From the IMG/VR virus record IMGVR_UViG_3300028886_000034, positions 54,081 to 118,080 of that record: a stretch of 64,000 nucleotides of DNA; one strand, given 5' to 3'. The number at the start of each line of letters is the position of its first letter. The first letter of the stretch is position 1. The notes beneath the pieces are model-generated. The model did no database searches and had not been told where the DNA came from. It saw only the letters and a list, made by a program, of their open reading frames with translations. Position numbers and translations under genes: made by a program. The stretch comes from a virus (lineage: Duplodnaviria > Heunggongvirae > Uroviricota > Caudoviricetes). Of the stretch, positions 1 through 64,000 are shown one piece after another.

Positions 1-93
1 TATTAGAATGTGACTGGTGGGAGAAGTATAATATTTAAAAATGTAATCTCCTAAAATGGGGAGGTCTTGGTTACATTCTACTCCCCCTAATAT

Positions 94-180
94 AGAGGGT
101 TATCCAAATTGGTTAAGGAACCTGTCTTGAAAACAGGCATACCTGAAAAGGTATTGGGAGTTCGAGTCTCCTGCCCTCTG
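94..180 (+). tRNA. tRNA-Ser (anticodon UGA), class II with long variable arm
   Basis: Hand-folded cloverleaf. The 7-bp acceptor is AGAGGGT/GCCCTCT (one G-U). The D-stem is 3 bp with a GG-containing D-loop. The anticodon stem CCTGT/ACAGG closes loop CTTGAAA. The variable arm is a 5-bp hairpin ATACC/GGTAT. The T-arm is GGGAG-TTCGAGT-CTCCT and the discriminator is G. Confidence 0.65.
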
Positions 181-251
181 TCCTAAACTTACTAAAGTAG
201 TATTAGTAAGAGTTTATAGACTTAGTATTTATTATGAGGAGGAATTTAAAC

Positions 252-389
252 ATGTTGAATTATGCGTTTACTTGGCTTACCGCTGCTAAGAATACTGTAG
301 CTGCTAATCCTATTACTTCCAGTGCAGTTCTTGTAGCTTTGCTTGTTATTATTGCTGGTGTTGTAGTTTATTTTAAGAGAGTTAAGTAA
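252..389 (+). CDS. small hydrophobic protein, 45 aa (single predicted transmembrane helix)
   Basis: ATG at 252 is preceded by GAGGAGG 9 nt upstream. The ORF is below the track cut-off. The product is MLNYAFTWLTAAKNTVAANPITSSAVLVALLVIIAGVVVYFKRVK, with a hydrophobic core and a basic C-terminus. Confidence 0.45.
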   Translation: MLNYAFTWLTAAKNTVAANPITSSAVLVALLVIIAGVVVYFKRVK

Positions 390-414
390 AAACTATTATT
401 TGGAGGTTGAAGCA

Positions 415-1068
415 ATGACTACTGAGAAGATGACTATTCATAAGGCGCTTTGTGAGGTCAAACTTGCAGATAAGAAAATTATGCAGTACACTAGTTTTAG
501 CAATAGGTATGTGGCTGTAAATAATAATCCTACTAATGATAATTTTAGAATTGATGGAATGTCAATTCAGGATTTTAGTTCTAAGGTAAGCAGTAATTAT
601 CAGGCAGTTACTGATCTGATTAGAAGAGTTGATGCTATTAAAGCTGCTATCAGTAAGTCTAATGCTGAAACCATCATTAATGTTGGTGGTAAGGAAATGA
701 CTGTTGCTGAAGCAATTTATCAGATGAAGTATGGGCTTAAGACTAAGAAAATGCTTCTTAATACTCTTCAGACTCAGCTTCAGTTTGCACAGAGTCAGCT
801 TGAAGAGGATACTAAAAAAGCTGAACAGAGACTTGAAAAAACCATTGAGACCCTGTATGGTAATAAGGATAAAACCAATATCAATACAGATGCTATCATG
901 GCCTTTAAGAAAAAGTACAATATGGAGAATCAGCCAGTTCTTATTGATCCTATTGATATTAATAAGAAGATTAACGCTCTTAGTATTGAGATTGATCAGT
1001 TTGAACTCAATGTTGATTCAGCACTTCAGGTTTCTAACGCAACTACCACTATTGAAATTGAGTACTAA
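415..1068 (+). CDS. hypothetical protein (217 aa)
   Basis: The long ORF in the track starts at TTG 400. An in-frame ATG at 415 sits 8 nt after GGAGG (402-406). No recognisable motif. Confidence 0.6.
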   Translation: MTTEKMTIHKALCEVKLADKKIMQYTSFSNRYVAVNNNPTNDNFRIDGMSIQDFSSKVSSNYQAVTDLIRRVDAIKAAISKSNAETIINVGGKEMTVAEAIYQMKYGLKTKKMLLNTLQTQLQFAQSQLEEDTKKAEQRLEKTIETLYGNKDKTNINTDAIMAFKKKYNMENQPVLIDPIDINKKINALSIEIDQFELNVDSALQVSNATTTIEIEY

Positions 1069-1664
1069 GTTTTAGTACTTAAAGATTTGATACTTGGTGA
1101 AAGTTCTAAATACTCTGTTTCATGATTTTCTGAGTATCTTATTCATGTAAAAATAAGAAAGATACTCTCCTAATATTTAGATGACCGCAAAGTTATCTAA
1201 TTATATTTTCACACCTGAAATGTGACGATATAATAACAATGCTTTTCTCTCAATTTTCCTGAGACTAGAAAGCCTTACATCTAATTTCAAATAATAGTCT
1301 TTGATTGATGACTATTTTATCTTGGATTGAGTAAGACTTTACTGAGTAGGGAGTAGTTAGTATTGTTGATTTAGTAGTTAGACCCTATGAAGAGGCTTGG
1401 TCGAACCTCACTTAAGATTTACTTAGTGAAATCACATTAGCTTTAATATAACGTAAACTCGTTCGCTAATAGTAAGTAGCTGGTAATTATTATGTAAATC
1501 TGTGAATAAAGGTCTGTACTATTTAAACAGAGTCTGAGTCTGAACATACCTCACAGCTATCAAGTATCTATATATTTTTCCGCTCATGATCGTTCTCCTT
1601 TGAAGTGGGGAGGAGTACCTCATTACTTCTCTCCACACCTAAAATTTTTTGAACAAATATTGAT

Positions 1665-1736
1665 GGGTCCATAGTTTATGTAGTAAAACAGGAGTCTCCA
1701 AAACTTCAGAACTATCTGCAAGCGGTAGTGGACCTG
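1665..1736 (+). tRNA. tRNA-like, possible tRNA-Trp (anticodon CCA), non-canonical D- and T-loops
   Basis: The 7-bp acceptor is GGGTCCA/TGGACCT, followed by G and an encoded CCA. The anticodon stem GGAGT/ACTTC closes loop CTCCAAA. The T-stem CTATC/GGTAG has an atypical TGCAAGC loop, and the D-loop lacks GG. The fold works but the conserved loop bases are missing. Confidence 0.3.
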
Positions 1737-1760
1737 CCATAAAATTTTTAAAATCACCTC

Positions 1761-1789
1761 TTGACAAATTCTTGTCAGTATGCTTTAAT
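1761..1789 (+). promoter_or_regulatory. sigma70-type promoter TTGACA-N17-TTTAAT
   Basis: The -35 TTGACA is at 1761-1766 and the -10 TTTAAT at 1784-1789, with exact 17-nt spacing. It lies upstream of the tRNA pair at 1934-2107. The same architecture recurs seven more times in the window. Confidence 0.45.
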
Positions 1790-1933
1790 ATCTTTGTTGG
1801 ACATGGTTCATAGTTTAAATAGCAAAATCTCACTGAGTAGTGTTTTCTATGTATGCTTCTAGAGCATAATTAGGAAAATGTGAAAGCTGAAGATCTTAAG
1901 TGCGAGTCTTAAGTGAACCCTTGATAATTTAAC

Positions 1934-2025
1934 TCTGGAGTAGTTTAATTGGAAAAACAGCTGACTTTGGATCAGTAAGTAAAGGGACCTCCTTTCTCAT
2001 CCTCGTTCGAATCGGGGCTCCAGAG
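1934..2025 (+). tRNA. tRNA-like with anticodon UUG (Gln) and an unusually long (24-nt) variable region; CCA encoded
   Basis: The acceptor TCTGGAG/CTCCAGA is 7 perfect bp, followed by G and CCA (2026-2028). The D-arm is GTTT/AAAC with AATTGG in its loop. The anticodon stem GCTGA/TCAGT closes loop CTTTGGA. A 24-nt insert with internal hairpin AAAGG/CCTTT precedes a canonical T-arm CCTCG-TTCGAAT-CGGGG. Confidence 0.35.
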
Positions 2026-2036
2026 CCAGTTCTAAT

Positions 2037-2107
2037 TCCTCCTTAACTCAATAGTAGAGTGGCGGTCTGTTAAACCGTATACGGTGGAGCGTAACCACCA
2101 GGAGGAG
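2037..2107 (+). tRNA. tRNA-Asn (anticodon GUU), atypical T-loop; CCA encoded
   Basis: The acceptor TCCTCCT/AGGAGGA is 7 bp, followed by G and CCA (2108-2110). The D-stem is ACTC/GAGT. The anticodon stem GCGGT/ACCGT closes loop CTGTTAA. The T-stem is GGTGG/CCACC with loop AGCGTAA. Confidence 0.4.
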
Positions 2108-2120
2108 CCATTAAAAATTA

Positions 2121-2147
2121 AATTGTAACCTAAAATGAGTTACAATT
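2121..2147 (+). terminator. perfect 9-bp hairpin (AATTGTAAC...GTTACAATT) immediately after the tRNA pair
   Basis: The inverted repeat is seen directly in the sequence and is followed by an A/T-rich tract. It could be a terminator or an RNA-processing hairpin. Confidence 0.35.
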
Positions 2148-2579
2148 AAAATCCTTTCACCCAAATCAGTGCTTGGGAAATAACAGTAAATAAAGGCTGA
2201 TCTACTTAGAAGATTGTAATGTCTTCATTTGGCATAAGTAGGATAGAAGTCTATTAGGGAATGTAACCCTCAATAAAAATTACCTTGGCTAAGGGATAGA
2301 CTTTATAAAAACTGTTAGAACCTACTACACTTGAGGTAGTAGTTATCCTATGAAACTTAATGTTGAGCCACCTTTAGTAGAAGCTAGAGCAGTGTTGAGT
2401 GGAGGATTCCGGAGAGTTGTCAGGTTACTGCAAGTGGTAAGAAACTGTCATCCTTTGATTGAAAGGGGAAAAGGATTGTAGTACATATATTACGCCCATT
2501 AAAGTCATCGAAAGTACTACACAAATGACCTATTCTTAGGGTCATGTAGATCATATAAATAAGTGAGTCAGTTTTGTAC

Positions 2580-2608
2580 TTGACAAATAACTATACTGCT
2601 GATATAAT
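2580..2608 (+). promoter_or_regulatory. sigma70-type promoter TTGACA-N17-TATAAT
   Basis: The -35 TTGACA is at 2580-2585 and a consensus -10 TATAAT at 2603-2608. It lies about 170 nt upstream of the Thr-Leu-Ile tRNA cluster. Confidence 0.5.
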
Positions 2609-2777
2609 TTTCCTGGATAAAGGTCTTCAGTAAGTAGTTATTGAAAGATCTACACCTTTTAACCATCTATCTATACTATAGCTAAGGATGGAGCACTCTC
2701 TGTTAATCAGAAGTAAAATATAGTATAGAACTTTCCTAAATCTTTTGAGTGATGTAGACTACAAATAAGATTTATTT

Positions 2778-2851
2778 GCCCCTATAGTATAACGGCTATT
2801 ATACTTCTCTTGTAAAGAAGTGATGGAAGTTCAACTCTTTTCCTAGGGGCT
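2778..2851 (+). tRNA. tRNA-Thr (anticodon UGU); CCA encoded
   Basis: The acceptor GCCCCTA/TAGGGGC is 7 bp, followed by T and CCA (2852-2854). The anticodon stem CTTCT/AGAAG closes loop CTTGTAA. The T-stem GGAAG/TTTCC has an enlarged 9-nt loop, TTCAACTCT. Confidence 0.5.
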
Positions 2852-2876
2852 CCATAAAATATAAAAATAGTTAAAT

Positions 2877-2960
2877 GCCCAGGTGGTGGAATAGGTAGAC
2901 ACAAGGGACTTAAAATCCCTTGCCATCTCTGGCGTGGGGGTTCGAGTCCCCCCCTGGGCA
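2877..2960 (+). tRNA. tRNA-Leu (anticodon UAA), class II
   Basis: The acceptor is GCCCAGG/CCTGGGC with discriminator A. The D-stem is 3 bp with a GG-containing loop. The anticodon stem AGGGA/TCCCT closes loop CTTAAAA. The variable arm is a 15-nt hairpin. The T-arm is GGGGG-TTCGAGT-CCCCC. Confidence 0.7.
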
Positions 2961-2972
2961 CCATTATTACAT

Positions 2973-3045
2973 GGACTTGTAGCTCAATTGGTAGAGTAGG
3001 CGACTTATAATCGCCAGGTTCTGGGATCATACCCCAGCGAGTCCA
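2973..3045 (+). tRNA. tRNA-Ile (anticodon UAU); CCA encoded at 3046-3048
   Basis: The acceptor is GGACTTG/CGAGTCC. The D-arm is GCTC-AATTGGTA-GAGT. The anticodon stem GGCGA/TCGCC closes loop CTTATAA. The T-stem is CTGGG/CCCAG with loop ATCATAC. The discriminator A is followed by CCA. Confidence 0.55.
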
Positions 3046-3117
3046 CCATACCTTTGACTTTTAAACTAGTTTACCTAGTTCTTACAAATATAAAACTTAT
3101 AAAAGGAGTGTTTATCA

Positions 3118-3954
3118 ATGTTTACAAAACCTCTTTTGTTGAATGGGGGGAAAGATGAGTATAAGATATACAGAATGACCTTTGCGGAAGCACAAACTTA
3201 TGATTCGACTATTAGTGTTGGGTTTGTTATTAAAAATAAATCTGAAAAATTTAAAATTGTTTTAGTTATAAATGATCGTTTAATTGGTAAACCAGCTGCG
3301 TCAGCTTACGGTACATATGGCAATGGAGACGATCCTTATTATAATACTCCTCCCGATATGGGATGGTTTGAACTAAGAGCATATTGCTCTGATCCTGACA
3401 TAGCCCATTTAGGCTCTTTTTCTATTTATTTTCCATATATCGATCAAACATTTAATTATGACGGAGAAACTTTAACCTATTATGATTATGGTGAAGATTC
3501 ATTTTATAGTATTTATTTATCAAGTAGACCGGCAGATAGCTGTTATAATCGTATAATAGATTTGTTTAACACCTATGTTAGAGAAGACAACAATGATAAC
3601 GTAAGGACCGTTGATATTTCGTATAGAGAAGGTGAAGGCAGATACAAGGGTATGGTGTTAAGGGTTAATAATATATCGGTTGGTGAAAGTGCATATGTTG
3701 AATGGGATTTTGTTCCGTATACAGTTCAACAAACTAGATATCAACTTAATTCTATAACTTTATACTATGATGAAAATCGGGTATATTCTCAGACTTATAA
3801 TAGTTTAACTGCTTCTGGAAGTTGGACAGCTCCAGACCCTGCCTCTGTAAGTGATGTTGGTGAACATACAGTCCGTATAGACTTTCGAGTAGGAATGGAT
3901 GCGTGGTGGCAGAACGAACAATACGATATTTCAAAAACATTTACAGTAACATAA
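3118..3954 (+). CDS. hypothetical protein (278 aa), Tyr/Asp-rich
   Basis: The ORF has an AAAAGGAG Shine-Dalgarno 7-8 nt upstream. No diagnostic motif. Confidence 0.7.
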   Translation: MFTKPLLLNGGKDEYKIYRMTFAEAQTYDSTISVGFVIKNKSEKFKIVLVINDRLIGKPAASAYGTYGNGDDPYYNTPPDMGWFELRAYCSDPDIAHLGSFSIYFPYIDQTFNYDGETLTYYDYGEDSFYSIYLSSRPADSCYNRIIDLFNTYVREDNNDNVRTVDISYREGEGRYKGMVLRVNNISVGESAYVEWDFVPYTVQQTRYQLNSITLYYDENRVYSQTYNSLTASGSWTAPDPASVSDVGEHTVRIDFRVGMDAWWQNEQYDISKTFTVT

Positions 3955-3978
3955 AAGAAAAGAAAGGGTGTAGTTAAT

Positions 3979-4149
3979 ATGTCTGCTAAATACTATCTTA
4001 AAACTGATGAAGGGCATAGAGTTGAGGTTTCTGAGAGCTATTTTGATTCAGTTCAGCAACTTTATGATGAATCAAGTATTTCAGCAACTGGTGATAGCTA
4101 TGGTAATGAGGAAATTGTTCTTTATGTAGACGAAGTTGATATGCCTTAA
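3979..4149 (+). CDS. small acidic protein (56 aa)
   Basis: The ATG at 3979 is preceded by a purine-rich tract, and the ORF is below the track threshold. It is co-directional and tightly spaced with its neighbours. Confidence 0.4.
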   Translation: MSAKYYLKTDEGHRVEVSESYFDSVQQLYDESSISATGDSYGNEEIVLYVDEVDMP

Positions 4150-4159
4150 GAAAGGATTG

Positions 4160-4336
4160 ATGTATAACATGACTGAATGGTATTTTACAGAAGACAGTAC
4201 AGGTACTAGAACAATGGTGAAGAAGAAGGAGTATAAAGATCTTCAGTATCAGAGATTTAAGAATAATGAAGATCCTTATCCACAGAAAGTAGATACTACT
4301 AAACATAACTTGGTAGTGCATACATTGTATGTTTGA
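4160..4336 (+). CDS. small hypothetical protein (58 aa); start uncertain (4160 or 4169)
   Basis: This is the track ORF 4136-4336. AAGGA at 4152-4156 sits 12 nt before the ATG at 4169. Confidence 0.3.
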   Translation: MYNMTEWYFTEDSTGTRTMVKKKEYKDLQYQRFKNNEDPYPQKVDTTKHNLVVHTLYV

Positions 4337-4474
4337 TGTATTCTTTTCCTGGTTATCAGGAGTATTTGATAGTTCAATAAAGTTATTGCCATATATACAA
4401 TACGTAGTTATAATTTTTATAATTGTAATGTTGATAAAAGCTTTTATTTTTGATAAAAATAAATAAGAAAGGAT

Positions 4475-5083
4475 ATGATATTTATGTTGGGTAGTTATGA
4501 GATTCATGTTGTTCCCGGTAAGCTTCCTCAGAAGGTTGCTTCCGCATTTACAGAGATTTTTGGTAATATGGTTGGTGCTGAGTATAATGTGATTGCATAC
4601 CTTGGTAGTAAGGTTGTTTCTGGAGTTAATCATGCTATTCTTGCTACACAGACCATGATTACTGGAAATGATGTTCATAATGTGGTTCTTATTGTTCTTA
4701 ATGAGAAGGATGATAAGTTCAGTATTGTGGAGATTACCAATGTCCTGTCTGACTCTGGTAAGATGGGTGGGGTTCAGATTAATCCTACTACTGATATTCC
4801 TGAAGAGGCCATGAAGGTTCTTGAGGATAATCTTGCTGGATTTGTTGGTAGTAATGTTTCAGTTTTTGCACTTATTGGTACACAGGTTGTCAATGGTGTG
4901 AAGTACGTCTTTGCTGGTGAAACAGAGATGGTGCTTTCTCCTGAGGCTATGACTAAGGGTAATCCTAACAGGGTTGTTCTTATCAGTGTGTATTCCAATT
5001 ACGATAAGATTGAATTCAAGGAGATTCTTGAAGGGGTTCCTCAGCAGGGTCTTCTTGGACAGCCTCTTGGTGAGTGGCCCTAA
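4475..5083 (+). CDS. hypothetical protein with an internal tandem duplication (202 aa)
   Basis: AAGGA lies upstream. Two halves resemble each other: GSKVVSGVNHAILATQTMITGNDVHNVVLIV and GTQVVNGVKYVFAGETEMV...NRVVLISV. Confidence 0.6.
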   Translation: MIFMLGSYEIHVVPGKLPQKVASAFTEIFGNMVGAEYNVIAYLGSKVVSGVNHAILATQTMITGNDVHNVVLIVLNEKDDKFSIVEITNVLSDSGKMGGVQINPTTDIPEEAMKVLEDNLAGFVGSNVSVFALIGTQVVNGVKYVFAGETEMVLSPEAMTKGNPNRVVLISVYSNYDKIEFKEILEGVPQQGLLGQPLGEWP

Positions 5084-5384
5084 TAATAGATAAGCATTGA
5101 CTATAGGTCTATCAGATAGACTACTTAAACTGATCATTTGAGTACTGATATTCCTATAGCCTTTTAAAGAATTAACCATAGGTCTTCGCATCTTCCAGAT
5201 AGCTTAGATACTGATCAACTAAGCAACAGACTTATAAAGCTGCGTATATTCCTATGGCTTTTTAGTTTAAAATTTAATACCTCTCAGAGGGGTGAAATTC
5301 CCCTCAAACCTTTTCTTTTTGACCTGTTTTTTCTTGATTAAAAAAGCAGAGACAATCACCCTTATATAAAGGAGACTACCCATA

Positions 5385-5921
5385 ATGAGTATGGAGAAAA
5401 CAATTAAGTTATTTGATTCAGAGTTTAAAAAAGATAGTGTCAAGATTACTCCATTTGAAGCTAGAAAGCTTTTAGAAATGGAACTAGTTTATTGGGATAG
5501 AGATCAAACCTCTCCCTATAAAGCTAGAGTTTTGGTCTTTAAGTATCCCAATCATTATTACCAATATAAAGAAAGTGGGATAACAAATATGAATATGACT
5601 ATAAATAAATGTGAAAATGTGACTAATAATGCCGAACGTTATTATCAGCCAGAAAATGTTAAGGCTATCAGGGAAACTATTGAAGCTGTAATGAAAAACG
5701 CCGGTAAAACAGATCTTAAAGATATTGACTTGGATATGCTTAGTAGTTGTATTAATGCAACTTTCAATAGAAAGAAACTGTTTTATAAATGGTTTGATGA
5801 GTATATTAATGGTAGTGATTGTTCTGAAGAAGAAAGATCTACTGCTTGTGAGTTTTTAGATTGGGTATTTCTGCATAAGATTGATGGAGATAAAACTGGG
5901 GATTTGTATTTTAAAGAGTAA
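5385..5921 (+). CDS. hypothetical protein (178 aa)
   Basis: The ORF has an AAAGGAG Shine-Dalgarno. Confidence 0.65.
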   Translation: MSMEKTIKLFDSEFKKDSVKITPFEARKLLEMELVYWDRDQTSPYKARVLVFKYPNHYYQYKESGITNMNMTINKCENVTNNAERYYQPENVKAIRETIEAVMKNAGKTDLKDIDLDMLSSCINATFNRKKLFYKWFDEYINGSDCSEEERSTACEFLDWVFLHKIDGDKTGDLYFKE

Positions 5922-5926
5922 CTAAA

Positions 5927-6001
5927 CGGGTATTAGCGCAGTCTGGTTAGCGTATCTGCTTTGGGAGCAGAGGGTCGGAGGTTCAAATCCTCCATACCCG
6001 A
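5927..6001 (+). tRNA. tRNA-Pro (anticodon UGG); CCA encoded at 6002-6004
   Basis: The acceptor CGGGTAT/ATACCCG is 7 Watson-Crick bp. The D-arm is GCGC-AGTCTGGTTA-GCGT. The anticodon stem TCTGC/GCAGA closes loop TTTGGGA. The T-arm is GGAGG-TTCAAAT-CCTCC. The discriminator A is followed by CCA. Confidence 0.75.
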
Positions 6002-6118
6002 CCATTAGAATTTAAAGTAAATATTTTAGTATAAACAGAGAGTCTAAGGAGTGGAGCAAAATCCCTCTTGACTCTCTTATTTTTTTATGGTAATATTTGT
6101 ATGGGTGGTGATTGGTAT

Positions 6119-6406
6119 ATGAAAAGGTATTATAATGTGGTATTAACTGTATATGAAGATGATAATAATATAAGTTATTATAACAGTGAGTTCTTTTTTA
6201 AAAGGACTAGAGGTTCTTCATTAGGCGATATAACTCATCCATATTTGACTATTTATAGCTGTTATCCATCATCTTATCAAAATCATGGTACTATGTATGA
6301 TAGTTATTGTATGATTATTAATAATGCTATTCCAAAATTAGAGCTGATTTTATATTCTGCAAAAATAGATTTATCAGGGTCTAAATTTTATATTAAGGTG
6401 ATTTGA
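6119..6406 (+). CDS. small protein, paralog A of a tandem pair (95 aa)
   Basis: The start is chosen at the MKRYY motif, which has the same GGTGAT-N5-ATG context as the next gene. The C-terminus ends ...YIKVI. Confidence 0.5.
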   Translation: MKRYYNVVLTVYEDDNNISYYNSEFFFKRTRGSSLGDITHPYLTIYSCYPSSYQNHGTMYDSYCMIINNAIPKLELILYSAKIDLSGSKFYIKVI

Positions 6407-6407
6407 T

Positions 6408-6692
6408 ATGAAAAGGTATTATTTGATTTCTACATGTTTATATTATGAAAAAATTAGTCCGTATTATAATAATGCTTTATTTTTTAAAAGAACTAAGAAT
6501 TCTTCAGTAGAAACTATAACATATCCATATATGATGATATATAAGAATTTTCCATTAGCTTACCAGACTCGTGGAAAGAGTTATATTGAACTTAGCAAGG
6601 TGGTTAGTAATACAAGTCCTAAATGGCAGTTAAAAGTATATGCTGAAAAAATTGATTTTAAAGAGTCTAAGGATTATATCAAGGTGATTTGA
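6408..6692 (+). CDS. small protein, paralog B (94 aa)
   Basis: It shares MKRYY...FFKRT...YIKVI with the upstream gene. The start lies 1 nt after the upstream stop. Confidence 0.55.
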   Translation: MKRYYLISTCLYYEKISPYYNNALFFKRTKNSSVETITYPYMMIYKNFPLAYQTRGKSYIELSKVVSNTSPKWQLKVYAEKIDFKESKDYIKVI

Positions 6693-6693
6693 T

Positions 6694-6879
6694 ATGCTTA
6701 TTAATGAATGGCAGGTTAAATACAATGAAACTGTGATATATAAGTCATATACCTGGATTCCAGATGATAGAGTTGAGAGTAAGCATTATTGGATTAGCCT
6801 TAATAATAAAATAATGCTAGGACTGTGGGAGTATATGATTGTAGGAGATGTTCCAAATATAATGATAGAGGTTATATAG
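6694..6879 (+). CDS. small hypothetical protein (61 aa)
   Basis: The start is coupled to the stop of the upstream gene. The upstream C-terminal codons AAGGTGAT act as its Shine-Dalgarno. Confidence 0.45.
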   Translation: MLINEWQVKYNETVIYKSYTWIPDDRVESKHYWISLNNKIMLGLWEYMIVGDVPNIMIEVI

Positions 6880-6881
6880 TA

Positions 6882-7187
6882 ATGTATTCTATTAACATAA
6901 CAATATCTGAGTTTAGTAATAGAAATGCTATTTATAAGACTAGATATATTAGGACTAAATTGAAAAATCTAAAATCTATTTGTAATGCAGTAGATAATGG
7001 GATGTTTAAGAATGATATGTTTTATAATACAGTAATTTCAGATGTATTTAAACAGCTTCTATATGAGGACTCTATTAATAAGTCATTTAGTATTACATTG
7101 ATGTATAGCACAATGAAAACAACATCTATGATTTTATTTATTACAGCTGTAAAACAAACTAATGATGAAATTATAGCTGTTATATGA
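6882..7187 (+). CDS. small hypothetical protein (101 aa)
   Basis: The ATG at 6882 follows GAGG by 9 nt. The track ORF 6825-7187 is trimmed to this start. Confidence 0.45.
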   Translation: MYSINITISEFSNRNAIYKTRYIRTKLKNLKSICNAVDNGMFKNDMFYNTVISDVFKQLLYEDSINKSFSITLMYSTMKTTSMILFITAVKQTNDEIIAVI

Positions 7188-7209
7188 TAAGAAGGGTTGA
7201 TGAATTAAT

Positions 7210-7554
7210 ATGATTGATAATTACACTGTTATTAAAGTTAGTTTATATGATGTTACTGAAGAACCTGGTAGTATTCATTGGCATAATAGGTATGATACAA
7301 GTATTATATTTCTTGGCATTAAGAACTTTATAAGTAATTTTGATTCAGTTTATGAATTATATAACGATTATAATTTGAAGATAACTGATTGGAGAAACTT
7401 GTATCATAGAGAAGGTCTCATTACTAAAGACATAGGTATTATGATTAGAGGATTTAAATGCTATAAGTATTTTAAAAAAAGAAAATGCTGGACTATTGAA
7501 AGAGATTATGTCATTAAGAAAGATGTAAGAAAAGACTTTATAAAGGTGGTATAA
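7210..7554 (+). CDS. small hypothetical protein (114 aa)
   Basis: The ORF ends ...DFIKVV. Its final codons AAAGGTGGT form the Shine-Dalgarno for the next gene. Confidence 0.5.
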   Translation: MIDNYTVIKVSLYDVTEEPGSIHWHNRYDTSIIFLGIKNFISNFDSVYELYNDYNLKITDWRNLYHREGLITKDIGIMIRGFKCYKYFKKRKCWTIERDYVIKKDVRKDFIKVV

Positions 7555-7556
7555 AC

Positions 7557-7802
7557 ATGTGGGATACCTTTACAAGATATGACTCGGGTTTAGAAGTATA
7601 TGATTCCGGAAAAAGCACCTATCCTTTAAAATTAAAAAAACTGTATAAAAAAGTATCGAATGAGTTTGGTTATGAATCTATAGGTTTTAGTAAAGGCTAT
7701 ACTACCGAAGAGATTTTAAATCAGCATATAAAAAACGGTATGATTAATGTTTTTGAATTGCCTACTGATTTAGTTAGTAGATTAGAGATTAATTTTGTTT
7801 AA
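7557..7802 (+). CDS. small hypothetical protein (81 aa)
   Basis: The ORF is coupled to the upstream gene. Confidence 0.5.
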   Translation: MWDTFTRYDSGLEVYDSGKSTYPLKLKKLYKKVSNEFGYESIGFSKGYTTEEILNQHIKNGMINVFELPTDLVSRLEINFV

Positions 7803-7818
7803 AAGGAGTCAAATTTTC

Positions 7819-8031
7819 GTGAATTTGGTTATATGCAGCTTATTCGAGTCATATCAATTAGCAACTATGCATTTAGCTCAAAACAATTTTGAATATAAAT
7901 TTTATGAATCAATTATATTACGGAAGATATCTAAAATTTATCCTTCACCGTGGCCAGATTATGTCTATAGGTATGATAATTATCAATTGACATTAAATTT
8001 TTTAACATCTATAAAGATCGATATAATTTAA
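7819..8031 (+). CDS. small hypothetical protein, probable GTG start (70 aa)
   Basis: AAGGAG (7803-7808) lies 10 nt before an in-frame GTG. The track ORF began at TTG 7795. Confidence 0.4.
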   Translation: MNLVICSLFESYQLATMHLAQNNFEYKFYESIILRKISKIYPSPWPDYVYRYDNYQLTLNFLTSIKIDII

Positions 8032-8050
8032 ATATTTGGAGGGATATATT

Positions 8051-8521
8051 ATGAAGGATGTATATACTTTAGTTAATGATTGTTTTAATAATGTTATAAA
8101 TGCAGTTAATAAGTTTGGGTATAATGTATCTTATATGAAACCTGTAGTAGATTCTAATGCACATTATACTAATGGAAAACCAGTTCAGAAAAAGGACCAG
8201 ATATGGGCATCTTCTTGGGGGGAAAATGGTATAATATATATTAATCCTAATTATACTGAAGTACTTAATTACTTTGGTTTAGATATGCCTCCAGAGAAAT
8301 GGTTTACCTTTATTATTGGATATCAGGTAGCCAAAGAATTGTATAAGAATCATTGGAAAGAGAAAGACAAGGCAAATATCTATAATAAGGCTAATAATGA
8401 TAAATCTTTTCATAGTCTTTATTTAGATAGTCTTAATGGAAGTGCAGGTAGTGTTATTAATGAGGAAACTTGTTGTGAGTATTTTGCTAATATGATTTGT
8501 AGGAGCTTAGGATTGAAATGA
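8051..8521 (+). CDS. hypothetical protein (156 aa)
   Basis: GGAGGG (8038-8043) lies 7 nt before the ATG at 8051. Confidence 0.55.
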   Translation: MKDVYTLVNDCFNNVINAVNKFGYNVSYMKPVVDSNAHYTNGKPVQKKDQIWASSWGENGIIYINPNYTEVLNYFGLDMPPEKWFTFIIGYQVAKELYKNHWKEKDKANIYNKANNDKSFHSLYLDSLNGSAGSVINEETCCEYFANMICRSLGLK

Positions 8522-8748
8522 TTACAATTAAAGGTGTAGTAAATTCAGATAAGTATTATGCGCAAGGTGATAGTCTGAAGGTTCTTTATGAGGCTATTGA
8601 ATACGTTAACTCCTTTGAGGAATATCCTAGTTGCGTTTTAACTATTGAGGATGATTCTATGAAAGGATGTATTTTAGAGTTGACTCGTGATGGATATAGT
8701 TGGAGCGTTGATGTAATACATTTTCTAAATAAAAGGAGTATAAAATGA
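8518..8748 (+). CDS. small hypothetical protein (76 aa)
   Basis: An ATGA start/stop overlap couples it to the upstream gene. Confidence 0.5.
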   Translation: MITIKGVVNSDKYYAQGDSLKVLYEAIEYVNSFEEYPSCVLTIEDDSMKGCILELTRDGYSWSVDVIHFLNKRSIK

Positions 8749-8996
8749 ATATAATTAAGTTTACTGCATCAGGCAAAGACAAATTGTATTTTGAATCGGT
8801 ATGTCCAGTATTTTATCAAACATTTCATGAAGCATATGATGTATATATTAAAGATTTAAGAAGATTGAGAGCTATGCATAATAGCCTGGGGTATAGAGAT
8901 GTTGAAATTGGCTATGGGGTAACATACATTGAAGGAACAGATATTATGTATTTTATATTTAGTGGTACAACCACAGATATTATAAAGATTATATAA
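8745..8996 (+). CDS. small hypothetical protein (83 aa)
   Basis: The start overlaps the upstream stop. The ORF ends ...DIIKII. Confidence 0.5.
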   Translation: MNIIKFTASGKDKLYFESVCPVFYQTFHEAYDVYIKDLRRLRAMHNSLGYRDVEIGYGVTYIEGTDIMYFIFSGTTTDIIKII

Positions 8997-9014
8997 AGAT
9001 CTGCATAAACAGTA

Positions 9015-9043
9015 TTGACAAGAACTTACAGATGTGCTAGAAT
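9015..9043 (+). promoter_or_regulatory. sigma70-type promoter TTGACA-N17-TAGAAT
   Basis: The -35 is at 9015-9020 and the -10 at 9038-9043. It lies upstream of the 9078 gene. Confidence 0.5.
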
Positions 9044-9077
9044 CCTCCTATAGATTAAATATCTAAGGAGGATTTTT

Positions 9078-9650
9078 ATGTCTAGTATTGAACAATATAA
9101 TTATAAAGAAGTTTATGATGATAGCTTAGTTACAGCTACTGTAACTAATGGGTTTATTGTTGATAATAATCATCCCCCAGTTACAAAGGTTCATTTGGAT
9201 ATTAAAGCAAACCCAGATTCGACTTCGACTGGCCCTATTGAGCTTAAAAGACTTGATGATAAAATTAAGGATAAGAAATCATGGATTTGGGATGAAGTGG
9301 AGGGTAAGAATTTTAGGAAAAAGAATGATGATGCTGAAGATACTGCTATGAATCATTTGGGTGAAAAAATTCCTATTACAGTTACTACTCCTGAAGAAGA
9401 AAAAGAACTTCGTTGGATGGCAGAAACTATTAGAAAGGTTATGAATGATGGTAAGGATAAAGATATCGAGCCACCAGTTGAGATTAAGAGAAAAACTGAT
9501 CATCTGGAAGATACCATTGCAAAGCTTCATCATCAGATTAGACATTTGGAAGATAGTCTTACTTTGTGGAAAATTGGTACATTAGTAATGAGTTGTGTAA
9601 TTCTTGGCTATATATCTATTGGTATTTATATTAATTACTTTATGAAATAA
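9078..9650 (+). CDS. hypothetical protein with C-terminal transmembrane helix (190 aa)
   Basis: An AAGGAGG Shine-Dalgarno precedes it. The C-terminus VMSCVILGYISIGIYINYF is hydrophobic. Confidence 0.65.
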   Translation: MSSIEQYNYKEVYDDSLVTATVTNGFIVDNNHPPVTKVHLDIKANPDSTSTGPIELKRLDDKIKDKKSWIWDEVEGKNFRKKNDDAEDTAMNHLGEKIPITVTTPEEEKELRWMAETIRKVMNDGKDKDIEPPVEIKRKTDHLEDTIAKLHHQIRHLEDSLTLWKIGTLVMSCVILGYISIGIYINYFMK

Positions 9651-9671
9651 TTTGGAAGGGTTTGATAATTA

Positions 9672-11207
9672 ATGACAAAATGGTCTGAATGGGAAGTAGA
9701 AGTAATTTCTGTATTAGCATCTTTTAATGATCTGGTATCAAAAGAGGATGCACTAACCCCTAAGTATATTAGTTCTATTTGGTCAATTAGTTATCCAAAT
9801 TTTCCAAGTAGAAGCCCTGATTCTATCAGGCATAAAATGAATTCAGTAACACATACAGATATTGACAGTAGATTTATGGAATATCTTAAGAGTACTCCAA
9901 GGTCTGTTGTTAGTATCAATGATATAGCTATTTTATTTAATGTTCCAGTAGATATTGCTGAAAAAATTGTTAAAGCCATTGAATTTAAACATCATATCTC
10001 TTTCTATGATCAAAAGACTTCTTGTTTTTCAGTAAGAGCTGTTTTAGATTTGGTTGAAGGTAATACTGAATCTACACCAGTAAAGGTTATTCATGCTAAA
10101 GAATTTTTTGAAGAGCAAATGAATATCCTTGATAAGACTACAACTGAGCCTAAGATTATTGAAGTTATTGACCCTGTTCCTAAGACTAAAAAAGAGAAGA
10201 AAGAAAAAGCTGAATCTGAGGATATTCTATTTAATAGGTTGAATGAACTTAGATATGAATTGAATAATCCGGAGACCAGTAAAAATAGAAAGAAATCTAT
10301 TAAGAAGTCTATTAAAAGGATTAAGAAAAAATTAGGAGTATCTGATGAGTACATCTCTTTATATGATAAGGAGCATGACGAGAATGAACAAGATAATACT
10401 CCTACTACAGAAAATATACCTGATCAATCTAAGCTTAAAGATTGGATTGAAGAGGCAGTCCCCGAAACTACTCTTGATAAAGAACCTGTAAGTAATTCTA
10501 CTACAGAAATTGTTCATTTTAAGTTAGGTATTATTTCGGATACACATATTGGTAGTAAATGGTTTGATGCTGATGCTTTAAAAGGATTTTATAAGAAGTG
10601 TAGGGATGAAGGTGTTACCAGAATAATTCATGCTGGAGATCTTTTTGATGGAAGTACTACATATTCATATCAAGAAAAAGATCAGAATCTAGTTGGATAT
10701 AGGGAGCAGTTCAATTGGATTGTAAAGAATTACCCTAAATATGAAGGTATCTCTACTTATATAGTAGCTGGTAATCATGATGTTAATATTATGAAAAAAC
10801 ATAATATTCATCCTATCATTGAATTGGCTAAAGTTAGGTTTGATATTAAGTATAGTGGAGATTACTATACAGATTTTAATAAGCACGGTGTTATTATTAG
10901 AGTAGTTCACTGTGATGGTTCTAATTATTCTGGAGAACCTATGACTAAACTTAAAGGTTTAATTGATACTACTTATAATAAGTGTCATATCTTTATTATG
11001 GGTCATCTTCATCAGGCAATGGAACTTCATGATTATGGTGATGTTCAATATGCTGTAGCTCCAGGTTGTTTTGTTAAACCAAATGAATACACTATTAGAA
11101 GAGCGTATGTACCTGCAGTAGGTGGATTTATCTTAGATGTAACTTATGATCCTTCTACTGATAAAGTTAAAGTAGATTCGAGATGGTTATCTAATGATCA
11201 ATTATAA
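9672..11207 (+). CDS. calcineurin-like metallophosphoesterase domain protein (511 aa) with long N-terminal extension
   Basis: The C-terminal half carries the ordered phosphoesterase motifs GIISDTHIG (DxH), HAGDLFDG (GDxxD), VAGNHD (GNHD) and IMGHLHQ (GHxH). The N-terminal ~300 aa is unassigned and includes a Lys-rich tract. Confidence 0.65.
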   Translation: MTKWSEWEVEVISVLASFNDLVSKEDALTPKYISSIWSISYPNFPSRSPDSIRHKMNSVTHTDIDSRFMEYLKSTPRSVVSINDIAILFNVPVDIAEKIVKAIEFKHHISFYDQKTSCFSVRAVLDLVEGNTESTPVKVIHAKEFFEEQMNILDKTTTEPKIIEVIDPVPKTKKEKKEKAESEDILFNRLNELRYELNNPETSKNRKKSIKKSIKRIKKKLGVSDEYISLYDKEHDENEQDNTPTTENIPDQSKLKDWIEEAVPETTLDKEPVSNSTTEIVHFKLGIISDTHIGSKWFDADALKGFYKKCRDEGVTRIIHAGDLFDGSTTYSYQEKDQNLVGYREQFNWIVKNYPKYEGISTYIVAGNHDVNIMKKHNIHPIIELAKVRFDIKYSGDYYTDFNKHGVIIRVVHCDGSNYSGEPMTKLKGLIDTTYNKCHIFIMGHLHQAMELHDYGDVQYAVAPGCFVKPNEYTIRRAYVPAVGGFILDVTYDPSTDKVKVDSRWLSNDQL

Positions 11208-11640
11208 GTCTTCTGGATTAATCTATAGCTCTTTTAATAGTGTAGTTAAAGTCGCTAAAAAAGAGTATGGTTGGGATTTAAGTTATATCAAAGTATTTAT
11301 TAAGCCAATGAAGAATACCCAAATTAAACTTGTTGGAAATACTTTAAATGTCAATCCGTACTTTACTAGATATCTTAAAGAAAACAATCTTGAGTTTAAT
11401 AATCTGAAAAAGTTCTTTGTATTATTAATTGCTAAAGAACTTGGGAAAGAACTTTATGAAAGATTTTGGGATAATGATTTAAAAATTAGATGGAATAACA
11501 CTATTAATAACTTTGATAGTAGTTATGATTATGAAAGCGAAGAAGATAAATTATCTACTTTTTCGGCATTATTGATTTACCAAAATCTTTTGGAGGAGTT
11601 GAATGCGTATGGAAAAGAATCAGAACCAGCTGTGGACTGA
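11194..11640 (+). CDS. hypothetical protein (148 aa)
   Basis: The ORF overlaps the stop of the upstream gene. Confidence 0.5.
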   Translation: MINYKSSGLIYSSFNSVVKVAKKEYGWDLSYIKVFIKPMKNTQIKLVGNTLNVNPYFTRYLKENNLEFNNLKKFFVLLIAKELGKELYERFWDNDLKIRWNNTINNFDSSYDYESEEDKLSTFSALLIYQNLLEELNAYGKESEPAVD

Positions 11641-12130
11641 AGAAGAAGTAACTCTACTTAAGTTCTATTATATTATTAAAGATGAGAAATCTTGGAAAGA
11701 GATTTCTAATGAAATGAAAGATTATACTGGTGTAGAAAGATCTACTACAGCACTTATGAGTAAAATTGCTAAGATTAAAGATACTTTTACTAAAGAAGAT
11801 ATGGAGCATCTTTATAAAGATCTTGTAATTGGTGTAAAGAACACTATCTATAGTAAAAAGTTTAGGCAGTTTATTATGAAGAAATTGTCTAAGTATTATG
11901 GTGATCCTAATGATATTCAGGAGGATTATGCAGAATCCAGATTAAGAGATCAAAGATATGATTATGTTAAGACTGTTATTTTGGATAATGCTGAAGCCTT
12001 TGATAGTAGCTCAGAAGATGAATACGGTGATTTTAAACTGAGTGATTATATCTATAGTATTACTATGTGGACTATTGGGATTATTCTTGTATGTATCCTG
12101 ATTTATCTTGGTTTTAGCTATTATGGATGA
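11603..12130 (+). CDS. hypothetical protein with C-terminal transmembrane helix (175 aa)
   Basis: The ORF has a hydrophobic C-terminal segment, ITMWTIGIILVCILIYLGF. Confidence 0.5.
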   Translation: MRMEKNQNQLWTEEEVTLLKFYYIIKDEKSWKEISNEMKDYTGVERSTTALMSKIAKIKDTFTKEDMEHLYKDLVIGVKNTIYSKKFRQFIMKKLSKYYGDPNDIQEDYAESRLRDQRYDYVKTVILDNAEAFDSSSEDEYGDFKLSDYIYSITMWTIGIILVCILIYLGFSYYG

Positions 12131-12416
12131 TACTACTCAAGAAGTACAAGAATTAGACTTAACTGAATTAGTAAATTATGTAAATGAATTAGGTCAAAGA
12201 GTAGAAGAGTTATCTTTAAGTAAAAATAAAGTATATGATGCCTTTGGTACTGAATATTTGGAAGATAGTGCAACTGCTTTAAAGGGAATAAAGTTTTTTA
12301 GAACCCCAACATTCTATGGGTTTGAGACTAGGTTGTCTAAGGATACCTATGAGTTCTATTTAAAGAAGTATGGAACAGTCCCAGAGATTCAAAAAGACGA
12401 TTATTATATTCTATGA
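12108..12416 (+). CDS. hypothetical protein (102 aa)
   Basis: ORF only. Confidence 0.5.
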   Translation: MVLAIMDDTTQEVQELDLTELVNYVNELGQRVEELSLSKNKVYDAFGTEYLEDSATALKGIKFFRTPTFYGFETRLSKDTYEFYLKKYGTVPEIQKDDYYIL

Positions 12417-12423
12417 GAATATA

Positions 12424-12452
12424 TTGACAAATTCTTTTTAGTCTGCTATACT
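12424..12452 (+). promoter_or_regulatory. sigma70-type promoter TTGACA-N17-TATACT
   Basis: The -35 is at 12424-12429 and the -10 at 12447-12452. It lies upstream of the helicase gene. Confidence 0.55.
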
Positions 12453-12485
12453 CTTTATATCAGATCTGATAGGAGGGGCAGTGGT

Positions 12486-13868
12486 ATGGCATTTATTAAA
12501 GGTCGTATGTATGTAGAAGACTTGACTGAGTTTGATAAAAATACACTCACTATAGCTACTGATGAAGGAGACATCAAGTGTTTTGATGAGATTGAAGTAT
12601 CCGGTAAAAAATATTATCGGATTCCACGTTACTTCAAGCAAGTCAAAGATGTTGAAGACCTCAGTACTGATGGTGAGGATATTGAAATTAATCTTAAGCC
12701 TGAGTTTAAACCTTTGAATGAGCAACAAGAGAATGCGATTAATGCTATAGTAGAAAATGTTCATGGATTAGTTTCTGCCAGAGTCGGATTTGGAAAAACT
12801 TATGTGGCTGTGAATAGTATTACTAAGATTAAGAAGCGTACTCTTATTGTAGTTCATGTATCTACAGAAGACGGCCTCATGGATCAGTGGAAAAACTCCA
12901 TATTGAGATACACTGATCTTAAAGAAGAAGATATCGGGTATCTCAATTCTAAGACAAAAGTAATTGATAAACCTATTTATCTTACTACAGTTCAAACATT
13001 ATTGTCTAGAGTTAAAAGAGATGACCAAGACTTCTTCAACATGATGTATGACGGAAACTTTGGAGTCACCTTTTATGATGAATGTCATATCACTGCATCC
13101 TCTGCTGAATTTAGTGAATCTACTAAAACAGTATTCAGTAAAAGAATGTATGGTCTGAGTGCAACACTAATTAGAAGGGATAGCTTAGCGCCAATCCTTA
13201 TTTGGAATATGGGCAAAACTATTTATGATGATGGGCAATGGTTTGTACTTCCAATTTATGCAGGTCTTTTAGATATCCCAATTAAGATGGGTGGATATGG
13301 TAGATATTTAGAGTATGGTAGTGCTTCCGCTTGGAGTGCTAAATATGCTAAGTTTCTATCTAAAAAAGAAGAGTACTTGCGGTCTATTGCGGTTATAGTA
13401 GATAAATGCTTAGAGCAGGGAAGAGAACCATTAGTTCTTTCAAGCCAAATCAATATATTGTATAGCATTGCACAATTCTCCAAATATCCTGAAGAGATTA
13501 GCATAGTCCATGGTACAGTTAAAAATAAAGATTATGATAAAAGATGTATCCTAGCTACTTTAGGAATGTTCAAAGTAGGTATGGATGTTCCAAGACTTAA
13601 TACTTTAATTTTTGCTACTCCATTGACTGCTAAGAATGGTCTTATTCAGGCTATTGGCAGAGTTGCAAGAGTTTACAATAAAGAACCTAATAAGAAAGTT
13701 ATGCTTATCGATATTGTGAATTCTTCTTATCAAAAAACAGTTGATATGAGAAAGATACGACAAAAGTATTATGGTGAAATTAATGACCATAGTATTGATG
13801 GGTGTATGCAAGTTCAATTGAACTGTATTGATGATGTAGATAAATTGATTAAGTTTTGTAATAAATAA
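12486..13868 (+). CDS. superfamily-2 (DEAD/DEAH-like) DNA helicase (460 aa)
   Basis: A GGAGGGG Shine-Dalgarno precedes it. It carries Walker A GFGKTYVA, the DECH box FYDECHIT and motif VI QAIGRVAR. Confidence 0.75.
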   Translation: MAFIKGRMYVEDLTEFDKNTLTIATDEGDIKCFDEIEVSGKKYYRIPRYFKQVKDVEDLSTDGEDIEINLKPEFKPLNEQQENAINAIVENVHGLVSARVGFGKTYVAVNSITKIKKRTLIVVHVSTEDGLMDQWKNSILRYTDLKEEDIGYLNSKTKVIDKPIYLTTVQTLLSRVKRDDQDFFNMMYDGNFGVTFYDECHITASSAEFSESTKTVFSKRMYGLSATLIRRDSLAPILIWNMGKTIYDDGQWFVLPIYAGLLDIPIKMGGYGRYLEYGSASAWSAKYAKFLSKKEEYLRSIAVIVDKCLEQGREPLVLSSQINILYSIAQFSKYPEEISIVHGTVKNKDYDKRCILATLGMFKVGMDVPRLNTLIFATPLTAKNGLIQAIGRVARVYNKEPNKKVMLIDIVNSSYQKTVDMRKIRQKYYGEINDHSIDGCMQVQLNCIDDVDKLIKFCNK

Positions 13869-13888
13869 TCCAAGGGAGGAAATCTAAG

Positions 13889-16468
13889 ATGGCTTCACCA
13901 CTAACTACATATATAAGATGGTTAGCTACTGAAGGAAATGTGCCATTTCCAGAGGAATGTAAGTCTCTTAAGATTTCCTCTATTTTAAGTTTAGCTGAAG
14001 AAGATTTTGAAACATCTATTGTATTGAATCAGCTTTTCAATAATCCTTATGCGTATAAGTATTCTATTGAAGATATTGCTAAAGTACATAAGAAGTATAA
14101 CACTATTTATAAGTTTAATTATATTCCTGTTAAACCCGTGTTTCCCAAAATTGAAGAAAAACCTAAAAAGAAAGAAACTGATGTAGTTATTAATAAAAAG
14201 AGTAAATATAAATTGTATAGCTCTAAAGAGAAAGAAGATTCTAAGCCAACTGATGGGTATTCTAAGCCTATGCTGTTTAACTTCTATTCAGACTATGTGA
14301 ATAAGGAATTTGCATATGTTATTAGAGTTGGTGATAAAAGATATATTACTCAGACTGATGATATGGTTATGATGTATACCGGTAAAGATGATTATTTAGA
14401 TGTTCATGATATTGCAGGATTAAAAGGTGAACTGGTACATTATGGTAAAAGAAAATACATTATTGAACAAATTCAGTCAGAATCTTCTTATAAAGCTATT
14501 TATAATGTAGATTTTAATTTGGCTATTCATAAGAATTATCTTTGGAAAAAAGAAAACAAAGATAATCTTGGTCATTATAAACTTAGAGTAAATTATGTTG
14601 ATATTGAGTTGTATCAAGAAGGATATGGTATTATTGACTTTGCTGATATTAAGAAGTCAGCTAGAGTTATTCCCGTTAACTTGATTACTTTGTATGATAA
14701 TTATACTGACAAATATTATACTTTGGTCTATAATTTAAACAAAGCTAAAATTAATACTGAACAAATTAAGGAATATCTTGATTACAAAGATGAGTGTATT
14801 TTCAATGTAGAAATCTTTGATAAAGAAAGTGATATGTTCCTTAAGTTCTTCAGTTTATTGAAAGAATTTGATCCAGATCTAGTATCTGGGTGGAATAGTG
14901 ATGAATTTGATTTACCTTATATTAAGTATAGAGCAGAATTTTTAGGAATTGAACATCCTAAACTGGCTCATAATAAAACTTTTGAAATTGAATATAAAAC
15001 AGTTATGAATAAACATGAAGAGGAAGTTACTTATTGTATTCCTCATATTGGTTATTCTGTAGCACTTGATTATCAAAGATGCTATAAGGAAAGAACTCTT
15101 GGTAAAAAAGAGAATTATAAGCTTGGAACTATTTCTAAAATTGAGTTGGGTATTACTAAACTTGATACTGAAGATGGCATGGATAAAATCTTTAGGGAAG
15201 AACCTGAAAGGTTTATTGCATACAATATTAACGACGTTCATCTTGTAAGAAAATTGGATGAAAAGTTGAAGTATATTGACCTTAATTTTAGTATAGTCCA
15301 GTTGGCTAATATCTCATGGGATAGTATTTATACTACTCTACATATTTGTGATGGGATTCTTTATGAGTATCTTATGGATAGAGATAAAGTAGCCAAAATT
15401 GTTAAAGCTGGAATTGAGAAGAAAAAGTTTGCGGGTGCTTATGTTAGAGAACCAATTAGCGGTGTACATGATTGGTTGGGTGATTTGGATCTTACTTCTC
15501 TTTATCCATACATTATGGCAAGATATAACATTAGTGCAGATACCTATGTAGGAAAAGTTGATACAGATACTGCTAGACAATATATCTTTAATAAAGAAGA
15601 ATTTGTTAATTCCAATACAGATGTAAGTTTGTATTTGAAAGTTCAAGGTATTGAGAGATTGTATAAATTGTCTGCTAAAAGTTTTCATGAAAGAATGCTT
15701 AAGAATGGGTATATTATTACCCAGATTGGCACTATCTTTAAGAAGCATGAAGATAAGCAGTCAGTTCTTTATGATATTGTAGATATGCTCATTAAAAAGA
15801 GAAAAGAGTATAAAGATCTTATGAAGGATAATATTGGTAAAGACCAAATGCTAGTTGACAGATATGATACTATGCAGAAAACAGTTAAGATCATTACTAA
15901 TTCTCTTTATGGTGGTCAGTCCAATATTAGATTCAGATTGTATGATTATGAGGTTGCCAGAAGTATTACTTCTACTGGTAGAGAAATTGCTAAAATCGCC
16001 GCAGTAGTTGCTAATAATTGCATTAATCAAATGATTCAAAATAAATCTAATAAATTTGACCATGTAGATATTCCTTTTGATTGGGATTACCAATCAGAAC
16101 AAGCTCTACCAAATGTAATTTATGGAGATTCAGTTACTGGAGATTCTTTAATCAGAACTGGTAAAGGTAATATAACTATTAAAGAACTTTGGGATATGTG
16201 TGCTTCGGATAATAAAGTGTGGCATTATCTCGGAAAAAATTATATTCAGAATCCTAATAAATGCGTACTTGGATATGATGACAGACTTTATTTCCCAAGG
16301 TATCTGATGAAGCATAAAACTAATAAGAAACTGTATAAGATTACTACTGAATCTGGAAAAACAGTCACTGTAACTGAAGATCATAGTTTGGTAGTAATGA
16401 GAAATAATGTTAAAACTATAATTAAACCAACAGAATTAGTTGTAACAGACCAACTAATCACCTTATAA
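13889..16468 (+). CDS. family-B DNA polymerase, N-terminal gene (palm motifs A, B and first half of C) fused to an N-terminal split-intein fragment (about 112 aa)
   Basis: Pol B motif A is DLDLTSLYPYIM and motif B is KIITNSLYGG. The motif C tripeptide YGD sits at 16121-16129. It is followed directly by an intein block A (SVTGDSLIRTG...IKEL) and block B (VTVTEDHSLVV), then a stop. Confidence 0.9.
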   Translation: MASPLTTYIRWLATEGNVPFPEECKSLKISSILSLAEEDFETSIVLNQLFNNPYAYKYSIEDIAKVHKKYNTIYKFNYIPVKPVFPKIEEKPKKKETDVVINKKSKYKLYSSKEKEDSKPTDGYSKPMLFNFYSDYVNKEFAYVIRVGDKRYITQTDDMVMMYTGKDDYLDVHDIAGLKGELVHYGKRKYIIEQIQSESSYKAIYNVDFNLAIHKNYLWKKENKDNLGHYKLRVNYVDIELYQEGYGIIDFADIKKSARVIPVNLITLYDNYTDKYYTLVYNLNKAKINTEQIKEYLDYKDECIFNVEIFDKESDMFLKFFSLLKEFDPDLVSGWNSDEFDLPYIKYRAEFLGIEHPKLAHNKTFEIEYKTVMNKHEEEVTYCIPHIGYSVALDYQRCYKERTLGKKENYKLGTISKIELGITKLDTEDGMDKIFREEPERFIAYNINDVHLVRKLDEKLKYIDLNFSIVQLANISWDSIYTTLHICDGILYEYLMDRDKVAKIVKAGIEKKKFAGAYVREPISGVHDWLGDLDLTSLYPYIMARYNISADTYVGKVDTDTARQYIFNKEEFVNSNTDVSLYLKVQGIERLYKLSAKSFHERMLKNGYIITQIGTIFKKHEDKQSVLYDIVDMLIKKRKEYKDLMKDNIGKDQMLVDRYDTMQKTVKIITNSLYGGQSNIRFRLYDYEVARSITSTGREIAKIAAVVANNCINQMIQNKSNKFDHVDIPFDWDYQSEQALPNVIYGDSVTGDSLIRTGKGNITIKELWDMCASDNKVWHYLGKNYIQNPNKCVLGYDDRLYFPRYLMKHKTNKKLYKITTESGKTVTVTEDHSLVVMRNNVKTIIKPTELVVTDQLITL

Positions 16469-16487
16469 GGAAAGGAGAATGATTATT

Positions 16488-17018
16488 ATGAGTGATAATT
16501 TAGTAACTTTTGAAAACCTACAGAGATACCATAATCAATTGGAGACAAAGATTACTCAGGAACTTAATGAGAAAGTGTCTGCTAGTCAGTTTAGAAATCA
16601 TACACATGAATTGGCTAATTTAACTGTTAGTAATGATGCCAGACCTACTACCTTAGCAGATATTAATAGACTTGCTGGCTTTAGAATGTGTTCTATAGAT
16701 GAGAACGCTATGGGTTCTATCCAGTTGAATACTAACAATTATGATATGTTTTATTTAGTATTAGCTGGTTCGGTTACAATATCTATTTTGGATGTGCCTA
16801 CAGATGCATCAATTACTAATAACAGAAGTACTTTAGCAAGGCATATCAAAGTGATTATTAAGAATCCTTCTAAAGGGATTACTTGGCCTGATTCAGTTGT
16901 TTGGATGAATGGTATTGAGCCAGGTACTTCTGGTAATAATAGTGTTGATATCGTGGACATGTTTACTCCAAATGGTGAAGTTTGGTTTGCCAATACTTTA
17001 AAGAGTTGGACTTTATAA
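16488..17018 (+). CDS. hypothetical protein (176 aa)
   Basis: AAAGGAG lies 10 nt before the ATG at 16488. It is the first gene of the cargo between the two polymerase halves. Confidence 0.55.
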   Translation: MSDNLVTFENLQRYHNQLETKITQELNEKVSASQFRNHTHELANLTVSNDARPTTLADINRLAGFRMCSIDENAMGSIQLNTNNYDMFYLVLAGSVTISILDVPTDASITNNRSTLARHIKVIIKNPSKGITWPDSVVWMNGIEPGTSGNNSVDIVDMFTPNGEVWFANTLKSWTL

Positions 17019-17048
17019 AAATAAACTATAATAGAAAGGAAGATCTAA

Positions 17049-17384
17049 TTGGCTAATTTGAAAAAATATACCAGAGCTGAAGCTTTGGAAATTTGCAGAA
17101 GAATGGGTTTGGCTGAAGCTCCGCTTAGTAATGATAGTGTTTTGATTGGAACTAATGATAAAGGACATATTTACAAGTTTCCAATTAAAACAAAAGAGGA
17201 TTTTGAAGCAGAGGCTGCTAGTAAGCAGACTAAGACTGAAGAGGTCAAAGAACAACCTGCTGAAAAGCCTGTTGAAAAACCTGTTGAAAAACCTGTTGTT
17301 GAAGAAGTTAAGGAAGAGGTTACTCCTCCTGCTCCAGTTAAGAGAAAAAGAGGTAGACCTCCTAAGAAAAAGAAAGCTGAGTGA
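17049..17384 (+). CDS. small DNA-binding-like protein with PVEK repeats and C-terminal AT-hook (111 aa)
   Basis: It carries the tandem repeat KPVEKPVEKPV and the motif KRKRGRPPKKKK, whose GRP core is typical of an AT-hook. Confidence 0.55.
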   Translation: MANLKKYTRAEALEICRRMGLAEAPLSNDSVLIGTNDKGHIYKFPIKTKEDFEAEAASKQTKTEEVKEQPAEKPVEKPVEKPVVEEVKEEVTPPAPVKRKRGRPPKKKKAE

Positions 17385-17389
17385 TTTTG

Positions 17390-18007
17390 ATGAACTCAGT
17401 GTCAAAAAATATAATGGAGCTTATGAAAGTAATAGCTACTAATCAGATGAAATTGGCTAAAAAAGTTGATCTGATGAATAAAAGGTTTAAACAGTTTTTA
17501 GCTGAAGCTACTACTACATCTCCATTAGATTTTAATACACTTAGTGTTAAGGATGAACCAGTAGAAGATTTCTCATCATTTAGTATTGAGGAGGAGTCAC
17601 CTAAGCCAGTAGAAAAACTTACTTCTGGTGTCAGAGCTATTACTTCTAAGAATAGTAATCCTTTCGATCCTACCTGGACATCTCAAAAAGATGCTATTAA
17701 AAAAGAAGAAGAAAAACTTCCAAAGGGAATCTCTAGAACTAAATCTAGTGAAGAAATGTTTCCTGAGGTAGTAGGTATTGACGAACAAGTTAAACAATTG
17801 GAAGCTGAAATGGCTGCCTTAGATAGACAAGCTCCTAAGAAGCCTAAGATGCCTAAAAAGCCATTACCTACTATGGAAGAATTAGCAATGAAAATGAAAT
17901 CAGCACCAGAACCATTAGCAGCTCCTGTAACAAAGGCTAAAAGAAAAAAAGCAACCACTAAAAAAGAAGATGCTAATGAAAATAAACAAATCTCTGAGGT
18001 CTCTTGA
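17390..18007 (+). CDS. Lys/Glu-rich hypothetical protein (206 aa)
   Basis: The ATG at 17390 is in frame with the track ORF that starts at GTG 17381. Confidence 0.55.
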   Translation: MNSVSKNIMELMKVIATNQMKLAKKVDLMNKRFKQFLAEATTTSPLDFNTLSVKDEPVEDFSSFSIEEESPKPVEKLTSGVRAITSKNSNPFDPTWTSQKDAIKKEEEKLPKGISRTKSSEEMFPEVVGIDEQVKQLEAEMAALDRQAPKKPKMPKKPLPTMEELAMKMKSAPEPLAAPVTKAKRKKATTKKEDANENKQISEVS

Positions 18008-18022
18008 TCTCAGAGATTTTTT
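17988..18022 (+). terminator. rho-independent terminator
   Basis: An 11-bp stem AAATCTCTGAG/CTCAGAGATTT is followed by a T6 run. It overlaps the stop codon at 18005-18007. Confidence 0.7.
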
Positions 18023-18025
18023 ATA

Positions 18026-18054
18026 TTGACATGGCTTTGATTTTCTGATATACT
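18026..18054 (+). promoter_or_regulatory. sigma70-type promoter TTGACA-N17-TATACT
   Basis: The -35 is at 18026-18031 and the -10 at 18049-18054. It directly follows the terminator and precedes the 18087 gene. Confidence 0.55.
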
Positions 18055-18086
18055 CCTTATATAAAATTGAAAGGAGCAATGATTAA

Positions 18087-18467
18087 ATGTCTGAAACAAA
18101 AGTAGTTACTGGTGCAGGTCATTTTGATGTTATGTATTTTGGAATGGACAGCAGAATTGCTGAGGATATCTATAAACCATATTCTGAATTTGGAGTAAAA
18201 GCACATTATGAAGCTTTGAAAGAAGCTATTCAGAAACTTCCTAGCGATAAAATTCCATCATATATTATTGTAGTTGATAGAGCTACTCTTAAGCCTAAGG
18301 TATTTGTTAATCAAAAAGAAGTTAGACTTAGACCTGGTGAACTTGAACAGAAAATGGAAAAATATAAGAAATACTTTAAAGATAAAACTTATGATGATGC
18401 AGTTAGAGTTATTAAATCAGAAAATACTTCTAACTTTTATACAGAACGACCCCTTACAGAACGATGA
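18087..18467 (+). CDS. hypothetical protein (126 aa)
   Basis: A GAAAGGAG Shine-Dalgarno precedes it. Confidence 0.6.
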   Translation: MSETKVVTGAGHFDVMYFGMDSRIAEDIYKPYSEFGVKAHYEALKEAIQKLPSDKIPSYIIVVDRATLKPKVFVNQKEVRLRPGELEQKMEKYKKYFKDKTYDDAVRVIKSENTSNFYTERPLTER

Positions 18468-18630
18468 CACAATTACTATTTGATTTTATGCCATGTAAGA
18501 CTGAGAAAGAGCTGTTGATTATCCAATCTATTTGGAATAAGCTGTGTGAATATGATAAGGTTCATTTAGATGATGATACTTGGTTTAGAAAGAATTGGGT
18601 AAATGAGGATATTAGAAGGAGATACTTATA

Positions 18631-18966
18631 TTGATAACCAGAGATGACGTTATTGATGAATGGGTATATTGTAATTATGATTCAGATAATGAATCTTCTA
18701 TAACTACTAGAGATCATCTCCCAAAAGAATTGATACAAGATATTGTGGATTATGCTAATAGATTTCTTGAGAATCCTAAAAATCTTGATCAAACTGAACT
18801 GGATAATTTTTTTAAATTATCTGATCAACGTAAAAAAGAAGTTAGTATCTATAAAGCTTTTGAAGAATGTATAGCTGCATATATACATGATTTGGGATTA
18901 ATTCTGGATTCTGCTTATGACAATATGTCTATCATTTTAAAAGGCAGGGAATGTGAATGCAAGTAA
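18631..18966 (+). CDS. hypothetical protein (111 aa), probable TTG start
   Basis: This is a track ORF. AGGAG lies 13 nt upstream and there is no in-frame ATG near the 5' end. A 48-aa ORF (18488-18634) could also be coding. Confidence 0.4.
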   Translation: MITRDDVIDEWVYCNYDSDNESSITTRDHLPKELIQDIVDYANRFLENPKNLDQTELDNFFKLSDQRKKEVSIYKAFEECIAAYIHDLGLILDSAYDNMSIILKGRECECK

Positions 18967-19637
18967 CACAAGGTAATGTATTGTCACACTATAGAAAATT
19001 TAATCAGATTGCCCAGGTAACCTCTACTAAACTCCAAGGACCAGTTATTAGAGCTATGACTGCTAAAGGAAATGAATATCTTCAGAATCCAGAAACACTT
19101 CCAAATATGCCTGAAGATAAAAAGTACTTACCTAAGCAAATTAAAGAGATTTGTATTCTTAGAGCTATTCAGGAAAATGTTCCTAAAGATCCTACTCTTA
19201 GAAAAAGACTTGAAGCTAGAATTCAGTATATTCTAGAGAATCATACTGAAGAGCAGATTATTGAGCAGAAAAAGAAAGATGGTACTTTTAATAAACCTAT
19301 AGAACCTATTGTAGAAGGCCCTATTGATAAAGAATTTTTTATTAAAGTTTATAAAAGCCTTATTGATCCAGTTACTAAAATTAAATCTAAAAAGTTTAAT
19401 GAGAATACACTGATTAAATTTGTTAGTAGATCAAATAAATATTTCCACGAAATAACTTCTCATCAATATGATGATGAAATAATTCAAAAAGCTTGTGCAG
19501 TATTAACTGAAGTTAGTAGAGATATTAAAGATCAAAAAGCTGTTGATAGAGCTATTGACCTTTTGGAAGGTCATTATGATGATGGGATGGCTGATGTTTT
19601 TTCACAAATGAGCAGAGGTGATAATGATGATTTCTAA
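18957..19637 (+). CDS. hypothetical protein (226 aa)
   Basis: ORF only. Confidence 0.55.
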   Translation: MQVTQGNVLSHYRKFNQIAQVTSTKLQGPVIRAMTAKGNEYLQNPETLPNMPEDKKYLPKQIKEICILRAIQENVPKDPTLRKRLEARIQYILENHTEEQIIEQKKKDGTFNKPIEPIVEGPIDKEFFIKVYKSLIDPVTKIKSKKFNENTLIKFVSRSNKYFHEITSHQYDDEIIQKACAVLTEVSRDIKDQKAVDRAIDLLEGHYDDGMADVFSQMSRGDNDDF

Positions 19638-20049
19638 AAAAGATGTTCTTAATGAATATGCTAAGTTTGATGATAATGCACTTCAAAAACATACAGATCT
19701 TAATAAGAAAACTGTAGAAAGTATTGCTGAACTGGCTACTAAATTATATGAATCTGATATTGGAAAAGATTTTGAAGAAGATGTTTGTATTGATTGTATG
19801 AATGATTCACAAAGAAAACAATATTATATCCTAGAATCAATTGTAAGACATTTTAATGATGATGACCCATATTTGTGCTCTTTTATTGAAGATAAACAAG
19901 AACGCATTAAAGATGAAGTTTATTTTAGATCAGATAAGTTTTTGCTAGAAACTGATGAATTTGATGATAGTTATGGTGATTACCTAGGTAATGACTTTAA
20001 ATATGATATCAGAAGGGATGATGACGATTATGAATGTAACTTTGATTAG
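19618..20049 (+). CDS. acidic hypothetical protein (143 aa)
   Basis: An AGAGGTG Shine-Dalgarno precedes it. Confidence 0.5.
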   Translation: MIMMISKKDVLNEYAKFDDNALQKHTDLNKKTVESIAELATKLYESDIGKDFEEDVCIDCMNDSQRKQYYILESIVRHFNDDDPYLCSFIEDKQERIKDEVYFRSDKFLLETDEFDDSYGDYLGNDFKYDIRRDDDDYECNFD

Positions 20050-20701
20050 TAATACTGAGGATCCTGAATTTGTAATTACTTTAGCTGCTGCCACATGTTA
20101 TTCAGATTTGACTCTTGACAAATTGAAAGAGAAGTGTTTAAATAAAGAGTATCAAGACAAGATGGTAAAAATGCTTCTGGAAAATGGTCATGAATCTCCA
20201 CTTGAACATGCTAATTTTACCTTTTTTATTGAAGGTATTAGTAGAAGTGTTAGCCATCAGCTTGTTCGTCATAGGATTGCTTCTTATTCTCAGAGAAGTC
20301 AAAGATATACTACGATGCGACCTGAAGAGTTTACTATCCCAGAATCAATTAAAAATAATCCTCATGCACAGGCTTTGTTTGAACAGCATCTTAAGGATAC
20401 ATTTGATTTGTATAATGCATATATTGAAGATGGAATTCCTAAAGAAGATGCTAGAGAGATTCTTCCTAATGCTACTCAGACTTCTTTGGTTATGACTATG
20501 AATCTAAGAGAGCTTAGGCACTTTATGGAATTGCGAATGTGTATGAGAGCTCAAAGTGGTATTAGAGAATTGGCTGATAGGATCTATATTATCTTCCAGA
20601 ATCAGTTTCCTTTGTTGATTATTGGTTGTGGTCCTAAGTGCTGGTTTGGAAAATGCACTGAAAAGCATAGGACTAAGGATTGCCCTAAGGAGAAAATTTA
20701 A
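20030..20701 (+). CDS. thyX: flavin-dependent thymidylate synthase ThyX
   Basis: It carries the ThyX signature RHRIASYSQRSQRY (RHR-X7-S) with the upstream context ESPLEHANFTFFIEG. The start is trimmed to the ATG at 20030. Confidence 0.8.
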   Translation: MNVTLISNTEDPEFVITLAAATCYSDLTLDKLKEKCLNKEYQDKMVKMLLENGHESPLEHANFTFFIEGISRSVSHQLVRHRIASYSQRSQRYTTMRPEEFTIPESIKNNPHAQALFEQHLKDTFDLYNAYIEDGIPKEDAREILPNATQTSLVMTMNLRELRHFMELRMCMRAQSGIRELADRIYIIFQNQFPLLIIGCGPKCWFGKCTEKHRTKDCPKEKI

Positions 20702-20753
20702 TAATTAGATATATTATAAACTAGAGTTTATAAATGAAAAGAGGGTATATGCT

Positions 20754-21863
20754 GTGGCTCAGTTAGAATATTGTTTGATAGACGGTAGCATTAAGAATAT
20801 TTCTGAAGTAGTGTCTGGGTTGCATAATTATATCTGCCCTATATGCGGGGAGCCTTTAGTAGCTAAAAAAGGTAATATTGTTGGTCATCATTTTTCACAT
20901 TTACCGAATAGTAAATGTCCAGCTTCAGTTTATGTTCATGGAGAGACTAATTTACATTTAGGCATGAAAAAGATTATTATGGAAACAGGCCTATGTAGGA
21001 TGCCTGAATTAGATATTGATTGGAATGGTAATATTATAAATCCTAATACGCTTAGTATGGGCACATCATATATTAGGATTAAAGAATCAAATTTTTATAA
21101 ATTTAATAAGGGTTATCTTGAAAAAAATTTAAATTGTGCTAATGGGAAATATATTAGACCCGATTTGACATGCTATGATGTTAGTTATGAGGAAATGTTT
21201 GGATTTAATAGCTCTCCATGTAGCGTGTATCTTGAAGTAACAGTAACCCATGGAGTAGATGATGTAAAACTAGATTTAATTAAATCTATAGATACTAATA
21301 ATTTTTATGTTGTAGAGTATGACTTATCTAAAGTAAATAGAGAATCTACATATGACGAATTAAAACAGGCATACTTAAGCGGCAGTATTCCATGCAATTG
21401 GATTCATAGAAGTGGTGAGAGCGACCTAGTTTGTGATAGATCTTATGAATACGCTTTTCGAGTTACAAACGGAGTTAAATGGTATGTAGATAGGTTTTAT
21501 GACAATCTAACTGATGAGGGATTAGATGCTTTAAAAGAGACTGACATTATAGAATATATGGAACAAAAGAAGTTTAAGAATATATTAGAAAATAAAAATT
21601 TTAATGGATTAGATCTAACAAGACAGTGGACATTTTTTAGAAACGAATTTCCAAGGTCGATTGTTACATCAAACGTTAATTTTTGCCCACAATTTCAGGA
21701 CTACCATATAAGGAAAAAGGCACCAGTGATGATTCAGTGCTTATCGTGTAAGCACTGTAAGAGAGCAACTTATTTTAATAGTAATAGCTATCCTAAATTT
21801 ATTATCTTATGTGAAGATAAGACAGCTCGTAATGGATATAAGGTTTTTAATAAAGCCTCTTGA
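20754..21863 (+). CDS. CoiA-like zinc-finger/nuclease family protein (369 aa), GTG start
   Basis: The N-terminal signature YICPICGEPLVAKKGNIVGHHFSHLPNSKC matches the competence CoiA family pattern CPxCx...KxG...HFxH...C. AGAGGG lies 9 nt before the GTG at 20754. Confidence 0.5.
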   Translation: MAQLEYCLIDGSIKNISEVVSGLHNYICPICGEPLVAKKGNIVGHHFSHLPNSKCPASVYVHGETNLHLGMKKIIMETGLCRMPELDIDWNGNIINPNTLSMGTSYIRIKESNFYKFNKGYLEKNLNCANGKYIRPDLTCYDVSYEEMFGFNSSPCSVYLEVTVTHGVDDVKLDLIKSIDTNNFYVVEYDLSKVNRESTYDELKQAYLSGSIPCNWIHRSGESDLVCDRSYEYAFRVTNGVKWYVDRFYDNLTDEGLDALKETDIIEYMEQKKFKNILENKNFNGLDLTRQWTFFRNEFPRSIVTSNVNFCPQFQDYHIRKKAPVMIQCLSCKHCKRATYFNSNSYPKFIILCEDKTARNGYKVFNKAS

Positions 21864-21925
21864 TAAATGTTTTATATAGTATAGTTATGTTATAACAAAA
21901 GACAATTGAGGGGGAAACCAAGGCA

Positions 21926-23410
21926 ATGCAACTTACTGCTAGTTTTAACTTTTATAGAAGACCTGGAAATGAAGAAGTATATGATTGGCTTGTAGAAGCA
22001 TGTACTGTTGCTAAGAATTTGTATAATCAGACACTGTACTATGCTTATGAGTTTAAAGAAGCTTATGACCCGGTTAGAGAACAATATAAAAAAGAAACTG
22101 GTAAGTCTTTTCCTTGGTTTCCAGACGAATACGTTGGTTTTGAAAAACCTGTCGATGATTTTTTTAAAGTAATGAGTTTGAGGAGATATGCCAGTGAACA
22201 AGATGAGAACGGTGAGTATTATACTAAAAATCTTGAGGGTAAAAGTAATTGGGAACTACTTAAAAATCTTGTAGGTAGAGATGCAACTACAGAGGTAATT
22301 AGAACATTACTATCTAAAAATTTAAAATCATATGGAAGATCCCTTGGGGATTGGAGTAGGCACCCGGAAAAATATAAAGGAATGCCAAGAAAGCCCGGTT
22401 TTTATAAAAAAGGAGATCTGTGCCCATTATACTTTTCTGGTACTTCTATTAAAATTAACTCAAAAACTAGAAGTCTTGTGTTTCCTAAGCCGAGGGGAAC
22501 GGATGGATATAATAAAAGCATTTATATCCCACTTCAAAAATTGCCACATAATTCGGAGTATGTAAAAGGAAAAAGAATTGACCAAGTTAGGATAATTCCT
22601 AAAAAAGGATATTTTAAGATTGAAATAATTTATACGTATAATGAATCGGTTCCTAAACTTGATAATAAACGATATCTTAGTATTGATTTGGGTATTAGAA
22701 ATTTTTGTACTATAATTACTAGTGATGATAAACTTAATCCAGTTATCCTTGATGGTAATGCTTTGAAATCTAAAATTAGATTTTATCATTTAATGGTAGA
22801 TAAACTTAAACATAAGATTGAAGTTATTACTGATGAAAATGGGAAGAAAAGACCTAAGCAGTATACTACTAAGAGAATTGAAGCAATGACAAAGAATCAT
22901 ATTAATCGTATAAATTATATCGTTGATGCATATACTAAGTATATTGTTAGATATTGCCTCCATTATAATATTTGTAGAGTTATTTGCGGTTGGAATAAAG
23001 ATATGAAGCAGAAGATCAATACTGGGCATAAAAATAATCAAATTATTGTTAACTTTCCTTTTAAAAAACTACTTGACAAACTCGAATATAAGTGTAAAAT
23101 GAGGGGCATAAGCTTCGAGATTGTTGAAGAGTCTTATACTAGTAAAACAGATCATCTTAGAAATGCTCCCTTGGCTACTAAAGAAGACCCTGAAACTAGA
23201 GATGAGGCTAACTTTGGTAAAAGAATTCACAGAGGATTGTTTTCTTCTGGGGTTGGAAAGTTGGTGAATGCTGATGTAAATGGCGCTATGGGTATTATGA
23301 GAAAAGCAATTCCAGATTTTAGTTGGGTTGGATACCATCCATTTCATCCAGTTAGGATGAGAGTTAAAGACGTAATTGAAGGTCTAAAGTATTCTAAATT
23401 CCCTAAATAA
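21926..23410 (+). CDS. TnpB/Cas12-like RuvC-fold protein (494 aa), candidate compact type V CRISPR effector
   Basis: The RuvC-I motif is LSIDLGIRNF (D254). A TnpB-like helix NHINRINYIVDAYTKYIV follows. The YTSK motif is EIVEESYTSKTDH and RuvC-III is NADVNGAMGI (D450). The gene lies directly upstream of a CRISPR array. No CxxC zinc finger is present, and the usual IxxEDLN position reads VICGWNKDM. Confidence 0.7.
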   Translation: MQLTASFNFYRRPGNEEVYDWLVEACTVAKNLYNQTLYYAYEFKEAYDPVREQYKKETGKSFPWFPDEYVGFEKPVDDFFKVMSLRRYASEQDENGEYYTKNLEGKSNWELLKNLVGRDATTEVIRTLLSKNLKSYGRSLGDWSRHPEKYKGMPRKPGFYKKGDLCPLYFSGTSIKINSKTRSLVFPKPRGTDGYNKSIYIPLQKLPHNSEYVKGKRIDQVRIIPKKGYFKIEIIYTYNESVPKLDNKRYLSIDLGIRNFCTIITSDDKLNPVILDGNALKSKIRFYHLMVDKLKHKIEVITDENGKKRPKQYTTKRIEAMTKNHINRINYIVDAYTKYIVRYCLHYNICRVICGWNKDMKQKINTGHKNNQIIVNFPFKKLLDKLEYKCKMRGISFEIVEESYTSKTDHLRNAPLATKEDPETRDEANFGKRIHRGLFSSGVGKLVNADVNGAMGIMRKAIPDFSWVGYHPFHPVRMRVKDVIEGLKYSKFPK

Positions 23411-23520
23411 ACAGGGGATGTATTTGGGTAAGTTTGGCAAACCCATTTAAATAAGATCATCAGAATCAGCGATGTGAATTTAAATAAAGTTAATGAAAAT
23501 TAACTGCCTCCGGATTTATT

Positions 23521-23542
23521 CGGATACGATACTTTTTATTTG
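23521..23542 (+). ncRNA. candidate tracrRNA anti-repeat
   Basis: The segment CGGATACGATACTTTTTATTTG can pair with the repeat 3' half CAAATAAGGGTATCGTAT. ATACGATA pairs with TATCGTAT (8 bp) and ATTTG pairs with CAAAT (5 bp), linked by A-U and G-U pairs. It lies between the effector gene and the array on the same strand. Confidence 0.4.
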
Positions 23543-23621
23543 TTTTTACGTATGGAAAATGCTGTTTTTTACAACTGAATATTGAATAAACTCAGTATTT
23601 GTAAGAGTTTGCGTATAGGAT

Positions 23622-24247
23622 ACTATACGGTACTTACAAATAAGGGTATCGTATAACAAAAGAAGATACAACAGACGATAAAAAAGAACTATACGGTACT
23701 TACAAATAAGGGTATCGTATAACATGATATTAAAGAGTATGCTGATTTGGGTGACTATACGGTACTTACAAATAAGGGTATCGTATAACTCTAACTATTA
23801 CTGCTATTACCTCATCATCACTATACGGTACTTACAAATAAGGGTATCGTATAACGCTATCTTCTTCCTGCATGGTCCATCACATACTATACGGTACTTA
23901 CAAATAAGGGTATCGTATAACAGTGATGTAAAAATGAAATTTAATGATGTTACTATACGGTACTTACAAATAAGGGTATCGTATAACAGACATTTTAAAC
24001 ATGAGTATTTTAGCACTATACGACACTTACAAATAAAGAGTATCGTATAACTTGACGTGCTCTTTCAGTTCTGGTATACTCACTATACGTTACTTATAAA
24101 TAAGGGTATCGTATAACTATGAGCTTTTGGAGTAGTGGAATTGTTTTACCATGTGGACTTACAAATAAGAATATCGTATAATTGATACCTGATTAGTATT
24201 GTATTGCCCATACTATACAGGACCTACAAATAAGAATATTGTGTAAT
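23622..24247 (+). CRISPR. CRISPR array with 10 repeats (35-36 nt; consensus A-CTATACGGTACTTACAAATAAGGGTATCGTATAAC) and 9 unique spacers of about 28-31 nt
   Basis: Repeats begin at 23623, 23689, 23755, 23821, 23887, 23953, 24016, 24083, about 24149 and 24213. The first six are identical and the last four are progressively degenerate. The AT-rich leader is therefore at the 5' side (23410-23620). Confidence 0.85.
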
Positions 24248-24249
24248 TA

Positions 24250-24278
24250 TTGACAAAGTATGCCGAGTCTGATAGAAT
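24250..24278 (+). promoter_or_regulatory. sigma70-type promoter TTGACA-N17-TAGAAT
   Basis: The -35 is at 24250-24255 and the -10 at 24273-24278. It abuts the last degenerate repeat and precedes the intein-C/polymerase gene. Confidence 0.5.
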
Positions 24279-24301
24279 CATTATATGGGTGGTGAAGGAA
24301 A

Positions 24302-25297
24302 ATGAAGATAGAGAGTGTTAAATCAATAGAAGTGATTACTCCAGAAGAACCTATTGATGTATATGATATTGAAATGCCAGATGATGATCATTGTTTTTTT
24401 GCAAATGACATATTAGTTCATAATACAGATTCAATTTTTACTAAATATGGCGATGCATTGAAAGCAATTTATGGAAAAGATTATGATGAAATTTCTGACA
24501 AGGAAAAGATAGATAAAGTTATTGAATTGAATGAATCTGTAGCACAGTATATTAATAATGTAATGATTCATGAACTTCTTAATATGCATAATACATCTCC
24601 TACAGAATCTTCGGCTAAAAAGTTTAACTTTAATTTTAAACAGGAACTTGTTATTAGAAGAGCTTTGTTTCTGGAAATCAAAAAGAAGTATGCTATTTGG
24701 TTAGTTTCCAAAGAAGGAAAGCCTTTGGATAAAATCAGTATTAGTGGTATAGAAGTTGTAAGATCTGATTATCCTCAATTTAGCAGAGATATGTTAAATG
24801 ATTTTATTGAGCATATCCTTAAGAAAGGAATCAGTAAAGAAGAGCTTACCACTAAGATTGATGATTATAGAGGTAGATATGTTGAGCAGTTAAAAACAGG
24901 TACAGTTTATTGTGCTATTCCAAGTTCTTGGAATAAAGAAAACTATGCCCAAGATAGACTGCCAAGATCAGTTAAATCTATGTTGGTATATAATGCAATT
25001 TATGGAAGTACCTTTAGAGTAATGGATAGAGGCTATAGATTTGACTTGGAAGAAATTGATATAGGTCAATTTGATTCAGATACACAAAGACGCTTGACAG
25101 ATTTAGTTCGATCTGGTACAATGGGTAAAGAAGGTAAGTTAGATTGTATTACTATTCCTACTAATGGTACATTAGATTTAACTAAGTTTAGAATTAATTA
25201 TAATAAAATGCAAGAATTTGCAGTTGATGATCGTATTTCTAATTTTTGTGATATCTTTGGGATTAAAGTTGATGATCCTAATGATATAGGTTGGTAG
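24302..25297 (+). CDS. C-terminal split-intein fragment (about 41 aa) fused to the C-terminal part of family-B DNA polymerase (rest of motif C plus thumb)
   Basis: The intein blocks F/G end in VYDIEMPDDDHCFFANDILVHN. The C-extein follows immediately and starts TDSIFTKYGD, which completes YGD|TDS. The KKRY-type motif EIKKKYAIW lies downstream. An AAGGA Shine-Dalgarno precedes the gene. Confidence 0.85.
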   Translation: MKIESVKSIEVITPEEPIDVYDIEMPDDDHCFFANDILVHNTDSIFTKYGDALKAIYGKDYDEISDKEKIDKVIELNESVAQYINNVMIHELLNMHNTSPTESSAKKFNFNFKQELVIRRALFLEIKKKYAIWLVSKEGKPLDKISISGIEVVRSDYPQFSRDMLNDFIEHILKKGISKEELTTKIDDYRGRYVEQLKTGTVYCAIPSSWNKENYAQDRLPRSVKSMLVYNAIYGSTFRVMDRGYRFDLEEIDIGQFDSDTQRRLTDLVRSGTMGKEGKLDCITIPTNGTLDLTKFRINYNKMQEFAVDDRISNFCDIFGIKVDDPNDIGW

Positions 25298-25487
25298 TAA
25301 ATAATCTTATAAAAAGGAGCGAAGTAGATTCAATTAGGTATGGGAAAAGAACTTAAGAAGTTTAAGCTGGATGAGGATTCTTGGGATTACACCAAAAAGA
25401 AAAAGGATAAGGGTTATCACAAGAATACGTCAAAACGAGCAGACCCTAATAAGGGCAAAAATAACAGACAAAGAAGGAGCAGAAACT

Positions 25488-26054
25488 ATGATTGAGTATC
25501 GTATTAATAAGGACAAAGGTGTAGTGTGTGCATTTATGACAAATTGCAATCGTGATTTTGTTAATTTTGTTTATAATTGCACAGCAGTTCATAGGAATGG
25601 TGATTGTAATTTTGTTGCTGACCTTATCGATAAGAAACTCCTTGAAGAGTTTCCAGATAAGTTTTTTGCAGTAGCAAAGTGTAATCCAGAAACTAATGAT
25701 ACTTGGAATGAAGAGTTTGGTAAAGAAGTAGCTAAAGCAAAACTTCTTGCTAAGTATTATAGAGTTAGGGCTAGATTTATTGGAGAAATCTTCTCAGACA
25801 TTAGTATGATGATGAATGATTTTAGAACTGGAATTCTTAGCAGACTTAATGAAGGTTTCTCAGTAGCTACAGAGAAGATGACTATCAATAATGAAATTGT
25901 TTATGCGGTGAATATGGGTTATGATCCAACTGACCCCGACAGTGATATTTCTCAGTATCTTGATGCTCAGGATTGGAATGATCTTGAAGCTGCTGATATT
26001 GAAATTGATGAAGACAATGGAACTGAAGAAGCTCCTTCTGAAGACAATAATTAA
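25488..26054 (+). CDS. hypothetical protein with acidic C-terminus (188 aa)
   Basis: AAGGAG lies 8 nt before the ATG at 25488. The track ORF is trimmed to this start. Confidence 0.5.
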   Translation: MIEYRINKDKGVVCAFMTNCNRDFVNFVYNCTAVHRNGDCNFVADLIDKKLLEEFPDKFFAVAKCNPETNDTWNEEFGKEVAKAKLLAKYYRVRARFIGEIFSDISMMMNDFRTGILSRLNEGFSVATEKMTINNEIVYAVNMGYDPTDPDSDISQYLDAQDWNDLEAADIEIDEDNGTEEAPSEDNN

Positions 26055-26077
26055 TAATTGAAAGGAATTGATGTATA

Positions 26078-26515
26078 ATGGCAGCTCAGTTTAATCAGGT
26101 TATTCTTTGTGGAAATCTTGGTGCAGATCCTTTTTATAAGGTTTATGAATCAGGTCGTTATTTCACCTCTTTTAGGCTCTTTGTGAATAGAAGCTATTAC
26201 ACTAAGGGTGAAAGTGGAGAGCTTGAACGTAAGGAAGCTACTGATGCACCTCTTGTTCAGTGCTGGGGCAAGAATGCTGAAAGAATGGCTAAATACCTTA
26301 AAAAGGGTAGAAATGTTATGATTATTGGCCATATTGAAACTCGAATGTGGGAAGATGAAAATAACCCTGAAAAGAAGAACACTATTACAGTGGTTATGGC
26401 AGATGATTTCAAATTCCTGGATTCCCCTAAGCGTGATAATCCTAGCACATCATATACTTCTGAGGATAAGCTGGAAGCACCTGTTGGTGATGTGATTAAG
26501 GATGTTGACCTTTAA
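26078..26515 (+). CDS. ssb: single-stranded DNA-binding protein
   Basis: The N-terminal OB-fold signature is MAAQFNQVILCGNLGADPFYK, followed by an acidic/aromatic C-terminal tail. Confidence 0.75.
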   Translation: MAAQFNQVILCGNLGADPFYKVYESGRYFTSFRLFVNRSYYTKGESGELERKEATDAPLVQCWGKNAERMAKYLKKGRNVMIIGHIETRMWEDENNPEKKNTITVVMADDFKFLDSPKRDNPSTSYTSEDKLEAPVGDVIKDVDL

Positions 26516-26518
26516 GGC

Positions 26519-26547
26519 TTGACATAAAACATTCGAAGTGGTATACT
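26519..26547 (+). promoter_or_regulatory. promoter-like TTGACA-N17-TATACT overlapping the ssb terminator
   Basis: The -35 is at 26519-26524 and the -10 at 26542-26547. The -10 lies inside the 5' arm of the terminator hairpin. It may fire into the helicase gene. Confidence 0.35.
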
Positions 26548-26579
26548 TCTCATATAGAGAGGTGTACCACTTCTTTTTT
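26535..26579 (+). terminator. rho-independent terminator
   Basis: A 12-bp stem GAAGTGGTATAC/GTGTACCACTTC with one mismatch is followed by a T6 run. Confidence 0.7.
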
Positions 26580-26600
26580 ATATAAGGAGGGTTAGTTTAA

Positions 26601-28292
26601 ATGGATAGTATGTTAGTACAACTTAGGGAGATTTTGGATAAAGATAAGGAATTTATGGGTGAAGAGTTTCTTTCGGTATATTCCAGATTAGTTTTTGGTA
26701 AAAAGAATGATCCTCTAGTAATTAAATCTGCATCATATCTGTGTAAAGAATTTAAGACCTTTATTGATAAGGTAAAAAATAAGCAATCTCAGCAATATGT
26801 TGAATTTATTTCTTTGGATAAACTTCAACAGAAGATGCTTACCTACATCTCTAAATCATTTACACTAAATAATAAAGTAATTGATGGAGATATTGCTTTA
26901 GAGAAGTATAAGGCTTTTATTGATAATGATGTTGAACTATCTATTGAAGATAAAAATAAAGCGTTATCTATTGCTAAACAAGAAGAACTTATTCTTGATG
27001 TAGTTAATGAAATTCAAACAAGTTTTTCTAATAAGAAATGTATGTTCAATGCTTTGGGGCAAATTGAGCTATTGAAGAAATTTATTAATAATGGATATCT
27101 TGAATGTAATTCTTGGAATGAACTTGTTACTAAACTCCATACTATTTTAGGAAATGCTTTACTTGATGTTCAGTCTTACACTTATGATGCCGCTAATTCA
27201 TTAGATTTGTCTACAGTAACTATTACAGACCTTATTACTAATAACAATGAAGTAACTAAGATTAGTACTGGTTATAAGATGTTTGATAAGATCCTTCAGG
27301 GTGGATTCCAGAATCAAAGAATTTATATGTTTGGTGGAATTTCAGGTGGAGGAAAATCTCTAGTACTAGTTAATTTTGCTTATAGAGCTAAGTTGTTTCT
27401 TGATGAAAAATATAAAGAGGATTCTAATAAGCATACAGTACTTTATGTATCTCTTGAAAATAGTACTAAAGAGACTGGTGATAGATTTGTATGTTGTGCT
27501 TTAGGTCAATCTATTGTTGAAATTGAGAACAACTTTAATAATAAAGTTCTTACTAAAGAAGAGTATGATTATCAGATTAAAGAAGTCTTTAATCCAGATA
27601 ATACTAGAATTAATATTACTTATAGACCTGCTAAAAGTATTGATATCTATGATATCCAAACCATTATTACCGATATTGAAAGAAGTACTGGTACTAAAGT
27701 AGATATTCTGTTTGTAGATTATGCAGATAAAATGTCTGCTGTAAATGCTTCTAAATCAGATCAAGAATGGAGGGATTTAGGCTATATTGTAGATGAACTT
27801 AAATCCCTATCTATTAGCCTTAATATTCCTATTGTAACGGTTACTCAGCTTAACAGAGATACTTATAAGAATAAGGGTAAAGGTAATAGTTCTGAATTTA
27901 ATATGAATGGTGGAAATATTGCTGGGTCAATTAGAAAAAGAGAAAATGTTGACTTTTTCGCTATCTTTAACTTTAAGTCTAAAGAAGAAACTGATCTGAG
28001 TGTTCAAGAAGAATTCTCTGAAGAAAAAATTGATAAAGACTTCTATGATGAACATGATCAGTTTAAGAACACTTTAGATACTATTGAACCTGTCTATTGT
28101 ATTATTGATAAAAACAGAATGGGCCAGGATAATGTTAAATTCCCAGTATATATTGACTATCCTACTTACAGAATGCTGAACTATCCTAACGAAGTAGTTA
28201 ACCCTAAAGTTATTAATAATGTAGATATCTCTGTGGATAAGTATGAAAATGTTAGTAAGTTTGAAGAAAGACTTGAAGATACTGATATTTAA
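26601..28292 (+). CDS. DnaB/RepA-like replicative helicase (RecA-fold ATPase, 563 aa)
   Basis: It carries Walker A MFGGISGGGKSLVL, Walker B ILFVDYADKM, and a long N-terminal domain. A TAAGGAGGG Shine-Dalgarno precedes it. Confidence 0.6.
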   Translation: MDSMLVQLREILDKDKEFMGEEFLSVYSRLVFGKKNDPLVIKSASYLCKEFKTFIDKVKNKQSQQYVEFISLDKLQQKMLTYISKSFTLNNKVIDGDIALEKYKAFIDNDVELSIEDKNKALSIAKQEELILDVVNEIQTSFSNKKCMFNALGQIELLKKFINNGYLECNSWNELVTKLHTILGNALLDVQSYTYDAANSLDLSTVTITDLITNNNEVTKISTGYKMFDKILQGGFQNQRIYMFGGISGGGKSLVLVNFAYRAKLFLDEKYKEDSNKHTVLYVSLENSTKETGDRFVCCALGQSIVEIENNFNNKVLTKEEYDYQIKEVFNPDNTRINITYRPAKSIDIYDIQTIITDIERSTGTKVDILFVDYADKMSAVNASKSDQEWRDLGYIVDELKSLSISLNIPIVTVTQLNRDTYKNKGKGNSSEFNMNGGNIAGSIRKRENVDFFAIFNFKSKEETDLSVQEEFSEEKIDKDFYDEHDQFKNTLDTIEPVYCIIDKNRMGQDNVKFPVYIDYPTYRMLNYPNEVVNPKVINNVDISVDKYENVSKFEERLEDTDI

Positions 28293-28311
28293 ACAATAGG
28301 AGGAGTAGATT

Positions 28312-28755
28312 ATGAAAATTACTGCAACAGTTACTAGGTATTGTGGGTATAAAAGTATTGAAATTAGCCGCTGGAAAAGTGATGAATATGTTGTTGAATC
28401 AAATAATTTATATGATGTGGTTCCGTGGATTGCAGAAAAAATCTGTACTGAGTTTAGTATCGATTTAAATACTATGTATTGCAGACTTATGATAAATGTG
28501 CTGGACGATACTCATTTAAACGTTTATTCTGAAGAAAGCCACATCAATGTTTATGAAGATATTAAAAGTCAAATTGCAAATCTTATTAAAGCTCAATTGA
28601 ATAATCGGGATAATTTACCTTGTACATTTATCCAAGATAAGTCTGTATTTATATTGAATATGTATGCAAAACTAAATAATGGTGGAAATGTTTTGATTAC
28701 TGATGAATGGAGTAATGAGTATTTGCCATCAATACAGATTACTGTTCAAAACTAA
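28312..28755 (+). CDS. hypothetical protein (147 aa)
   Basis: An AGGAGG Shine-Dalgarno precedes it. Confidence 0.55.
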   Translation: MKITATVTRYCGYKSIEISRWKSDEYVVESNNLYDVVPWIAEKICTEFSIDLNTMYCRLMINVLDDTHLNVYSEESHINVYEDIKSQIANLIKAQLNNRDNLPCTFIQDKSVFILNMYAKLNNGGNVLITDEWSNEYLPSIQITVQN

Positions 28756-28817
28756 TTCAAGAGTAAGCAAAAAGAAACCCCTTCCAGTCAGGGTCTCTTT
28801 TCGCCTCTACGGAGACG

Positions 28818-29039
28818 CTACCAGCGCTCCCATCTGTGGCTCTTGGGATTGAACCACAGAAGGACGCGACCGGTTTCGTCCTCGATCCATCGGCCCTGCA
28901 ATTTTCTGCTGGGCTTCTGAGCGAGAACGACGCGCACCTCCAGCTCCGCTTCGGCGGGGTTGGATGTGCGAACGTCCCAGTAGAAGCTTTCGTCTTCACG
29001 GTCGATGACCGCGATGACGATAAACTTCACTTCGTTCAT
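28818..29039 (-). CDS. small hypothetical protein (73 aa) inside GC-rich island 1
   Basis: A strong AAGGAGGTGAAAGA-ATG context is seen on the minus strand. The codon usage is GC-rich and unlike the rest of the phage. Confidence 0.4.
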   Translation of the reverse strand: MNEVKFIVIAVIDREDESFYWDVRTSNPAEAELEVRVVLAQKPSRKLQGRWIEDETGRVLLWFNPKSHRWERW

Positions 29040-29325
29040 TCTTTCACCTCCTTGGTGAATAATCCAGACTACACCCTTTCCTCCTTTCAGTCTGGACCCC
29101 TAAGATTAAATAGTTTGGAAAGTCGCCCTTAGGGTGCTGTGAATATCTTTCCAACGCTGCTTTGCCCATGCTGGTAGGCACACTTGCAGCTAGTGCTTTC
29201 GGTCCCTGAGTTACGTGTTACGTTGGACCTAGACTCTCTGCTTTAGGTAAGAGAGACTTTCACCTTACTCAACTTTACGGCTTGAGTTTACCGTAATACG
29301 CTGCCCCTAAAACTGAAACAGCGCT

Positions 29326-29354
29326 AATATAATATACATATAAAAATATGTTAA
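29326..29354 (-). promoter_or_regulatory. minus-strand promoter TTAACA-N17-TATATT at the edge of GC island 1
   Basis: On the minus strand the -35 TTAACA is at 29354-29349 and the -10 TATATT at 29331-29326. The predicted start site coincides with the first GC-rich base. Confidence 0.4.
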
Positions 29355-29356
29355 TA

Positions 29357-29393
29357 AAACTAGGGGACTATCAATAGTCCCCTAGTTTTATTT
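29357..29393. terminator. bidirectional hairpin terminator
   Basis: A 16-bp stem AAAACTAGGGGACTAT/ATAGTCCCCTAGTTTT has a CAAT loop. It overlaps the stop of the minus-strand gene 29388-29741. Confidence 0.6.
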
Positions 29394-29741
29394 AGGATAG
29401 CAGCAAAGGCCGTTACATCCAATGTGCTTCCCAGCGCTATCTCTGATTGCTTCTCCAGTAATGAATACATCTTTTCTTCTTTCTGGAAGAAGCTCCCATA
29501 TTGCAGTTCCTGCGATTGCTGATACAACAAACACTTTGCCTTCTTCTGAAGAAGGAAGATTCTTTACTTCCCCAAAGTATTTGGCACTAACAGTAATTTC
29601 TCCTTCAGATGTTTCGATAGTTTTTCTTGTTTCAGTTTTTTCCACCAATCTTACAGGAGGCAGATTAGATGGTGGAATACTAATCATGCCGTTACTAGTT
29701 TTGATGTTGATTTCGTGAGGGGTGAGATTAACAATTGTCAT
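29388..29741 (-). CDS. hypothetical protein (117 aa)
   Basis: The ORF is on the minus strand. Confidence 0.5.
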   Translation of the reverse strand: MTIVNLTPHEINIKTSNGMISIPPSNLPPVRLVEKTETRKTIETSEGEITVSAKYFGEVKNLPSSEEGKVFVVSAIAGTAIWELLPERRKDVFITGEAIRDSAGKHIGCNGLCCYPK

Positions 29742-29819
29742 AATAACACGCTCCTTTAAGATTTATAATAAGAATGACACAGTAATAAAATATATATGCA
29801 AAGTTCATCACATTTCTAC

Positions 29820-29848
29820 TTGACAACTATTTTACTTTCTGGTAATAT
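29820..29848 (+). promoter_or_regulatory. sigma70-type promoter TTGACA-N17-TAATAT
   Basis: The -35 is at 29820-29825 and the -10 at 29843-29848. It lies upstream of the methyltransferase gene. Confidence 0.5.
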
Positions 29849-29879
29849 CTTCTTATAAAGATTAGGGAGGTATTCATTA

Positions 29880-30416
29880 ATGAATACAGATGTTATGTTT
29901 AGCAGTAAAACAGATGAATGGGCAACTCCACAGGATTTGTTTGATTATTTTAACAGTATTTATCATTTTACTTTGGATGTATGTGCCGATGAAACTAATC
30001 ATAAATGTGAAAAGTATTTTACAAAAGAAATGGATGGACTTAAACAAGATTGGGATGGGGTTTTTTGGATGAACCCTCCTTATGGAAGGGATATTGGTAA
30101 ATGGGTAGAAAAAGCTTATAATGAAGCATATAAGCATGATGATAATGTAGGAGTACTTCTTCTCCCAGCTAGAACTGACACTAAATGGTTTCATAAGTAC
30201 TGTGTAAAGGGAGATATCATTTTTATTAAGGGTAGGCTTAAGTTTGGTAATAGCAAAAACTCAGCCCCATTTCCTTCGATGATAGTTATTTTTAGTGGGA
30301 CAGCCCCAAATACATTTATCCAAATATTCAAAAAGGGAAGCAGCTTTCCAGAAGTGTTGCCAACATATAAAACAGTTTATACTGGATGCACAATTAGTGT
30401 AATTGATAAGCAATGA
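29880..30416 (+). CDS. phage-type DNA N6-adenine methyltransferase (Dam-like)
   Basis: It carries the N-terminal EWATPQDLFDYFN...FTLDVCA motif and the catalytic NPPYGR. A GGGAGG Shine-Dalgarno precedes it. Confidence 0.75.
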   Translation: MNTDVMFSSKTDEWATPQDLFDYFNSIYHFTLDVCADETNHKCEKYFTKEMDGLKQDWDGVFWMNPPYGRDIGKWVEKAYNEAYKHDDNVGVLLLPARTDTKWFHKYCVKGDIIFIKGRLKFGNSKNSAPFPSMIVIFSGTAPNTFIQIFKKGSSFPEVLPTYKTVYTGCTISVIDKQ

Positions 30417-30578
30417 TTGATATTATTTATTATTTGGTTTTCTTTATAGTTATCACTGGGTTATATTGGATATTACAGTATATAGTGTTTAGTATTATAG
30501 CAGATATAGTTAGTTTTGGTTCGATCACGAAGCAAAAACTTGAATCGAATAAGAAACAGAAAGTAGGGTTTAATTAAG

Positions 30579-31130
30579 ATGGAATTCTTTATTGCAGACC
30601 TTCATTTTGATGATGAGAATATAATTAAGTATTACCATAGGCCTTTTAAAGATGTAGATGAAATGAATCAGAAACTTATAGATAATATTGTTGAAAAATT
30701 TAAAACATGTAAAACTGATTATTATCCTACACAAGCTAATCCTATTAAATTTTTTATATTGGGTGATTTTGGTAATGAAGAGTATTTATATAAGATACTC
30801 GATAGATTAATTGATGAAGAGTTATGGATAGAGATGATTGTGGTTAAGGGGAATCATGATAGGAATTATCTATTAGGTAATGGCAGGTATGTTGGTGTAG
30901 AGTTTTCAAGATATCCAATTATGTATAATGGATTGTGGCTAAGTCATGAACCAATTACCTATATGCCTTCAGAATGTCCTTATCTTAATATACACGGTCA
31001 TACACATAATCTAAGATATGGTAATGGTGGAAGTTGGGCGGATGGTAATAGGTATTATAATGTAAGCGTTGAGAATACACATTATTATCCTATTAGTTTA
31101 GATCGAATTAAGAAGGAGATGTTTATTTAA
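30579..31130 (+). CDS. calcineurin-like metallophosphoesterase (183 aa)
   Basis: The ordered motifs are IADLHFD, ILGDFGN, VKGNHD and IHGHTHN. Confidence 0.65.
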   Translation: MEFFIADLHFDDENIIKYYHRPFKDVDEMNQKLIDNIVEKFKTCKTDYYPTQANPIKFFILGDFGNEEYLYKILDRLIDEELWIEMIVVKGNHDRNYLLGNGRYVGVEFSRYPIMYNGLWLSHEPITYMPSECPYLNIHGHTHNLRYGNGGSWADGNRYYNVSVENTHYYPISLDRIKKEMFI

Positions 31131-31268
31131 AATGTTTGATGCTCAGACTATGGATATTTTAAGAGAACTAACTGCTATTAGACGGCTTTTGGAAGAGCTT
31201 GTTGATAAATTGCAGAAGAATACTGACAAGCCTAGATGGTATGAAGATTGATGGAGGTGAGTTAAGTA

Positions 31269-31586
31269 ATGGATGACGGAATTATTAAAGATTTAGGTAA
31301 TGGAGTATTTATTCATGATGGGGTTTTTAGAACTCCGATTCCTGAACGAAAAATTTGTAATTATGACAATTTTAACTTATCAGAAATGTTAAATCATTTG
31401 TGTGAAGTTCTTGATAGGATTGATTCTAGATTACAATTTATAGAAAACACAGTTAAGAACTCTGGGAATAAGTCTAATTATCCTCAGTTTCCAGAAGGAC
31501 CAGATAAGCCTGGTTTCCCTGTAAGATATTCTTATCCATTCTCAGAAGGTCCTAATGATTATCCGCCTGGACCATCTATTACATAA
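31269..31586 (+). CDS. hypothetical protein with Pro-rich C-terminus (105 aa)
   Basis: The C-terminus reads PQFPEGPDKPGFP...PPGPSIT. Confidence 0.5.
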   Translation: MDDGIIKDLGNGVFIHDGVFRTPIPERKICNYDNFNLSEMLNHLCEVLDRIDSRLQFIENTVKNSGNKSNYPQFPEGPDKPGFPVRYSYPFSEGPNDYPPGPSIT

Positions 31587-31627
31587 AACGATGTTTAGTT
31601 TAAATACTATATAGGAGGAGAGTTACA

Positions 31628-32401
31628 ATGTTTAAAAATAATTTTGTACTTAAATCTTCATTTGCTATTGGTGGTTTGGTTGGGCTGTTTATTCTGTTTC
31701 TTGTAATGGGTGGATTTACTATTATTGATAGCGGAGAAATGGGAATGATCTTCAGATTTGGCAGGTATCAGTATAGTATTACCGAAGGACTGAACTTTAA
31801 AGTCCCATTTATTGATTCAGTGACTAAAGTAAGTATTAGAGATAGGAACTTTAATTCTAAGATTGAGATTAGCTCTAAGGATATGCAGACTATTGTAATT
31901 GAATCTACACTAGTATTTGCATTTGATCCGGATAAACTTGGAGATATCTATAAGTCATATAAGAATAAAGTTGAAGAGATTGTTATCAGACCAACAGTGT
32001 ATGAGATTATTAATAGTGTTTGTGCATCTTATCCTATTGAAAAATTTGTTGAGTCTAGAGAAGAGATTTCACATAAGATTTTGACTGCTATTATTGAAAA
32101 GACTTCTGGAACAGGTATTGTGGTTAAGAAGTTCTATATTACTAATCATGATTTTAGTGATGAGTACAACAAAGCTATTGAAAATAAGAAGGTAGCTGAA
32201 CAAGAAGCTCTTACTGCGCAGTATATTAAGCAGAAGAATATTCTTGAAAGTGAAGCTCAGGCTATTAAGACTAAAACACTTAGCCCACTTGTTCTTATGG
32301 AAAAAGCAGTTGATAAGTGGGATGGTCATATGCCAAAGATTCTTAATGTTAATGGTAGTATTCCTATTGTAGGTAATATTCCAGTAGACGAGGTTAAGTA
32401 A
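31628..32401 (+). CDS. SPFH/band-7 (prohibitin/HflC-like) domain membrane protein
   Basis: An N-terminal transmembrane helix is followed by the SPFH core GEMGMIFRFGRYQ...GLNFKVPFIDSV. An AGGAGGAG Shine-Dalgarno precedes it. Confidence 0.6.
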   Translation: MFKNNFVLKSSFAIGGLVGLFILFLVMGGFTIIDSGEMGMIFRFGRYQYSITEGLNFKVPFIDSVTKVSIRDRNFNSKIEISSKDMQTIVIESTLVFAFDPDKLGDIYKSYKNKVEEIVIRPTVYEIINSVCASYPIEKFVESREEISHKILTAIIEKTSGTGIVVKKFYITNHDFSDEYNKAIENKKVAEQEALTAQYIKQKNILESEAQAIKTKTLSPLVLMEKAVDKWDGHMPKILNVNGSIPIVGNIPVDEVK

Positions 32402-32402
32402 T

Positions 32403-32810
32403 TTGGATACTGACCACGAGTGGAAAAAACTAACAGATTTTGATGCTGATGAATGGAGAGCATATCGAGATACTCCAGAATATAGAAAATGGCTTAAAGA
32501 ATTTGATGAAAAGGCTTATAAGAAACTTAGAAGAACGTATTTAGATTATCCCTATATAGAGAAGTATATATTTTCCTGGCATAAGAATAATAAAAATAGA
32601 GAAGAAGTTCCTGTTAATCATTTAAGTAGATTTAGAACCATTACAATCACTTATGAGCTAAAAGATAAAACAACTCCGGATCTATTACTCCAAGCTTTTG
32701 GCTCTAATGTAAATCTATTTCCAGATATAAAAGTACTTACAGTACATTCTGAATACACTAAAGACCCTTTGGGCAAAGTTATTGAGGAGGAAAATAAGAA
32801 TGAAGATTGA
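32403..32810 (+). CDS. hypothetical protein (135 aa), probable TTG start
   Basis: There is no in-frame ATG near the 5' end. The TTG at 32403 follows GAGG. Confidence 0.45.
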   Translation: MDTDHEWKKLTDFDADEWRAYRDTPEYRKWLKEFDEKAYKKLRRTYLDYPYIEKYIFSWHKNNKNREEVPVNHLSRFRTITITYELKDKTTPDLLLQAFGSNVNLFPDIKVLTVHSEYTKDPLGKVIEEENKNED

Positions 32811-33309
32811 TATTTTTTCTGTAAAGATTGGCATTACTGGTAGAAATAATGAAAATCCTGATGAGATGACAGACATTATGTCCGTTTCTATTATTCCGGA
32901 TGAAGAAACTTTTAAGGATAAAGAAAAAGTACCAGTAGTTAATATTAATTTTATGGTTACTTCATATAAAGAAGAAGATATTGATTATATTTGTAGTAAG
33001 AAATGGGTAAATTCATTTTTGATTACTTCAGGTATTTTCCAGCTGTTTAGGCGAGTTAATTTTGCTTGTAATATTAGTGTTGATAATGAGGACAATTATA
33101 GTAAAGCAGTTAAAGACAAGCTTTCAAATATGCTGAATGAGTTTGTTAAGATGCTTGAAGATATTATTAATGATAAGTATGTTATGGCTTGGACTGAAAA
33201 ACCTGTGTTTACAGTTACTACTGATGAAGAGGCTACCAAAGAGAATGTAGAAGATACTGAGGAGGTAAAGGAAGATGAAACCATTGACAGTGGGGAGACA
33301 AACATTTGA
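32800..33309 (+). CDS. hypothetical protein with acidic C-terminus (169 aa)
   Basis: AGGAGG lies 9 nt before the ATG at 32800. Confidence 0.5.
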   Translation: MKIDIFSVKIGITGRNNENPDEMTDIMSVSIIPDEETFKDKEKVPVVNINFMVTSYKEEDIDYICSKKWVNSFLITSGIFQLFRRVNFACNISVDNEDNYSKAVKDKLSNMLNEFVKMLEDIINDKYVMAWTEKPVFTVTTDEEATKENVEDTEEVKEDETIDSGETNI

Positions 33310-33419
33310 TATCATGACTCCTTATGGAGATGTTGATTATATCTTTATAATATTTTATATTCTGCTCGTAGCGACTTTGTATTGTCTAATCAAGTTTTTT
33401 TGGAAGGAGTAATAATACT

Positions 33420-33641
33420 ATGATCTATACTAAGGATTCTTCTGGATTTGAACTTACTATTGGTGATAAGGTTATGGCTATTCAAAAAGTTTATGATGAA
33501 AGGCTTGGGGTATATAGGCCTACTTTAGTTAAGGCAGTAGTTTATAGTATTGGGCCTAAGATGATTACAGTAAGAGATGAAACTTTCTACTGTTGGAGAA
33601 TTTATCCAAATCAGTGTGTTAAGAGGTTTGGAAATGAATAA
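33420..33641 (+). CDS. small hypothetical protein (73 aa)
   Basis: An AAGGAG Shine-Dalgarno precedes it. Confidence 0.45.
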   Translation: MIYTKDSSGFELTIGDKVMAIQKVYDERLGVYRPTLVKAVVYSIGPKMITVRDETFYCWRIYPNQCVKRFGNE

Positions 33642-34068
33642 AGATGATCTAATTAGATTCTTAAAAGAAATTGGTAAAACTACTTTAGAGTTTAATCCTA
33701 ATATTTATAAAAGCTTAAATGCTAATGAGTATCATTGGGATAAGTATTTAAGTGGCGATATTTATGATCTTTATGAAACGGATGATGCTCCATTTTATAG
33801 ATATAGTGATTTAACTAAACTTGATACCAATAGTAATACTACGGAAAAGTATTTAGATAATATGATTGCGGCCTGTGATGTTGATAATTTACTTATCATA
33901 TTTTTAGGATATCATAATGAAGATTCTTCATTAGATTTATATGCAACAGAGCATTTGATCGATTATCCCGCATATAGGCTTTTAGCTATTTTTAAGTTAG
34001 ATGAATTGAGTAAGTATGGGTTTATTATTAAGATTAATTTCAGGGAGGAAGCACGAGATGCCAGTTAA
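33634..34068 (+). CDS. hypothetical protein (144 aa)
   Basis: The ATG at 33634 overlaps the upstream stop. Confidence 0.5.
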   Translation: MNKDDLIRFLKEIGKTTLEFNPNIYKSLNANEYHWDKYLSGDIYDLYETDDAPFYRYSDLTKLDTNSNTTEKYLDNMIAACDVDNLLIIFLGYHNEDSSLDLYATEHLIDYPAYRLLAIFKLDELSKYGFIIKINFREEARDAS

Positions 34069-34795
34069 AGAATTGAATCTTGAGGAGTTAAAAAAAGAAG
34101 AGCCCATTAATGTAATTAAAACAGTATTAGGATGGGGTTTATCTTTAATTAATGAGAATAAGATGCTTAGAGAAGAATTGGACAGACTTAAAGATAATAA
34201 GTTTAACTGGTATGAGAAAGAGAATCTTATACCTACTCCAGAAGATACTCCTGAAGAAAAGAAGATTAAGATTTTAACTTGGAGACTCTGGCAAGCTAAA
34301 AAATCACATAAAGAGTATAAACAAAAAATTGAAGCTGAACTCGAAAGTTTAAATAAAGATCTCAAGAAAGTTGATGAAAGATATAGAAAAGCTGCTAGAT
34401 TTGAATATGATGATAAAAGCTTTGAAGGATTACTAGATTTTAGTCATAATATTAGACAATATCTTATTAGTGGTCTTAAACATATGAAATCCTGTTCAGC
34501 TTGTTTAGATAAAACTTGTCCGTATGATATTAGTCGTAAGAAAGATGAGAATGGAGAGTTTATTAAAAAAATTGAAAGTCTTGGAAGTGAATCATATATC
34601 TGGACTGGATATGAGGAAAAACCTAAAGAAGAATCTAGAAGAGAATGGGGAACTATTCTGGGTAAGATGATCAAAGCATTAGAACTTAAAGAAAAGTATT
34701 TTTGTGATGAATATAATATGCCAAACCAAGATAAAAAGATTATTAAAGAAGGAATGGAACTGTTAATTAAATATCAAGATGAGTTTATTTATTAG
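34058..34795 (+). CDS. coiled-coil/Lys-Glu-rich hypothetical protein (245 aa)
   Basis: A GGGAGGAAG Shine-Dalgarno precedes it. Confidence 0.55.
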   Translation: MPVKELNLEELKKEEPINVIKTVLGWGLSLINENKMLREELDRLKDNKFNWYEKENLIPTPEDTPEEKKIKILTWRLWQAKKSHKEYKQKIEAELESLNKDLKKVDERYRKAARFEYDDKSFEGLLDFSHNIRQYLISGLKHMKSCSACLDKTCPYDISRKKDENGEFIKKIESLGSESYIWTGYEEKPKEESRREWGTILGKMIKALELKEKYFCDEYNMPNQDKKIIKEGMELLIKYQDEFIY

Positions 34796-34805
34796 GTGAT
34801 ATACT

Positions 34806-35003
34806 GTGGATTATGAATTTGTAAACGGTAATGAAGGGCTAAACACTTGCCCTTTTTGTAAAAGTTGTGCTGAAGGAGTAGCTAAAGAAAAAGGTAAATA
34901 TTTTGTAGTTTGTGATAATCCTTATTGTTTAGCTACCGGACCTAGATGTGATACCATTGAAGAAGCAATTAAATTTTGGAATCAAGCAACTAAGGGGGAT
35001 TAA
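34806..35003 (+). CDS. small Zn-ribbon protein (CPFC...C...C), Lar-like restriction-alleviation family candidate
   Basis: It has a GTG start with an AGGTGAT Shine-Dalgarno. The cysteine pattern is LNTCPFCKSC...VVCDNPYC...PRC. Confidence 0.4.
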   Translation: MDYEFVNGNEGLNTCPFCKSCAEGVAKEKGKYFVVCDNPYCLATGPRCDTIEEAIKFWNQATKGD

Positions 35004-35008
35004 TTTAT

Positions 35009-35461
35009 ATGAATAAGTTTGCATGCATTAAGCTTCTTGCAGTTGTTACTCAGCCTACTCATGGTGTAATTGTATTTAAACAGCATTTCAAAGATGAGTC
35101 TGCTTGGTCAGAGGCTTTTATGGATAATATTAGCACTAAGGTATTTGATTATAATGAGCATCTTAAACTTCACCCAGAAGATGTTTATACTATTGAAGAT
35201 TATGAAGTAAAGGAATCTTGTAAAGATAATCCATTGATTCATTGTAAGCATTTTACAGTGGTTAATAAAGGGGATAAACTTCATAGAGAAGACAAATTTG
35301 TTGGCAAAGTTGGTGTTAAATACGATGAAGATTATAATCTAATTCATGTATGGTTTAGCACTAATGATAATGATGATCATTATATGTACTTAGGCTGTGT
35401 TAACAAATTTGATCTTGAGAAGTACCATGGTGTTAGTGTGATGTTTGCTTATAAGGACTAA
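35009..35461 (+). CDS. hypothetical protein (150 aa)
   Basis: An AAGGGGGA Shine-Dalgarno precedes it. Confidence 0.55.
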   Translation: MNKFACIKLLAVVTQPTHGVIVFKQHFKDESAWSEAFMDNISTKVFDYNEHLKLHPEDVYTIEDYEVKESCKDNPLIHCKHFTVVNKGDKLHREDKFVGKVGVKYDEDYNLIHVWFSTNDNDDHYMYLGCVNKFDLEKYHGVSVMFAYKD

Positions 35462-35466
35462 ATAAA

Positions 35467-36210
35467 ATGGATAAAGAACAAGTTTACTATGTATTAACTA
35501 ATTGTGGTATTTCAGATAGAACAATTAAGTTTCATATTGAGAATACATATAATCCGCCACGAATATGCTATGATAAAGTTACTTCAGATGTGTATCATAT
35601 TCAGGATAAGTTATTTGATGCAAAGACTGGTGAAGAAGATACTGATGATGAGTATATGAAGGATCTTAGATTTGAATATGACCTTAAAGATGAAGTAGTA
35701 TATATCTATTGTAAAACTAATCTAGACCCCGAAGAAAAACTTCTATATGCTTTGACTAAAAGATTTATTGAGAACCACTTTGAACCTAGTCAAAGCCATC
35801 TTAAGATAGATGTGGACTTAACTCTTCCTGGTCAACAAAAATGCCCTCCTGATGCAACTGATACAGAAAGATTTAAGATCTATATTAAAAATACGAGTTT
35901 AACTATGATTGAGCTTAATGATAAGTATAATTGTGGCTATAGGTTTTATGGTGGTCATGATTATTGTAATGATGTTCACCTTAGAGAATGGAGTATGCAA
36001 GCAAACCTTAGATTAGAAACTATGTGCTATGATGCGTCTAAAGACTTTGCTAGTATGGTTTCTTTTACGTATTTTAAGGATACTAATATTGCATACTTTA
36101 AGTTCTGGGATCAAACAGGTGATGGAACAACAGCAACCTTGAAATATGAAATGGCCCTTACTAAAAATCAATTAGAAAGGCTTGGTGTTAGAATTGTCTC
36201 AAATATTTAG
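35467..36210 (+). CDS. hypothetical protein (247 aa)
   Basis: ORF only. Confidence 0.55.
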   Translation: MDKEQVYYVLTNCGISDRTIKFHIENTYNPPRICYDKVTSDVYHIQDKLFDAKTGEEDTDDEYMKDLRFEYDLKDEVVYIYCKTNLDPEEKLLYALTKRFIENHFEPSQSHLKIDVDLTLPGQQKCPPDATDTERFKIYIKNTSLTMIELNDKYNCGYRFYGGHDYCNDVHLREWSMQANLRLETMCYDASKDFASMVSFTYFKDTNIAYFKFWDQTGDGTTATLKYEMALTKNQLERLGVRIVSNI

Positions 36211-36601
36211 AGAGAAGAAGTTTTATTTTGATCTTCTTAAGAACTTAGGGATCACATCTATTAATTGTAATGTAGAAGAGAATGTTCAATATGATGCTTT
36301 ATATGATTATTGTGTAGATAGGGATTTATATCACAGAGGAATTGTAGATGAAACTTCAGATGAATTGGTTTTAATCCCAGTTTATTGGGAAGAAAAACCC
36401 ATATCTAAACTATGGGATGCTGAATATTATGTCGCTGATATATTTGCCGAGTATGTTCCTGAATCAGTGCTTATTAAGTGTACATTGATTAATAAACTTC
36501 GAGATATTGAGGAGTACATTATGTGTGCTTTTTCAAAAGAAGAGTTTGAGAAGAATGGATTTAAAGTAAATATTAACGTATATTATCCTGAGGAGGATTA
36601 A
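36185..36601 (+). CDS. hypothetical protein (about 138 aa); non-ATG start, overlaps upstream gene in +1 frame
   Basis: There is no in-frame ATG for about 100 codons. The only candidates are GTG 36185 or TTG 36182 just after GAAAGG. Confidence 0.35.
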   Translation: MLELSQIFREKKFYFDLLKNLGITSINCNVEENVQYDALYDYCVDRDLYHRGIVDETSDELVLIPVYWEEKPISKLWDAEYYVADIFAEYVPESVLIKCTLINKLRDIEEYIMCAFSKEEFEKNGFKVNINVYYPEED

Positions 36602-36605
36602 TATT

Positions 36606-37532
36606 ATGAATACTTTAGACAAAGAAAAAATTGATGAGTTTGAGCTGAATTGGCATACTATTGTAGCTAGTAAGTACTATAAGTATCTTGATAAGTATGG
36701 TGGCTTTGAAATAGATGTTCCAAAAGAAGAAATAGAAACTGAAGACTTTAAGAAATTTGAATCAGCTTTACTTGAACTTTCGGTTATGTTGGATTTGTCG
36801 GATATACCGGATACTAATGAAGTTACAGTACATAATTGTAAATTGGATCTATCTGTCTCAGATGTATTCTCAAAGTTTTTAGATAGTTTTTATTATTTAA
36901 GAAATAATTTCTATTGGAGTCCAGGTAATTATGATGATTATGTGGATGCGGATAGATTAACTACAGATATTTATAGAGAAGTACTTCCACTTATCTTTAA
37001 AGTAAAAGATGAAGAGCTTACTATTGATGATAGATGTACTTTTGAATGGTTGAAAAACTATATTAATAAGAAATTTGATATTAAAAATTATGTTAAGGAA
37101 GATAAGAAAGAGATTATAAAACAAGTTCTTAAAACTTTTGAAATTCCCTTTGATGAGAATATTGGTACTGATGAATTGATTGCATTTAATGAGATATTTA
37201 GGAAATATAATTGTTTTAATGCAGTTAAAAATGATTATGAGCGAGTTGTGTATAAGAATGATCTGCTTGAAACTGAACTTAAAACTCTTAAAGAAGTTAA
37301 GGCATATGAAAAAGAAAAATCAAATACTAAGTATCTTACAGTTCAGAATGAGCTTTGCAATTATAAGATTACTTATGATGAACTTAGAACAGCGTATGAA
37401 TGCAGAAAAGAAGAACTTAAAACTTGTGAAAATAAGCTTAAACAGTTTAAATCTTGGATGAGTTTCTTCATTGGAACAACTATTGGTGCAATTGGTTATA
37501 TCATTTATCTAGTATTCTTTTCAGTAAAATGA
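36606..37532 (+). CDS. hypothetical protein with C-terminal transmembrane helix (308 aa)
   Basis: The C-terminus FFIGTTIGAIGYIIYLVFF is hydrophobic. Confidence 0.55.
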   Translation: MNTLDKEKIDEFELNWHTIVASKYYKYLDKYGGFEIDVPKEEIETEDFKKFESALLELSVMLDLSDIPDTNEVTVHNCKLDLSVSDVFSKFLDSFYYLRNNFYWSPGNYDDYVDADRLTTDIYREVLPLIFKVKDEELTIDDRCTFEWLKNYINKKFDIKNYVKEDKKEIIKQVLKTFEIPFDENIGTDELIAFNEIFRKYNCFNAVKNDYERVVYKNDLLETELKTLKEVKAYEKEKSNTKYLTVQNELCNYKITYDELRTAYECRKEELKTCENKLKQFKSWMSFFIGTTIGAIGYIIYLVFFSVK

Positions 37533-37649
37533 TTAAATTTATTGCTGGTGCAGTTTTTGGATTCCTATTGTGTTCAATTATTGTATCTAGTAAAGAATAG
37601 TAATTTTTCTTGAACAAATATAGAGGGTCATTCACACTAAAATTACAGG

Positions 37650-38894
37650 GTGACTGGCTCTCTATATTTTTATATATTTAACGGAGGTGACAATACCATA
37701 TCATCATTACACCAGACTATTATTAGACGAAGAGATTATGTTGAAGAATATAAAAAGTTAACTTATGAACAGTATGCTAAAGAGCATGTTGTTATAGATT
37801 GTACGTATTACCATTTAGATAAAGATGAATCAGTGTATGATCAAAATTATATGTCAACATATAGACCTGATGGTAAGTTAACAGGTTTAAAGTATTCTAA
37901 GATACATAATCTAGCAGTATTGTTCTCCCAAAATGCTACACCACATGCTTTAAATAGTTCTGAAAAAGGATTAAACTATATGGACCAACAAACCAGTATT
38001 GTTATTGATACTGTTTGTGGATTACATCCACATCCTGGAGATAGAGTTATCTTTAAAATATCTAATGACTATTCTACTTGGGTGGTTACTAATATAACTA
38101 AATCAGGTACTTTTGATATAACATATTATCAGTGTCAGTTAAAACAAGAAATGTTTAATTATAATTTTGAAAAAGAAAATGTTCTTACTCAAGAATACCA
38201 ATACGATGAATTCACTAAAAGAATCTATAGTACTTTTAATGCTGAAAACTATAATAGAAATATAACCAGGCTTAATAAGGTTATTGATTATCTTAATAAT
38301 GATGATAATTATCATGATAATATCGGGTATCACTTCTATAATAATATAGCTTTTCCACAGTTAGAAACTATAATTGCAACTCATGATAAGATCTCACCAC
38401 CAATAAAGATATTATTAAATGAAGGTTTTGATGTTAAAATACCATTAAACAGTATTTTTATATTGTGGGCTATGATAACTCAGTTTGATAATACTCATAA
38501 GTTTTTAAATAGAGTAAGTACTACTTCCAAAGATTCTGTTTTAAATCCTAAGGTAAATTTATGGAATGGTTATTCTGAAGCTTTAGTTGGTAGTTCAGGT
38601 ACATTGTTAGGGTCAATGTTTTATGGTAAAAAAACTGCTGAATTTAATGCAGCTACTAACTTTTTATTAGATTGTCAAAAGAATAATACTTATAATGTAA
38701 GTTTAATAAATAAATACCCGAATAGTCCTATTTGTAATTTAGCTGATGAAATTGCGGAATATACTTATAGTAGTAACCCAATGGTATATCCAGATAGTAT
38801 GTTTGCTACTAATCTATTTGAAGCTATGGTAGAGTATTGTCAAATCAATAAAGAATTATTAGATATTGAGAATCATAAGGTGGTATTAGAATGA
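37650..38894 (+). CDS. hypothetical protein (about 400 aa); start codon unresolved
   Basis: The long ORF has no in-frame ATG or GTG downstream of the GGAGGTG site at 37685. The 5' end overlaps an imperfect terminator-like hairpin. Confidence 0.45.
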   Translation: MTGSLYFYIFNGGDNTISSLHQTIIRRRDYVEEYKKLTYEQYAKEHVVIDCTYYHLDKDESVYDQNYMSTYRPDGKLTGLKYSKIHNLAVLFSQNATPHALNSSEKGLNYMDQQTSIVIDTVCGLHPHPGDRVIFKISNDYSTWVVTNITKSGTFDITYYQCQLKQEMFNYNFEKENVLTQEYQYDEFTKRIYSTFNAENYNRNITRLNKVIDYLNNDDNYHDNIGYHFYNNIAFPQLETIIATHDKISPPIKILLNEGFDVKIPLNSIFILWAMITQFDNTHKFLNRVSTTSKDSVLNPKVNLWNGYSEALVGSSGTLLGSMFYGKKTAEFNAATNFLLDCQKNNTYNVSLINKYPNSPICNLADEIAEYTYSSNPMVYPDSMFATNLFEAMVEYCQINKELLDIENHKVVLE

Positions 38895-39646
38895 GTGTCA
38901 ATATCAGAGAAAATATTTGTGAAGAAACATTACATAATGTTGAAAAGAAGCTTTTAAGCAGAAGAGTTCCTATAAAACTATTTAAAGAACTAATAACTGC
39001 GTCTAAAGATTTAGATTTTACTAAAGTTAATGATCCAGTTATTAAATCTAGATATCTCGAATCTAGAAATAAAATAGAACCGTATTTTAGATCAGTTATA
39101 TATCAGTCAGTATATACTTCAGATGATGAAGATAATACTAGATATGAAGAACTTATAAATGTATTAATAGATTTATTTTCGATATTTGATACAATTATAG
39201 AAGGTAGACTTTATATAACTGATATTGCACAACAAGAAACTTCAGTTATTAATGATTTCTTAGATTCATATGGTTTCTTAATTCATAGAATATTTGAAAC
39301 ACCAATTAAGATAGAATTAGCACAACATATCTATAGAAATATTAGATTAAAAGGTACTACAGAACTTCTTACTATTCTATTATCACACATAGGCTTTAAT
39401 TCATATCAGATAGATGAATATGAGTTAAACTCTTTGGATGGAGAATTTGTATTAGCTCCACATACAACATATAGAAGTCATGGAATATCTGGTCAAACTG
39501 TAGATGTATACCCAATCAAAGTAGAAGATTTAGATGATATTCTGTGGACAGTTACTGATGAAGAATTGAGAAGGATATTTAATAGGTCATTATTAACTTT
39601 AGTTCAAGAAGAAGATACTACACCTGAGGAGGATGAGAATCCTTGA
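38891..39646 (+). CDS. hypothetical protein (251 aa)
   Basis: An ATGA start/stop overlap couples it to the upstream gene. Confidence 0.55.
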   Translation: MSVNIRENICEETLHNVEKKLLSRRVPIKLFKELITASKDLDFTKVNDPVIKSRYLESRNKIEPYFRSVIYQSVYTSDDEDNTRYEELINVLIDLFSIFDTIIEGRLYITDIAQQETSVINDFLDSYGFLIHRIFETPIKIELAQHIYRNIRLKGTTELLTILLSHIGFNSYQIDEYELNSLDGEFVLAPHTTYRSHGISGQTVDVYPIKVEDLDDILWTVTDEELRRIFNRSLLTLVQEEDTTPEEDENP

Positions 39647-39879
39647 GAACCTATAAACTTATACCTAAGAATAAAAAGTATTCTGAAACCTCTGCATACA
39701 TAACTCCACAGGCATCTAGTATCCAAAAAAATAAAAGACTTGATGAAGCAATATTTGATGCTGATCCAGAAGAATTTACTGGGCCAAAAGATGCTATTAA
39801 ATGGTGTAATGAGAAGTTTAAAGAGTTAGGAGATAAGAAGTTTAAACAGATCTCACAGTATTTACACATTTATTTATAG
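39643..39879 (+). CDS. small hypothetical protein (78 aa)
   Basis: The ORF is coupled to the upstream gene. Confidence 0.4.
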   Translation: MRTYKLIPKNKKYSETSAYITPQASSIQKNKRLDEAIFDADPEEFTGPKDAIKWCNEKFKELGDKKFKQISQYLHIYL

Positions 39880-39982
39880 AATAATATAGACTTTTGAAAG
39901 GGGGAGGTGACAGAATATATTTAATTCACTTCCAGTACAGACATCTTATTTTACAATAAGTTCTTTATCTGATAAGCATACT

Positions 39983-41764
39983 ATGAACAAAATAGCTATA
40001 GCTATGGACATAGTAAGACAATATTCTGAAAGGCTTAATGCTTTTGGTGAAGAAACGAAGTTATACACAATTGATGGATATGGTGAGAGAGTTAGTTTCA
40101 GAGATTTGGTACTAGGGTATCTTTATGCATTTTGTAATATCTATGGAGAGGCTGGTTCATGGTATGGATATCCTAAATATCTTAATTACACTTTGAACAT
40201 CTTATATGGCGATGGTATTATTGGATGGAATAGAGTTGTCACCAATCCTGTCATAGATATTCCTAAAGCATTAAAAATATATGATCATTTAAGTGCTACA
40301 GCAGCTTCTTATAAAGATAAGTATGCTAGATTTGAAGTATTTAAGAAAATGTTCTATAGAAATGGTACAAAATATCATAACTATTTCTTAGATGGTACGG
40401 ATGCTCTTAATTCATTTGGCCAATACTTATCATCAGGTATACTTTTATATAATGAAAACCAAGATTTTTATAATTATTGTAAAAGTAAAATAGATAACTT
40501 TGCTAAATTAGCTGCTAATGAAGCTAAGAATGTTTCTGTTCCAACTAAGTTAAAGTATTTGTTTGATTCTAAACCAGTTGCTACTATGTATGATGCTGAA
40601 CCTGCGGATGAATCATATAAAGATGGATTATTAAATATAAATTCAGTTATAATACAGGCAAATCAATTTTATTTAACTTTCTTAACATCATTTGAACAAA
40701 TTTTATATCAGTATACCAGGCAAACCTTTCCATTAAAGTTATTAGGTACTTTAACTAATTTATACAGTAGTTATACTAAGTTAATAGTAAACTATCTTAA
40801 ACCATATCATGCTAGAATGATTGATTTGGCACCAATTATTAGATTTGGTTCTGATATATCTGATACAATGTCTGTAGGAGATCAGTTAACCTATAATTTA
40901 ACTCAACAAATCTATACAGATGTATATGAATGGAATTTTGATAATCCCTATGATTATAGACCTAATAACTATGACCAAATGAAAAAGATTACTGAAGATT
41001 TTTATTTTGGTGGTAGTCCAGATGATGAAGACAATCCTGGAATTACATATCAGTTAATTGATGAGTGGAGATATAATCATAGAATTGATGAAAAACTTTG
41101 GTATACTGATAAGTTTGATAAAGATATCTTTGAAGATTTTAATGTAATAGTTGATAGTCAAGAACAAGAAGTTGGTATTAATACGGATGATATTCCTGTA
41201 GAAATTTATCCATCTATATTATATACTACTTTAAGCAAGTATGATTCTTTAGCATATGACTTTGTAACTGGTACTATAGAAAATCTATTAGATAGAGATT
41301 TAGTTTTAATTACTAAACAATATAATTCTAAAGATCAGTATAGACTAACTAATATTAAAACTGTTAAACAGGATATTGATGAAAATATCAGTAGAACTAA
41401 GATGTTAGTTTTATTAGATGATATATACCATGGATTTACTTCAGAATTTACCTATACTGTTATTGGAGAAAGATTTGAAGGTGAGTATGTTATTAATCCA
41501 GAAGAAGTATCTGTAATTAAATATACTAGAATGAAGATACCTAAGGTTAATGATATATTTAGAGGGAATAAACCTCCAGTTAATGATATGTCACAGAATC
41601 CAATTTGGAAGAAGTTAAATTCTAATCAGGACCTTACGAGAGAAGAAATACCTTTAATAGATGGATACCATAATTTTATTAGAGTATTAATATACTTACC
41701 TGCACATTGTAAAGCAGTTTTGCCAAAATTTACATATGAGTGCAGGATAAAACATTATACATAA
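39983..41764 (+). CDS. hypothetical large protein (593 aa), probable virion component
   Basis: It sits in a long co-directional block of large genes preceding the tail genes. Confidence 0.55.
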   Translation: MNKIAIAMDIVRQYSERLNAFGEETKLYTIDGYGERVSFRDLVLGYLYAFCNIYGEAGSWYGYPKYLNYTLNILYGDGIIGWNRVVTNPVIDIPKALKIYDHLSATAASYKDKYARFEVFKKMFYRNGTKYHNYFLDGTDALNSFGQYLSSGILLYNENQDFYNYCKSKIDNFAKLAANEAKNVSVPTKLKYLFDSKPVATMYDAEPADESYKDGLLNINSVIIQANQFYLTFLTSFEQILYQYTRQTFPLKLLGTLTNLYSSYTKLIVNYLKPYHARMIDLAPIIRFGSDISDTMSVGDQLTYNLTQQIYTDVYEWNFDNPYDYRPNNYDQMKKITEDFYFGGSPDDEDNPGITYQLIDEWRYNHRIDEKLWYTDKFDKDIFEDFNVIVDSQEQEVGINTDDIPVEIYPSILYTTLSKYDSLAYDFVTGTIENLLDRDLVLITKQYNSKDQYRLTNIKTVKQDIDENISRTKMLVLLDDIYHGFTSEFTYTVIGERFEGEYVINPEEVSVIKYTRMKIPKVNDIFRGNKPPVNDMSQNPIWKKLNSNQDLTREEIPLIDGYHNFIRVLIYLPAHCKAVLPKFTYECRIKHYT

Positions 41765-41793
41765 TATAATAGAAAGAGGAGGGAAAGCTTCCT

Positions 41794-42384
41794 TTGAATT
41801 TTAATAAAAAGAAACTATTATCTTTTACAGATAATGTTAAAGTAAATGATTCTTTTGGTATAAAAGGACATTTTACTATGAAAGAAGTAGATACCGGAAA
41901 AGTTATAGTTGATAAAGATAATCATATAGTTATTAATGGAAGATCTTGGTTAATGCAGAAGATGTTTGGAATGCCTTTAACTCAAGATATTAATTCTTAT
42001 ACTTGGACCCCAGGATGGTTTAGTATGGGTAGTGGGGGATGTGCTGTTGATGCACCATTTATTCCTATATGGCCTACTGATACTGATGATAACTTATTTA
42101 ATCCAGAAGTATTTGGTAATACTGGCGGACAGTATTGCTCAGTAGATAATAGATTTAAGTTAATTGATTCAGTATCATTTCCTTCTAATCTTACAGCTAA
42201 ATTAACTATGACTTTAGACTATAAAGATTTAACTGATAAATATGTTAATGAAGCAGGTATGTTTATTGGAGAAACTACATCATATGATAATACTAATTTC
42301 GTAATGTTCTCACATGTAACATTTCCTACTTATTATAAGAGCATCTATCAGAAAGTCTCTATAGAATGGTTCTTTAAGTTTTAA
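41794..42384 (+). CDS. hypothetical protein (196 aa)
   Basis: An AGGAGGG Shine-Dalgarno precedes it. Confidence 0.55.
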   Translation: MNFNKKKLLSFTDNVKVNDSFGIKGHFTMKEVDTGKVIVDKDNHIVINGRSWLMQKMFGMPLTQDINSYTWTPGWFSMGSGGCAVDAPFIPIWPTDTDDNLFNPEVFGNTGGQYCSVDNRFKLIDSVSFPSNLTAKLTMTLDYKDLTDKYVNEAGMFIGETTSYDNTNFVMFSHVTFPTYYKSIYQKVSIEWFFKF

Positions 42385-42398
42385 AAAGAGGTGAGATA

Positions 42399-43784
42399 AT
42401 GGCAGTAATTACTACTGATTGGGATGCAATCCAGGAACGTAATATAGATCCGCATTCTCCAGTTACATCTGATAACCATAATAAATTACTTAAAACTTTT
42501 GGTAATTTTAAGATGTATGTTAATGGGTTTGATATTAGTATTAAACCTGATGCATCTTTACATAAAATCTTAGCTACAGTATCTATTGGTACAGCATACG
42601 TTCAATACATGGTTATTGAAATGACTGCTGATTCAGTATTAGAACTTTGTGAAACTCCTACTAATGCTGCTGAATATTATATCGTATTAGAGTATACTTA
42701 TAGAAATATCCAGCCTGTTCCAATTGCTTATATTAAAGTAATCAGAGCTGAAAACTGGACTCCTAGTAATCAGTTAAGACTTTATAAATTTAATACTGAC
42801 AATTGGACCGGAACTCCAGCTCAAAGTGTATTAGATGATTGGTGGGAAGATGGTAATTTAGAAGATCTTAGAAGAGATGTTGAAAATACACCTACTTGGG
42901 CTAATACTACTTATTTAAGATTAGATGGTAAAAATGTTGCCAGTTCTAATATTAAAATTGATGCATATCCAGTAGATGATAATGATATTACTAATAAAGG
43001 TTATGTGGATGATCTTGTTTATAATAAACATCATGATGCACATAATGATTACTTTGTCAGAAAGAATGCTAATAACGATTCTTCTTTATTTGGAACTGTT
43101 ATTGAGAACATTGATATTGCAAAAGGAGATCCATATCTTAAATTAACTGATTGTACTGTTGATGATGATGGTTCAGTTGAGAATAAGGGTGGATTAACTA
43201 TGGCTGCTACTAGTAATTATGCATATATCGATGTTAGTAAAGATGTATTTAGAATTTCTATTGGCGGCCAGGATCCTTCTAAATCCTATAATAGTGAAGC
43301 TCAATCTGGTACTAAAGTAGAAATTAATAGCAGAGGTATTACTGGAGCTCTCTGGTGTGCTGATGTTGCTGAATACTTCACAGCTGATAGTTCTATTGAA
43401 GAAATGCCTGAAGAAGGTACGTGTATCTGTATTCATAATGGTAATGCAGTGTTTTCTTCAGATGAAGGAGACCCCTCAGTCATAGGATGTGTATCTTATC
43501 ATCCTGCTCATATATTAGGCGGTAGTACTGATTTTGAAAAAGAGTTTAAAGAAAAGCATAAGATTCCTGTTGCAGTTATAGGCCAGATTAAAAATGTTCC
43601 TTATTACTCTAGTTATAATTTGGAGCATGGTGGGTTATTAATTGCTGGTAAAGATGGTATGTTTAAAGTAATATCTCAGTTTGATCCTATGAATGTTAAT
43701 GGTTCTGTTATAGGAAAAACTATGAACAGTATTTATCCTACTTATGGTGATAAACCTAATAGAGTGGATGTGATTATAAAGTGA
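42399..43784 (+). CDS. hypothetical protein (461 aa), possible fibre/structural
   Basis: An AGAGGTGAG Shine-Dalgarno precedes it. The assignment rests on size and context only. Confidence 0.55.
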   Translation: MAVITTDWDAIQERNIDPHSPVTSDNHNKLLKTFGNFKMYVNGFDISIKPDASLHKILATVSIGTAYVQYMVIEMTADSVLELCETPTNAAEYYIVLEYTYRNIQPVPIAYIKVIRAENWTPSNQLRLYKFNTDNWTGTPAQSVLDDWWEDGNLEDLRRDVENTPTWANTTYLRLDGKNVASSNIKIDAYPVDDNDITNKGYVDDLVYNKHHDAHNDYFVRKNANNDSSLFGTVIENIDIAKGDPYLKLTDCTVDDDGSVENKGGLTMAATSNYAYIDVSKDVFRISIGGQDPSKSYNSEAQSGTKVEINSRGITGALWCADVAEYFTADSSIEEMPEEGTCICIHNGNAVFSSDEGDPSVIGCVSYHPAHILGGSTDFEKEFKEKHKIPVAVIGQIKNVPYYSSYNLEHGGLLIAGKDGMFKVISQFDPMNVNGSVIGKTMNSIYPTYGDKPNRVDVIIK

Positions 43785-44809
43785 GAAATTTAAAGGAAGA
43801 AGGAGTAGGATTATTTCGAGCACTTAGTAGTGCAGCGTCTAATTCTGGCGCTGCATCTCCAGAAGGATTTCATTTAACTAAGAATATTATAGATCCTATA
43901 TACAGATTTATAATGGGAACTTTTACTGGAAAAACGGGTCAAACAGATCCAAAATTTGCAACAGAAGCTGTTAAAGAAGGAATATTTGGAAATATAGAAT
44001 TAACTTTTGATAACTTCTGTAAATGGATTAAAAGTCTATTTAAAGAGGGAGGTATATTTAATAAAATAGGAAAAGGAATTGGTGGAATTATTGCATCTGT
44101 ATATAAGTGGTTAAGTACTATGCTTGGAAAAATTCCTGGACTTGAGAGTGGTATACCAGGATTTACTGGAATAACCTATGGAAATGCTATTGCTTGCGGA
44201 TTGCTTTCTGCATTAGTTCTTATAGCATTTTATAAAGTTTTTAAAGGTCTTTTAGGCGGGGATAATGAAGAAGATAAATTTGATAGTTATGATAGGTATA
44301 GTGAAGATATAAATAGAGGGAATAAATTAGTTGTTGATTTTTATAATTTTACAGAGCATTTAATATATAATCAGAAATTAGGGCTACTTTCAGAAGGTAT
44401 ATTTGGTGGTATTTTTGAATTTGTTGGAAGAACTATAAGGAAAGGATTTAAGTTTGTAGGTGATATAATTAAGGATGTTTATAAAGGTATAAAAAAGCAT
44501 CCAATATTCTCATTTTTTGTACTAATACTATGCTTTTTTGTTTGTTTTTGCATGAGAAATCCAACAAGTATTGCTGTTACACAGGTAGCCTACGGAAAAA
44601 CTATAGAACTTCAAAAACCTGGCATTTTAGACTCATTGTTAGCTAATACTAAAAATGCAGTATCTAGAGTATGGAACTATAGACCTACCCCTAGAGATAT
44701 TGATAGAGCTAAAACTTCTCTTGGATCTTTGTTTAATACTAGCTTTTTAGGTTTTTCAGAAGATGTTGATTTGGATGTTTATGTAAACACTGTATTTGAT
44801 AAAATATAA
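43781..44809 (+). CDS. multi-pass membrane protein (342 aa)
   Basis: Several hydrophobic segments are present, for example GIIASVYKWLSTMLG, ACGLLSALVLIAFYKVF and PIFSFFVLILCFFVCFCM. Confidence 0.55.
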   Translation: MRNLKEEGVGLFRALSSAASNSGAASPEGFHLTKNIIDPIYRFIMGTFTGKTGQTDPKFATEAVKEGIFGNIELTFDNFCKWIKSLFKEGGIFNKIGKGIGGIIASVYKWLSTMLGKIPGLESGIPGFTGITYGNAIACGLLSALVLIAFYKVFKGLLGGDNEEDKFDSYDRYSEDINRGNKLVVDFYNFTEHLIYNQKLGLLSEGIFGGIFEFVGRTIRKGFKFVGDIIKDVYKGIKKHPIFSFFVLILCFFVCFCMRNPTSIAVTQVAYGKTIELQKPGILDSLLANTKNAVSRVWNYRPTPRDIDRAKTSLGSLFNTSFLGFSEDVDLDVYVNTVFDKI

Positions 44810-44812
44810 AAT

Positions 44813-44861
44813 AAAACTACCCTAACCTAGAATAAAATCTAGGAAAGGGTAGTTTTATTTT
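44813..44861. terminator. bidirectional terminator at the strand switch
   Basis: The stem AAAACTACCCT/AGGGTAGTTTT is flanked by an A-run and a T-run. It sits between convergent gene blocks. Confidence 0.65.
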
Positions 44862-44870
44862 TAATGTGTG

Positions 44871-45416
44871 TTATTTAAAGGTCTTTTCAAAATCGCTAAG
44901 TTCGTGGCTTTTCTGAGCATAAGTATTAAGTTTATCAGTAAGCTTAATCCGATCCTCTGTGTTAAGATTTTCCCAGACCTTAGCCTTAAGTTTAGGAGAA
45001 TACGTATTCCAGTTTTCAGAATGATATTTTACACCAAGGAAGTTTACTGTAAATGACTCAGACAGATAAGTATATGCTTTTGAAATATCATCTTTGTATG
45101 GAATAAGAATTGCATTATTAACAGCTGTAAACAGACCAAAGATAGCAAAACCATATACCAACACAGGTTTAATCTTTTTCATCATATGAATTTCTCCTTT
45201 ATTATGATCTTTAGAACTAGAAAACCGAAGGTTATTGATAGCCTCTTTTAGATTACTTAATCTAGTATCAACATACTCTTTATACGCTTTGAATTCTTCA
45301 TTACAGGTAAAATCTTTTTTTAACGCTGATTTATATTCATCATTAATTTGTATTGCATAAGTACAGTCTCCTACAGCAGGAGGTACCCAGTATGCAGTTG
45401 ATTCAGTGTCATTCAT
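44871..45416 (-). CDS. hypothetical protein with one transmembrane helix (181 aa)
   Basis: ORF only. Confidence 0.5.
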   Translation of the reverse strand: MNDTESTAYWVPPAVGDCTYAIQINDEYKSALKKDFTCNEEFKAYKEYVDTRLSNLKEAINNLRFSSSKDHNKGEIHMMKKIKPVLVYGFAIFGLFTAVNNAILIPYKDDISKAYTYLSESFTVNFLGVKYHSENWNTYSPKLKAKVWENLNTEDRIKLTDKLNTYAQKSHELSDFEKTFK

Positions 45417-45419
45417 ATT

Positions 45420-45767
45420 TTAATTAAACTCCTCAATTTCACTCATCAGTAGTTCAGTCTTAGGATCACACTTAATGATTCTACCAGTACCTTCACAATC
45501 AATACAAGGGATTTTATTACCAGTATTATCAAACATAAATCCAAGTCCCTTACAACTCTTACACAGTTTAACTTTCATAATATCTTTATCAAAATCAACA
45601 ACATTATTTACAATATCACTAATCTGATATTCAGAAGCATTAGTTCTAACTACAATTCTACCAGTACCTTTGCAGTTAGCACAAACTTCTCCACCTTCAC
45701 TCTTACCAGTACCCTTACACTCCTTGCAAATCTTAATCTTCATCGACTCAGGATCATAGTTAAACAT
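45420..45767 (-). CDS. DnaJ-type cysteine-rich zinc-finger protein (four CxxCxGxG repeats, 115 aa)
   Basis: The four repeats are CKECKGTG, CANCKGTG, CKSCKGLG and CIDCEGTG. A GGAGG Shine-Dalgarno precedes the ATG at 45767 on the minus strand. Confidence 0.5.
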   Translation of the reverse strand: MFNYDPESMKIKICKECKGTGKSEGGEVCANCKGTGRIVVRTNASEYQISDIVNNVVDFDKDIMKVKLCKSCKGLGFMFDNTGNKIPCIDCEGTGRIIKCDPKTELLMSEIEEFN

Positions 45768-45768
45768 A

Positions 45769-46059
45769 TTACTTTTCCTCCTCAATATTAATAGGTTTAT
45801 TGTTAATACTAATATTACCATTTGAATCAACTACAATAGAGTTATTTTTAACTTTAATAAATGTACAACCTTTTAAATTCTTTACACAAACATCTTGATT
45901 AATGTAAATACTATGGTCATCACTATACACTTTAGTTCCTAACTTTTTTAATTCTCGTTCTTCTCCAAATTGAACAATAACTGCCATTAAAAATAATATT
46001 ATAAATATGCCAAAACCAATCCCAAGCACTAACTCAAGGCCATTAACAAACCAGGTCAT
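45769..46059 (-). CDS. small membrane protein, paralog 1 (96 aa)
   Basis: An N-terminal transmembrane segment begins MTWFVNGLELVLGIGFGIFIILFL. The C-terminus reads ...ISINNKPINIEEEK. Confidence 0.5.
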   Translation of the reverse strand: MTWFVNGLELVLGIGFGIFIILFLMAVIVQFGEERELKKLGTKVYSDDHSIYINQDVCVKNLKGCTFIKVKNNSIVVDSNGNISINNKPINIEEEK

Positions 46060-46333
46060 GTTTTTCTTCCTCAGGCTTAAACGGTTTGTTATTAATAGTT
46101 ATACCGCCAGTGCGATCTATTACAATAGTATTCTTCCCAACGTTAATGATACTGCAATCATTAACTTTTGTAACAAACACATCATCACTAATAATCACAT
46201 TAGAATCTTTATTTTCCTTTTCAGCTTTCTTTTCACTAAAATACTTGATAAAACACATCAACCATAAAAACACAAATACTGCAAGGCATATACCAAACAC
46301 TAGTCCAAATCCATTAATAAACCATGACATCAT
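46043..46333 (-). CDS. small membrane protein, paralog 2 (96 aa)
   Basis: The N-terminus MSWFINGFGLVFGICLAVFVFLWL and the C-terminus ...ITINNKPFKPEEEK are homologous to the neighbouring gene. An AAGGAGG Shine-Dalgarno precedes the start. Confidence 0.5.
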   Translation of the reverse strand: MMSWFINGFGLVFGICLAVFVFLWLMCFIKYFSEKKAEKENKDSNVIISDDVFVTKVNDCSIINVGKNTIVIDRTGGITINNKPFKPEEEKHDLVC

Positions 46334-46343
46334 TTTTTCCTCC

Positions 46344-46649
46344 TTAAGCATATTGTTCTGATTCTTCTTCATGAAGAATATAACTAAAAGTTACGTGTTC
46401 CAAAACATCATATGTAGATACTCTTACAGTATAAAGTTTTACTTGTAAAGTCATTTTACTAAAATCAAAATTATGAAAATCATGCAGAGGAGCAGTACTT
46501 ATAAATAGATATACCTTTTCCAGTTCTTCTTGAGTTAAAAGCTGTTTGAACTCATTCCACATATTTTTATAATATTCTGGCATAGGATTGATACCGTCAA
46601 TATCTTCCAATAGAGTGAATAAAAAGAAATTCATCTGATTAGATTTCAT
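46344..46649 (-). CDS. hypothetical protein (101 aa)
   Basis: ORF only. Confidence 0.45.
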   Translation of the reverse strand: MKSNQMNFFLFTLLEDIDGINPMPEYYKNMWNEFKQLLTQEELEKVYLFISTAPLHDFHNFDFSKMTLQVKLYTVRVSTYDVLEHVTFSYILHEEESEQYA

Positions 46650-46793
46650 TGTAGCTTACCTCTTATCCCGATAGTTTAAATATAGACAAAACCAATCTAC
46701 GCATTTTAAAACTAGGATAGTTGCGCATAAACCACCTAATACTATCCCAAAAGAGCTAATAAAAAACTTTAAAAACATACTTAAATAGTCCAT

Positions 46794-47156
46794 CTATTTT
46801 TCCTCAGTAGTATATGTTTTTATAGTTATGTGAATAACAGGCATAGATACCATATCTGGAGAAATACACACAATCTTGATTGCTTGGCCTACTATATAAT
46901 CTGTTTGAGCAGTATAATTGTCAATATCTACCTTATGGTAGAAGTTATCAAAAATTGTACAAATTGTAGATATTAGAACATCTTTATTAGTCTCATTAAG
47001 TTGCTCATACATTGAATTAAAATATTCTTTGTCTGCAATATAACCGGTGGTATCAATAAAAAACAATTGCTTAAATCCAACGGCTAAATTACAAAGAGAA
47101 AATTTGTATTCATCTTCAATAGTAGTAACTACAGATACTGTTTTAGTAGTTTTCAT
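46794..47156 (-). CDS. hypothetical protein (120 aa)
   Basis: A GGAGG Shine-Dalgarno precedes the ATG at 47156 on the minus strand. Confidence 0.45.
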   Translation of the reverse strand: MKTTKTVSVVTTIEDEYKFSLCNLAVGFKQLFFIDTTGYIADKEYFNSMYEQLNETNKDVLISTICTIFDNFYHKVDIDNYTAQTDYIVGQAIKIVCISPDMVSMPVIHITIKTYTTEEK

Positions 47157-47213
47157 ACGAAGTCTACCTCCTTCCATCATTAGCTAATATTTTACCACGT
47201 CATTTTCAGTTGG

Positions 47214-47411
47214 TCAAGAGGTTTCTATTTCTTTCCAAGAAATAACTTCATTTTCGGTAAGCCATCCGAATGCCATGGTATGGTATACATTACAATTTAG
47301 ATCCTTGCTGAAATGCATCCATGCAAGATCTTTCATTGGTATATATTTAGTACCATCGTACCATAAAAATTTAACCTGAACTCCTTTTTCTATGTAGTCA
47401 TCTTCTCGCAT
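47214..47411 (-). CDS. small hypothetical protein (65 aa)
   Basis: GAGGAA precedes the ATG at 47411. The start overlaps the upstream stop. Confidence 0.35.
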   Translation of the reverse strand: MREDDYIEKGVQVKFLWYDGTKYIPMKDLAWMHFSKDLNCNVYHTMAFGWLTENEVISWKEIETS

Positions 47412-47604
47412 TTTTATATTCCTCAATATAGAAATCGATAATGTTTGGAATGTGATCGAAAAGTTTAACTGGAGATACATCAATACCGATATTTTTATAT
47501 GCAACATTATTTTCTTTTAAATACTGATCAAGCTCACGTTTAGCCTTTTCAGTAAGATGATAATAATCACCATCATTACACCAAAGTTCATAAAACATTT
47601 GCAT
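47398..47604 (-). CDS. small hypothetical protein (68 aa)
   Basis: GGGAGGTG precedes the ATG at 47604. Confidence 0.4.
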   Translation of the reverse strand: MQMFYELWCNDGDYYHLTEKAKRELDQYLKENNVAYKNIGIDVSPVKLFDHIPNIIDFYIEEYKNARR

Positions 47605-47659
47605 CACCTCCCTAAGGTATGAAATGATTATAGCATAGGGATTTATGCTGTCAAGAACC

Positions 47660-47702
47660 AAAAAGAAAAAGAGCAACCATAATGGAGGGTTACTCTTTTT
47701 TC
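47660..47702. terminator. bidirectional hairpin terminator at the edge of GC island 2
   Basis: The stem AAGAGCAACC/GGGTTACTCTT has one mismatch and is flanked by an A-run and a T-run. Confidence 0.55.
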
Positions 47703-47711
47703 TTTGCTGTA

Positions 47712-48290
47712 CTAGGAGCGGGAGATAATCTCCTGTACAGCTTTGAGGACTCGCGCCAGCTTGCCCTCAAACCCGGTGGAATTATCCACCACGATGACAC
47801 CGGGCACATCGTGGTAAGCCATTCGAGTCTTGTGTTCCAGTCGAATGGCATTTTCCGCATTACCCTTCCTAGCAGGGTTGTTAGCGGTAGTGTAACAGTT
47901 AGTGCCAACCGCTGCGGATACTAGATGGATGAAACCGTTATAACGACGAACAACCTCATCCATCGAAAGGTTGCTCATCGTAAGGAGTTCCCGGAACTCA
48001 TCTGACGTAACATACGCCATCTGGTCCAGGAGGGAGCGGTCGCACAGCACAACCGAACGGTCATACTGTGCGGCCTCCTCTATTGCACGGTGCTCAAGCA
48101 GAAGCTGGCGCTGGAACACCTTCTTCTGGAATGAGAACGTTCCAGGAGAGTTCCCTTCCAGGATAACCTCCGTGGCTGCCTCTGGTGCGACAACTACGGT
48201 CCAGCCATGGAGTCTATCCCGAAGGTACTCCATGGCACTGCTCTTTCCCCCACAAGGACCACCTGTGAGGGCGATTTTGACCATCTTCAT
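47712..48290 (-). CDS. P-loop NTPase/kinase of the AAA_28 (NadR-like nucleoside kinase) type (192 aa), GC-rich
   Basis: AAGGAGG precedes the ATG at 48290. It carries Walker A IALTGGPCGGKSS, followed by the VVAPEAATEV-type segment typical of small P-loop kinases. Confidence 0.6.
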   Translation of the reverse strand: MKMVKIALTGGPCGGKSSAMEYLRDRLHGWTVVVAPEAATEVILEGNSPGTFSFQKKVFQRQLLLEHRAIEEAAQYDRSVVLCDRSLLDQMAYVTSDEFRELLTMSNLSMDEVVRRYNGFIHLVSAAVGTNCYTTANNPARKGNAENAIRLEHKTRMAYHDVPGVIVVDNSTGFEGKLARVLKAVQEIISRS

Positions 48291-48372
48291 GATGGCCTCC
48301 TTTCTCCCCCTAAGTGGGGGTAAAAACAATCCCCCTCCCCGAGCATAGGAAGGGGAATTAAACTAGACTGAG

Positions 48373-48834
48373 TTAGCCCTGGATTGCCAGGGCTCGGTTT
48401 TTATACCGCTTGTCCTCAGTCACCTCGGCCCCGAACCAGGCCGGAGGCACGAACTTCTGTGCCTCGGCCTCAGAGCCGAATTCTACCTCGACCACTTTGA
48501 GGTGGTTGAGGCGACCATGGTACAGGTCTACCTCATACCCTTCGGCAGTCAGGTAGCGAGTTTTGCTGATGGTGCGGTCGCCAGCCACACTAATTAGCTC
48601 CTTAAATTGCGCGGAGGTGATTGGCACCTCGACTTCCGCTCGACACAGGCCGGTGCCAGCCTTGATGGTAAGGAAGAATTCCTCACCATCATTCGAAGTG
48701 CGGCGGCGAACCCGCGCTTCGTTTTTGCCCTCTAGGAGCACGTAACCCTGTAGGATTTCGTACTCCTTAATCACATTGAGGGAGAAGGGCACTGCTCCCT
48801 CAATGAGGAACTTGCGTTCCACTTCCATGGTCAT
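48373..48834 (-). CDS. CYTH-domain protein (triphosphate tunnel metalloenzyme / CyaB-like, 153 aa), GC-rich
   Basis: GGAGGTG precedes the ATG at 48834. The N-terminal signature MEVERKFLI is the ExExK motif of CYTH. A later segment reads ARVRRR...EFFLTIK. Confidence 0.6.
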   Translation of the reverse strand: MTMEVERKFLIEGAVPFSLNVIKEYEILQGYVLLEGKNEARVRRRTSNDGEEFFLTIKAGTGLCRAEVEVPITSAQFKELISVAGDRTISKTRYLTAEGYEVDLYHGRLNHLKVVEVEFGSEAEAQKFVPPAWFGAEVTEDKRYKNRALAIQG

Positions 48835-49111
48835 CACCTCCAGTGATATGTTTCTGGCCCCATGGACTTGGCCTGGGAATTCCTGTGGGAGATTCACTTT
48901 ATAGTGAATTGAGACCCATCTGTTCCCGAATAGTATTATATACATACAAATTTTAACCTATTAGATAAATACAGTTAATTCTAGTGACTGGATTATTTTT
49001 AGTATTTGGTACAAAACTAATTCTTAAAAAATTTTGAACAAATCTTAGGGTATACTAACACAGAAAGTAGTCTCCCTATATTATACATTATAGAGAGGAG
49101 ATTATATACTA

Positions 49112-50140
49112 ATGATCAAGTTTTTATTTGATGCGTATAAGCATATAGAAGATATAGTTACTAAGTTTGGAGAATTTGATTTTTTAGTACCAGTATTGTG
49201 TGAGTCTATAAATGCTCAATTAGATAAAGGTATTCAAGTTAAGCATTTTAACTTTATGAAAAGAAACTTACCGGTAGTTTATGATAAAGAGAATAATAAA
49301 ATATATATTAATTATAGTTTTATAGACATAACTACTCCTATAGTTAAAAAGATGAATATCTTTAATACTGAAAAAGATAACTTTAAATCTATATTTAAGA
49401 AAGAATATGCAGATATATTATCTGGCTTATTATATTATGCTATTCATTCTTATAATATTCATAATAGAGGTATCTTAGCTAAAAATCCAATTACTTTAAA
49501 TTGGTATAAACAATTCTTTTATATGTTATTTTATACTTTTAAAGATCCAAAAGATAAAAATATTTTTTCTAATAGAGTTAATACCGTTACAGCTAAACAA
49601 TTTGCAGAACTTTTTTATAGGCCATATCTTCAAATCATACTTCAATACTATGAAGCAGTAGCTAATAAAGGTTTACATTTTAGTGAAGATCAAGAAAAGA
49701 AATTAGACTTTATGTTTAATCAATTGAAAGATCAAATTAAAATGAAACTATCAGAATCAGGATTATCCCAATTTGAGCTAGAATATTATGATAAATTCTA
49801 TATCAAATTCTTACAAGATTTTAACAGATGCTTTAGAAATAATACTACTTTAGTATTGAGACATGATTCTCATTTTATGGATATTCAAGATTTTAATTGT
49901 TTAAATTTAAGAAGTTTAACTAGTGCATATTATCATACTGCGCCTTATATGGGTATAATGGTTGATGATAGTGATGAAGGAGTTAAACATAAATACCCAT
50001 GTCCTCCTTTTTCAGAATTATATAATACCTCTGAAGTATTAGCAGTAACTCTTGGATGTGGTGTTTATGAATATAAAAAGTTGAAATCTGTAGAAGATTT
50101 ACAAATGTTAGCTGCAAGGGGTATTGCTTTATTAACTTAA
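49112..50140 (+). CDS. hypothetical protein (342 aa)
   Basis: An AGAGGAG Shine-Dalgarno precedes it. Confidence 0.6.
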   Translation: MIKFLFDAYKHIEDIVTKFGEFDFLVPVLCESINAQLDKGIQVKHFNFMKRNLPVVYDKENNKIYINYSFIDITTPIVKKMNIFNTEKDNFKSIFKKEYADILSGLLYYAIHSYNIHNRGILAKNPITLNWYKQFFYMLFYTFKDPKDKNIFSNRVNTVTAKQFAELFYRPYLQIILQYYEAVANKGLHFSEDQEKKLDFMFNQLKDQIKMKLSESGLSQFELEYYDKFYIKFLQDFNRCFRNNTTLVLRHDSHFMDIQDFNCLNLRSLTSAYYHTAPYMGIMVDDSDEGVKHKYPCPPFSELYNTSEVLAVTLGCGVYEYKKLKSVEDLQMLAARGIALLT

Positions 50141-50145
50141 GTTTA

Positions 50146-50195
50146 AAAAGTCTCTTCCATTAATATTTTACATGTTGTGGAAGAGACTTTTTTAT
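50146..50195 (+). terminator. rho-independent terminator
   Basis: A 12-bp stem AAGTCTCTTCCA/TGGAAGAGACTT is followed by a T6 run. Confidence 0.7.
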
Positions 50196-50237
50196 ATTTA
50201 GCAGCAAACATTTATTTACAAGGAGATGGTATAGACC

Positions 50238-52472
50238 ATGGCTTCTAGTATAAGTAGTGGCTGGCCTGGTGTTAGAGTTAAGATAGTTGATAATTCTCAG
50301 TATGTAGAGGCATTATCAAGTAATCTTATTGGTTTTATTTGCATTAATAGTGAAAAGGGTCCTGATAACACCCCCAGATTAACAACTTCAGCATCTGATT
50401 TTATCAGAACTTATGGTAGCCCTGATAGCTCCAGATTTGGCCAAGGCGGATATGTTGCCCTTCAGTATTTAAAGACTCTTAGTAATCTTTATGTTATGAG
50501 AGTTCTTCCTGATGATGCAACTTATGCATTTAAGGCTTTAAAGCTTTCAGCTAATCCTACTACAGTTGTTACCAGATATGAAGTTGATGAAGCTGGTAAT
50601 AAAACTGAAATTAAGGAAGTTGATACTACTAAGGGTGTGTTAGTTTCTCAGGAAGATTTAGCTTCAAAGAGTTTAGATGAAATTATTTCTGAAAATGAAG
50701 GTAGCTCATTAATTATTCCTGAAGCTGTTAGTATCAATTATACTATTGATCCTACAGTTAAGTTATATGGAGCTAGATCTGAATCTGAAAAATCAACTGG
50801 TTCTGATAGAGCTGGCGGAGAAACTGTTGTAACTTCAATGAATCCTTCTTCATCCAGTGTTGAAATGGTTGGATTTAAATTTACTGGTAAATCCTTTGCT
50901 GGTAATTTTGTTAATACTGAGGTTATTCAGGTTAGTAATTCAGTTTTTGAAGATCTTTCTCAGGCATATTCATCTACAGCTAATTTTGATGTAATTGAAT
51001 ATGATTCAACTGATCCTGAAACTTCTATTGATGATTCTGAAGCTAAAGCTATAACTATTGTTGAAACTACAGAAACTACTAATAATTATAGCTTTGTTGA
51101 TTCAGAGTTAAGTGAGTTCCATTCAGTTGCCGAAATGGACTATCCACTTAGTAATGGGACTGTTGATATGGTTCTTTATCCTTATGGTAGAGGAGAATAC
51201 TATAATAATATTGGTTATAAGATTACTAAGGCTAGAAAGTCTTATGATGGCGCTTTTGTTCTTGATATCTATACTAAGAGTAAAGATTCAGCTTATCCTT
51301 CATTAGTTGAATCATTTATTGTTTCTTTTGATAGAAATGCCACAGATTCTTCTGGTGCTTCTTTATTTATTGAAGATGTTCTTGATAGATATTCTGAGTA
51401 TCTTAGATGCAAAGTTAATGATAATATAATGATTAGTGAAGATACAGAAGAAGAGGATGCTGATGGTAATATTACAGTAGTTTCTAATAGCTATGATGAA
51501 TTAGCTATGGCTGATATTGAATATTTATCTGGTGGTTCTGATGGTGCTATCTATACTAAATCAGGTGCTTTAGACTGGAATAAAATGACGGGTCCTATGA
51601 TTAAGGCTTACACAGGTGTGCTTACTAATCCTGAAGTAGATGTAAGTTCTGAGGAAGCTTTATCAAATGGATTCATTACTGATACTGAGGACTTTGATAT
51701 CAGCGTAGTGTTTGATGCAGGTTATCCAACTGCAGTTAAAGATGCTATTATAGAATTGTGCAATAAGAGAGATACCTGCTTTGGTATTCTTGATAATGGT
51801 ATCTATACTGAAAGTGGTAATAAAAATGCTAAGGACGCTATTACTAAGAGATTAACTGATCATAACTGGAGTAATTATAGAGCTGCATTATATGAGCCTT
51901 ATACTAAGATCTACGATGCCTATACTGGTAAGAATATTTGGATGACTCCTATATATCATGTTACTGATTTAATGGTCAGAACAGCCAGAGATTATGATAT
52001 ATTCTGGGCATTTGCTGGTTTACGTAGAGGCGCAGTGTCTACAAGTATTCAGCAGTATAGATATCTCTTACAGGGTGGTTATAGAGACCAATTTAAAGAT
52101 GATGAGCTGAATCCTATTGTTAGATTTACCAATGGCGGAGATGTTCTTTGGGGTAATTGGACTACCCAGCAGACTCCATCAGCTCTTAAAAATGTTCATG
52201 TCGTTCTTTGCTTACAGTATATCCAGAGAACTCTTGAAAGAAATCTTAAGCAGTATGTTTATGAGTTTAATGATGAGTATACGTATGCTCTTATTAAGAA
52301 CTCTGTTAATAATTTCTTATCAGAGCTCCAGTCTCAGAGAGCTTTAGAAAGCTTCTCAGTCAGTGTTACTGCTACAGAATATCAGAAGAGAAATAATCAG
52401 TGCCAGGTTGATATTAACCTTAAGGTTACTGGTGTTATTGAAATTATTAATGTTTCTCTTAATGTTCAGTAA
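50238..52472 (+). CDS. contractile tail sheath protein (744 aa)
   Basis: The N-terminus SGWPGVRVKIVDNS...IGFICINSEKGPDNTPRLTTSASDFIRTYGSP follows the pattern conserved in the sheath N-terminus. The size fits and a small gene follows. Confidence 0.55.
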   Translation: MASSISSGWPGVRVKIVDNSQYVEALSSNLIGFICINSEKGPDNTPRLTTSASDFIRTYGSPDSSRFGQGGYVALQYLKTLSNLYVMRVLPDDATYAFKALKLSANPTTVVTRYEVDEAGNKTEIKEVDTTKGVLVSQEDLASKSLDEIISENEGSSLIIPEAVSINYTIDPTVKLYGARSESEKSTGSDRAGGETVVTSMNPSSSSVEMVGFKFTGKSFAGNFVNTEVIQVSNSVFEDLSQAYSSTANFDVIEYDSTDPETSIDDSEAKAITIVETTETTNNYSFVDSELSEFHSVAEMDYPLSNGTVDMVLYPYGRGEYYNNIGYKITKARKSYDGAFVLDIYTKSKDSAYPSLVESFIVSFDRNATDSSGASLFIEDVLDRYSEYLRCKVNDNIMISEDTEEEDADGNITVVSNSYDELAMADIEYLSGGSDGAIYTKSGALDWNKMTGPMIKAYTGVLTNPEVDVSSEEALSNGFITDTEDFDISVVFDAGYPTAVKDAIIELCNKRDTCFGILDNGIYTESGNKNAKDAITKRLTDHNWSNYRAALYEPYTKIYDAYTGKNIWMTPIYHVTDLMVRTARDYDIFWAFAGLRRGAVSTSIQQYRYLLQGGYRDQFKDDELNPIVRFTNGGDVLWGNWTTQQTPSALKNVHVVLCLQYIQRTLERNLKQYVYEFNDEYTYALIKNSVNNFLSELQSQRALESFSVSVTATEYQKRNNQCQVDINLKVTGVIEIINVSLNVQ

Positions 52473-52500
52473 TATATAAGGGAAGGTGAAAATATAAAAT

Positions 52501-53205
52501 ATGCCTATTAATCCTTTTATAAATAATTTAGGTTTCAACAAATATAATTACTCAGATAGAATGAGGAGAATGTTCGGTGGAGAAAAGACATTTATTGATC
52601 CATATACTACAGGATATCATTTTGTCTACTTCTTCCCACCGGATACAATTGGACAGGAAGTTGGCCAGTTCTTAACGACTGTTTGTCAGTCAGTTACCAT
52701 TCCAAATTATACTGTTCAGGCTATTGAGTATACTGGTTTAAATGGTATGAAATGGGAAGTTCCTGGATTAGTTACATTGAATCAGCAGACGTTTGATTGC
52801 ACCTTTACTGAAATGGCCGGATTACCTATTACTCAGATTATGGGTAGATGGGTTACCATCTTCAGGAATGTTCTTTATGGTATCTCTGACCCCTCAGCTC
52901 AGAATACATATTCTCAGGGCGCTTATAAGGGTAAAGCAGTTTATGCGACTACTCTTCCTGATGGATTAACAGTTCAGTTTGCAGCTGTATTTACTGGTGT
53001 TTTCCCACTTAGTATTCCTACTGATAAATTTGGATCGGATGTTACAAATCATGATAAGGTTGAGCATTCAATTTCGTTCAGCTTTGATCAGATGCTTACA
53101 GGAACTGCTGCTGAATCTTATGCTAGAACTCTTGTTCAGAGCACTAGAAGTGCTGGTATTACCCTTTCTGACAATATCTATGCTCAGGAGACTTCTAGTA
53201 ACTAA
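52501..53205 (+). CDS. putative tail tube protein (234 aa)
   Basis: The call rests on position immediately downstream of the sheath gene and on size, with no further support. Confidence 0.35.
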   Translation: MPINPFINNLGFNKYNYSDRMRRMFGGEKTFIDPYTTGYHFVYFFPPDTIGQEVGQFLTTVCQSVTIPNYTVQAIEYTGLNGMKWEVPGLVTLNQQTFDCTFTEMAGLPITQIMGRWVTIFRNVLYGISDPSAQNTYSQGAYKGKAVYATTLPDGLTVQFAAVFTGVFPLSIPTDKFGSDVTNHDKVEHSISFSFDQMLTGTAAESYARTLVQSTRSAGITLSDNIYAQETSSN

Positions 53206-53223
53206 GTTTATTGATAATAATAT

Positions 53224-53260
53224 AAAAAATACAGCCCCTTTCGGGGTTGTATTTTTTTTT
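53224..53260. terminator. bidirectional terminator between convergent genes
   Basis: The stem TACAGCCCC/GGGGTTGTA is flanked by an A6 run and a T10 run. Confidence 0.7.
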
Positions 53261-54123
53261 TACTTTAGTAAATCGCCGCCAACATCTACTATATCTTCAG
53301 CTTTATTACTTCTAGTTGTATTGAGCATAAATAAGATACTTAATAACCATCCCTTTATAATAGATATAAAGCCTAAAAATATACCTGAAACCATAGCCCC
53401 TATTGCTAATGGAGTATATGATTTATCAGCAAGATATTGTAGTGCAGCATCGCTGTTAGGTATTCCTAATGCACCAAATAATCCACTAAATCTAGCCTTT
53501 GCAAATTCTGAAGCACTAAATCCACCGGCTTTTAATGAAGCGTATCCTAATAAAAAAGGTATTAATGTTATGACGACAAATATTAGCATTGAGCTTAAAG
53601 TAAATAATATAGGGTGCTTAACGGTTTTTCGAATATAGGAGTTTAATTTAGATACTTTGTTTTGCCCGATTATCTTCCAATATAAAAATCTTGTCATAAC
53701 TCCCCAAGCCAAAATCCAGCTAACAATTTTACCTCTTCCTGCCTCTCTATTCATAGAGTAGGTTATCCAAGATGCTTCAATACATCCAACTCTAAACTCT
53801 TCTGGTAAATTTTTAGAAGAAAATTTTTTACGAAGATTTTTATCTATAAGCTTTTTAATTTCTTCATCATTATCAGTATTTCGAATCTTATTAACATCCT
53901 GCATCCATTCGCTATCGTTAATTCCAGGAGTTTGTTTTGATGCTTTAGAAAGCTTTTTTAGTCCATCTGTACAGAGTTTTTTAATTGAATCCATTGTTGT
54001 GCCTTCTGAAAAATTCTGACTATAAAACTTTATAGCTCTGTTTAGATTTTCAGCATTATCTATATATGGAAATTTATTAGTATAATTATCATATACTTCT
54101 TTTAATATAAGTTTTTTATTCAT
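53260..54123 (-). CDS. membrane-anchored protein, paralog family member 1 (287 aa)
   Basis: It shares an N-terminal region with 55775 and 57052: KFPYID..., KKLCTDGLKKLSK, NLPEEF.VGCIE..WITY..NREAGRGK.VS.ILAW.V..RF.Y.K, then hydrophobic helices. Confidence 0.6.
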   Translation of the reverse strand: MNKKLILKEVYDNYTNKFPYIDNAENLNRAIKFYSQNFSEGTTMDSIKKLCTDGLKKLSKASKQTPGINDSEWMQDVNKIRNTDNDEEIKKLIDKNLRKKFSSKNLPEEFRVGCIEASWITYSMNREAGRGKIVSWILAWGVMTRFLYWKIIGQNKVSKLNSYIRKTVKHPILFTLSSMLIFVVITLIPFLLGYASLKAGGFSASEFAKARFSGLFGALGIPNSDAALQYLADKSYTPLAIGAMVSGIFLGFISIIKGWLLSILFMLNTTRSNKAEDIVDVGGDLLK

Positions 54124-55469
54124 GGAAATATCACACTCCTTTTATTTAAATTTAGAAAGTTATAATAATAGCTTTCAGACACTGCGGCTGGTTGAGCTTG
54201 TGTAGGAATCCAACCGGAAATTTTTTCCTTAACAGCATTTCCAAATTTACCTAAAGCTCTTTTTAATCTACCCACTGTTACTTTATATTGCCTTTTACCC
54301 ACAGTTTTAGCTCTTTTTAAAGTTCTAACAATCTGACCCTTTAAAGTAAAGTCTACGTATTCCCCAGTTTTAATATTTCTACCAGTTTCATCAAACAAAT
54401 CTGGCCGAAGATTGTGAAGAATGTAGTTAGCTCTAACTAAATTGTGTGGATGTAAAACGCCGATACCTGAAGCATATAGACCATAAATTAACCTAGTTAT
54501 CCTACCTGGATAAACAGGGACTCCTTTTACATACCTAACTGGTTTAGTTTTTAAAAAGGTTTCTTTATCTTTTTTAAATTTGGAAAGCATTTTTTGATAA
54601 TATCGTCTTTCCTTATTATTCTTAGCTGATTTTAACATTTCTTCAAATTGAGGAATCGTATCGTCAATTACCTTCAATGTTCGTTCAACTATACTTTTTT
54701 CATATTTATCGTAATTGCGCTTATTAGAAAAACTCATATCTTTGTTAAAATGATTATATACCCCTTGTGCAATTTTAATAGCTCTAGAATCAGATACATG
54801 GTCCTTCATTCCAGCTGAGATCCACGCACCAATATGATCTGCTTGTAACTCTTGTGATAATTCAGCAGGTTTAAGGTCCTTTGTAATTGGATCTGGTTCC
54901 ACCCAATTTGATTTACCATAATCACCTAATGCAGCATGGCCTAATTCGTGCCCCACAGTAAATTTATCAGGAGAATTTATCATTACAAAATCTATCATAT
55001 CAGACTTATCATGATTTACTCTAGCATAATTCCCATTTTTATCCTTAAAACTTTGGTGAATTAAATTATATGCTCTATCATACGGACTAGATTTTATATA
55101 AGTATTATTAAATATATTATATATTTGGCCTTCTTCATTTTTATCAAAAAATTTATGTAGTATACTTCCTGGTCCACCTTTCTTATCTTTAAAAAATTTA
55201 GCCCTATCAAGAAAATTTAATGTAGATAATATTTGTAAAACATTTTTCTTATCTTTATTACTGAATACCGCTAGGCCACCGTCAGAACCAGATCTAGTTA
55301 TCATAGCTTGTTTTCCTAATCTCATACCTTTCTTCTGAGCATATTGTCTAAGTTTTCCTAAAGTATTCATAGAAATATGCCTTGGAGATCCTACTACTCT
55401 ACTATAGGCAACTAATGGATCTGCTCCGTTATTAATTTCTTTAGCAAACTTAAGTGCTACCCTCATCAT
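54120..55469 (-). CDS. putative zinc metallopeptidase (HExxH, 449 aa)
   Basis: It carries the motif FTVGHELGHAALGDYG. Confidence 0.5.
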   Translation of the reverse strand: MMRVALKFAKEINNGADPLVAYSRVVGSPRHISMNTLGKLRQYAQKKGMRLGKQAMITRSGSDGGLAVFSNKDKKNVLQILSTLNFLDRAKFFKDKKGGPGSILHKFFDKNEEGQIYNIFNNTYIKSSPYDRAYNLIHQSFKDKNGNYARVNHDKSDMIDFVMINSPDKFTVGHELGHAALGDYGKSNWVEPDPITKDLKPAELSQELQADHIGAWISAGMKDHVSDSRAIKIAQGVYNHFNKDMSFSNKRNYDKYEKSIVERTLKVIDDTIPQFEEMLKSAKNNKERRYYQKMLSKFKKDKETFLKTKPVRYVKGVPVYPGRITRLIYGLYASGIGVLHPHNLVRANYILHNLRPDLFDETGRNIKTGEYVDFTLKGQIVRTLKRAKTVGKRQYKVTVGRLKRALGKFGNAVKEKISGWIPTQAQPAAVSESYYYNFLNLNKRSVIFP

Positions 55470-55774
55470 TTGCTTTGATGGTTTTCTAAATACTCCAACT
55501 TCACTAAGTAACTTATCCCTAGATATTTCTTTTTTTAAAATTTCTCGATTTAAATATTGATTTATTGCTGTAATTTCAGAAAGAAGTTTAGTTCTTTTGA
55601 TGGTATAATTTCGTATTGTTTTTTTATAAATTTCTAATCACCACCTTGTTGTATAGTTATGCACGAGATACCGTTGATCTATGTCTTGGTAACAACGCAG
55701 CTCTAAGTTTTCTAGAAGCTAGTTTTTGAGCTCTAGGACCTTTTTTCCATTAGCTTCGTTGTATAAATAAAATT

Positions 55775-56959
55775 TTATATTGCAGGTGCTAATCCATTAG
55801 AATTAGTTGTAGGAGGCATTAAATTAGAAAGTTTTGTTTTATATTGCTGTTTTAATTGACCTAACTTATTACGAGCAGCTGTAGCGGTATGTACTGTGCG
55901 ATTAATTAAATTATATGTTCTTGGATTTGTCCTTTTTAAATTTTCTGGTTGGCGTATATAGGCAGATACTAAATCTGATCCATACAATCTAATTAAAGGC
56001 CAAAATACAGCATAATTTGCTGCATATAAACTTTGTGGTAATGCTGACGGCATTAATGGACCTGAAGCATCTCCAGAAAGACCAGGGGTTAAATCATAAA
56101 AATTTTTTTCTGCATTATGGTATTGAAAATTAAAAGGGTTATAGTATCCTCCCATAGAGCCAAGTTTTTGTCTTATATTATAATAACGATCTGATAATCC
56201 TTCAGAAAGATCGACATCTACAACCCCTGTACTAGCAGTACTTCTAGTTTTATTTAATTCAAATAAAGTTTGCATCATAAATTTATACATTGCTTGAAGT
56301 ATAGATACAGCACCTATTGAAGTTAAAGTTAAACCTGCTAAAGTTCCAGTGACTGGTAACGAATACGGTGTAGTTGTAATTGTTGCATATCCTAATAAAA
56401 AAGGTATTAAATTTACTACTAAATTTATTAAAGAAGAACCTAATGTAAATAGTATAGGTTGTTTTATAGTTTTTTCTATGTAAGAAGTTAACTTAGATAA
56501 TTTATTTTGTTTAAATATTTTCCAATATAAGAATCTTACTATAACTGCCCATGCTAAAATATAACTAACAACTTTACCTCTACCTGCTTGTCTATTTAAA
56601 GCATAAGTAATCCATCCAGATTCGTAGCATCCTATAACGAAATCTTCTGGTAAATTTTTAGCTGAAAACTTTTTTCTAATTTCTCTATCAATAATCTTTT
56701 TTACTTCTTTATCAGAAGTACTATTTTTTATTTTTTCGATATCATCTCTCCAAGAACTATCAGTAACAATTTTATTTTTAGTTATTTTACTTAAGCCATC
56801 TTTACATAATTTTTCAAGTGATTCCTTAGAAGGAATGACATTTTCTGAGAAGTATCTATTATAATATTTATTGGATATTTCATAAATTTCCTGTGATTCA
56901 ATATATGGAAATTTATCTTTAACACTAGAGTGTATTTCTTTAAAAATATAATTGTTCAT
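55775..56959 (-). CDS. membrane-anchored protein, paralog family member 2 (394 aa)
   Basis: It shares the same conserved N-terminal region as 53260 and 57052. Confidence 0.6.
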   Translation of the reverse strand: MNNYIFKEIHSSVKDKFPYIESQEIYEISNKYYNRYFSENVIPSKESLEKLCKDGLSKITKNKIVTDSSWRDDIEKIKNSTSDKEVKKIIDREIRKKFSAKNLPEDFVIGCYESGWITYALNRQAGRGKVVSYILAWAVIVRFLYWKIFKQNKLSKLTSYIEKTIKQPILFTLGSSLINLVVNLIPFLLGYATITTTPYSLPVTGTLAGLTLTSIGAVSILQAMYKFMMQTLFELNKTRSTASTGVVDVDLSEGLSDRYYNIRQKLGSMGGYYNPFNFQYHNAEKNFYDLTPGLSGDASGPLMPSALPQSLYAANYAVFWPLIRLYGSDLVSAYIRQPENLKRTNPRTYNLINRTVHTATAARNKLGQLKQQYKTKLSNLMPPTTNSNGLAPAI

Positions 56960-57051
56960 TAATACACCTCTTTTTTAGAAGAAAATCGACTCTGAGGAGA
57001 GTATGCATAGCTCTCTCTCCATCAGAGTCGATATCATGGGTTTTTTAATAT

Positions 57052-58038
57052 TTAAGATAAATGTAATACCTTGACTAGATAATCGGTAATACCGGCTAAT
57101 AAAGATTTTCTAGTTTCCGGAGGTAATACAGCATTTCCTACATTCGATAAGTAATTAAGCCCAGCTTTTTGAGTTTCAGGAGGCACTAATGTGTTAAATT
57201 TATCATATAAAACGTTAGAATATCTTGATAACTCCTTCATAGCGGCTTTTTGAGTTTCAGGAGGTACTAATGTATTAAACCCATCGTTTATTTTGGATAA
57301 AATCTTCCGTTGTTCCTCTGGAGAAATTGCACTATTGAGTTTATCTATTAATTTTTTCTGAGTATCGTTAAAAACATCTTTACCATATACTTTTAACTTT
57401 TTAATGTTATCTGCAGTTTGAAGATCTCTAGCTGACATAGAATATCTATTAAATAAACTTTTACCAACAAGAATAGGTATCATAACTAATACAATTGTTG
57501 TAAGTATAGTTACAATAGAGACTAACACAGGTTTTTTAACTGTACCATTTATATACTTATTTAACTTATCAAGTTTATTCTTTTTAAACAATTTAAGATA
57601 GAAGAATCTGAGCATAACAGACCAAGCTAAAATATAACTTACTAATCTATTTCTACCTACTTCTCTATTTAAATTATATGTTATTTTACCAGCGTTTATA
57701 CAGCCAATAAGAGTTTCTTCAGGTATGGCGGATTTACCAAAGATGTTTTGGAACTCTTTGTCCAGTATTTTAGTAACATCTATATCTGATTCACAATTTT
57801 GAATTAAATCAATATTTTTTTGAGCTCTACTAGAATTCATATCACTATTTGTTGAACTAGATATCTTCTTTAATCCATCAGTACACAGTTTTTTTACAGA
57901 AGACTGTGTAACCCCTTCTGAAAAATATCTACTGTAATATTTTCTAGAAATGTTATAGATGTCAGTTTCGTCAATATATGGGTACTTATCAGAAATATTG
58001 TTAGCAATTTCTGATAATATTTCATATTTTTTTGTCAT
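57052..58038 (-). CDS. membrane-anchored protein, paralog family member 3 with C-terminal LVPPETQKA repeats (328 aa)
   Basis: It has the same N-terminal architecture as the other two. The C-terminus carries three FNTLVPPETQKA-like repeats. Confidence 0.6.
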   Translation of the reverse strand: MTKKYEILSEIANNISDKYPYIDETDIYNISRKYYSRYFSEGVTQSSVKKLCTDGLKKISSSTNSDMNSSRAQKNIDLIQNCESDIDVTKILDKEFQNIFGKSAIPEETLIGCINAGKITYNLNREVGRNRLVSYILAWSVMLRFFYLKLFKKNKLDKLNKYINGTVKKPVLVSIVTILTTIVLVMIPILVGKSLFNRYSMSARDLQTADNIKKLKVYGKDVFNDTQKKLIDKLNSAISPEEQRKILSKINDGFNTLVPPETQKAAMKELSRYSNVLYDKFNTLVPPETQKAGLNYLSNVGNAVLPPETRKSLLAGITDYLVKVLHLS

Positions 58039-58161
58039 GTGCTTAATTTAACACCTACTTATATCTTTTTGTAAGAAACACTTATTTTAGACTGAGTTAA
58101 AGTAGTCTAAAATAAGTGTTTCTTATGATTCTTCTTTTTAGTATATTATAGAGTTATTATT

Positions 58162-60042
58162 TTAGTACTTTTCTAAAGACTTTTTAATTTCATCTCTACT
58201 TCTGGTTGGTATTCCAGCAGCTTTTGAAAACTTGGAACTACCAGAATGAATAGTATCTATTATTTTTTCCTTATTAGCTTTTGAAGAAGCTTCTAAGTCT
58301 GCATCTGCTTTTGCTTGCATATCTTTGATTCGTTCGGCAATATTAGATTTATCTTTAGTTATACGAGCTAACAATTCTGGAGATAAACTTTCTTTTATTA
58401 AATATAACTGGTACATATTTCTTGGTGAAATTGTTGAAAGAGATTCTTTACAAAGATTTGAGTTTTCGTTAATCCAGAAAGAACGGAGTAATGCGCTTTC
58501 GGAGAACATAGCTGAATAATCTATATTAGCATATTTCCCACGTTTTTGTGTAGCGGGTATTGATACTTGGCTTTGTGGGGCTGCTGCTACTGGAGAAGCT
58601 TCCTGACCTGTTAAAACTCGTCTTGGATTTCTAAAGCGGTCCCATCTAGGTCTTCTTCTAATTTGGGTTGTTGGTGTTCCTTGCGTTTGAGCCGATCTTC
58701 CGCCACGAGTACCTCTGTTTCCTCTACCACCACGAGTACCTCTACCGCTTTGACCGGACGCTTGAAGTCTGGCTACTACTTCATCAGGGCTTATTCCCAT
58801 ATGTTGTGAAAGTGCTGTTATATAAGAATCTATATTATTTCCATTTGCTAATTGAGCATATTGATTAACTAATTCTGGATATTTTTGGGATAACCTGTCA
58901 AACGCAGGATTAACTATTCGACGAACCACTGGAGATATACCAGGATCAAAACTATTTTGAAGTTGCCTATAAAATTCTGGGTTCATATTTCTAAGGGTAT
59001 TTCTAGCTTGAAAATCGTCCCATTTGTTTTGTATCCAATCCCAAAAACCTTCAGAATATAAATGCTTAACTAATTCTAATTCTTCGGCTTCCGATAAAAT
59101 TGGCTTCTGTTTTATAGGCCTACCATTTCTTATAATTGTATTTTCAAGGATGTTGTTAAGTGTACCTTCACTAAGTCCACCTAAGCCATAAATATTATTT
59201 CTAGCGTCCATACCAAAAGGAGAATTTGAATTTGAGTCAAAATCAATCTGGCGAACTGAATTTGGAACACCCATTCCAGCAGATTGAGATATTCCTCTTC
59301 CTGTAGCTAAGTCTCCGGTTCCGGTTGCAACAGTGTTTACAGCTCTACCTGTAGCGTCTTTTGCAGTTCGATAAACTTCTCCGGGATTATTAAGAGCATA
59401 ATATACCCCTTGACCTACTTTTTGTAATGCAGGACTAACCTTGTTTTGAAAAAATTCATTTGCCCATTCACCACCCCGTTTAGCAAGTTGACCCGCTTTT
59501 TCTCTAGCCCAGTTTCCAGCGTCAGACGCTGTTCGTTTAGCCCATTCTTTACCTTGTTGGGCAAGTTGACTTGCTTTTCCTTTACCGGCATCAAGTGCTA
59601 ATCGACCGGAAATAGCTGCTTGTCTACGGATTTCATCATCCATATCAACAACATCTCCAGCAAAATTAGACAGGCCTTTTTTACTACGTGCTACTAGTGG
59701 GTCTATATATTTTGATGCAAATGAATCGAATCCAGATCCAGCTCTTCTTAACGCTCCAGTAACTCTAGGACCTAACGCATCTCCAATTGCATCCTTAGCT
59801 ACCCCTAGCAGAACATTAGGGTCTTGTTTTGTTGGGTCCCTTAGTGTTGGTGCATATGCTGGTATCATTCCCGGTTGAGAATAGCCTAACGCTGCTCTAA
59901 GTCTACCCCTTAGACCGCTAGGAATAAACCCAGCTTCTGTATATCTAATTAAATGCATTAATTCTTTCTCATTAAGAATTCTATGTTTAGACTCTTTAAT
60001 AAGATTTTCAATATATTTTTCATACTTTTGTTTCTTATTCAA
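58162..60042 (-). CDS. large hypothetical protein with RGG/RGT repeat tract (626 aa)
   Basis: It carries the tract SGRGTRGGRGNRGTRGGRS. Confidence 0.55.
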   Translation of the reverse strand: MNKKQKYEKYIENLIKESKHRILNEKELMHLIRYTEAGFIPSGLRGRLRAALGYSQPGMIPAYAPTLRDPTKQDPNVLLGVAKDAIGDALGPRVTGALRRAGSGFDSFASKYIDPLVARSKKGLSNFAGDVVDMDDEIRRQAAISGRLALDAGKGKASQLAQQGKEWAKRTASDAGNWAREKAGQLAKRGGEWANEFFQNKVSPALQKVGQGVYYALNNPGEVYRTAKDATGRAVNTVATGTGDLATGRGISQSAGMGVPNSVRQIDFDSNSNSPFGMDARNNIYGLGGLSEGTLNNILENTIIRNGRPIKQKPILSEAEELELVKHLYSEGFWDWIQNKWDDFQARNTLRNMNPEFYRQLQNSFDPGISPVVRRIVNPAFDRLSQKYPELVNQYAQLANGNNIDSYITALSQHMGISPDEVVARLQASGQSGRGTRGGRGNRGTRGGRSAQTQGTPTTQIRRRPRWDRFRNPRRVLTGQEASPVAAAPQSQVSIPATQKRGKYANIDYSAMFSESALLRSFWINENSNLCKESLSTISPRNMYQLYLIKESLSPELLARITKDKSNIAERIKDMQAKADADLEASSKANKEKIIDTIHSGSSKFSKAAGIPTRSRDEIKKSLEKY

Positions 60043-60045
60043 AAT

Positions 60046-61233
60046 TTATTCACCACCTAAATCGTCTATTGGCGTTGTTTCATTTTTAAAGTCATTTAAA
60101 CTATTGAATACATCAGTTGGCCCATTTATATCTGATTTCATTCTTATAAGAAGATTATCTGATATCATAGCTTTACCTTTGCATAATCCTTTAAATTTCT
60201 TACCAATTATTTCTCTCCAAAGAATAACTACTGAAGCGCTTATTTCAGTTAAAATTAAAATATTTGAAGGTAAAGTTTGTGAAATTTCATCCCCATTGTA
60301 CCCAATAGTATAAAGTAATCCCATAGCTAATGGATAAGCATTATTGATTAAAGAATTTAATGTAATAACATTAGAAGGAACCTCTTTATTAATGTATTCT
60401 TGAAGTTTATCTTCAATACCTTCTTTAAAATTTATCGAATGTCTATTATAGAGTTTTATAAACAAATTTTTGCATTCACTCAATGTACTTTCTTTATTAA
60501 AACCAGATTTAAAAAGTTTAGTCATAATATAAACTATAGATGCACATAATGCAGAAATTGATAAAAATTTACCTATAGTTAAAGATCCAAATTTGTTTTG
60601 GCTAAATAAACTATTCCATTCATTTAAATTCTTAGATAATATTATACTAATCCAATCAGAAGATTGAGTAATTAACTTCATAGTTTGATCTAAACTAGAT
60701 TTAACAGTAGAGTTTAAATTACTTATTATCGGATTATCAGTTGAGTCTGATAAAGTATACTTTAACATTGTATTATATGTCGAGTTTAAATCATCATTAA
60801 TAAATTCTGGATAAAAACTATCAATTTCAAAAGGTATTTTCTGCCATCTCTTTAATATATCTGTAGCAAATTTTTTAACATTTTCAATATCTGTACTTTC
60901 AAAAGCTTCTTTAAGACAATGTGATATTAAAAACTTTTTTAATGTTTTTAATTCTTCTCTTGTCATCTTATTAATTTGAGAAACTGATGGAATAGCTTTA
61001 TAAAGGGTTATATTCTCAGATTTTATTGATGGGAGTTGATTTAAATTCGGTACATTCGGTACATTTGGTGTATTTGTAGTTGCTTGGGGAGTTGTTTGGG
61101 GGGTACTACTATTAAGGTTTGTATTTCTTGTCATCGAAGGAGTTGAATTATTATCAGGTAATCCAGATGCCATATTTGCACCTTTTTGAAAATCTTGTGT
61201 AGCTAATGATTTATCTATGTTAATCACCACCAT
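60046..61233 (-). CDS. hypothetical protein (395 aa)
   Basis: ORF only. Confidence 0.55.
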   Translation of the reverse strand: MVVINIDKSLATQDFQKGANMASGLPDNNSTPSMTRNTNLNSSTPQTTPQATTNTPNVPNVPNLNQLPSIKSENITLYKAIPSVSQINKMTREELKTLKKFLISHCLKEAFESTDIENVKKFATDILKRWQKIPFEIDSFYPEFINDDLNSTYNTMLKYTLSDSTDNPIISNLNSTVKSSLDQTMKLITQSSDWISIILSKNLNEWNSLFSQNKFGSLTIGKFLSISALCASIVYIMTKLFKSGFNKESTLSECKNLFIKLYNRHSINFKEGIEDKLQEYINKEVPSNVITLNSLINNAYPLAMGLLYTIGYNGDEISQTLPSNILILTEISASVVILWREIIGKKFKGLCKGKAMISDNLLIRMKSDINGPTDVFNSLNDFKNETTPIDDLGGE

Positions 61234-61298
61234 TTATAAAAATAAGGAAGGATATATAATATATCCTTCCTTATAAATTAGTATTTACTAATGTTGAT

Positions 61299-62615
61299 TT
61301 ATCCAAGAAAGTAACTAAGTTTATTAGCTAAGGATTCCTGATAATACGCTTCAGCTAAAGCATTTCTATCAGCCACAGAATAACTGGTGGTCTTACGAAG
61401 CTTTTTGCTAAACATTTTAGCCTCCTGAAGGGCAGCAGAGGAAAGAATATCCATAAGCATTGAGTTTTCTTCTGATAATCTCATAGGTCTACTACGACGA
61501 GATGACTTACGAACATCTCTAAATTTACTTCCTGCAGGAACTTTAGACCCCTTATGCATTCTAGAAGGTCTGTCGAAAGTTGTGGGCCAACCGGGCATAT
61601 TATCTCCGCCAGACATATCGAAATCGTTGAACCCTGAATTAAAATCGGCCATTAAGTCGCCAAATTTCGAAGTTTGACCATATTTACGCTTTGAACTTGA
61701 ATTTCCAAGTTTAAATTCAGAACTACCAGGTGAACGTAACCCTGAGATATAATCTTTAGTCTTTTTGATCCCGGTGCTTAATCTGTTAGCTCTAGCCTCT
61801 GCTGAATCAGCTCTTCTTTCAGCTCTTAAGGCTCTGCCAAGGTTCTTTGCATTTTGCTTAGAAGCTCTGTCTAATTGAGCACGAACTCCCTGATAACGTT
61901 TCTCTAAATCTCTTAAACTTGCGCCATTTGATCTAAAGTTAATTAAATCTTTCGCGACAGAAGAAATAGGCTCAAAGAATTTACTAATTCTAGAAAAAAC
62001 TTTAAGTTTTGGAGAAGCGGCAGATACTGCTGGCGATGAAACCATTTTTTCAACTTTAGGAGCAGCCTTCTCTCCTAATCCAATCATTTTTTTAAGAAAG
62101 CCAAATGATAATTTCCCACCAAACATGGCTTCGGATAACATTTCATTCATAGTTGGAACATAGACTGAGTAACCTTCACTCTTTTTAAACTTTTTATACA
62201 GCCATGAGCAAAGTTTATAAACACCCCAAATAAAGACTCCAAGGATTGCTGCTCCAGCAATTAAATGAAGCGGAGTAACTGCATAACTCCCAATGTTACC
62301 AATTTCCTTCAGGAAAAACCCAGGTGTAGATGTGGTAACTGTGGCTGATATCTCATTACCCTTACTTCTAAATATATTGGTAAATCCTGTAACCATACCA
62401 TATTCAGGATTAGCGACAGTAGTAGTTTCACCTGTAAATAAGAATTTGATTGCCTTTAATATAAAATTCTTTATAGTTTCCCAAAGCCCCGACATCCCCT
62501 CGAACACTGAATCTCCGAACCCTTTAATAGCAGTTAAAAATCCTTCGAAACCAGAAGCTGCGGCAGCAGCATCTCCTTCAAGAAAATAATTCTTTTTTCT
62601 CATAAAAAACAACAC
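61299..62615 (-). CDS. hypothetical membrane protein (438 aa)
   Basis: It has a transmembrane segment, HLIAGAAILGVFIWGVYKLCSWLY. Confidence 0.55.
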   Translation of the reverse strand: MLFFMRKKNYFLEGDAAAAASGFEGFLTAIKGFGDSVFEGMSGLWETIKNFILKAIKFLFTGETTTVANPEYGMVTGFTNIFRSKGNEISATVTTSTPGFFLKEIGNIGSYAVTPLHLIAGAAILGVFIWGVYKLCSWLYKKFKKSEGYSVYVPTMNEMLSEAMFGGKLSFGFLKKMIGLGEKAAPKVEKMVSSPAVSAASPKLKVFSRISKFFEPISSVAKDLINFRSNGASLRDLEKRYQGVRAQLDRASKQNAKNLGRALRAERRADSAEARANRLSTGIKKTKDYISGLRSPGSSEFKLGNSSSKRKYGQTSKFGDLMADFNSGFNDFDMSGGDNMPGWPTTFDRPSRMHKGSKVPAGSKFRDVRKSSRRSRPMRLSEENSMLMDILSSAALQEAKMFSKKLRKTTSYSVADRNALAEAYYQESLANKLSYFLG

Positions 62616-62625
62616 CTCGTATTTA

Positions 62626-63291
62626 TTAATGTAATATTATTAGTGATAAAAATAAAACTAAACTAAATAAAAGAGCCCATCTTCTTCTAACTTTGACCGT
62701 TCTTTTTTCATCATCATCTAATTTAAATGTAAACCAGTCTATTAAAGAATTAAGGGTCTTTTTAGTATAAGTAAATAAATTTTTTATATACTCCACAAAC
62801 GATGATTTTGATAAATGCTTTTTTAATATGTTATATGGAATATACCATTTTGATGAAAAATCTAAATCAGCGCTATAATCTAAAATTACATAACAAATTA
62901 AAAAATATATACTACTAGCTACTAAAGATAAGAATATAGATTGTGATGTGTATAAATTAAATATAAATAATGTTACTTGAAATCCAATTGATAGCATTAT
63001 TGATAAACATCTGTTCCATACCCTAATTAATATTCCAAATAGTTTACGAACTAATCCATTAATACCTTTTTGTGCATATTTGTCTTCATCAGTTTTTAAT
63101 AGTTTTTTGCAAAGGTCTTCCATAATATCTAATGCATCATTACATGATAAATTAGTTAAATCGTAATTAGTATAAAGATAAGATAAGTATTTGTTAGTAA
63201 TAGCTTTTTCTTTAACATTTGAAATTAGTACATCTTTTGATAAAGATATGCAAGGTTCGGATAAAAATTTAGTTATTCTATTCTGAATCAT
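62626..63291 (-). CDS. hypothetical membrane protein (221 aa)
   Basis: ORF only. Confidence 0.5.
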   Translation of the reverse strand: MIQNRITKFLSEPCISLSKDVLISNVKEKAITNKYLSYLYTNYDLTNLSCNDALDIMEDLCKKLLKTDEDKYAQKGINGLVRKLFGILIRVWNRCLSIMLSIGFQVTLFIFNLYTSQSIFLSLVASSIYFLICYVILDYSADLDFSSKWYIPYNILKKHLSKSSFVEYIKNLFTYTKKTLNSLIDWFTFKLDDDEKRTVKVRRRWALLFSLVLFLSLIILH

Positions 63292-64000
63292 TTACATATC
63301 TCACATCTGGTTTTTTAAAAAATTTTATAATTGCTGTAACACCTATCATAAGCCAAACTAACAAATATGATATGAAATCCATTCCGGGAGTAAATACTGA
63401 GACTCCTAAAGTAATAGCGGTACTAAAATATGGATTCATATATAACGATAAAACTGCTTTTAAACAAAGTAAGAATAATACTTTCATACATACTTGTGCG
63501 GTTTTAACTTTTGCAGAATCTACCATAAATGAAGATATTGATTCACTAACATTAATGGATAAATTAACATTAGGAATATCTAAATCAGGTGGTTCTAATT
63601 CATCTGGAAGATCATCAGAAGTTTCACCAAAAAACTTTTTAAGTTTTTCTTTTATTTTAGTTAATAATGATGGGGAAGATTTTAATTTAACAACAATATC
63701 CCCAGTAGCTCTCATCCAAAGCCCAACAGCAATTATAACAATTGCTGAAACTATACCTAAACATAACCCCATTACCCACATAAGTGGAGTGAATATAGAT
63801 TTACGTGCAATATGAAAAGCATCCTTTATAACCGACTTAAAGAACCCTTCAGATAAATTAGTACTCATAGTTTTGTTCATAAAATTTTTAGCAACTGCCA
63901 TTCCTTTTGTAGAACATTTAGTAATATATTGCAAAAATTTATTAAACCAAATGGCTGAAACCTTATCTTTTACTGAGTCAGAATCCTGAGAAACTCTCAT
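63278..64000 (-). CDS. hypothetical membrane protein, 5' part beyond window (partial)
   Basis: The ORF runs off the window edge. Confidence 0.45.
   Translation of the reverse strand: MRVSQDSDSVKDKVSAIWFNKFLQYITKCSTKGMAVAKNFMNKTMSTNLSEGFFKSVIKDAFHIARKSIFTPLMWVMGLCLGIVSAIVIIAVGLWMRATGDIVVKLKSSPSLLTKIKEKLKKFFGETSDDLPDELEPPDLDIPNVNLSINVSESISSFMVDSAKVKTAQVCMKVLFLLCLKAVLSLYMNPYFSTAITLGVSVFTPGMDFISYLLVWLMIGVTAIIKFFKKPDVRYVNDSE

Follow-up and report, generated by a model that had tools for sequence, protein, structure and literature searches.

A phage TnpB-derived effector with a CRISPR array, a predicted relocated RuvC-II glutamate and a zinc-finger-less TNB insert

The effector gene, its array and the region between them

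The locus lies within a 64-kb window (the whole stretch of 64,000 nucleotides of phage DNA that we analysed) and consists of a gene for a TnpB-derived effector followed on the same strand by a conserved non-coding region and a CRISPR array (Table 1). The gene upstream of the effector is CoiA-like.

Table 1. Features of the effector gene and CRISPR module, in window coordinates
Feature	Position	Strand	Description
Effector gene	21926..23410	+	494-aa ORF; TnpB-derived, CRISPR-associated, single RuvC
Asp254 codon GAT	22685..22687	+	RuvC-I catalytic Asp, SIDLG; end of strand 250-255 (AF2)
Gly355 codon GGT	22988..22990	+	Canonical RuvC-II Glu position; ends strand 351-355 = beta4 (AF2)
Glu401 codon	23126-23128	+	Beside Glu402; variable among relatives
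Glu402 codon GAG	23129..23131	+	Predicted alternative RuvC-II glutamate; follows strand 396-400 = beta5 (AF2)
Zinc-finger-less TNB insert, residues 403-447	23132..23266	+	Cys-free; beta-hairpin with invariant R433, R436, G437
Asp450 codon GAT	23273..23275	+	RuvC-III catalytic Asp, NADVN; start of helix 449-461 (AF2)
Conserved non-coding region, putative tracrRNA and leader	23411..23621	+	Between gene and array; anti-repeat 23523-23556; predicted tracrRNA extent about 23411-23570
CRISPR array	23622..24247	+	Six perfect repeats of 36 nt (ACTATACGGTACTTACAAATAAGGGTATCGTATAAC) with 30-nt spacers; four degenerate units at the distal end

The effector passed the curated profile cutoff for membership of the TnpB superfamily (guided_TnpB, NCBIfam NF040570; 112.9 bits, cutoff 100) and matched Pfam TNB over the full model length (residues 379-457; E 1.3e-9; score 38.5, cutoff 26.3), with Pfam OrfB_IS605 scoring 27.1, under its cutoff of 30.5. 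The NCBIfam model for Cas12f2 gave 37.4 bits against a cutoff of 450, and the protein thus falls outside that profile; the PADLOC Cas12f/Cas12u3 models matched at just 1e-10 to 1e-12, and the PHROGs annotation is transposase. Searching the PDB with the single sequence (phmmer) returned as best match a "nuclease-deactivated Cas12f", which was weak (E 0.034) and confined to the helix and beta4 region. We used an AF2 model of the effector (pLDDT 84.2, pTM 0.78; loop 362-374 of low confidence) for Foldseek, and the top matches were AsCas12f (2e-15), ISFba1 TnpB (3e-14) and ISDra2 TnpB (8e-13), with a further match to the Fanzor2 protein ApmFz2 (PDB 9b0l; E 1.2e-8). The model and these matches show the WED, REC and split-RuvC fold of the TnpB superfamily. 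dN/dS against relatives ranged from 0.05 to 0.39, and the strongest constraint within the gene fell on residues 341-465 (0.04-0.13). Standalone TnpB relatives are near 410 aa, and clade-specific insertions add about 80 aa to the effectors of the phage clade. IMG/VR and JGI metagenomes yielded no close relatives.

The non-coding region is approximately 79% identical to that of loci L003 and L004 and 78% identical to that of L002. Its anti-repeat forms a duplex with the repeat of -28.2 kcal/mol (z -5.0), and in the alifold consensus two anti-repeat segments pair with both repeat arms; the repeat on its own folds into a 12-bp hairpin. Equivalent anti-repeats in L004, L166 and L001 covary with the differing repeats of these loci, and the duplex z scores span -4.2 to -6.7 across four repeat lineages. 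Arrays occupy the same position, directly downstream of the effector, in L001, L003, L004 and L164-L166, and the arrangement of gene plus array recurs at a single genomic position across five or more diverged phage lineages. Conserved adjacency to an array and a cognate anti-repeat, the features expected of a type V or TranC system, are therefore both present.

Spacer sets were entirely different between phages with 99%-identical effectors. Neither cas1 nor cas4 was detected among ORFs of at least 100 aa in the window, a cut-off above the size of a ~90-aa Cas2. No protospacer rose above chance when GenBank phages were searched with the whole array and 38 pooled spacers, or when all spacers were compared with the window and 173 loci, and a search of IMG/VR with three spacers and the repeat likewise returned nothing above chance. 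No Rfam family matched. A homing drive, in which spacers would be aimed at relatives that do not have the insert, was considered as well and found no support in the spacer matches.

RuvC residues and the TNB insert

The segment singled out by the sequence-only reading (22943-23306) corresponds to residues 340-461 and includes the motifs VICGWNKDM (352-360) and EESYTSK (401-407), while D254 and D450 are given by SIDLG and NADVNGA, respectively. The effector lacks both marks of a canonical active site: beta4 does not end in a Glu, and the TNB holds no C4 zinc finger. HMM alignments to AsCas12f and ISDra2 TnpB placed the canonical Glu within ~3 residues of G355, at the end of beta4 in the AF2 model, in agreement with the replacement of this Glu by Gly that had been proposed from the sequence. 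D254, G355, E402 and D450 were each invariant in 121/121 homologues. We compared these counts with a second set of 80 loci, picked by unrelated motifs with EESYTS not used in selection: D254 was present in 80/80 and, among aligned sequences, G355 in 76/77, E402 in 68/68 and D450 in 66/66, whereas position 401 was variable (E45/D12/N7/K2/Q1/G1). The three acidic residues D254, E402 and D450 are also invariant throughout the CRISPR-linked clade, where identity falls to 52%, as well as in the more distant array-linked locus L109.

The sequence-only reading had named D254 and D450 correctly as the catalytic aspartates and had suggested that E401 or E402 might substitute for the missing glutamate. 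The part of this suggestion that concerns E402 is retained, as a predicted role for an invariant residue that follows beta5; E401 was rejected as a catalytic residue since it varies among loci. D359, the sole acidic residue near G355, was rejected too, being Gly in 85/121 homologues. E402 lies 47 residues downstream of G355. In the alignment to AsCas12f it falls on the Pro of DPQYTSQxC, a position that corresponds to ExxxxxxC in Yoon et al. Fanzor2 itself was not reached by the profile search, and the equivalence of E402 with E467 of that protein runs via the AsCas12f alignment. A non-acidic residue at the canonical position together with a Glu ~45-50 aa downstream, after beta5, is the sequence signature of rearranged RuvC-II (Ealt / TnpB2 / RIIr), and the effector carries it. 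It does not conform to the Pro-Fanzor or Fanzor pattern (RuvC-I reads DLG, and CxxC is absent), and it shows neither the uncompensated catalytic loss nor the truncated RuvC-III of nuclease-dead proteins, D254, E402 and D450 being invariant and NADVNGA intact. These results indicate that the active site of the effector is most likely the predicted Asp254/Glu402/Asp450 triad of the rearranged RuvC type, for which we infer the carboxylate geometry.

The Cys residues of the effector are 26, 166, 261, 344, 350, 354 and 390; from residue 391 to the C-terminus the protein is Cys-free, with no CxxC between the YTS motif and RuvC-III, which bears out the earlier claim that the C4 zinc finger is lost. 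CxxC was likewise found in none of 55 genome loci. The invariance of G355 (121/121) and the absence of CxxC from all 55 genome loci mark a fixed family trait and not sequencing noise. The zinc finger of the TNB is important to the activity of Cas12f, a point that speaks against an active effector. The full-length Pfam TNB match implies that the domain has been kept and its zinc ligands are gone. R433 and R436 are invariant (121/121) and are placed by AF2 in a hairpin of strands 432-435 and 438-440. Judged by conservation, the hairpin with R433, R436 and G437 indicates a conserved replacement of the zinc finger rather than decay, and, as far as the sequences of the relatives tell, the loss is clade-wide among mobile IS607-type TnpBs.

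Origin, proposed mechanism and competing readings

The zinc-finger-less Ealt clade comprises at least 484 genome loci in bacteria and archaea, with several copies within single MAGs; in 57/159 loci, TnpB is immediately preceded by an IS607 serine recombinase. The clade also includes a standalone TnpB in a huge phage that has no array. The 64-kb window itself holds no TnpA, no resolvase and no second copy of the gene, and so offers no transposon context. A literature search found no biochemically tested member of exactly this zinc-finger-less clade. When the omega-RNA regions of standalone TnpBs were compared to the tracr/repeat region, no similarity was seen outside coding sequence. The L109 effector is 50% identical to standalone TnpBs and 29% identical to the phage protein. 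The phage lineage and L109 appear to have acquired their arrays separately, which would make two recruitments or more within the clade.

The absence of the Glu and the zinc finger throughout the family, with a Glu relocated ~47 residues downstream, suggests, as the most likely reading, a protein that actively cuts DNA. We therefore consider it probable that the phage protein is a TnpB-derived, TranC-like type V effector that cuts with Asp254/Glu402/Asp450. It would derive from an IS607-type TnpB, its carrier being a tailed phage, probably of the rumen. The beta4 glutamate would have become Gly355, with the invariant Glu402 after beta5 taking over its role, and, in the TNB insert, the zinc-free hairpin with Arg433 and Arg436 would have replaced the C4 zinc finger. 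A tracrRNA putatively expressed from between gene and array would pair through its anti-repeat with the 36-nt repeat, and the crRNAs would carry 30-nt guides 3′ of the repeat. The resulting ribonucleoprotein would bind PAM-flanked DNA, its presumed target, and the single RuvC site would cut both strands; collateral ssDNase activity is probably absent, as reported for other relocated-glutamate proteins. The locus may, more tentatively, represent an undescribed CRISPR lineage that combines a Fanzor-type relocated glutamate with a zinc-free TNB and has its origin in IS607 TnpBs.

The sequence-only reading had favoured a nuclease-dead RNA-guided binder with which the phage could silence genes of its host or of rival phages. 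Such a protein would act like TldR, Cas12k, Cas12c or Cas12m. This proposal, which now seems unlikely, accommodates the Gly at the canonical Glu position, the absent zinc finger, the weak best phmmer match in the PDB to a deactivated Cas12f, and the lack of protospacer matches to the spacers. However, the acidic residues of the rearranged triad are all invariant, and remain so in L109 and in members of the CRISPR-linked clade with only 52% identity, RuvC-III is intact whereas TldRs are truncated, and the stretch from RuvC-II to RuvC-III, the segment singled out by that reading, is under the strongest constraint in the gene. Moreover, these features are also fixed across mobile IS607 TnpBs by the hundreds, which must cut to serve their selfish function, and DNA is cleaved by proteins with the same rearrangement. 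A slightly less probable alternative keeps RuvC active and limits it to pre-crRNA processing or one-strand nicking, the zinc-free TNB being unable to load the second strand. The TNB/zinc-finger module is believed to assist in bringing substrate strands to RuvC, and Cas12m-like enzymes keep RuvC-dependent RNA processing and are not known to cleave DNA; the replacement within the TNB and the low-confidence loop 362-374 leave substrate handling uncertain. Against this stand the invariant R433, R436 and G437 hairpin as a conserved replacement, the mobility of the IS607 relatives, and the activity argued for the ZF-less RIIIr-4 clade, from its conserved catalytic-site rearrangements, in a PNAS 2023 survey (PMC10691335).

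The context of the gene makes it highly improbable that it is a common transposon-borne TnpB, or a remnant in decay, lying beside an unrelated repeat array. Such a reading would explain the guided_TnpB and transposase labels and the standalone TnpB of the same clade in an array-less huge phage, but the window has neither TnpA nor resolvase, the gene is single-copy and under strongly purifying selection, five or more diverged phage lineages keep gene and array together at the same genomic position, and the anti-repeats covary with the repeats. The clade-specific insertions that lengthen the phage effectors by ~80 aa argue in the same direction.

If the effector is the active type V protein that we favour, the locus joins a rearranged RuvC site of Fanzor type with a CRISPR array, and it would extend the repeated recruitment of TnpB to CRISPR to a branch that has been placed outside Cas12. 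Where an invariant glutamate follows beta5, losing the one at beta4 does not amount to inactivation, a point that averts filing the anomaly as a dead Cas12. The effector is small and zinc-independent, and several diverged lineages would supply natural tracrRNA/crRNA pairs as material for PAM and cleavage assays; the 494-aa protein, if active, could serve as a compact editor without collateral cleavage. Spacer turnover with no detected cas1 or cas4 raises the question of how the array is renewed.

Comparison with known systems

The change from Glu to Gly at beta4, with an alternative Glu after beta5, has been described in rearranged TnpBs (PMC10691335), and the rearranged RuvC-II is active in Fanzors and in TvTnpB (PMC10530073, PMC11832414, PMC10691335, PMC10711439): E467 of ApmFz2 is part of the cryo-EM triad and E467A abolishes cleavage, and TvTnpB, with the same rearrangement, cleaves dsDNA. 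[quoted passage not shown] TnpB2 / Ealt / RIIr TnpBs (e.g., Thermoplasma volcanium TvTnpB) share with the effector the Gly at beta4, the downstream Glu (~45-50 residues) before YTS and NADxN in RuvC-III, and the standalone relatives are near 410 aa. Compared to these proteins, the effector is CRISPR-associated and not transposon-borne, carries insertions of ~80 aa and has no C4 zinc finger, a module that is included in both RIIr-5 and the pro-Fanzor search pattern (DPG in RuvC-I plus ExxxxxxCxxC...CxxC; PMC10711439). The Fanzor2 protein ApmFz2 (9b0l) has a rearranged triad, D324/E467/D501, comparable to the predicted D254/E402/D450, with an Asp-to-Glu spacing of 143 versus 148. In contrast to the effector, it is a eukaryotic-virus protein with DPG instead of DLG in RuvC-I that has kept its zinc finger and bears an NLS in an N-terminal extension, and it comes with an omega-RNA and no CRISPR array.

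Among IS607-family TnpBs, ISFba1 (PDB 8iaz) is the best TnpB structural match, and the nearest standalone relatives of the effector are encoded immediately after an IS607 serine recombinase; ISFba1 differs in its canonical Glu (D194/E290/D371) and its RAGATH-18-derived RNA, whereas the phage locus had no Rfam match. The likeness to TranC and Cas12f-like miniature type V systems includes a TnpB-sized single-RuvC effector, a short array and no detected adaptation genes and, by description of TranC, an anti-repeat/tracrRNA between gene and array, 36-nt repeats and phage-borne cases (CauTranC9). The top Foldseek matches are Cas12f, yet the effector has the relocated Glu and no zinc finger. Cas12r of the Thermus Lalka phages, for which RuvC-dependent interference has been shown, likewise pairs a TnpB-like gene of a phage with a short degenerate array behind it, but it has 564 aa and 29-bp repeats, needs no tracrRNA and belongs to a thermophile-specific TnpB branch. 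TldR, Cas12k and Cas12c/m have likewise lost the canonical RuvC-II residue; unlike them, the phage effector lies outside any Tn7 machinery or partner-gene context, and it combines an intact RuvC-III and a conserved Glu that would compensate for the loss with an array that shows spacer turnover.

Effector anatomy and loss of the zinc finger

All sequence elements quoted in the sequence-only reading were found in the effector ORF, and their positions are collected in the table together with the other features of the locus and of related contigs (L-numbers, genome or metagenome contigs holding effector relatives).

Coordinates of the effector, the CRISPR module, and related loci (window positions unless a contig is named)
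Feature	Position (nt)	Strand	Details
Effector ORF	21926-23410	+	494 aa
Flagged segment	22943-23306	+	residues 340-461
SIDLG motif			Asp254
VICGWNKDM			residues 352-360
EESYTSK			residues 401-407
NADVNGA motif			Asp450
Anti-repeat	23523-23556
CRISPR array	23622-24247		211 nt past the effector gene
PolB N-terminal half	13889-16468	+	exo and N-terminal pol region, then intein N-terminal splicing domain (residues 760-857)
PolB C-terminal half	24302-25297	+	~41-aa C-intein (...HCFFANDILVHN followed by TDS, YGDTDS site), then rest of PolB
L164 and L165 modules			effectors 99% identical
L164 array	5697-5997
L165 array	3493-3793
L003 module			effector 85% identical
L004 module			effector 84% identical
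L166 module			effector 80% identical
L001 module			effector 52% identical
L109 effector	472-1809		445 aa
L109 array	1870-2235		six repeats, after the effector gene

Translation of the full ORF gave seven cysteines in total (positions 26, 166, 261, 344, 350, 354, and 390) and none from the YTS motif to RuvC-III; the effector therefore lacks a C4 zinc finger, as had been claimed from the sequence alone. A full-length match to the Pfam Cas12f1-like TNB domain (residues 379-457, E = 1.3e-9) indicates that this domain is kept without its zinc ligands. NCBIfam placed the effector in the RNA-guided endonuclease TnpB family (112.9 bits versus a cutoff of 100), and the Cas12f2 model gave 37 bits versus a cutoff of 450. 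Foldseek against the PDB returned AsCas12f (2e-15), followed by ISFba1 TnpB, ISDra2 TnpB, other Cas12f structures, and Fanzor2. When 5.8 billion proteins were searched, the scored candidates included 2554 relatives; five are close (52-99% identity), and the remainder are standalone TnpBs of ~410 aa with 31-38% identity.

No CxxC was present between EESYTS and NADxN in any of 121 homologues or 55 genome loci, and in ~80% of homologues one vestigial Cys remains, at position 408. The zinc-finger-less clade comprises at least 484 loci in many bacterial and archaeal phyla, with several copies in single MAGs and an IS607-type serine recombinase directly upstream of TnpB in 57 of 159 loci. Because the CxxC is absent throughout this widespread, mobile clade, and zinc fingers were also lost in some large TnpB branches (PNAS survey, PMC10691335), the loss is an old, clade-wide trait. 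Judged from these sequences, it fits transposon life and is not particular to the phage effector.

The nearest standalone relatives (L167-L172, e.g. L167 2415-4242) belong to IS607-type elements, in which the start of tnpB is overlapped by the gene of a 200-aa serine recombinase. One standalone TnpB of this clade sits in a 462-kb uncultured phage (LR756500.1; L173 2302-3171), where large tail-fibre-like genes flank it, and carries the motifs VVGYNKKWKQ, HEESYTSKCD, and NADINGA; no array was found at this gene, and the ORF, only 289 aa, may be truncated at the N-terminus.

The RuvC active site

In an AF2 model of the effector built from 121 homologues (pLDDT 84.2, pTM 0.78), Gly355 ends strand 351-355, the beta4 place of the canonical RuvC-II Glu, which bears out the earlier observation that Gly stands there. 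The nearby acidic residue Asp359 was rejected as a substitute, being poorly kept (Gly in 85 of the 121 homologues). Alignments of 25 and 121 sequences showed Asp254, Gly355, Asn357, Glu402, Arg433, Arg436, and Asp450 to be invariant and Glu401 to be nearly so. Since EESYTSKxD was one of the two genome-scan patterns, which may make the evidence from the scan for Glu401/Glu402 circular, we used an independent set of 80 metagenome loci fetched by unrelated N-terminal and beta4 patterns. Position 402 was Glu in all 68 aligned sequences of this set, position 254 was Asp in 80 of 80, position 450 was Asp in 66 of 66 aligned, and position 355 was Gly in 76 of 77 aligned, while position 401 varied (45 E, 12 D, 7 N, 2 K, 1 Q, and 1 G). 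Glu402 is thus the conserved acidic residue, and the fallback offered by the sequence-only reading, substitution by E401 or E402, is the supported one, with E402 as the residue.

Glu402 lies 47 residues past Gly355, directly after strand 396-400 (beta5) of the model. Profile alignment matched it to the Pro of DPQYTSQRC in AsCas12f, seven residues ahead of the first zinc-finger Cys, which is the 'ExxxxxxC' position by which Yoon et al. define the alternative glutamate (PMC10711439). Large TnpB clades have Gly for the RuvC-II Glu, compensated by a Glu on beta5 instead of beta4 (PMC10691335), and an alternative Glu ~45 residues downstream is common to all Fanzors and 'TnpB2' proteins; E467A abolishes cleavage by ApmFNuc, and the rearranged TvTnpB performs TAM-dependent dsDNA cleavage without collateral activity (PMC10530073). 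In the cryo-EM structure of ApmFz2, the triad is Asp324/Glu467/Asp501, with the Glu shifted by ~50 residues (PMC11832414). The predicted triad of the effector is Asp254/Glu402/Asp450.

The segment from RuvC-II to RuvC-III (residues 341-465) is the most constrained stretch of the effector gene in the CRISPR-linked clade, with dN/dS of 0.04-0.13 versus 0.05-0.39 for the whole gene. Such values argue against a relaxed, vestigial nuclease domain but are not proof of catalysis.

Between beta4 and the next helix, the model contains a loop with pLDDT below 50 (residues 362-374, window 23022-23047) in which N371 is invariant and N370 and Q372 are nearly so (KNNQ). This loop presumably corresponds in position to the 'lid' gating the RuvC site in Cas12 enzymes.

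The CRISPR module and its phage setting

The array in the window consists of six perfect repeats of 36 nt with spacers of 30 nt, followed by four degenerate distal units. The order effector, conserved spacer region, array recurs in L164, L165, L003, L004 (from a rumen assembly), L166, and L001, and the same gene lies directly downstream of the module in every contig long enough; L002, with an effector 77% identical, ends ahead of any visible array. Repeats vary among lineages, and at every locus the stretch from gene to array contains an anti-repeat that matches the local repeat, with duplexes of -28 to -32 kcal/mol (z = -4.2 to -6.7 versus shuffled repeats). Because the anti-repeats match their repeats and two anti-repeat segments pair with both repeat-hairpin arms in the alifold consensus, a tracrRNA is predicted between the effector gene and the array. 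The L164 and L165 arrays have a repeat identical to that of the window and no spacers in common with it, indicating that the arrays turn over. Neither Cas1 nor Cas4 was found among the 70 window ORFs of at least 100 aa, a cut-off at which a ~90-aa Cas2 would go unseen. No TnpA was found in the window, and the effector gene is single-copy.

A further array-linked member, on contig L109, has Gly at the canonical site, EEGHTS rather than EESYTS, and NADQN. Its 36-nt repeat is partly like that of the window, and no clear anti-repeat was found in L109 (z = -1.6). Since this protein is closer to standalone TnpBs (50% identity) than to the phage protein (only 29%), it suggests a second, independent array capture in the clade.

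The window is part of a tailed-phage genome encoding a tail sheath, T4-like PolB, DnaB-type helicase, and ThyX. The family B DNA polymerase is divided by a split intein; its halves are separated by 7.8 kb, and the C-terminal half comes directly after the end of the CRISPR module. In L001 and L004, too, the array is followed by this IntC-PolB gene. Between thyX and the effector lies a slot (window 20754-21863; L002 2726-5094; L164 2498-3088) whose nuclease-type genes differ across related phages, with a CoiA-like protein in the window and an HNH endonuclease in L164, L165, and L002; it looks like a mobile-nuclease hotspot. In L002, thyX itself has a LAGLIDADG insertion. PADLOC on the 70 window ORFs matched an orphan DNA methyltransferase (2.3e-54), homing endonuclease and PbeA-like models, and a small 'Unk_01' protein, at times fused to CARF.

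Activity and comparison with known systems

The effector is best read as a TranC-like or miniature type V enzyme that is active as an RNA-guided DNA endonuclease and would cut with Asp254/Glu402/Asp450. We consider this reading probable; conservation, fold, and locus organisation were shown, whereas the geometry of the triad, DNA cleavage, processing of the RNA, the PAM, and the targets are inferred. The nuclease-dead RNA-guided binder proposed from the sequence alone would have to account for the invariant compensating Glu and both Asp, and for the flagged segment being the most constrained of the gene; it is left unsupported, and we regard it as unlikely. That the RuvC site is active solely for RNA processing or nicking is compatible with these data but seems unlikely. 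A plain transposon TnpB or relic fits neither the conserved linkage to an array, nor the covariation of the anti-repeats, nor the lack of IS features, and is highly improbable. The feature is of low interest under the nuclease-dead framing; the locus is of more, as it may represent a new lineage of miniature type V effectors.

The active site of the effector matches the rearranged site of TnpB2, RIIr, and Fanzor proteins. Identity as a pro-Fanzor or Fanzor was ruled out, since those proteins have DPG in RuvC-I and a zinc finger, whereas the effector has DLG and no zinc finger. The effector also differs from ISFba1, the characterised IS607 TnpB, which has the canonical E290 and a RAGATH-18 RNA; because of that canonical Glu, IS607 elements carry both active-site types. 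The locus organisation matches the TranC concept, in which effectors are intermediates between transposon and CRISPR systems (Jin et al. 2025, cited in PMC13565253 and bioRxiv 10.64898/2026.03.27.714800), and CauTranC9 and Cas12r are phage precedents that resemble the locus. Altered RuvC-II motifs have already been mentioned in 'TnpB (or Cas12)' branches (PMC10691335), and the rearranged site has been described as limited to Fanzors and their TnpB ancestors, a branch apart from Cas12 (PMC11832414), a statement that a CRISPR-linked rearranged site would qualify. Taken together, the rearrangement of the active site is of a type already described, and what is new is where it occurs, in a zinc-finger-less CRISPR module of a phage.

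Follow-up and report, generated by a model that had tools for sequence, protein, structure and literature searches.

A predicted tracrRNA with a bipartite anti-repeat between a TnpB-family nuclease gene and a CRISPR array in a phage genome

The window, that is, the whole stretch of 64,000 nucleotides of phage DNA that was analysed, carries the gene of a TnpB-family nuclease followed by a CRISPR array. Between the end of the effector ORF at 23410 and the first base of repeat 1 at 23622 lies a gap of 211 nt. The question raised by this locus is whether the gap encodes a tracrRNA able to pair with the repeat, as was proposed in a preliminary description made from the letters alone, or whether the resemblance between gap and repeat has another origin. 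The analysis presented here favours the former. The region 23398-23570 of the plus strand is read as a predicted tracrRNA of about 160-175 nt, in which the stems S0-S4 are followed by a bipartite anti-repeat, belonging to a phage system like TranC or V-U. The probability of this reading is estimated at roughly 0.8. The features of the locus are displayed in Table 1.

Table 1. Coordinates of the features at the effector-array locus (positions in the window).
Feature	Position	Strand	Details
Effector gene, CRISPR-associated TnpB-family (miniature type V) nuclease	21926..23410	+	494 aa; profile and fold matches
Promoter-like site in the effector ORF	23073..23100	+	TTGACA-16-TAAAAT; 11/12 consensus positions
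Stem S0	23398..23419	+	AUUCCCU/AGGGGAU; loop holds the effector stop codon
Stem S1	23426..23444	+	GGGU/ACCC; AGGCU/AGCCU in L001/L003; compensatory pairs by RNAalifold
Stem S2	23445..23485	+	Outer stem AUUUAAAU/AUUUAAAU plus inner stem
Stem S3	23488..23505	+	GUUAAU GAAA AUUAAC; stem retained in all lineages
Stem S4	23510..23523	+	CCGGA UUUA UUCGG; directly 5' of the anti-repeat
Anti-repeat block AR1	23524..23543	+	Pairs with repeat nt 16-34; 19 pairs, one bulged U (duplexfold)
Anti-repeat block AR2	23549..23555	+	CGUAUGG with CUAUACG; repeat nt 2-8
T-run, possible 3' end of the tracrRNA	23565..23570	+	TTTTTTAC motif kept in window, L001, L002 and L003
Second short complement of the repeat loop	23590..23608	+	TATTTGTAAG vs CTTACAAATA; 10/10 match; 16 nt upstream of repeat 1
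CRISPR array	23622..24247	+	10 repeats of 36 nt (ACTATACGGTACTTACAAATAAGGGTATCGTATAAC); spacers of 29-31 nt

The array has the same orientation as the effector gene. Repeats 7-10, at the end far from the effector, are degenerate; this puts the leader, and with it the start of transcription, next to the effector and argues that the array is read in the direction of the ORF. The ORFs scanned on both sides of the effector (13.9 to 28.8 kb) are phage replication genes, and no cas1, cas2 or cas4 was found among them. No transposase was seen near the effector, no transposon end was found at the locus, and no resolvase homologue was present in the window or in the related contigs (L001-L007 and L137). 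Concerning the targets, the spacers of all arrays were compared with the window, all fetched loci and GenBank phages and no protospacer was found, nor did an IMG/VR search with one spacer return any. The spacers of the window are wholly different from those of L005-L007 despite effectors that are 99% identical, and this difference indicates that some acquisition process acts on the leader.

The effector belongs to the TnpB family. It scored 112.9 bits with the NCBIfam model guided_TnpB (cutoff 100) and matched Pfam Cas12f1-like_TNB (1.3e-9); with the NCBIfam model CRISPR_Cas12f2 it reached 37.4 bits for a cutoff of 450, and the PADLOC Cas12f and Cas12u3 models gave weak matches only (1e-9 to 3e-12). 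The RuvC D-E-D triad is intact, with D254, E401/E402 and D450 invariant in an alignment of 51 sequences, and a single split-RuvC effector of this kind with an array 211 nt downstream is a type V arrangement. No zinc-finger cysteines of the TNB domain (CCCC/CCCH) occur between E402 and D450 (SKTDHLRN...RGLFSSGVGK), and according to the consensus of the same alignment these four cysteines are likewise missing in the nearest TnpB relatives.

A PDB search with the single effector sequence returned nothing, and a profile of five sequences found only a dCas12f entry (2e-5). Since sequence gave so little, a fold search was needed, and an AlphaFold2 model of the effector (pLDDT 84) was compared with the PDB by Foldseek. 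The best matches were AsCas12f chains (E 1e-16, TM 0.57/0.66), followed by CnCas12f, ISFba1 TnpB and ISDra2 TnpB, so that the model has a Cas12f-like fold; LaTranC appeared at rank 45 with a TM of 0.44. All the top structural neighbours were solved with an sgRNA or an omega/reRNA bound, and effectors of the TnpB/Cas12f fold, as a class, require a long and structured scaffold in their guide.

Related proteins were searched in 5.8 billion protein clusters, built at 90% identity. The effector clade is very rare and consists of five of these clusters, which are 99, 85, 80, 77 and 52% identical to the window protein; all other matches are ordinary TnpBs of about 410 aa with at most 40% identity. 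Beyond the clade, the next-best sequence relatives are IS607 TnpBs (36-40% identity), and the effector is about 80 aa longer than these. Searches of IMG/VR and JGI metagenomes and a second protein search gave no further member closer than 40% identity. A scan of GTDB genomes for the repeat pattern yielded a single locus, L137, which is a full-length copy of the L001 type. In every contig of the clade (L001-L007 and L137) an array lies just downstream of the effector.

The string CGGATACGATACTTTTTATTTG, which the preliminary description had singled out as a near reverse complement of the repeat, was found exactly at 23521-23542, between the effector stop and repeat 1. The pairing described for it, with one bulge and G-U pairs, was reproduced, but its perfect blocks measure 9 and 8 nt instead of 8 and 5 bp. 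ATACGATAC (23524-23532) is the exact reverse complement of GTATCGTAT in the repeat and, after one bulged T, TTATTTGT (23536-23543) is the exact complement of ACAAATAA, with two G-U pairs between both blocks. This element (AR1) is also complementary to the degenerate repeat 7 at 19 of 20 positions without gaps. Moreover, complementarity runs past the reported interval, where a 5-nt linker leads to CGTATGG (AR2), which faces CTATACG at the 5' end of the repeat. The U-rich tract TTTGTTTTTAC is present as had been stated; however, it is not a 3' tail but the linker inside this bipartite anti-repeat.

Altogether, the anti-repeat at 23524-23555 (+) covers nt 2-34 of the 36-nt repeat in two blocks, with an energy of -28.2 kcal/mol. 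Dinucleotide shuffles of the leader averaged -14.9 +/- 2.6 kcal/mol and none of 2000 reached this value; neither did any of the 1256 other 211-nt segments of the 64 kb, taken on both strands, the best of them being -24.5. In a finer scan of the 64 kb, no stretch outside the array was a better partner of the repeat than 23524-23555. The 20-mer of AR1 has one other match with at most three mismatches in the window (0.02 expected), and this is the antisense of repeat 7. Chance complementarity is unlikely.

The repeat is palindromic: it folds on itself at -12.8 kcal/mol and pairs with another repeat of the same strand at -27.1, almost as well as with the anti-repeat. Self-folding of the repeat at -12 to -15 kcal/mol is found in three lineages, as in crRNA-only systems, and both observations are counter-points to be kept in view. 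Owing to the palindrome, energy alone cannot tell an anti-repeat from a degenerate direct repeat. Local alignment in the window scored 23 for the inverted and 17 for the direct arrangement, and the inverted alignment takes in the non-palindromic loop; since the inverted score is the higher, the element is taken as inverted. As for the strand, the plus strand of the window gave -28.2 against -20.4 kcal/mol for the minus strand, a clear gain that comes from G-U pairs. The same G-U test gave a weak signal in L001 and L002, and in L004 it pointed slightly the other way (minus -30.3, plus -28.0). Because it is not uniform, the orientation rests mainly on the direction of the effector, the scaffold and the degenerate end of the array.

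A further short complement of the repeat loop lies closer to repeat 1 (Table 1), and its motif GTATTT(G/T)TA is kept in L001 and L002. A second anti-repeat at 23596-23605 was considered and rejected, as it does not track the repeat of L002 itself; this element is more likely a leader or promoter motif.

The main evidence comes from the comparison of four independent lineages, namely the window, L001/L003/L137, L002 and L004, three of which are related. The repeat is CCTATACGATACCCTAAAATACAGGTATCGTAGGAC in L001/L003/L137 and CCTATACGATACCTTTAAATAAGAGGTACGTATAGC in L002, and L004 has an unrelated repeat of 28 nt, CATTCTTCCGTATACGTAGGGATGATCC. The anti-repeat differs accordingly in each: in L001 it is CTACGATACC...CGTATAGG, in L002 a nearly full-length inverted copy of the repeat, and in L004 ACGTAT-CGGAAGAATG, with an exact core of 10 nt. 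Counterparts of AR2 are also recognizable, CGUAUAGG facing CCUAUACG in L001 and GGUAUCG facing CGAUACC in L002. From the window to L001, the repeat's ...CGTAT followed by A becomes ...CGTAG followed by G, and ATACG in the anti-repeat becomes CTACG, so that the T-to-G change at repeat nt 33 is matched by A-to-C in the anti-repeat. In L002, a one-base deletion in the 3' arm of the repeat is mirrored in AR1.

When every leader was paired with every repeat in a 4x4 matrix, the own pair was the strongest in each row (-27.8 to -32.2 kcal/mol, z -4.2 to -5.7) and exceeded every foreign pair by at least 3.9 kcal/mol. The inverted and direct alignment scores of the four lineages were 23/17, 22/18, 36/18 and 27/10, and the inverted arrangement is unambiguous in L004 because its repeat is barely palindromic. 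The site lies directly 3' of stem S4 in all four lineages. The preliminary description would have been undermined by relatives that carry only a plain leader; instead, each lineage has its own matching anti-repeat in the same place. A further array-associated protein with a related repeat, L036 (445 aa), was dropped from the comparison, as its best anti-repeat (-18.2 kcal/mol) was reached by 71 of 500 shuffles. Since 23524-23555 is complementary to the repeat and changes in step with it, it is very probably the pairing arm of a tracrRNA.

Upstream of the anti-repeat, stems were predicted by RNAalifold on four sequences and the compensatory pairs were counted. Double-sided compensatory changes were found in 13 of the 42 consensus pairs of S0-S4, a count based on these four sequences only. 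S0 is replaced by UUCCA/UGGAA in L001, UCCC/GGGA in L002 and GCGCU/AGCGC in L004. In the outer stem of S2, an A-U pair is replaced by G-C in L001/L003, and a U-A pair by C-G in L002; in its inner stem AUC/GAU becomes ACC/GGU in L002. S3 is closed by a U-A pair in the window but by C-G in the others, with a GNRA-type hairpin in two lineages and a hairpin of 10 bp at the equivalent place in L004. S4 appears as CCGUA/UACGG in L001, CCAUA/UAUGG in L002 and CCGGGU/ACCCGG in L004. L004 as a whole keeps the order of the stems with different sequences and one extra hairpin inserted. Co-folding of the predicted tracrRNA with a repeat-spacer crRNA, the check that had been suggested at the outset, formed the duplex between anti-repeat and repeat and left the upstream stems intact. 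Relative to the two RNAs folded apart, the net gain across the four lineages was -6.5 to -16 kcal/mol.

Nothing relevant came out of Rfam searches covering 22800-24400 (E up to 10) and 12 related loci, and RAGATH-18, the IS607 omegaRNA family, was absent. A covariance model built on the four sequences from S0 to AR2 found its own clade only and missed L004 and every TnpB relative. Neither approach revealed homology between the scaffold and an omegaRNA or Rfam family. A weak match of the model in another locus, L024 (E 0.1), was treated as chance.

Regarding the ends of the RNA, S0 spans the effector stop codon; transcription must therefore begin within the ORF, unless the RNA is released by cleavage of the effector mRNA. 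A search of the intergenic region gave no convincing promoter. The promoter-like site within the ORF (Table 1), which is identical in all five lineages, may be the start of a tracrRNA precursor, but its conservation alone is no proof of promoter function because the coding stretch itself is strongly conserved. Processing from the mRNA has a precedent, as TnpB is known to cut its omegaRNA out of its own mRNA (bioRxiv 10.64898/2026.03.27.714800, background section). At the 3' side, the T-run after AR2 could mark the end of the molecule; in L004 no T-run was seen by eye after the anti-repeat, and no hairpin-type terminator was detected.

Taken together, the locus presents an anti-repeat outside the array that exceeds chance, covariation of this element with the repeat, and a conserved scaffold attached to it. 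The reading as a tracrRNA-dependent type V system, already put forward in the preliminary description, is supported by the covariation, the co-folding and the TnpB/Cas12f-fold effector, and also because the locus fits the transposon-derived miniature type V class. According to this reading, the tracrRNA would follow on without a break from the effector ORF's 3' end, and the array would be transcribed in the same direction over 23622-24247. AR1 would pair with the spacer-proximal 19 nt at the 3' end of each repeat and AR2 with its 5' end, and the pairing of both would open the repeat's own hairpin. Scaffold, duplex and spacer RNA would then form a two-piece equivalent of the TnpB omega/reRNA or the Cas12f sgRNA. 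This guide would load the 494-aa TnpB-like RuvC nuclease for spacer-guided DNA cleavage, which would depend on the tracrRNA. The RNAs could be produced by processing of the effector mRNA, by transcription starting at the internal promoter-like site and/or by cleavage of the duplex by RNase III of the host. The targets are probably competing mobile elements, given that the locus is phage-borne and has no adaptation genes.

Three other explanations were weighed, and even together they are improbable. The leader element could be a non-functional relic in a crRNA-only system, in which the hairpin of the palindromic repeat would itself serve as the crRNA handle, similar to Cas12a, Cas12j or Cas-lambda; the relic could be an inverted degenerate repeat or the remnant of the terminal hairpin of an ancestral omegaRNA. 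The self-folding of the repeat into a hairpin of 10-12 bp is consistent with this, and the leader element contains ATACG.TACTT of the repeat's 5' arm in direct orientation at 10 of 11 positions. A relic, however, would not follow the repeat through substitutions and indels in four lineages, and five stems with compensatory changes lie directly upstream of the element. In L004 the hairpin of the repeat is weak (-6.5 kcal/mol) and yet the anti-repeat keeps its exact core. Among the closest structural neighbours of a 494-aa TnpB-fold effector, no crRNA-only precedent is known, and this explanation is considered very unlikely.

Slightly less probable again is a cis-acting element of the leader or 3' UTR, which would stabilize or terminate the effector mRNA at its 3' end or serve as a signal for spacer integration or array transcription. 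Integration signals normally adjoin repeat 1, whereas this element lies 65 nt upstream and inverted, although its position in the leader and the turnover of spacers between the window and L005-L007 agree with such a role. AR1 and AR2 can form a hairpin of 5 bp (RNAalifold) followed by an A-rich stretch and the T-run, but this hairpin is weak, none was noted for the L004 anti-repeat, and nothing resembling a terminator was detected; the persistent complementarity to the repeat would be left unexplained. The least probable of the three is a single long guide of the omega type acting only in cis, in which scaffold and anti-repeat would stay joined to the array transcript and fold on repeat 1, so that spacer 1 alone would be used. 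TnpB omegaRNAs are indeed single molecules, AR2 is only about 65 nt from repeat 1, and L004 has no T-run between anti-repeat and repeat 1. Against this, the T-run separates the two parts in the window, L001, L002 and L003, and the maintenance of arrays of 7-10 units whose proximal repeats are intact speaks for the use of spacers beyond spacer 1. The three explanations are weaker than the tracrRNA because none of them accounts for a lasting complementarity to a changing repeat on a conserved scaffold.

Concerning its origin, the locus could represent a new and independent transition from an IS607 TnpB to CRISPR, restricted to a small set of phages with a rumen-labelled genome bin among their related contigs, but this proposal is tentative and rather doubtful. 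The tracrRNA scaffold would have been built downstream of the ORF and not inherited from an omegaRNA embedded in it, the repeat would descend from the 3'-terminal segment of the omegaRNA, and the cassette, placed in the gap of a split-intein DNA polymerase gene, would turn over its spacers without adaptation genes of its own. The only hint of a link to the omegaRNA of the relatives is a stretch of 12 nt, ACTTACAAATAA, that the window repeat has at its centre and an IS607 relative (L011) in its tail after the stop codon, an identity that may be due to chance in AT-rich sequence.

Whatever its origin, the predicted tracrRNA offers a concrete and testable guide-RNA design for a zinc-finger-less 494-aa RuvC nuclease, in which the scaffold 23398-23523 is combined with the bipartite anti-repeat and the repeat's 3' part, and the natural covariation in four lineages marks which pairs matter. 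It also adds a phage-borne, IS607-derived case to the recent picture of repeated origins of type V by splitting of a transposon guide RNA into tracrRNA and crRNA. As this principle is already established, the value of the locus lies in a well-documented new case and a possible compact editor and not in a new mechanism.

Among the known systems, TranC (transposon-CRISPR intermediate), reportedly described by Jin et al. in Cell in 2025, is a close counterpart. According to bioRxiv 10.64898/2026.03.27.714800 and PMC13565253, TranC effectors are of the TnpB lineage and work with a reRNA that is functionally divided into a tracrRNA and a crRNA; the proteins have about 300-600 aa (bioRxiv 10.1101/2025.09.28.678669). 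The window has the same make-up of a TnpB-lineage effector, a downstream array and no adaptation genes nearby, where the lineage is judged by sequence identity. As in TranC, the effector is compact and TnpB-scoring, its nearest relatives are transposon TnpBs (here of the IS607 type), the short array has 36-nt repeats, and the anti-repeat lies between effector and array, preceded by 120-200 nt of scaffold; phage-borne examples are found among the TranC systems too. Nevertheless, the rank of LaTranC as only the 45th and distant fold match means that the locus does not belong to the LaTranC clade, and homology of the tracrRNA to the omegaRNA of the IS607 relatives is below detection here.

Cas12f (V-F; AsCas12f, Un1Cas12f1) provides the best fold match and belongs to the same size class, with a downstream array and a tracrRNA encoded beside the effector, and many such loci need no cas1/cas2. 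In Un1Cas12f1 structures, the repeat pairs with the tracrRNA in two separate segments. In contrast to this likeness in fold, sequence identity to Cas12f is only about 14%, the Cas12f2 model failed, the TNB cysteines are absent, and sequence groups the effector with the IS607 TnpBs.

IS607 TnpB (OMEGA) is indeed the closest system by sequence, has the same cysteine-less TNB and RuvC triad, and encodes its guide RNA at and after the 3' end of the gene. However, the window has no serine recombinase, a homologue of which is present in 43 of the fetched loci and lies directly upstream of tnpB where inspected (e.g., P0006). A multi-spacer array takes the place of the single flanking guide, without a transposon end, and the roughly 50 nt that follow the stop codon in the IS607 relatives contrast with 211 nt containing a structured RNA here.

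Finally, the V-U* candidates (V-U6 to V-U45, Altae-Tran et al. 2023) share the downstream array and the lack of other cas genes; they are regarded as independent TnpB-to-Cas12 transitions, many of them known from metagenomes alone (PMC10691335). TranC and V-U* make up the recently defined class of miniature type V systems derived from transposons, whose guide RNA goes back to a TnpB guide split into tracrRNA and crRNA (PMC13565253; bioRxiv 10.64898/2026.03.27.714800; PMC10691335). Very probably, the locus in the window is a rare new member of this known family.

The anti-repeat block of the predicted tracrRNA (AR1) was complementary to the degenerate repeat 7 at 19 of 20 positions with no bulge, whereas its pairing with the current consensus repeat needs a bulge. 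This may indicate that the anti-repeat keeps its pairing to an older version of the repeat. A second short complement, facing the repeat loop, was also found in the leader. Its GTATTT(G/T)TA motif is kept in the related contigs L001 and L002, without co-variation with the differing repeat of L002, and it may represent a leader or promoter motif.

Concerning the spacers, the array of the window and those of L005, L006 and L007 have none in common. Since this occurs despite effectors that are 99% identical and nearly identical leaders, spacer turnover is rapid between these loci, even with no adaptation genes nearby.

Furthermore, nucleotide-level conservation of the effector gene was unusually high in its 3' third. 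The effector of L004, from another lineage, presents 52% protein identity with that of the window overall and about 90% across this region. Third codon positions match in 73-85% of cases in this region versus about 61% upstream. Recombination could account for this conservation, and so could an overlap of the ORF with a functional RNA or a promoter. The divergence of the N-terminal WED/REC half of the effector goes together with that of the guide scaffold.

Coordinates of the features in the window and in related contigs
Feature	Location	Remarks
tRNA gene cluster	window 93-6004	seven genes
CTA-anticodon tRNA	window 1827-1920	labelled tRNA-Pyl by ARAGORN
Phage family-B DNA polymerase (PolB), in two genes	window 13889-16468 and 24302-25297	N-terminal and C-terminal parts, respectively
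thyX-effector interval	window 20754-21863; L003 2726-4501; L005 4498-5915	variable among loci
Conserved 3' third of effector gene	window 22960-23350	codons ~346-475
Second short complement to repeat loop	window 23590-23608	TATTTGTAAG versus CTTACAAATA, 10/10; 16 nt upstream of repeat 1
Arrays compared for spacers	window 23658-23951; L005 7733-7961	L006 and L007 equal to L005
Repeat 7	window 24015-24051	degenerate, 37 nt, ACAAATAAAGAGTATCGTAT
L036 TnpB-like protein	L036 472-1809	445 aa; 29% identical; zinc-finger cysteines likewise absent
L036 array	L036 1871-2230	6 units; downstream of the 445-aa ORF
IS607 TnpB relative, tail	L011 ~4174-4224	

The cassette lies within a split gene. The N-terminal part of PolB carries at its end the N-terminal splicing domain of an intein (aa 760-857), and an intein C-terminal fragment (aa 4-41, ...ILVHNT) opens the C-terminal part. 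Both halves are ~7.8 kb apart, with roughly a dozen genes in the gap, among them ThyX and the TnpB-CRISPR cassette. The arrangement looks like a natural split intein whose gap has been filled with cargo. The Int-C/PolB-C gene is also found 3' of the array in L002, L004 and L137. Between thyX and the effector, the window encodes a protein of 369 aa whose N-terminal zinc-ribbon domain is CoiA-like, and L003 and L005-L007 carry an HNH endonuclease and two small ORFs. The ThyX of L003 (591 aa) may contain an intein, as a faint LAGLIDADG match hints. Moreover, two tRNAs of the cluster are unusually long (94-95 nt), and the presence of a suppressor tRNA, the one with the CTA anticodon, suggests that TAG is recoded in part of this phage genome.

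Regarding more distant systems, the array-associated relative L036 has a 36-nt repeat with ACAAAATAGGGATAG in common with that of the window. Its pre-array region is overlapped by the tail of the TnpB-like ORF, and no significant anti-repeat was found at this locus. The IS607 TnpB relatives (L011, L016, L019, L063 and L067) share a conserved tail, (A)CTTAYAAATAA-TTTTTAA...TTAATAAAAATTAGAACAT, and end ~50 nt past the stop codon. In L011, the tail contains ACTTACAAATAA, to which the middle of the window's repeat is identical; this match may be due to chance in AT-rich sequence, or the repeat may descend from the 3' end of an omegaRNA.

Follow-up and report, generated by a model that had tools for sequence, protein, structure and literature searches.

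A GC-rich, strongly folded small-gene cassette between the helicase and Dam genes of an AT-rich jumbo phage

The GC-rich island and its setting

The window, i.e., the whole stretch of 64,000 nucleotides analyzed here, derives from a tailed phage with a GC content of about 30% and contains a tRNA cluster and genes coding for SSB, a DnaB-like helicase, Dam, a tail sheath protein, TnpB, and a family-B DNA polymerase with an intein. Since proteins identical to those of the window are encoded on a contig of 288 kb, the source is a jumbo phage; its lineage is that of an AT-rich jumbo myovirus. The phage has no counterpart among the GenBank phages, and neither the near nor the distant search mode matched its DNA to any of 50,697 phage records. 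In the replication module, between the helicase and Dam genes, the GC content rises to 0.47–0.60 over positions 28700–29300, as compared to about 0.30 in the flanks, confirming the GC-rich island that had been pointed out in a first-pass annotation. Misassembly, which that annotation had considered as a possible origin, is excluded, because separately assembled contigs (JGI, ENA and Logan) show the island at 100% identity and with identical junctions. Repeats common to the island and the rest of the window, a second GC-rich island (GC island 2) or the TnpB region were not found.

Promoter, leader, Shine-Dalgarno (SD) site, ORF and terminator hairpins form one unit on the minus strand. Its upstream border is a perfect 19-bp hairpin (29353–29392) flanked by T-runs on both sides, in agreement with the bidirectional terminator proposed previously; it terminates the upstream minus-strand gene, which codes for 117 aa, and extends into the −35 region of the cassette promoter. 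This predicted sigma-70-like promoter, TTAACA-N17-TATATT (29326–29354, minus strand; −35 at 29354–29349, −10 at 29331–29326), which had likewise been proposed, matches the sigma-70 consensus at 10 of 12 positions. It is kept in the haplotypes represented by contigs L001 and L003–L005, and is recognizable in the more distant relatives L011, L012 and L013. The promoter motif TATGTATATTATA (29340–29328, minus strand) recurs exactly once more in the window, where it heads GC island 2. Transcription is predicted to start at about 29319–29324, leaving the expected leader of approximately 280 nt up to the ATG. The ORF itself (28818–29039, minus strand, ATG to TAG) codes for 73 aa, and its ATG directly follows AAGGAGGTGAAAGA, a perfect Shine-Dalgarno site. 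The unit ends in a terminator hairpin with a U-tract (28767–28804), shared by the cassette on the minus strand and a 147-aa gene on the plus strand. A terminator had been placed at about 28772–28804; the hairpin was recovered by folding, but was missed by a simple terminator scan. The 3′ arm and U-tract of this hairpin recur in L012, downstream of its different cargo.

A search of 5.8 billion proteins revealed a sole relative of the 73-aa protein, P0001 (89% identity), encoded on contig L001, and no further homologues. The two ORFs differ by 27 nucleotide substitutions, which are distributed 9/0/18 over codon positions 1/2/3 and result in 16 synonymous and eight mostly conservative codon changes. 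By our own calculation, the absence of second-position changes among 27 substitutions would have a probability of about 2 × 10^−5 without codon constraint. The substitution pattern indicates that the ORF, described previously as strongly initiated, is truly protein-coding and subject to purifying selection. Its divergence from L001 amounts to 12%, as compared to about 5% for the flanking genes; as a conjecture, the faster divergence would suit a role in host interaction or counter-defence. The protein is hydrophilic and charged, and its AlphaFold model is poor (pLDDT 54). Comparison with Pfam, PHROGs, NCBIfam and the PDB, and tblastn against phages, gave no convincing match. Matches from an exhaustive HMMER search were to heterogeneous repeat proteins (fn3, G5, and zinc-finger arrays) and were rejected as spurious. 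A type I toxin-antitoxin system was also rejected, as the protein is charged and hydrophilic rather than a small hydrophobic membrane toxin, and as neither an antisense RNA gene nor an antisense promoter was found inside the unit.

The same locus holds other cargo in related phages. Contigs L011, L012 and L013, whose helicases share 89%, 83% and 72% identity, respectively, with that of the window, lack the unit described here and carry other orphan genes between the helicase gene and the Dam (or an HNH) gene, coding for proteins of 80 aa (L011), 206 aa (L012) and 200 aa (L013). All three are minus-strand genes, preceded by a promoter resembling that of the cassette and by a 5′ hairpin; their leaders comprise about 100–200 nt and are unrelated in sequence. 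GC island 2 of the window (47.7–48.95 kb, minus strand) contains genes coding for an AAA_28 protein and a CYTH protein. The 13-mer TATGTATATWATA occurs in the window in two exact copies, which head both GC islands on the same strand.

Folding of the coding region

The minimum free energy predicted for the ORF mRNA is −112.7 kcal/mol, as compared to −73.3 ± 4.7 kcal/mol for dinucleotide shuffles (z = −8.35). Inclusion of the terminator lowers z to −9.47, and the whole transcript has a z of −10.2. According to the prediction, 72% of the ORF mRNA is base-paired, and about 14 hairpins are strung along the transcript of approximately 555 nt. Among 387 segments of 220 nt, the lowest z was that of 28876–29095, which spans the 5′ part of the ORF and the 3′ end of the leader. 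Synonymous shuffles, which hold the protein and its codon usage fixed, gave z values of −6.1 for the ORF of the window and −7.5 for that of L001, the median across the 70 window ORFs of at least 90 codons being −0.77. Strongly folding segments at 56.9 kb and 57.9–58.1 kb were discarded as candidates for further hyper-structure, since they contain intergenic inverted repeats, among them a perfect 22-bp hairpin (58072–58125), and probably ordinary terminators.

In the predicted fold, the region around the AUG is comparatively open, with unpaired probabilities of 0.57–0.81 as compared to 0.27 in the remainder of the ORF. Stable pairing begins with hairpin H1 (28979–29031, minus strand; core 29020–28990), which covers ORF nt 9–61. 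It is followed by a four-way-junction domain (28803–28987, minus strand). Its closing stem is formed by ORF nt 53–68 and the 16 nt past the stop codon, and its three arms of about 40–55 nt comprise ORF nt 70–107, 110–164 and 166–220, beyond which the terminator follows.

Comparison with L001 shows that the predicted stability is conserved. Despite its 27 substitutions, the L001 ORF folds at −111.0 kcal/mol, whereas random mutants of the window ORF (n = 600; 18 synonymous third-position and nine first-position changes in each) had a mean of −77.5 kcal/mol (sd 7.0), the best one reaching −101 kcal/mol. None of the 98 pairs of the window/L001 consensus fold is broken; 14 pairs switch between Watson-Crick and G-U, and one is doubly compensated. 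In H1, five L001 substitutions maintain or improve pairing. The antisense strand of the ORF also folds well (z = −6.3). In L001, however, the sense strand, with its 13 G-U pairs, folds at −111.0 kcal/mol and the antisense strand at −87.5 kcal/mol; the G-U pairs thus favor the sense strand by 23 kcal/mol, indicating that the constraint acts on the minus-strand RNA and not on the duplex DNA. As the number of distinct ORF haplotypes is two, structure conservation amounts to a single, albeit strong, comparison. The folding models indicate that the fold of the coding region is kept by natural selection on the sense RNA, through a divergence of 12%.

Folding and base composition of the ORF appear to be connected. 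Four runs of synonymous optimization by simulated annealing yielded recodings with −120 to −135 kcal/mol at a GC content of 0.57–0.60, while random synonymous recodings fold at −62 kcal/mol. The native ORF, with −112.7 kcal/mol at a GC content of 0.57, realizes about 70% of the gain attainable by such in-silico optimization at equal GC. Since the optimized recodings reach a GC content of 0.57–0.60, the GC-richness of the ORF is what folding selection would produce, and hence may be a consequence of such selection and not of horizontal origin alone.

Strong folding extends to other genes of the lineage. The genes of GC island 2 showed synonymous-shuffle z values of −6.7 to −9.1, whereas homologues of the CYTH gene in three other phages (GC content 0.36–0.40) had values of −0.1 to −2.0. 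For the cargo of the related contigs, z was −5.2 (80-aa gene of L011), −1.7 (206-aa gene of L012) and −4.3 (200-aa gene of L013). A GC-rich 118-aa allele in L003 and a terminal, truncated ORF of L013 gave −3.9 and −7.0, respectively, and a GC-rich 64-aa cassette of L013 gave −0.3. Predicted hyper-structure is thus frequent, though not universal, among the accessory cargo of the lineage. A strict link between promoter motif and hyper-structure was dismissed, as the 64-aa cargo of L013 and the 206-aa cargo of L012 do not show hyper-structure.

The leader RNA

The leader comprises an exchangeable 5′ module (29256–29324, minus strand) with two hairpins, and a moderately folding core (29040–29255, minus strand). 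Three leader haplotypes were found, namely, that of the window, that of L003, L004 and L005, and that of L001. Promoter and core (29255–29040) are 97% identical across the three haplotypes; no alignment is possible for the first approximately 65 nt, nor for the terminator and the 117/118-aa gene upstream. The 5′-terminal hairpin of the window, GCGCUGUUUC/GGGGCAGCG, is located at 29324–29298 and is followed by a second short hairpin. Both versions of the 5′ segment form a terminal and a second hairpin in the same places, even though their sequences cannot be aligned. The alignments are most simply read as indicating a recombination breakpoint near 29256, the promoters presumably being alike as members of one promoter family. 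Since the L003 ORF is identical to that of the window, yet the leaders show eight differences, the haplotypes are mosaics; a claim of stronger conservation in the leader than at synonymous sites was therefore abandoned.

The first-pass annotation had proposed a horizontally acquired cassette of regulatory RNA and small protein, with a riboswitch-like leader or an RNA of unknown class, and had suggested an Rfam scan and a search for covariation among homologues. An independent gene cassette of foreign-looking composition is indeed present, but the regulatory nature of the leader was not borne out. At gathering score, tRNAs alone passed the Rfam models across the whole window, and even at E ≤ 10 over 28600–29500, the leader core was without any match; the weak matches in or near the unit centered on terminator hairpins, or on short ORF stretches (three cases). 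Exact-pattern scans of IMG/VR, JGI metagenome contigs and GTDB genomes with four core segments revealed no leader relatives, the two matches obtained being chance 21-mers in unrelated contigs of 56–59% GC. As compared to shuffles, the fold had z values of −2.9 (29030–29330), −1.7 (29040–29320) and −1.9 (core), suggesting that folding of the leader is only modestly above chance. The seven to eight core substitutions are too few for a test of structure (random-mutant p about 0.2), and the divergence of the core, 3%, is close to the approximately 5% of the flanking genes. A generic riboswitch, i.e., a recurrent conserved aptamer with covariation-supported helices, was rejected, as the core is represented by three near-identical haplotypes only, among which no covarying pair occurs. 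The first-pass annotation thus located a real and unusual unit, but placed the interest on the wrong part of it.

Some of the helices proposed for the leader recur in every predicted fold, namely, CCAGACT/AGTCTGG and CUCUCU/AGAGAG. The third one, GGCAGCG with GCAGCGTTGG, is a direct repeat and not complementary; in the fold, GCUGC pairs with GCAGC. The CCAGACU/AGUCUGG hairpin (29061–29098, minus strand) displays GAAAGGAGGAAAGG in a loop of 16–18 nt, and AAGGAGGAAAGGGUG in this loop is the most accessible 15-mer of the transcript, with an unpaired probability of 0.97–1.0. The SD-like loop sequence GAAAGGAGG, at position −47, is fully unpaired, and no conserved start codon follows it: in the window haplotype it precedes GUG-UAG, which the other haplotypes lack. 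An A-to-G change in the SD-like loop of L003 still allows pairing with the anti-SD U (G-U). The true Shine-Dalgarno sequence AAGGAGGUGA (29044–29053, minus strand) is partly masked by UUCACC and has an unpaired probability of about 0.42. UUCACC (29060–29055) may pair either with GGUGAA at the 5′ end of the core (P1) or with GGUGAA in the SD sequence, at near-equal energy. These alternative pairings are present in all haplotypes, the window and L003 leaders folding with P1 and the L001 leader with the SD hairpin. All three leader frames carry stops, TAA and TGA included. Stop-codon recoding was considered, as ARAGORN predicted a tRNA with a CUA anticodon, but was rejected because TAA and TGA interrupt every leader frame too.

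Comparison with known systems and possible role of the fold

Morons were first recognized in temperate phages, whose repressed prophages express them. They have been described as extra phage genes that differ from their neighbors in GC content and possess a promoter and a terminator of their own (PMC3594210). The cassette resembles morons such as the HK97 gene 15 element in its insertion between conserved genes, its predicted own promoter and terminator, and its deviant GC content. To our knowledge, extreme, selected folding of a coding region has not been described for morons. The selected, near-complete base-pairing of the message is the unusual property of a cassette that would otherwise fit the definition of a moron.

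The cassette also recalls the PeSL (promoter-early stem-loop) cassettes of T4-type phages. In these, orphan genes that are not essential lie in hyperplastic regions between a conserved sigma-70-like promoter and stem-loop terminators, and recombination between the cassettes swaps the cargo (PMC2839356). In the unit described here, the conserved promoter directly adjoins a terminator hairpin, and different cargo is present between similar ends in relatives. In contrast to PeSL, the motif is another one (TATGTATATWATA) and is present in two copies in 64 kb rather than in dozens. Recombination at the motif would be presumed; the one mapped breakpoint lies about 65 nt inside the leader (~29256).

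The leader also has features in common with the 5′ stabilizers of Firmicutes. STAB-SD of cry3A resembles an SD sequence but lies in the 5′ UTR without initiating an ORF; it can pair with the 3′ end of 16S rRNA and has been reported to block RNase J1 (PMC4113751). The cassette likewise contains GAAAGGAGG in an unpaired loop and a hairpin at the predicted 5′ end, and by sequence this element is SD-like, located in the 5′ UTR without an associated ORF, and complementary to the 3′ end of 16S rRNA. By analogy, the exposed loop resembles a STAB-SD-like stabilizer or a ribosome standby site. STAB-SD is a Firmicutes system; for the phage described here, a Firmicute host is only suggested, by the use of SD sequences.

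With respect to folding, the ORF is comparable to the genomes of single-stranded RNA phages and to engineered messages. Single-stranded RNA phages possess ordered RNA structure at genome scale, and in structure-optimized synthetic mRNAs synonymous choices maximize base-pairing. In the ORF, too, synonymous choices raise pairing, to about 70% of the attainable gain; unlike in single-stranded RNA phages, this is a gene of a DNA phage, and the property is limited to a few accessory islands. RNAIII of Staphylococcus aureus is a dual-function RNA of about a dozen hairpins that encodes a small protein. The transcript of the cassette is similar in combining a length of about 500–550 nt, about a dozen hairpins and a small protein; it differs from RNAIII in that no sequence or Rfam relationship was found, and in that the strongest structure resides in the ORF itself.

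Taken together, we consider it somewhat more probable than not that a hyperplastic locus of the phage harbors, in this unit, an accessory cassette of the moron type, which specifies a structure-selected and probably nuclease-resistant mRNA. The conserved promoter would give rise to a transcript of approximately 555 nt that ends at the intrinsic terminator and is translated into the 73-aa orphan protein. This transcript seems to be built for persistence: it would present a 5′-terminal hairpin, an exposed SD-like loop and a comparatively open initiation region, followed from about codon 7 through the 3′ UTR by near-continuous hairpins, with the 3′ domain locked to the terminator. Codon choice, and in part amino-acid choice, would be tuned to folding, resulting in a GC content of 57% in a genome of 30% GC. 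The fold may shield the mRNA from single-strand-specific ribonucleases or from pairing with antisense or guide RNAs, and/or meter translation, and the protein may act in host interaction or counter-defence. Core genes of the phage are AU-rich and unstructured, so that a general need for nuclease evasion would not apply phage-wide. The heavily folded coding region could also lower translation rather than raise output.

Alternatively, the folded RNA itself might be the effector and the small ORF subsidiary, in the manner of the dual-function RNAIII; such an RNA could, for example, capture RNase III, a defence that senses dsRNA or structured RNA, or another RNA-binding host factor, thereby acting as a decoy or sponge. 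This would be in line with selection on structure being at least as strong as selection on the protein, with about 14 hairpins in approximately 555 nt and a closed four-way junction that reaches into the 3′ UTR, and with the orphan status and poor structure model of the protein. However, GC island 2 is equally folded and encodes ordinary enzyme domains (AAA_28, CYTH), and strong folding therefore appears to be a property of mRNAs rather than the mark of a specific RNA effector; moreover, the hairpins do not share a common sequence family, and the zero second-position substitutions mean that the protein matters. We therefore regard an RNA effector as rather unlikely. The equally folded enzyme genes of GC island 2 likewise weaken the idea that folding acts as a brake on a potentially toxic small protein, as in type I toxin mRNAs, with the SD-like loop as a standby site. 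The partly masked true SD, the highly accessible SD-like loop 47 nt upstream, and the stable hairpins that start right past the initiation region would suit such a brake, but the protein is hydrophilic and charged and not a membrane peptide, and an antisense RNA gene or promoter is not evident, making this explanation improbable.

Still less probable is a riboswitch-like or otherwise ligand- or protein-responsive leader of approximately 280 nt, in which UUCACC would pair either with the 5′ GGUGAA (P1), leaving the SD free, or with the GGUGAA of the SD, masking it. Both pairings occur in all haplotypes at near-equal energy, the core is 97% conserved, and stops interrupt all three frames, which would speak for such a regulator; on the other hand, neither Rfam (E ≤ 10) nor IMG/VR, JGI contigs and GTDB yielded a match or a relative, z values are merely −1.7 to −2.9, the random-mutant test is non-significant, the divergence of 3% is near the approximately 5% of the flanks, and the leaders of the other cargo are short (~100–200 nt) and unrelated. 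There is also little to be said for a second protein of 41–45 aa that would be encoded in frame 0 of the leader, with translational coupling to the 73-aa ORF. About 70 codons of this frame are open, GTG at 29181 or ATG at 29169 are candidate starts, the TGA at 29044 that ends the frame overlaps the SD site, and four of six substitutions inside fall on third positions and are synonymous, as read by eye from the alignment; but neither candidate start has an SD sequence, no gene caller reports the frame, and by our own binomial estimate a share of 4/6 has a p of about 0.1. Finally, the structure could be baggage from an intrinsically folded donor such as an RNA replicon, or could reflect hairpins of single-stranded DNA in replication or recombination. 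The composition unlike that of the rest of the phage, the location in the replication module and the well-folding antisense strand (z = −6.3) point in this direction; however, the fold was actively kept through 27 substitutions inside the phage lineage, the G-U pairs of L001 favor the sense RNA by 23 kcal/mol, and protein, tblastn and pattern searches did not find a donor sequence, so that we give this explanation hardly any weight.

If the preferred reading of a structure-selected accessory mRNA is extended to both islands, it is conceivable, albeit doubtful, that the GC islands represent naturally “armoured” mRNAs, i.e., accessory and possibly counter-defence genes whose codons are selected for near-complete pairing. 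Such mRNAs would persist and be translated in the presence of single-strand-specific RNases, RNA-guided immunity (Cas13, type III) or phage-induced host shut-off, and GC islands in AT-rich phages could then mark selection on RNA folding and not foreign origin alone. Composition islands of phages are routinely taken as signs of recent horizontal transfer. In the phage described here, very strong selection on mRNA folding accompanies the excess of GC; it affects two separate islands and is not seen in homologous genes of other phages. Should folding protect the transcripts, they would be a natural counterpart of structure-optimized synthetic mRNAs and could represent an unrecognized escape from RNA-level host defences or decay, and the synonymous-shuffle z-score would be a simple computational flag for such genes. 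Together, the shared promoter and the hot spot flanked by the helicase and Dam genes provide a handle on accessory-gene exchange in this jumbo-phage lineage.

Further GC-rich or strongly structured genes

A second GC-rich island (52–56% GC) lies on the minus strand of the window at 47690–48950. It carries one gene for a 205-aa AAA_28 protein (NadR-kinase-like) and one for a protein with a CYTH domain. Both fold extremely strongly, with synonymous-shuffle z values (folding relative to recodings with the same protein and codon usage) of –6.7 to –9.1. At the head of the island stands TATGTATATWATA (48946–48934), the sole exact copy of this sequence in the window other than that of island 1, the minus-strand cassette containing the 73-aa ORF. 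CYTH homologues of other phages, in contrast to the gene of island 2, are neither GC-rich nor hyper-structured.

In L013, a contig of a related phage, a minus-strand cassette without a gene call (11230–11580) comprises a promoter-like motif, TATATATATATTA, a leader of about 100 nt, the SD site GGTGGAGGTG, a GC-rich ORF of 64 aa, and a terminator. This layout is that of the island 1 cassette; however, the 64-aa coding region, unlike the island 1 ORF, is not hyper-structured (z –0.3). The same contig ends in a truncated minus-strand ORF (13332–13656; GC content 0.47) that scores –7.0 in the synonymous-shuffle test, a further case of a hyper-structured gene in a related phage.

Alleles and annotation of the island 1 neighbourhood

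Upstream of island 1, the window carries a minus-strand gene of 117 aa (29388–29741), which matches PHROGs 30542 and 21731, both of unknown function, only over their C-terminal parts. In L001, L003 and L004, contigs with other haplotypes of island 1, its position is occupied instead by a very divergent 118-aa gene (L003 973–1329; 61% GC) that has a structured mRNA (z –3.9) and matches the same two PHROGs. The 73-aa ORF itself terminates with TAG in the window and with TAA in L001. In one haplotype, L005, about 140 extra nt (703–846, corresponding to window positions 28693–28708) lie within the 147-aa gene adjoining island 1 or at its end, and lengthen its product (to at least 168 aa).

The gene caller behind several assemblies (L006–L008) left the 73-aa ORF uncalled, resulting in an “empty” gap of 630 nt in L006 (10355–10986). 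Under-annotation may be systematic for small GC-rich hyper-structured genes such as this one.

Replication module, tRNAs and intergenic hairpins

At its end, the family-B DNA polymerase ORF (13889–16468) contains a splicing domain of an intein (residues 760–857), and the polymerase therefore appears to be interrupted. Between this ORF and a second one (24302–25297), whose counterpart in relatives has a PolB domain, the replication module contains a gene for a TnpB protein of 494 aa (OrfB_IS605/Cas12f-like TNB; 21926–23410). Behind it, at 23431–24145, a segment of about 600 nt folds strongly (z –4 to –5) and may represent the TnpB guide (omega) RNA; this segment had no match in Rfam.

ARAGORN predicted a 94-nt tRNA with the anticodon CUA (amber suppressor, labelled Pyl) at 1827–1920, which is absent from the calls of the Rfam tRNA model, while a tRNA at 2037–2107 was detected by Rfam and missed by ARAGORN. 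The remaining extreme folding scores of the window are accounted for by an AT-rich intergenic inverted repeat (58072–58125; perfect over 22 bp) and other long intergenic hairpins (56765–56956), all of which are probably ordinary terminators.
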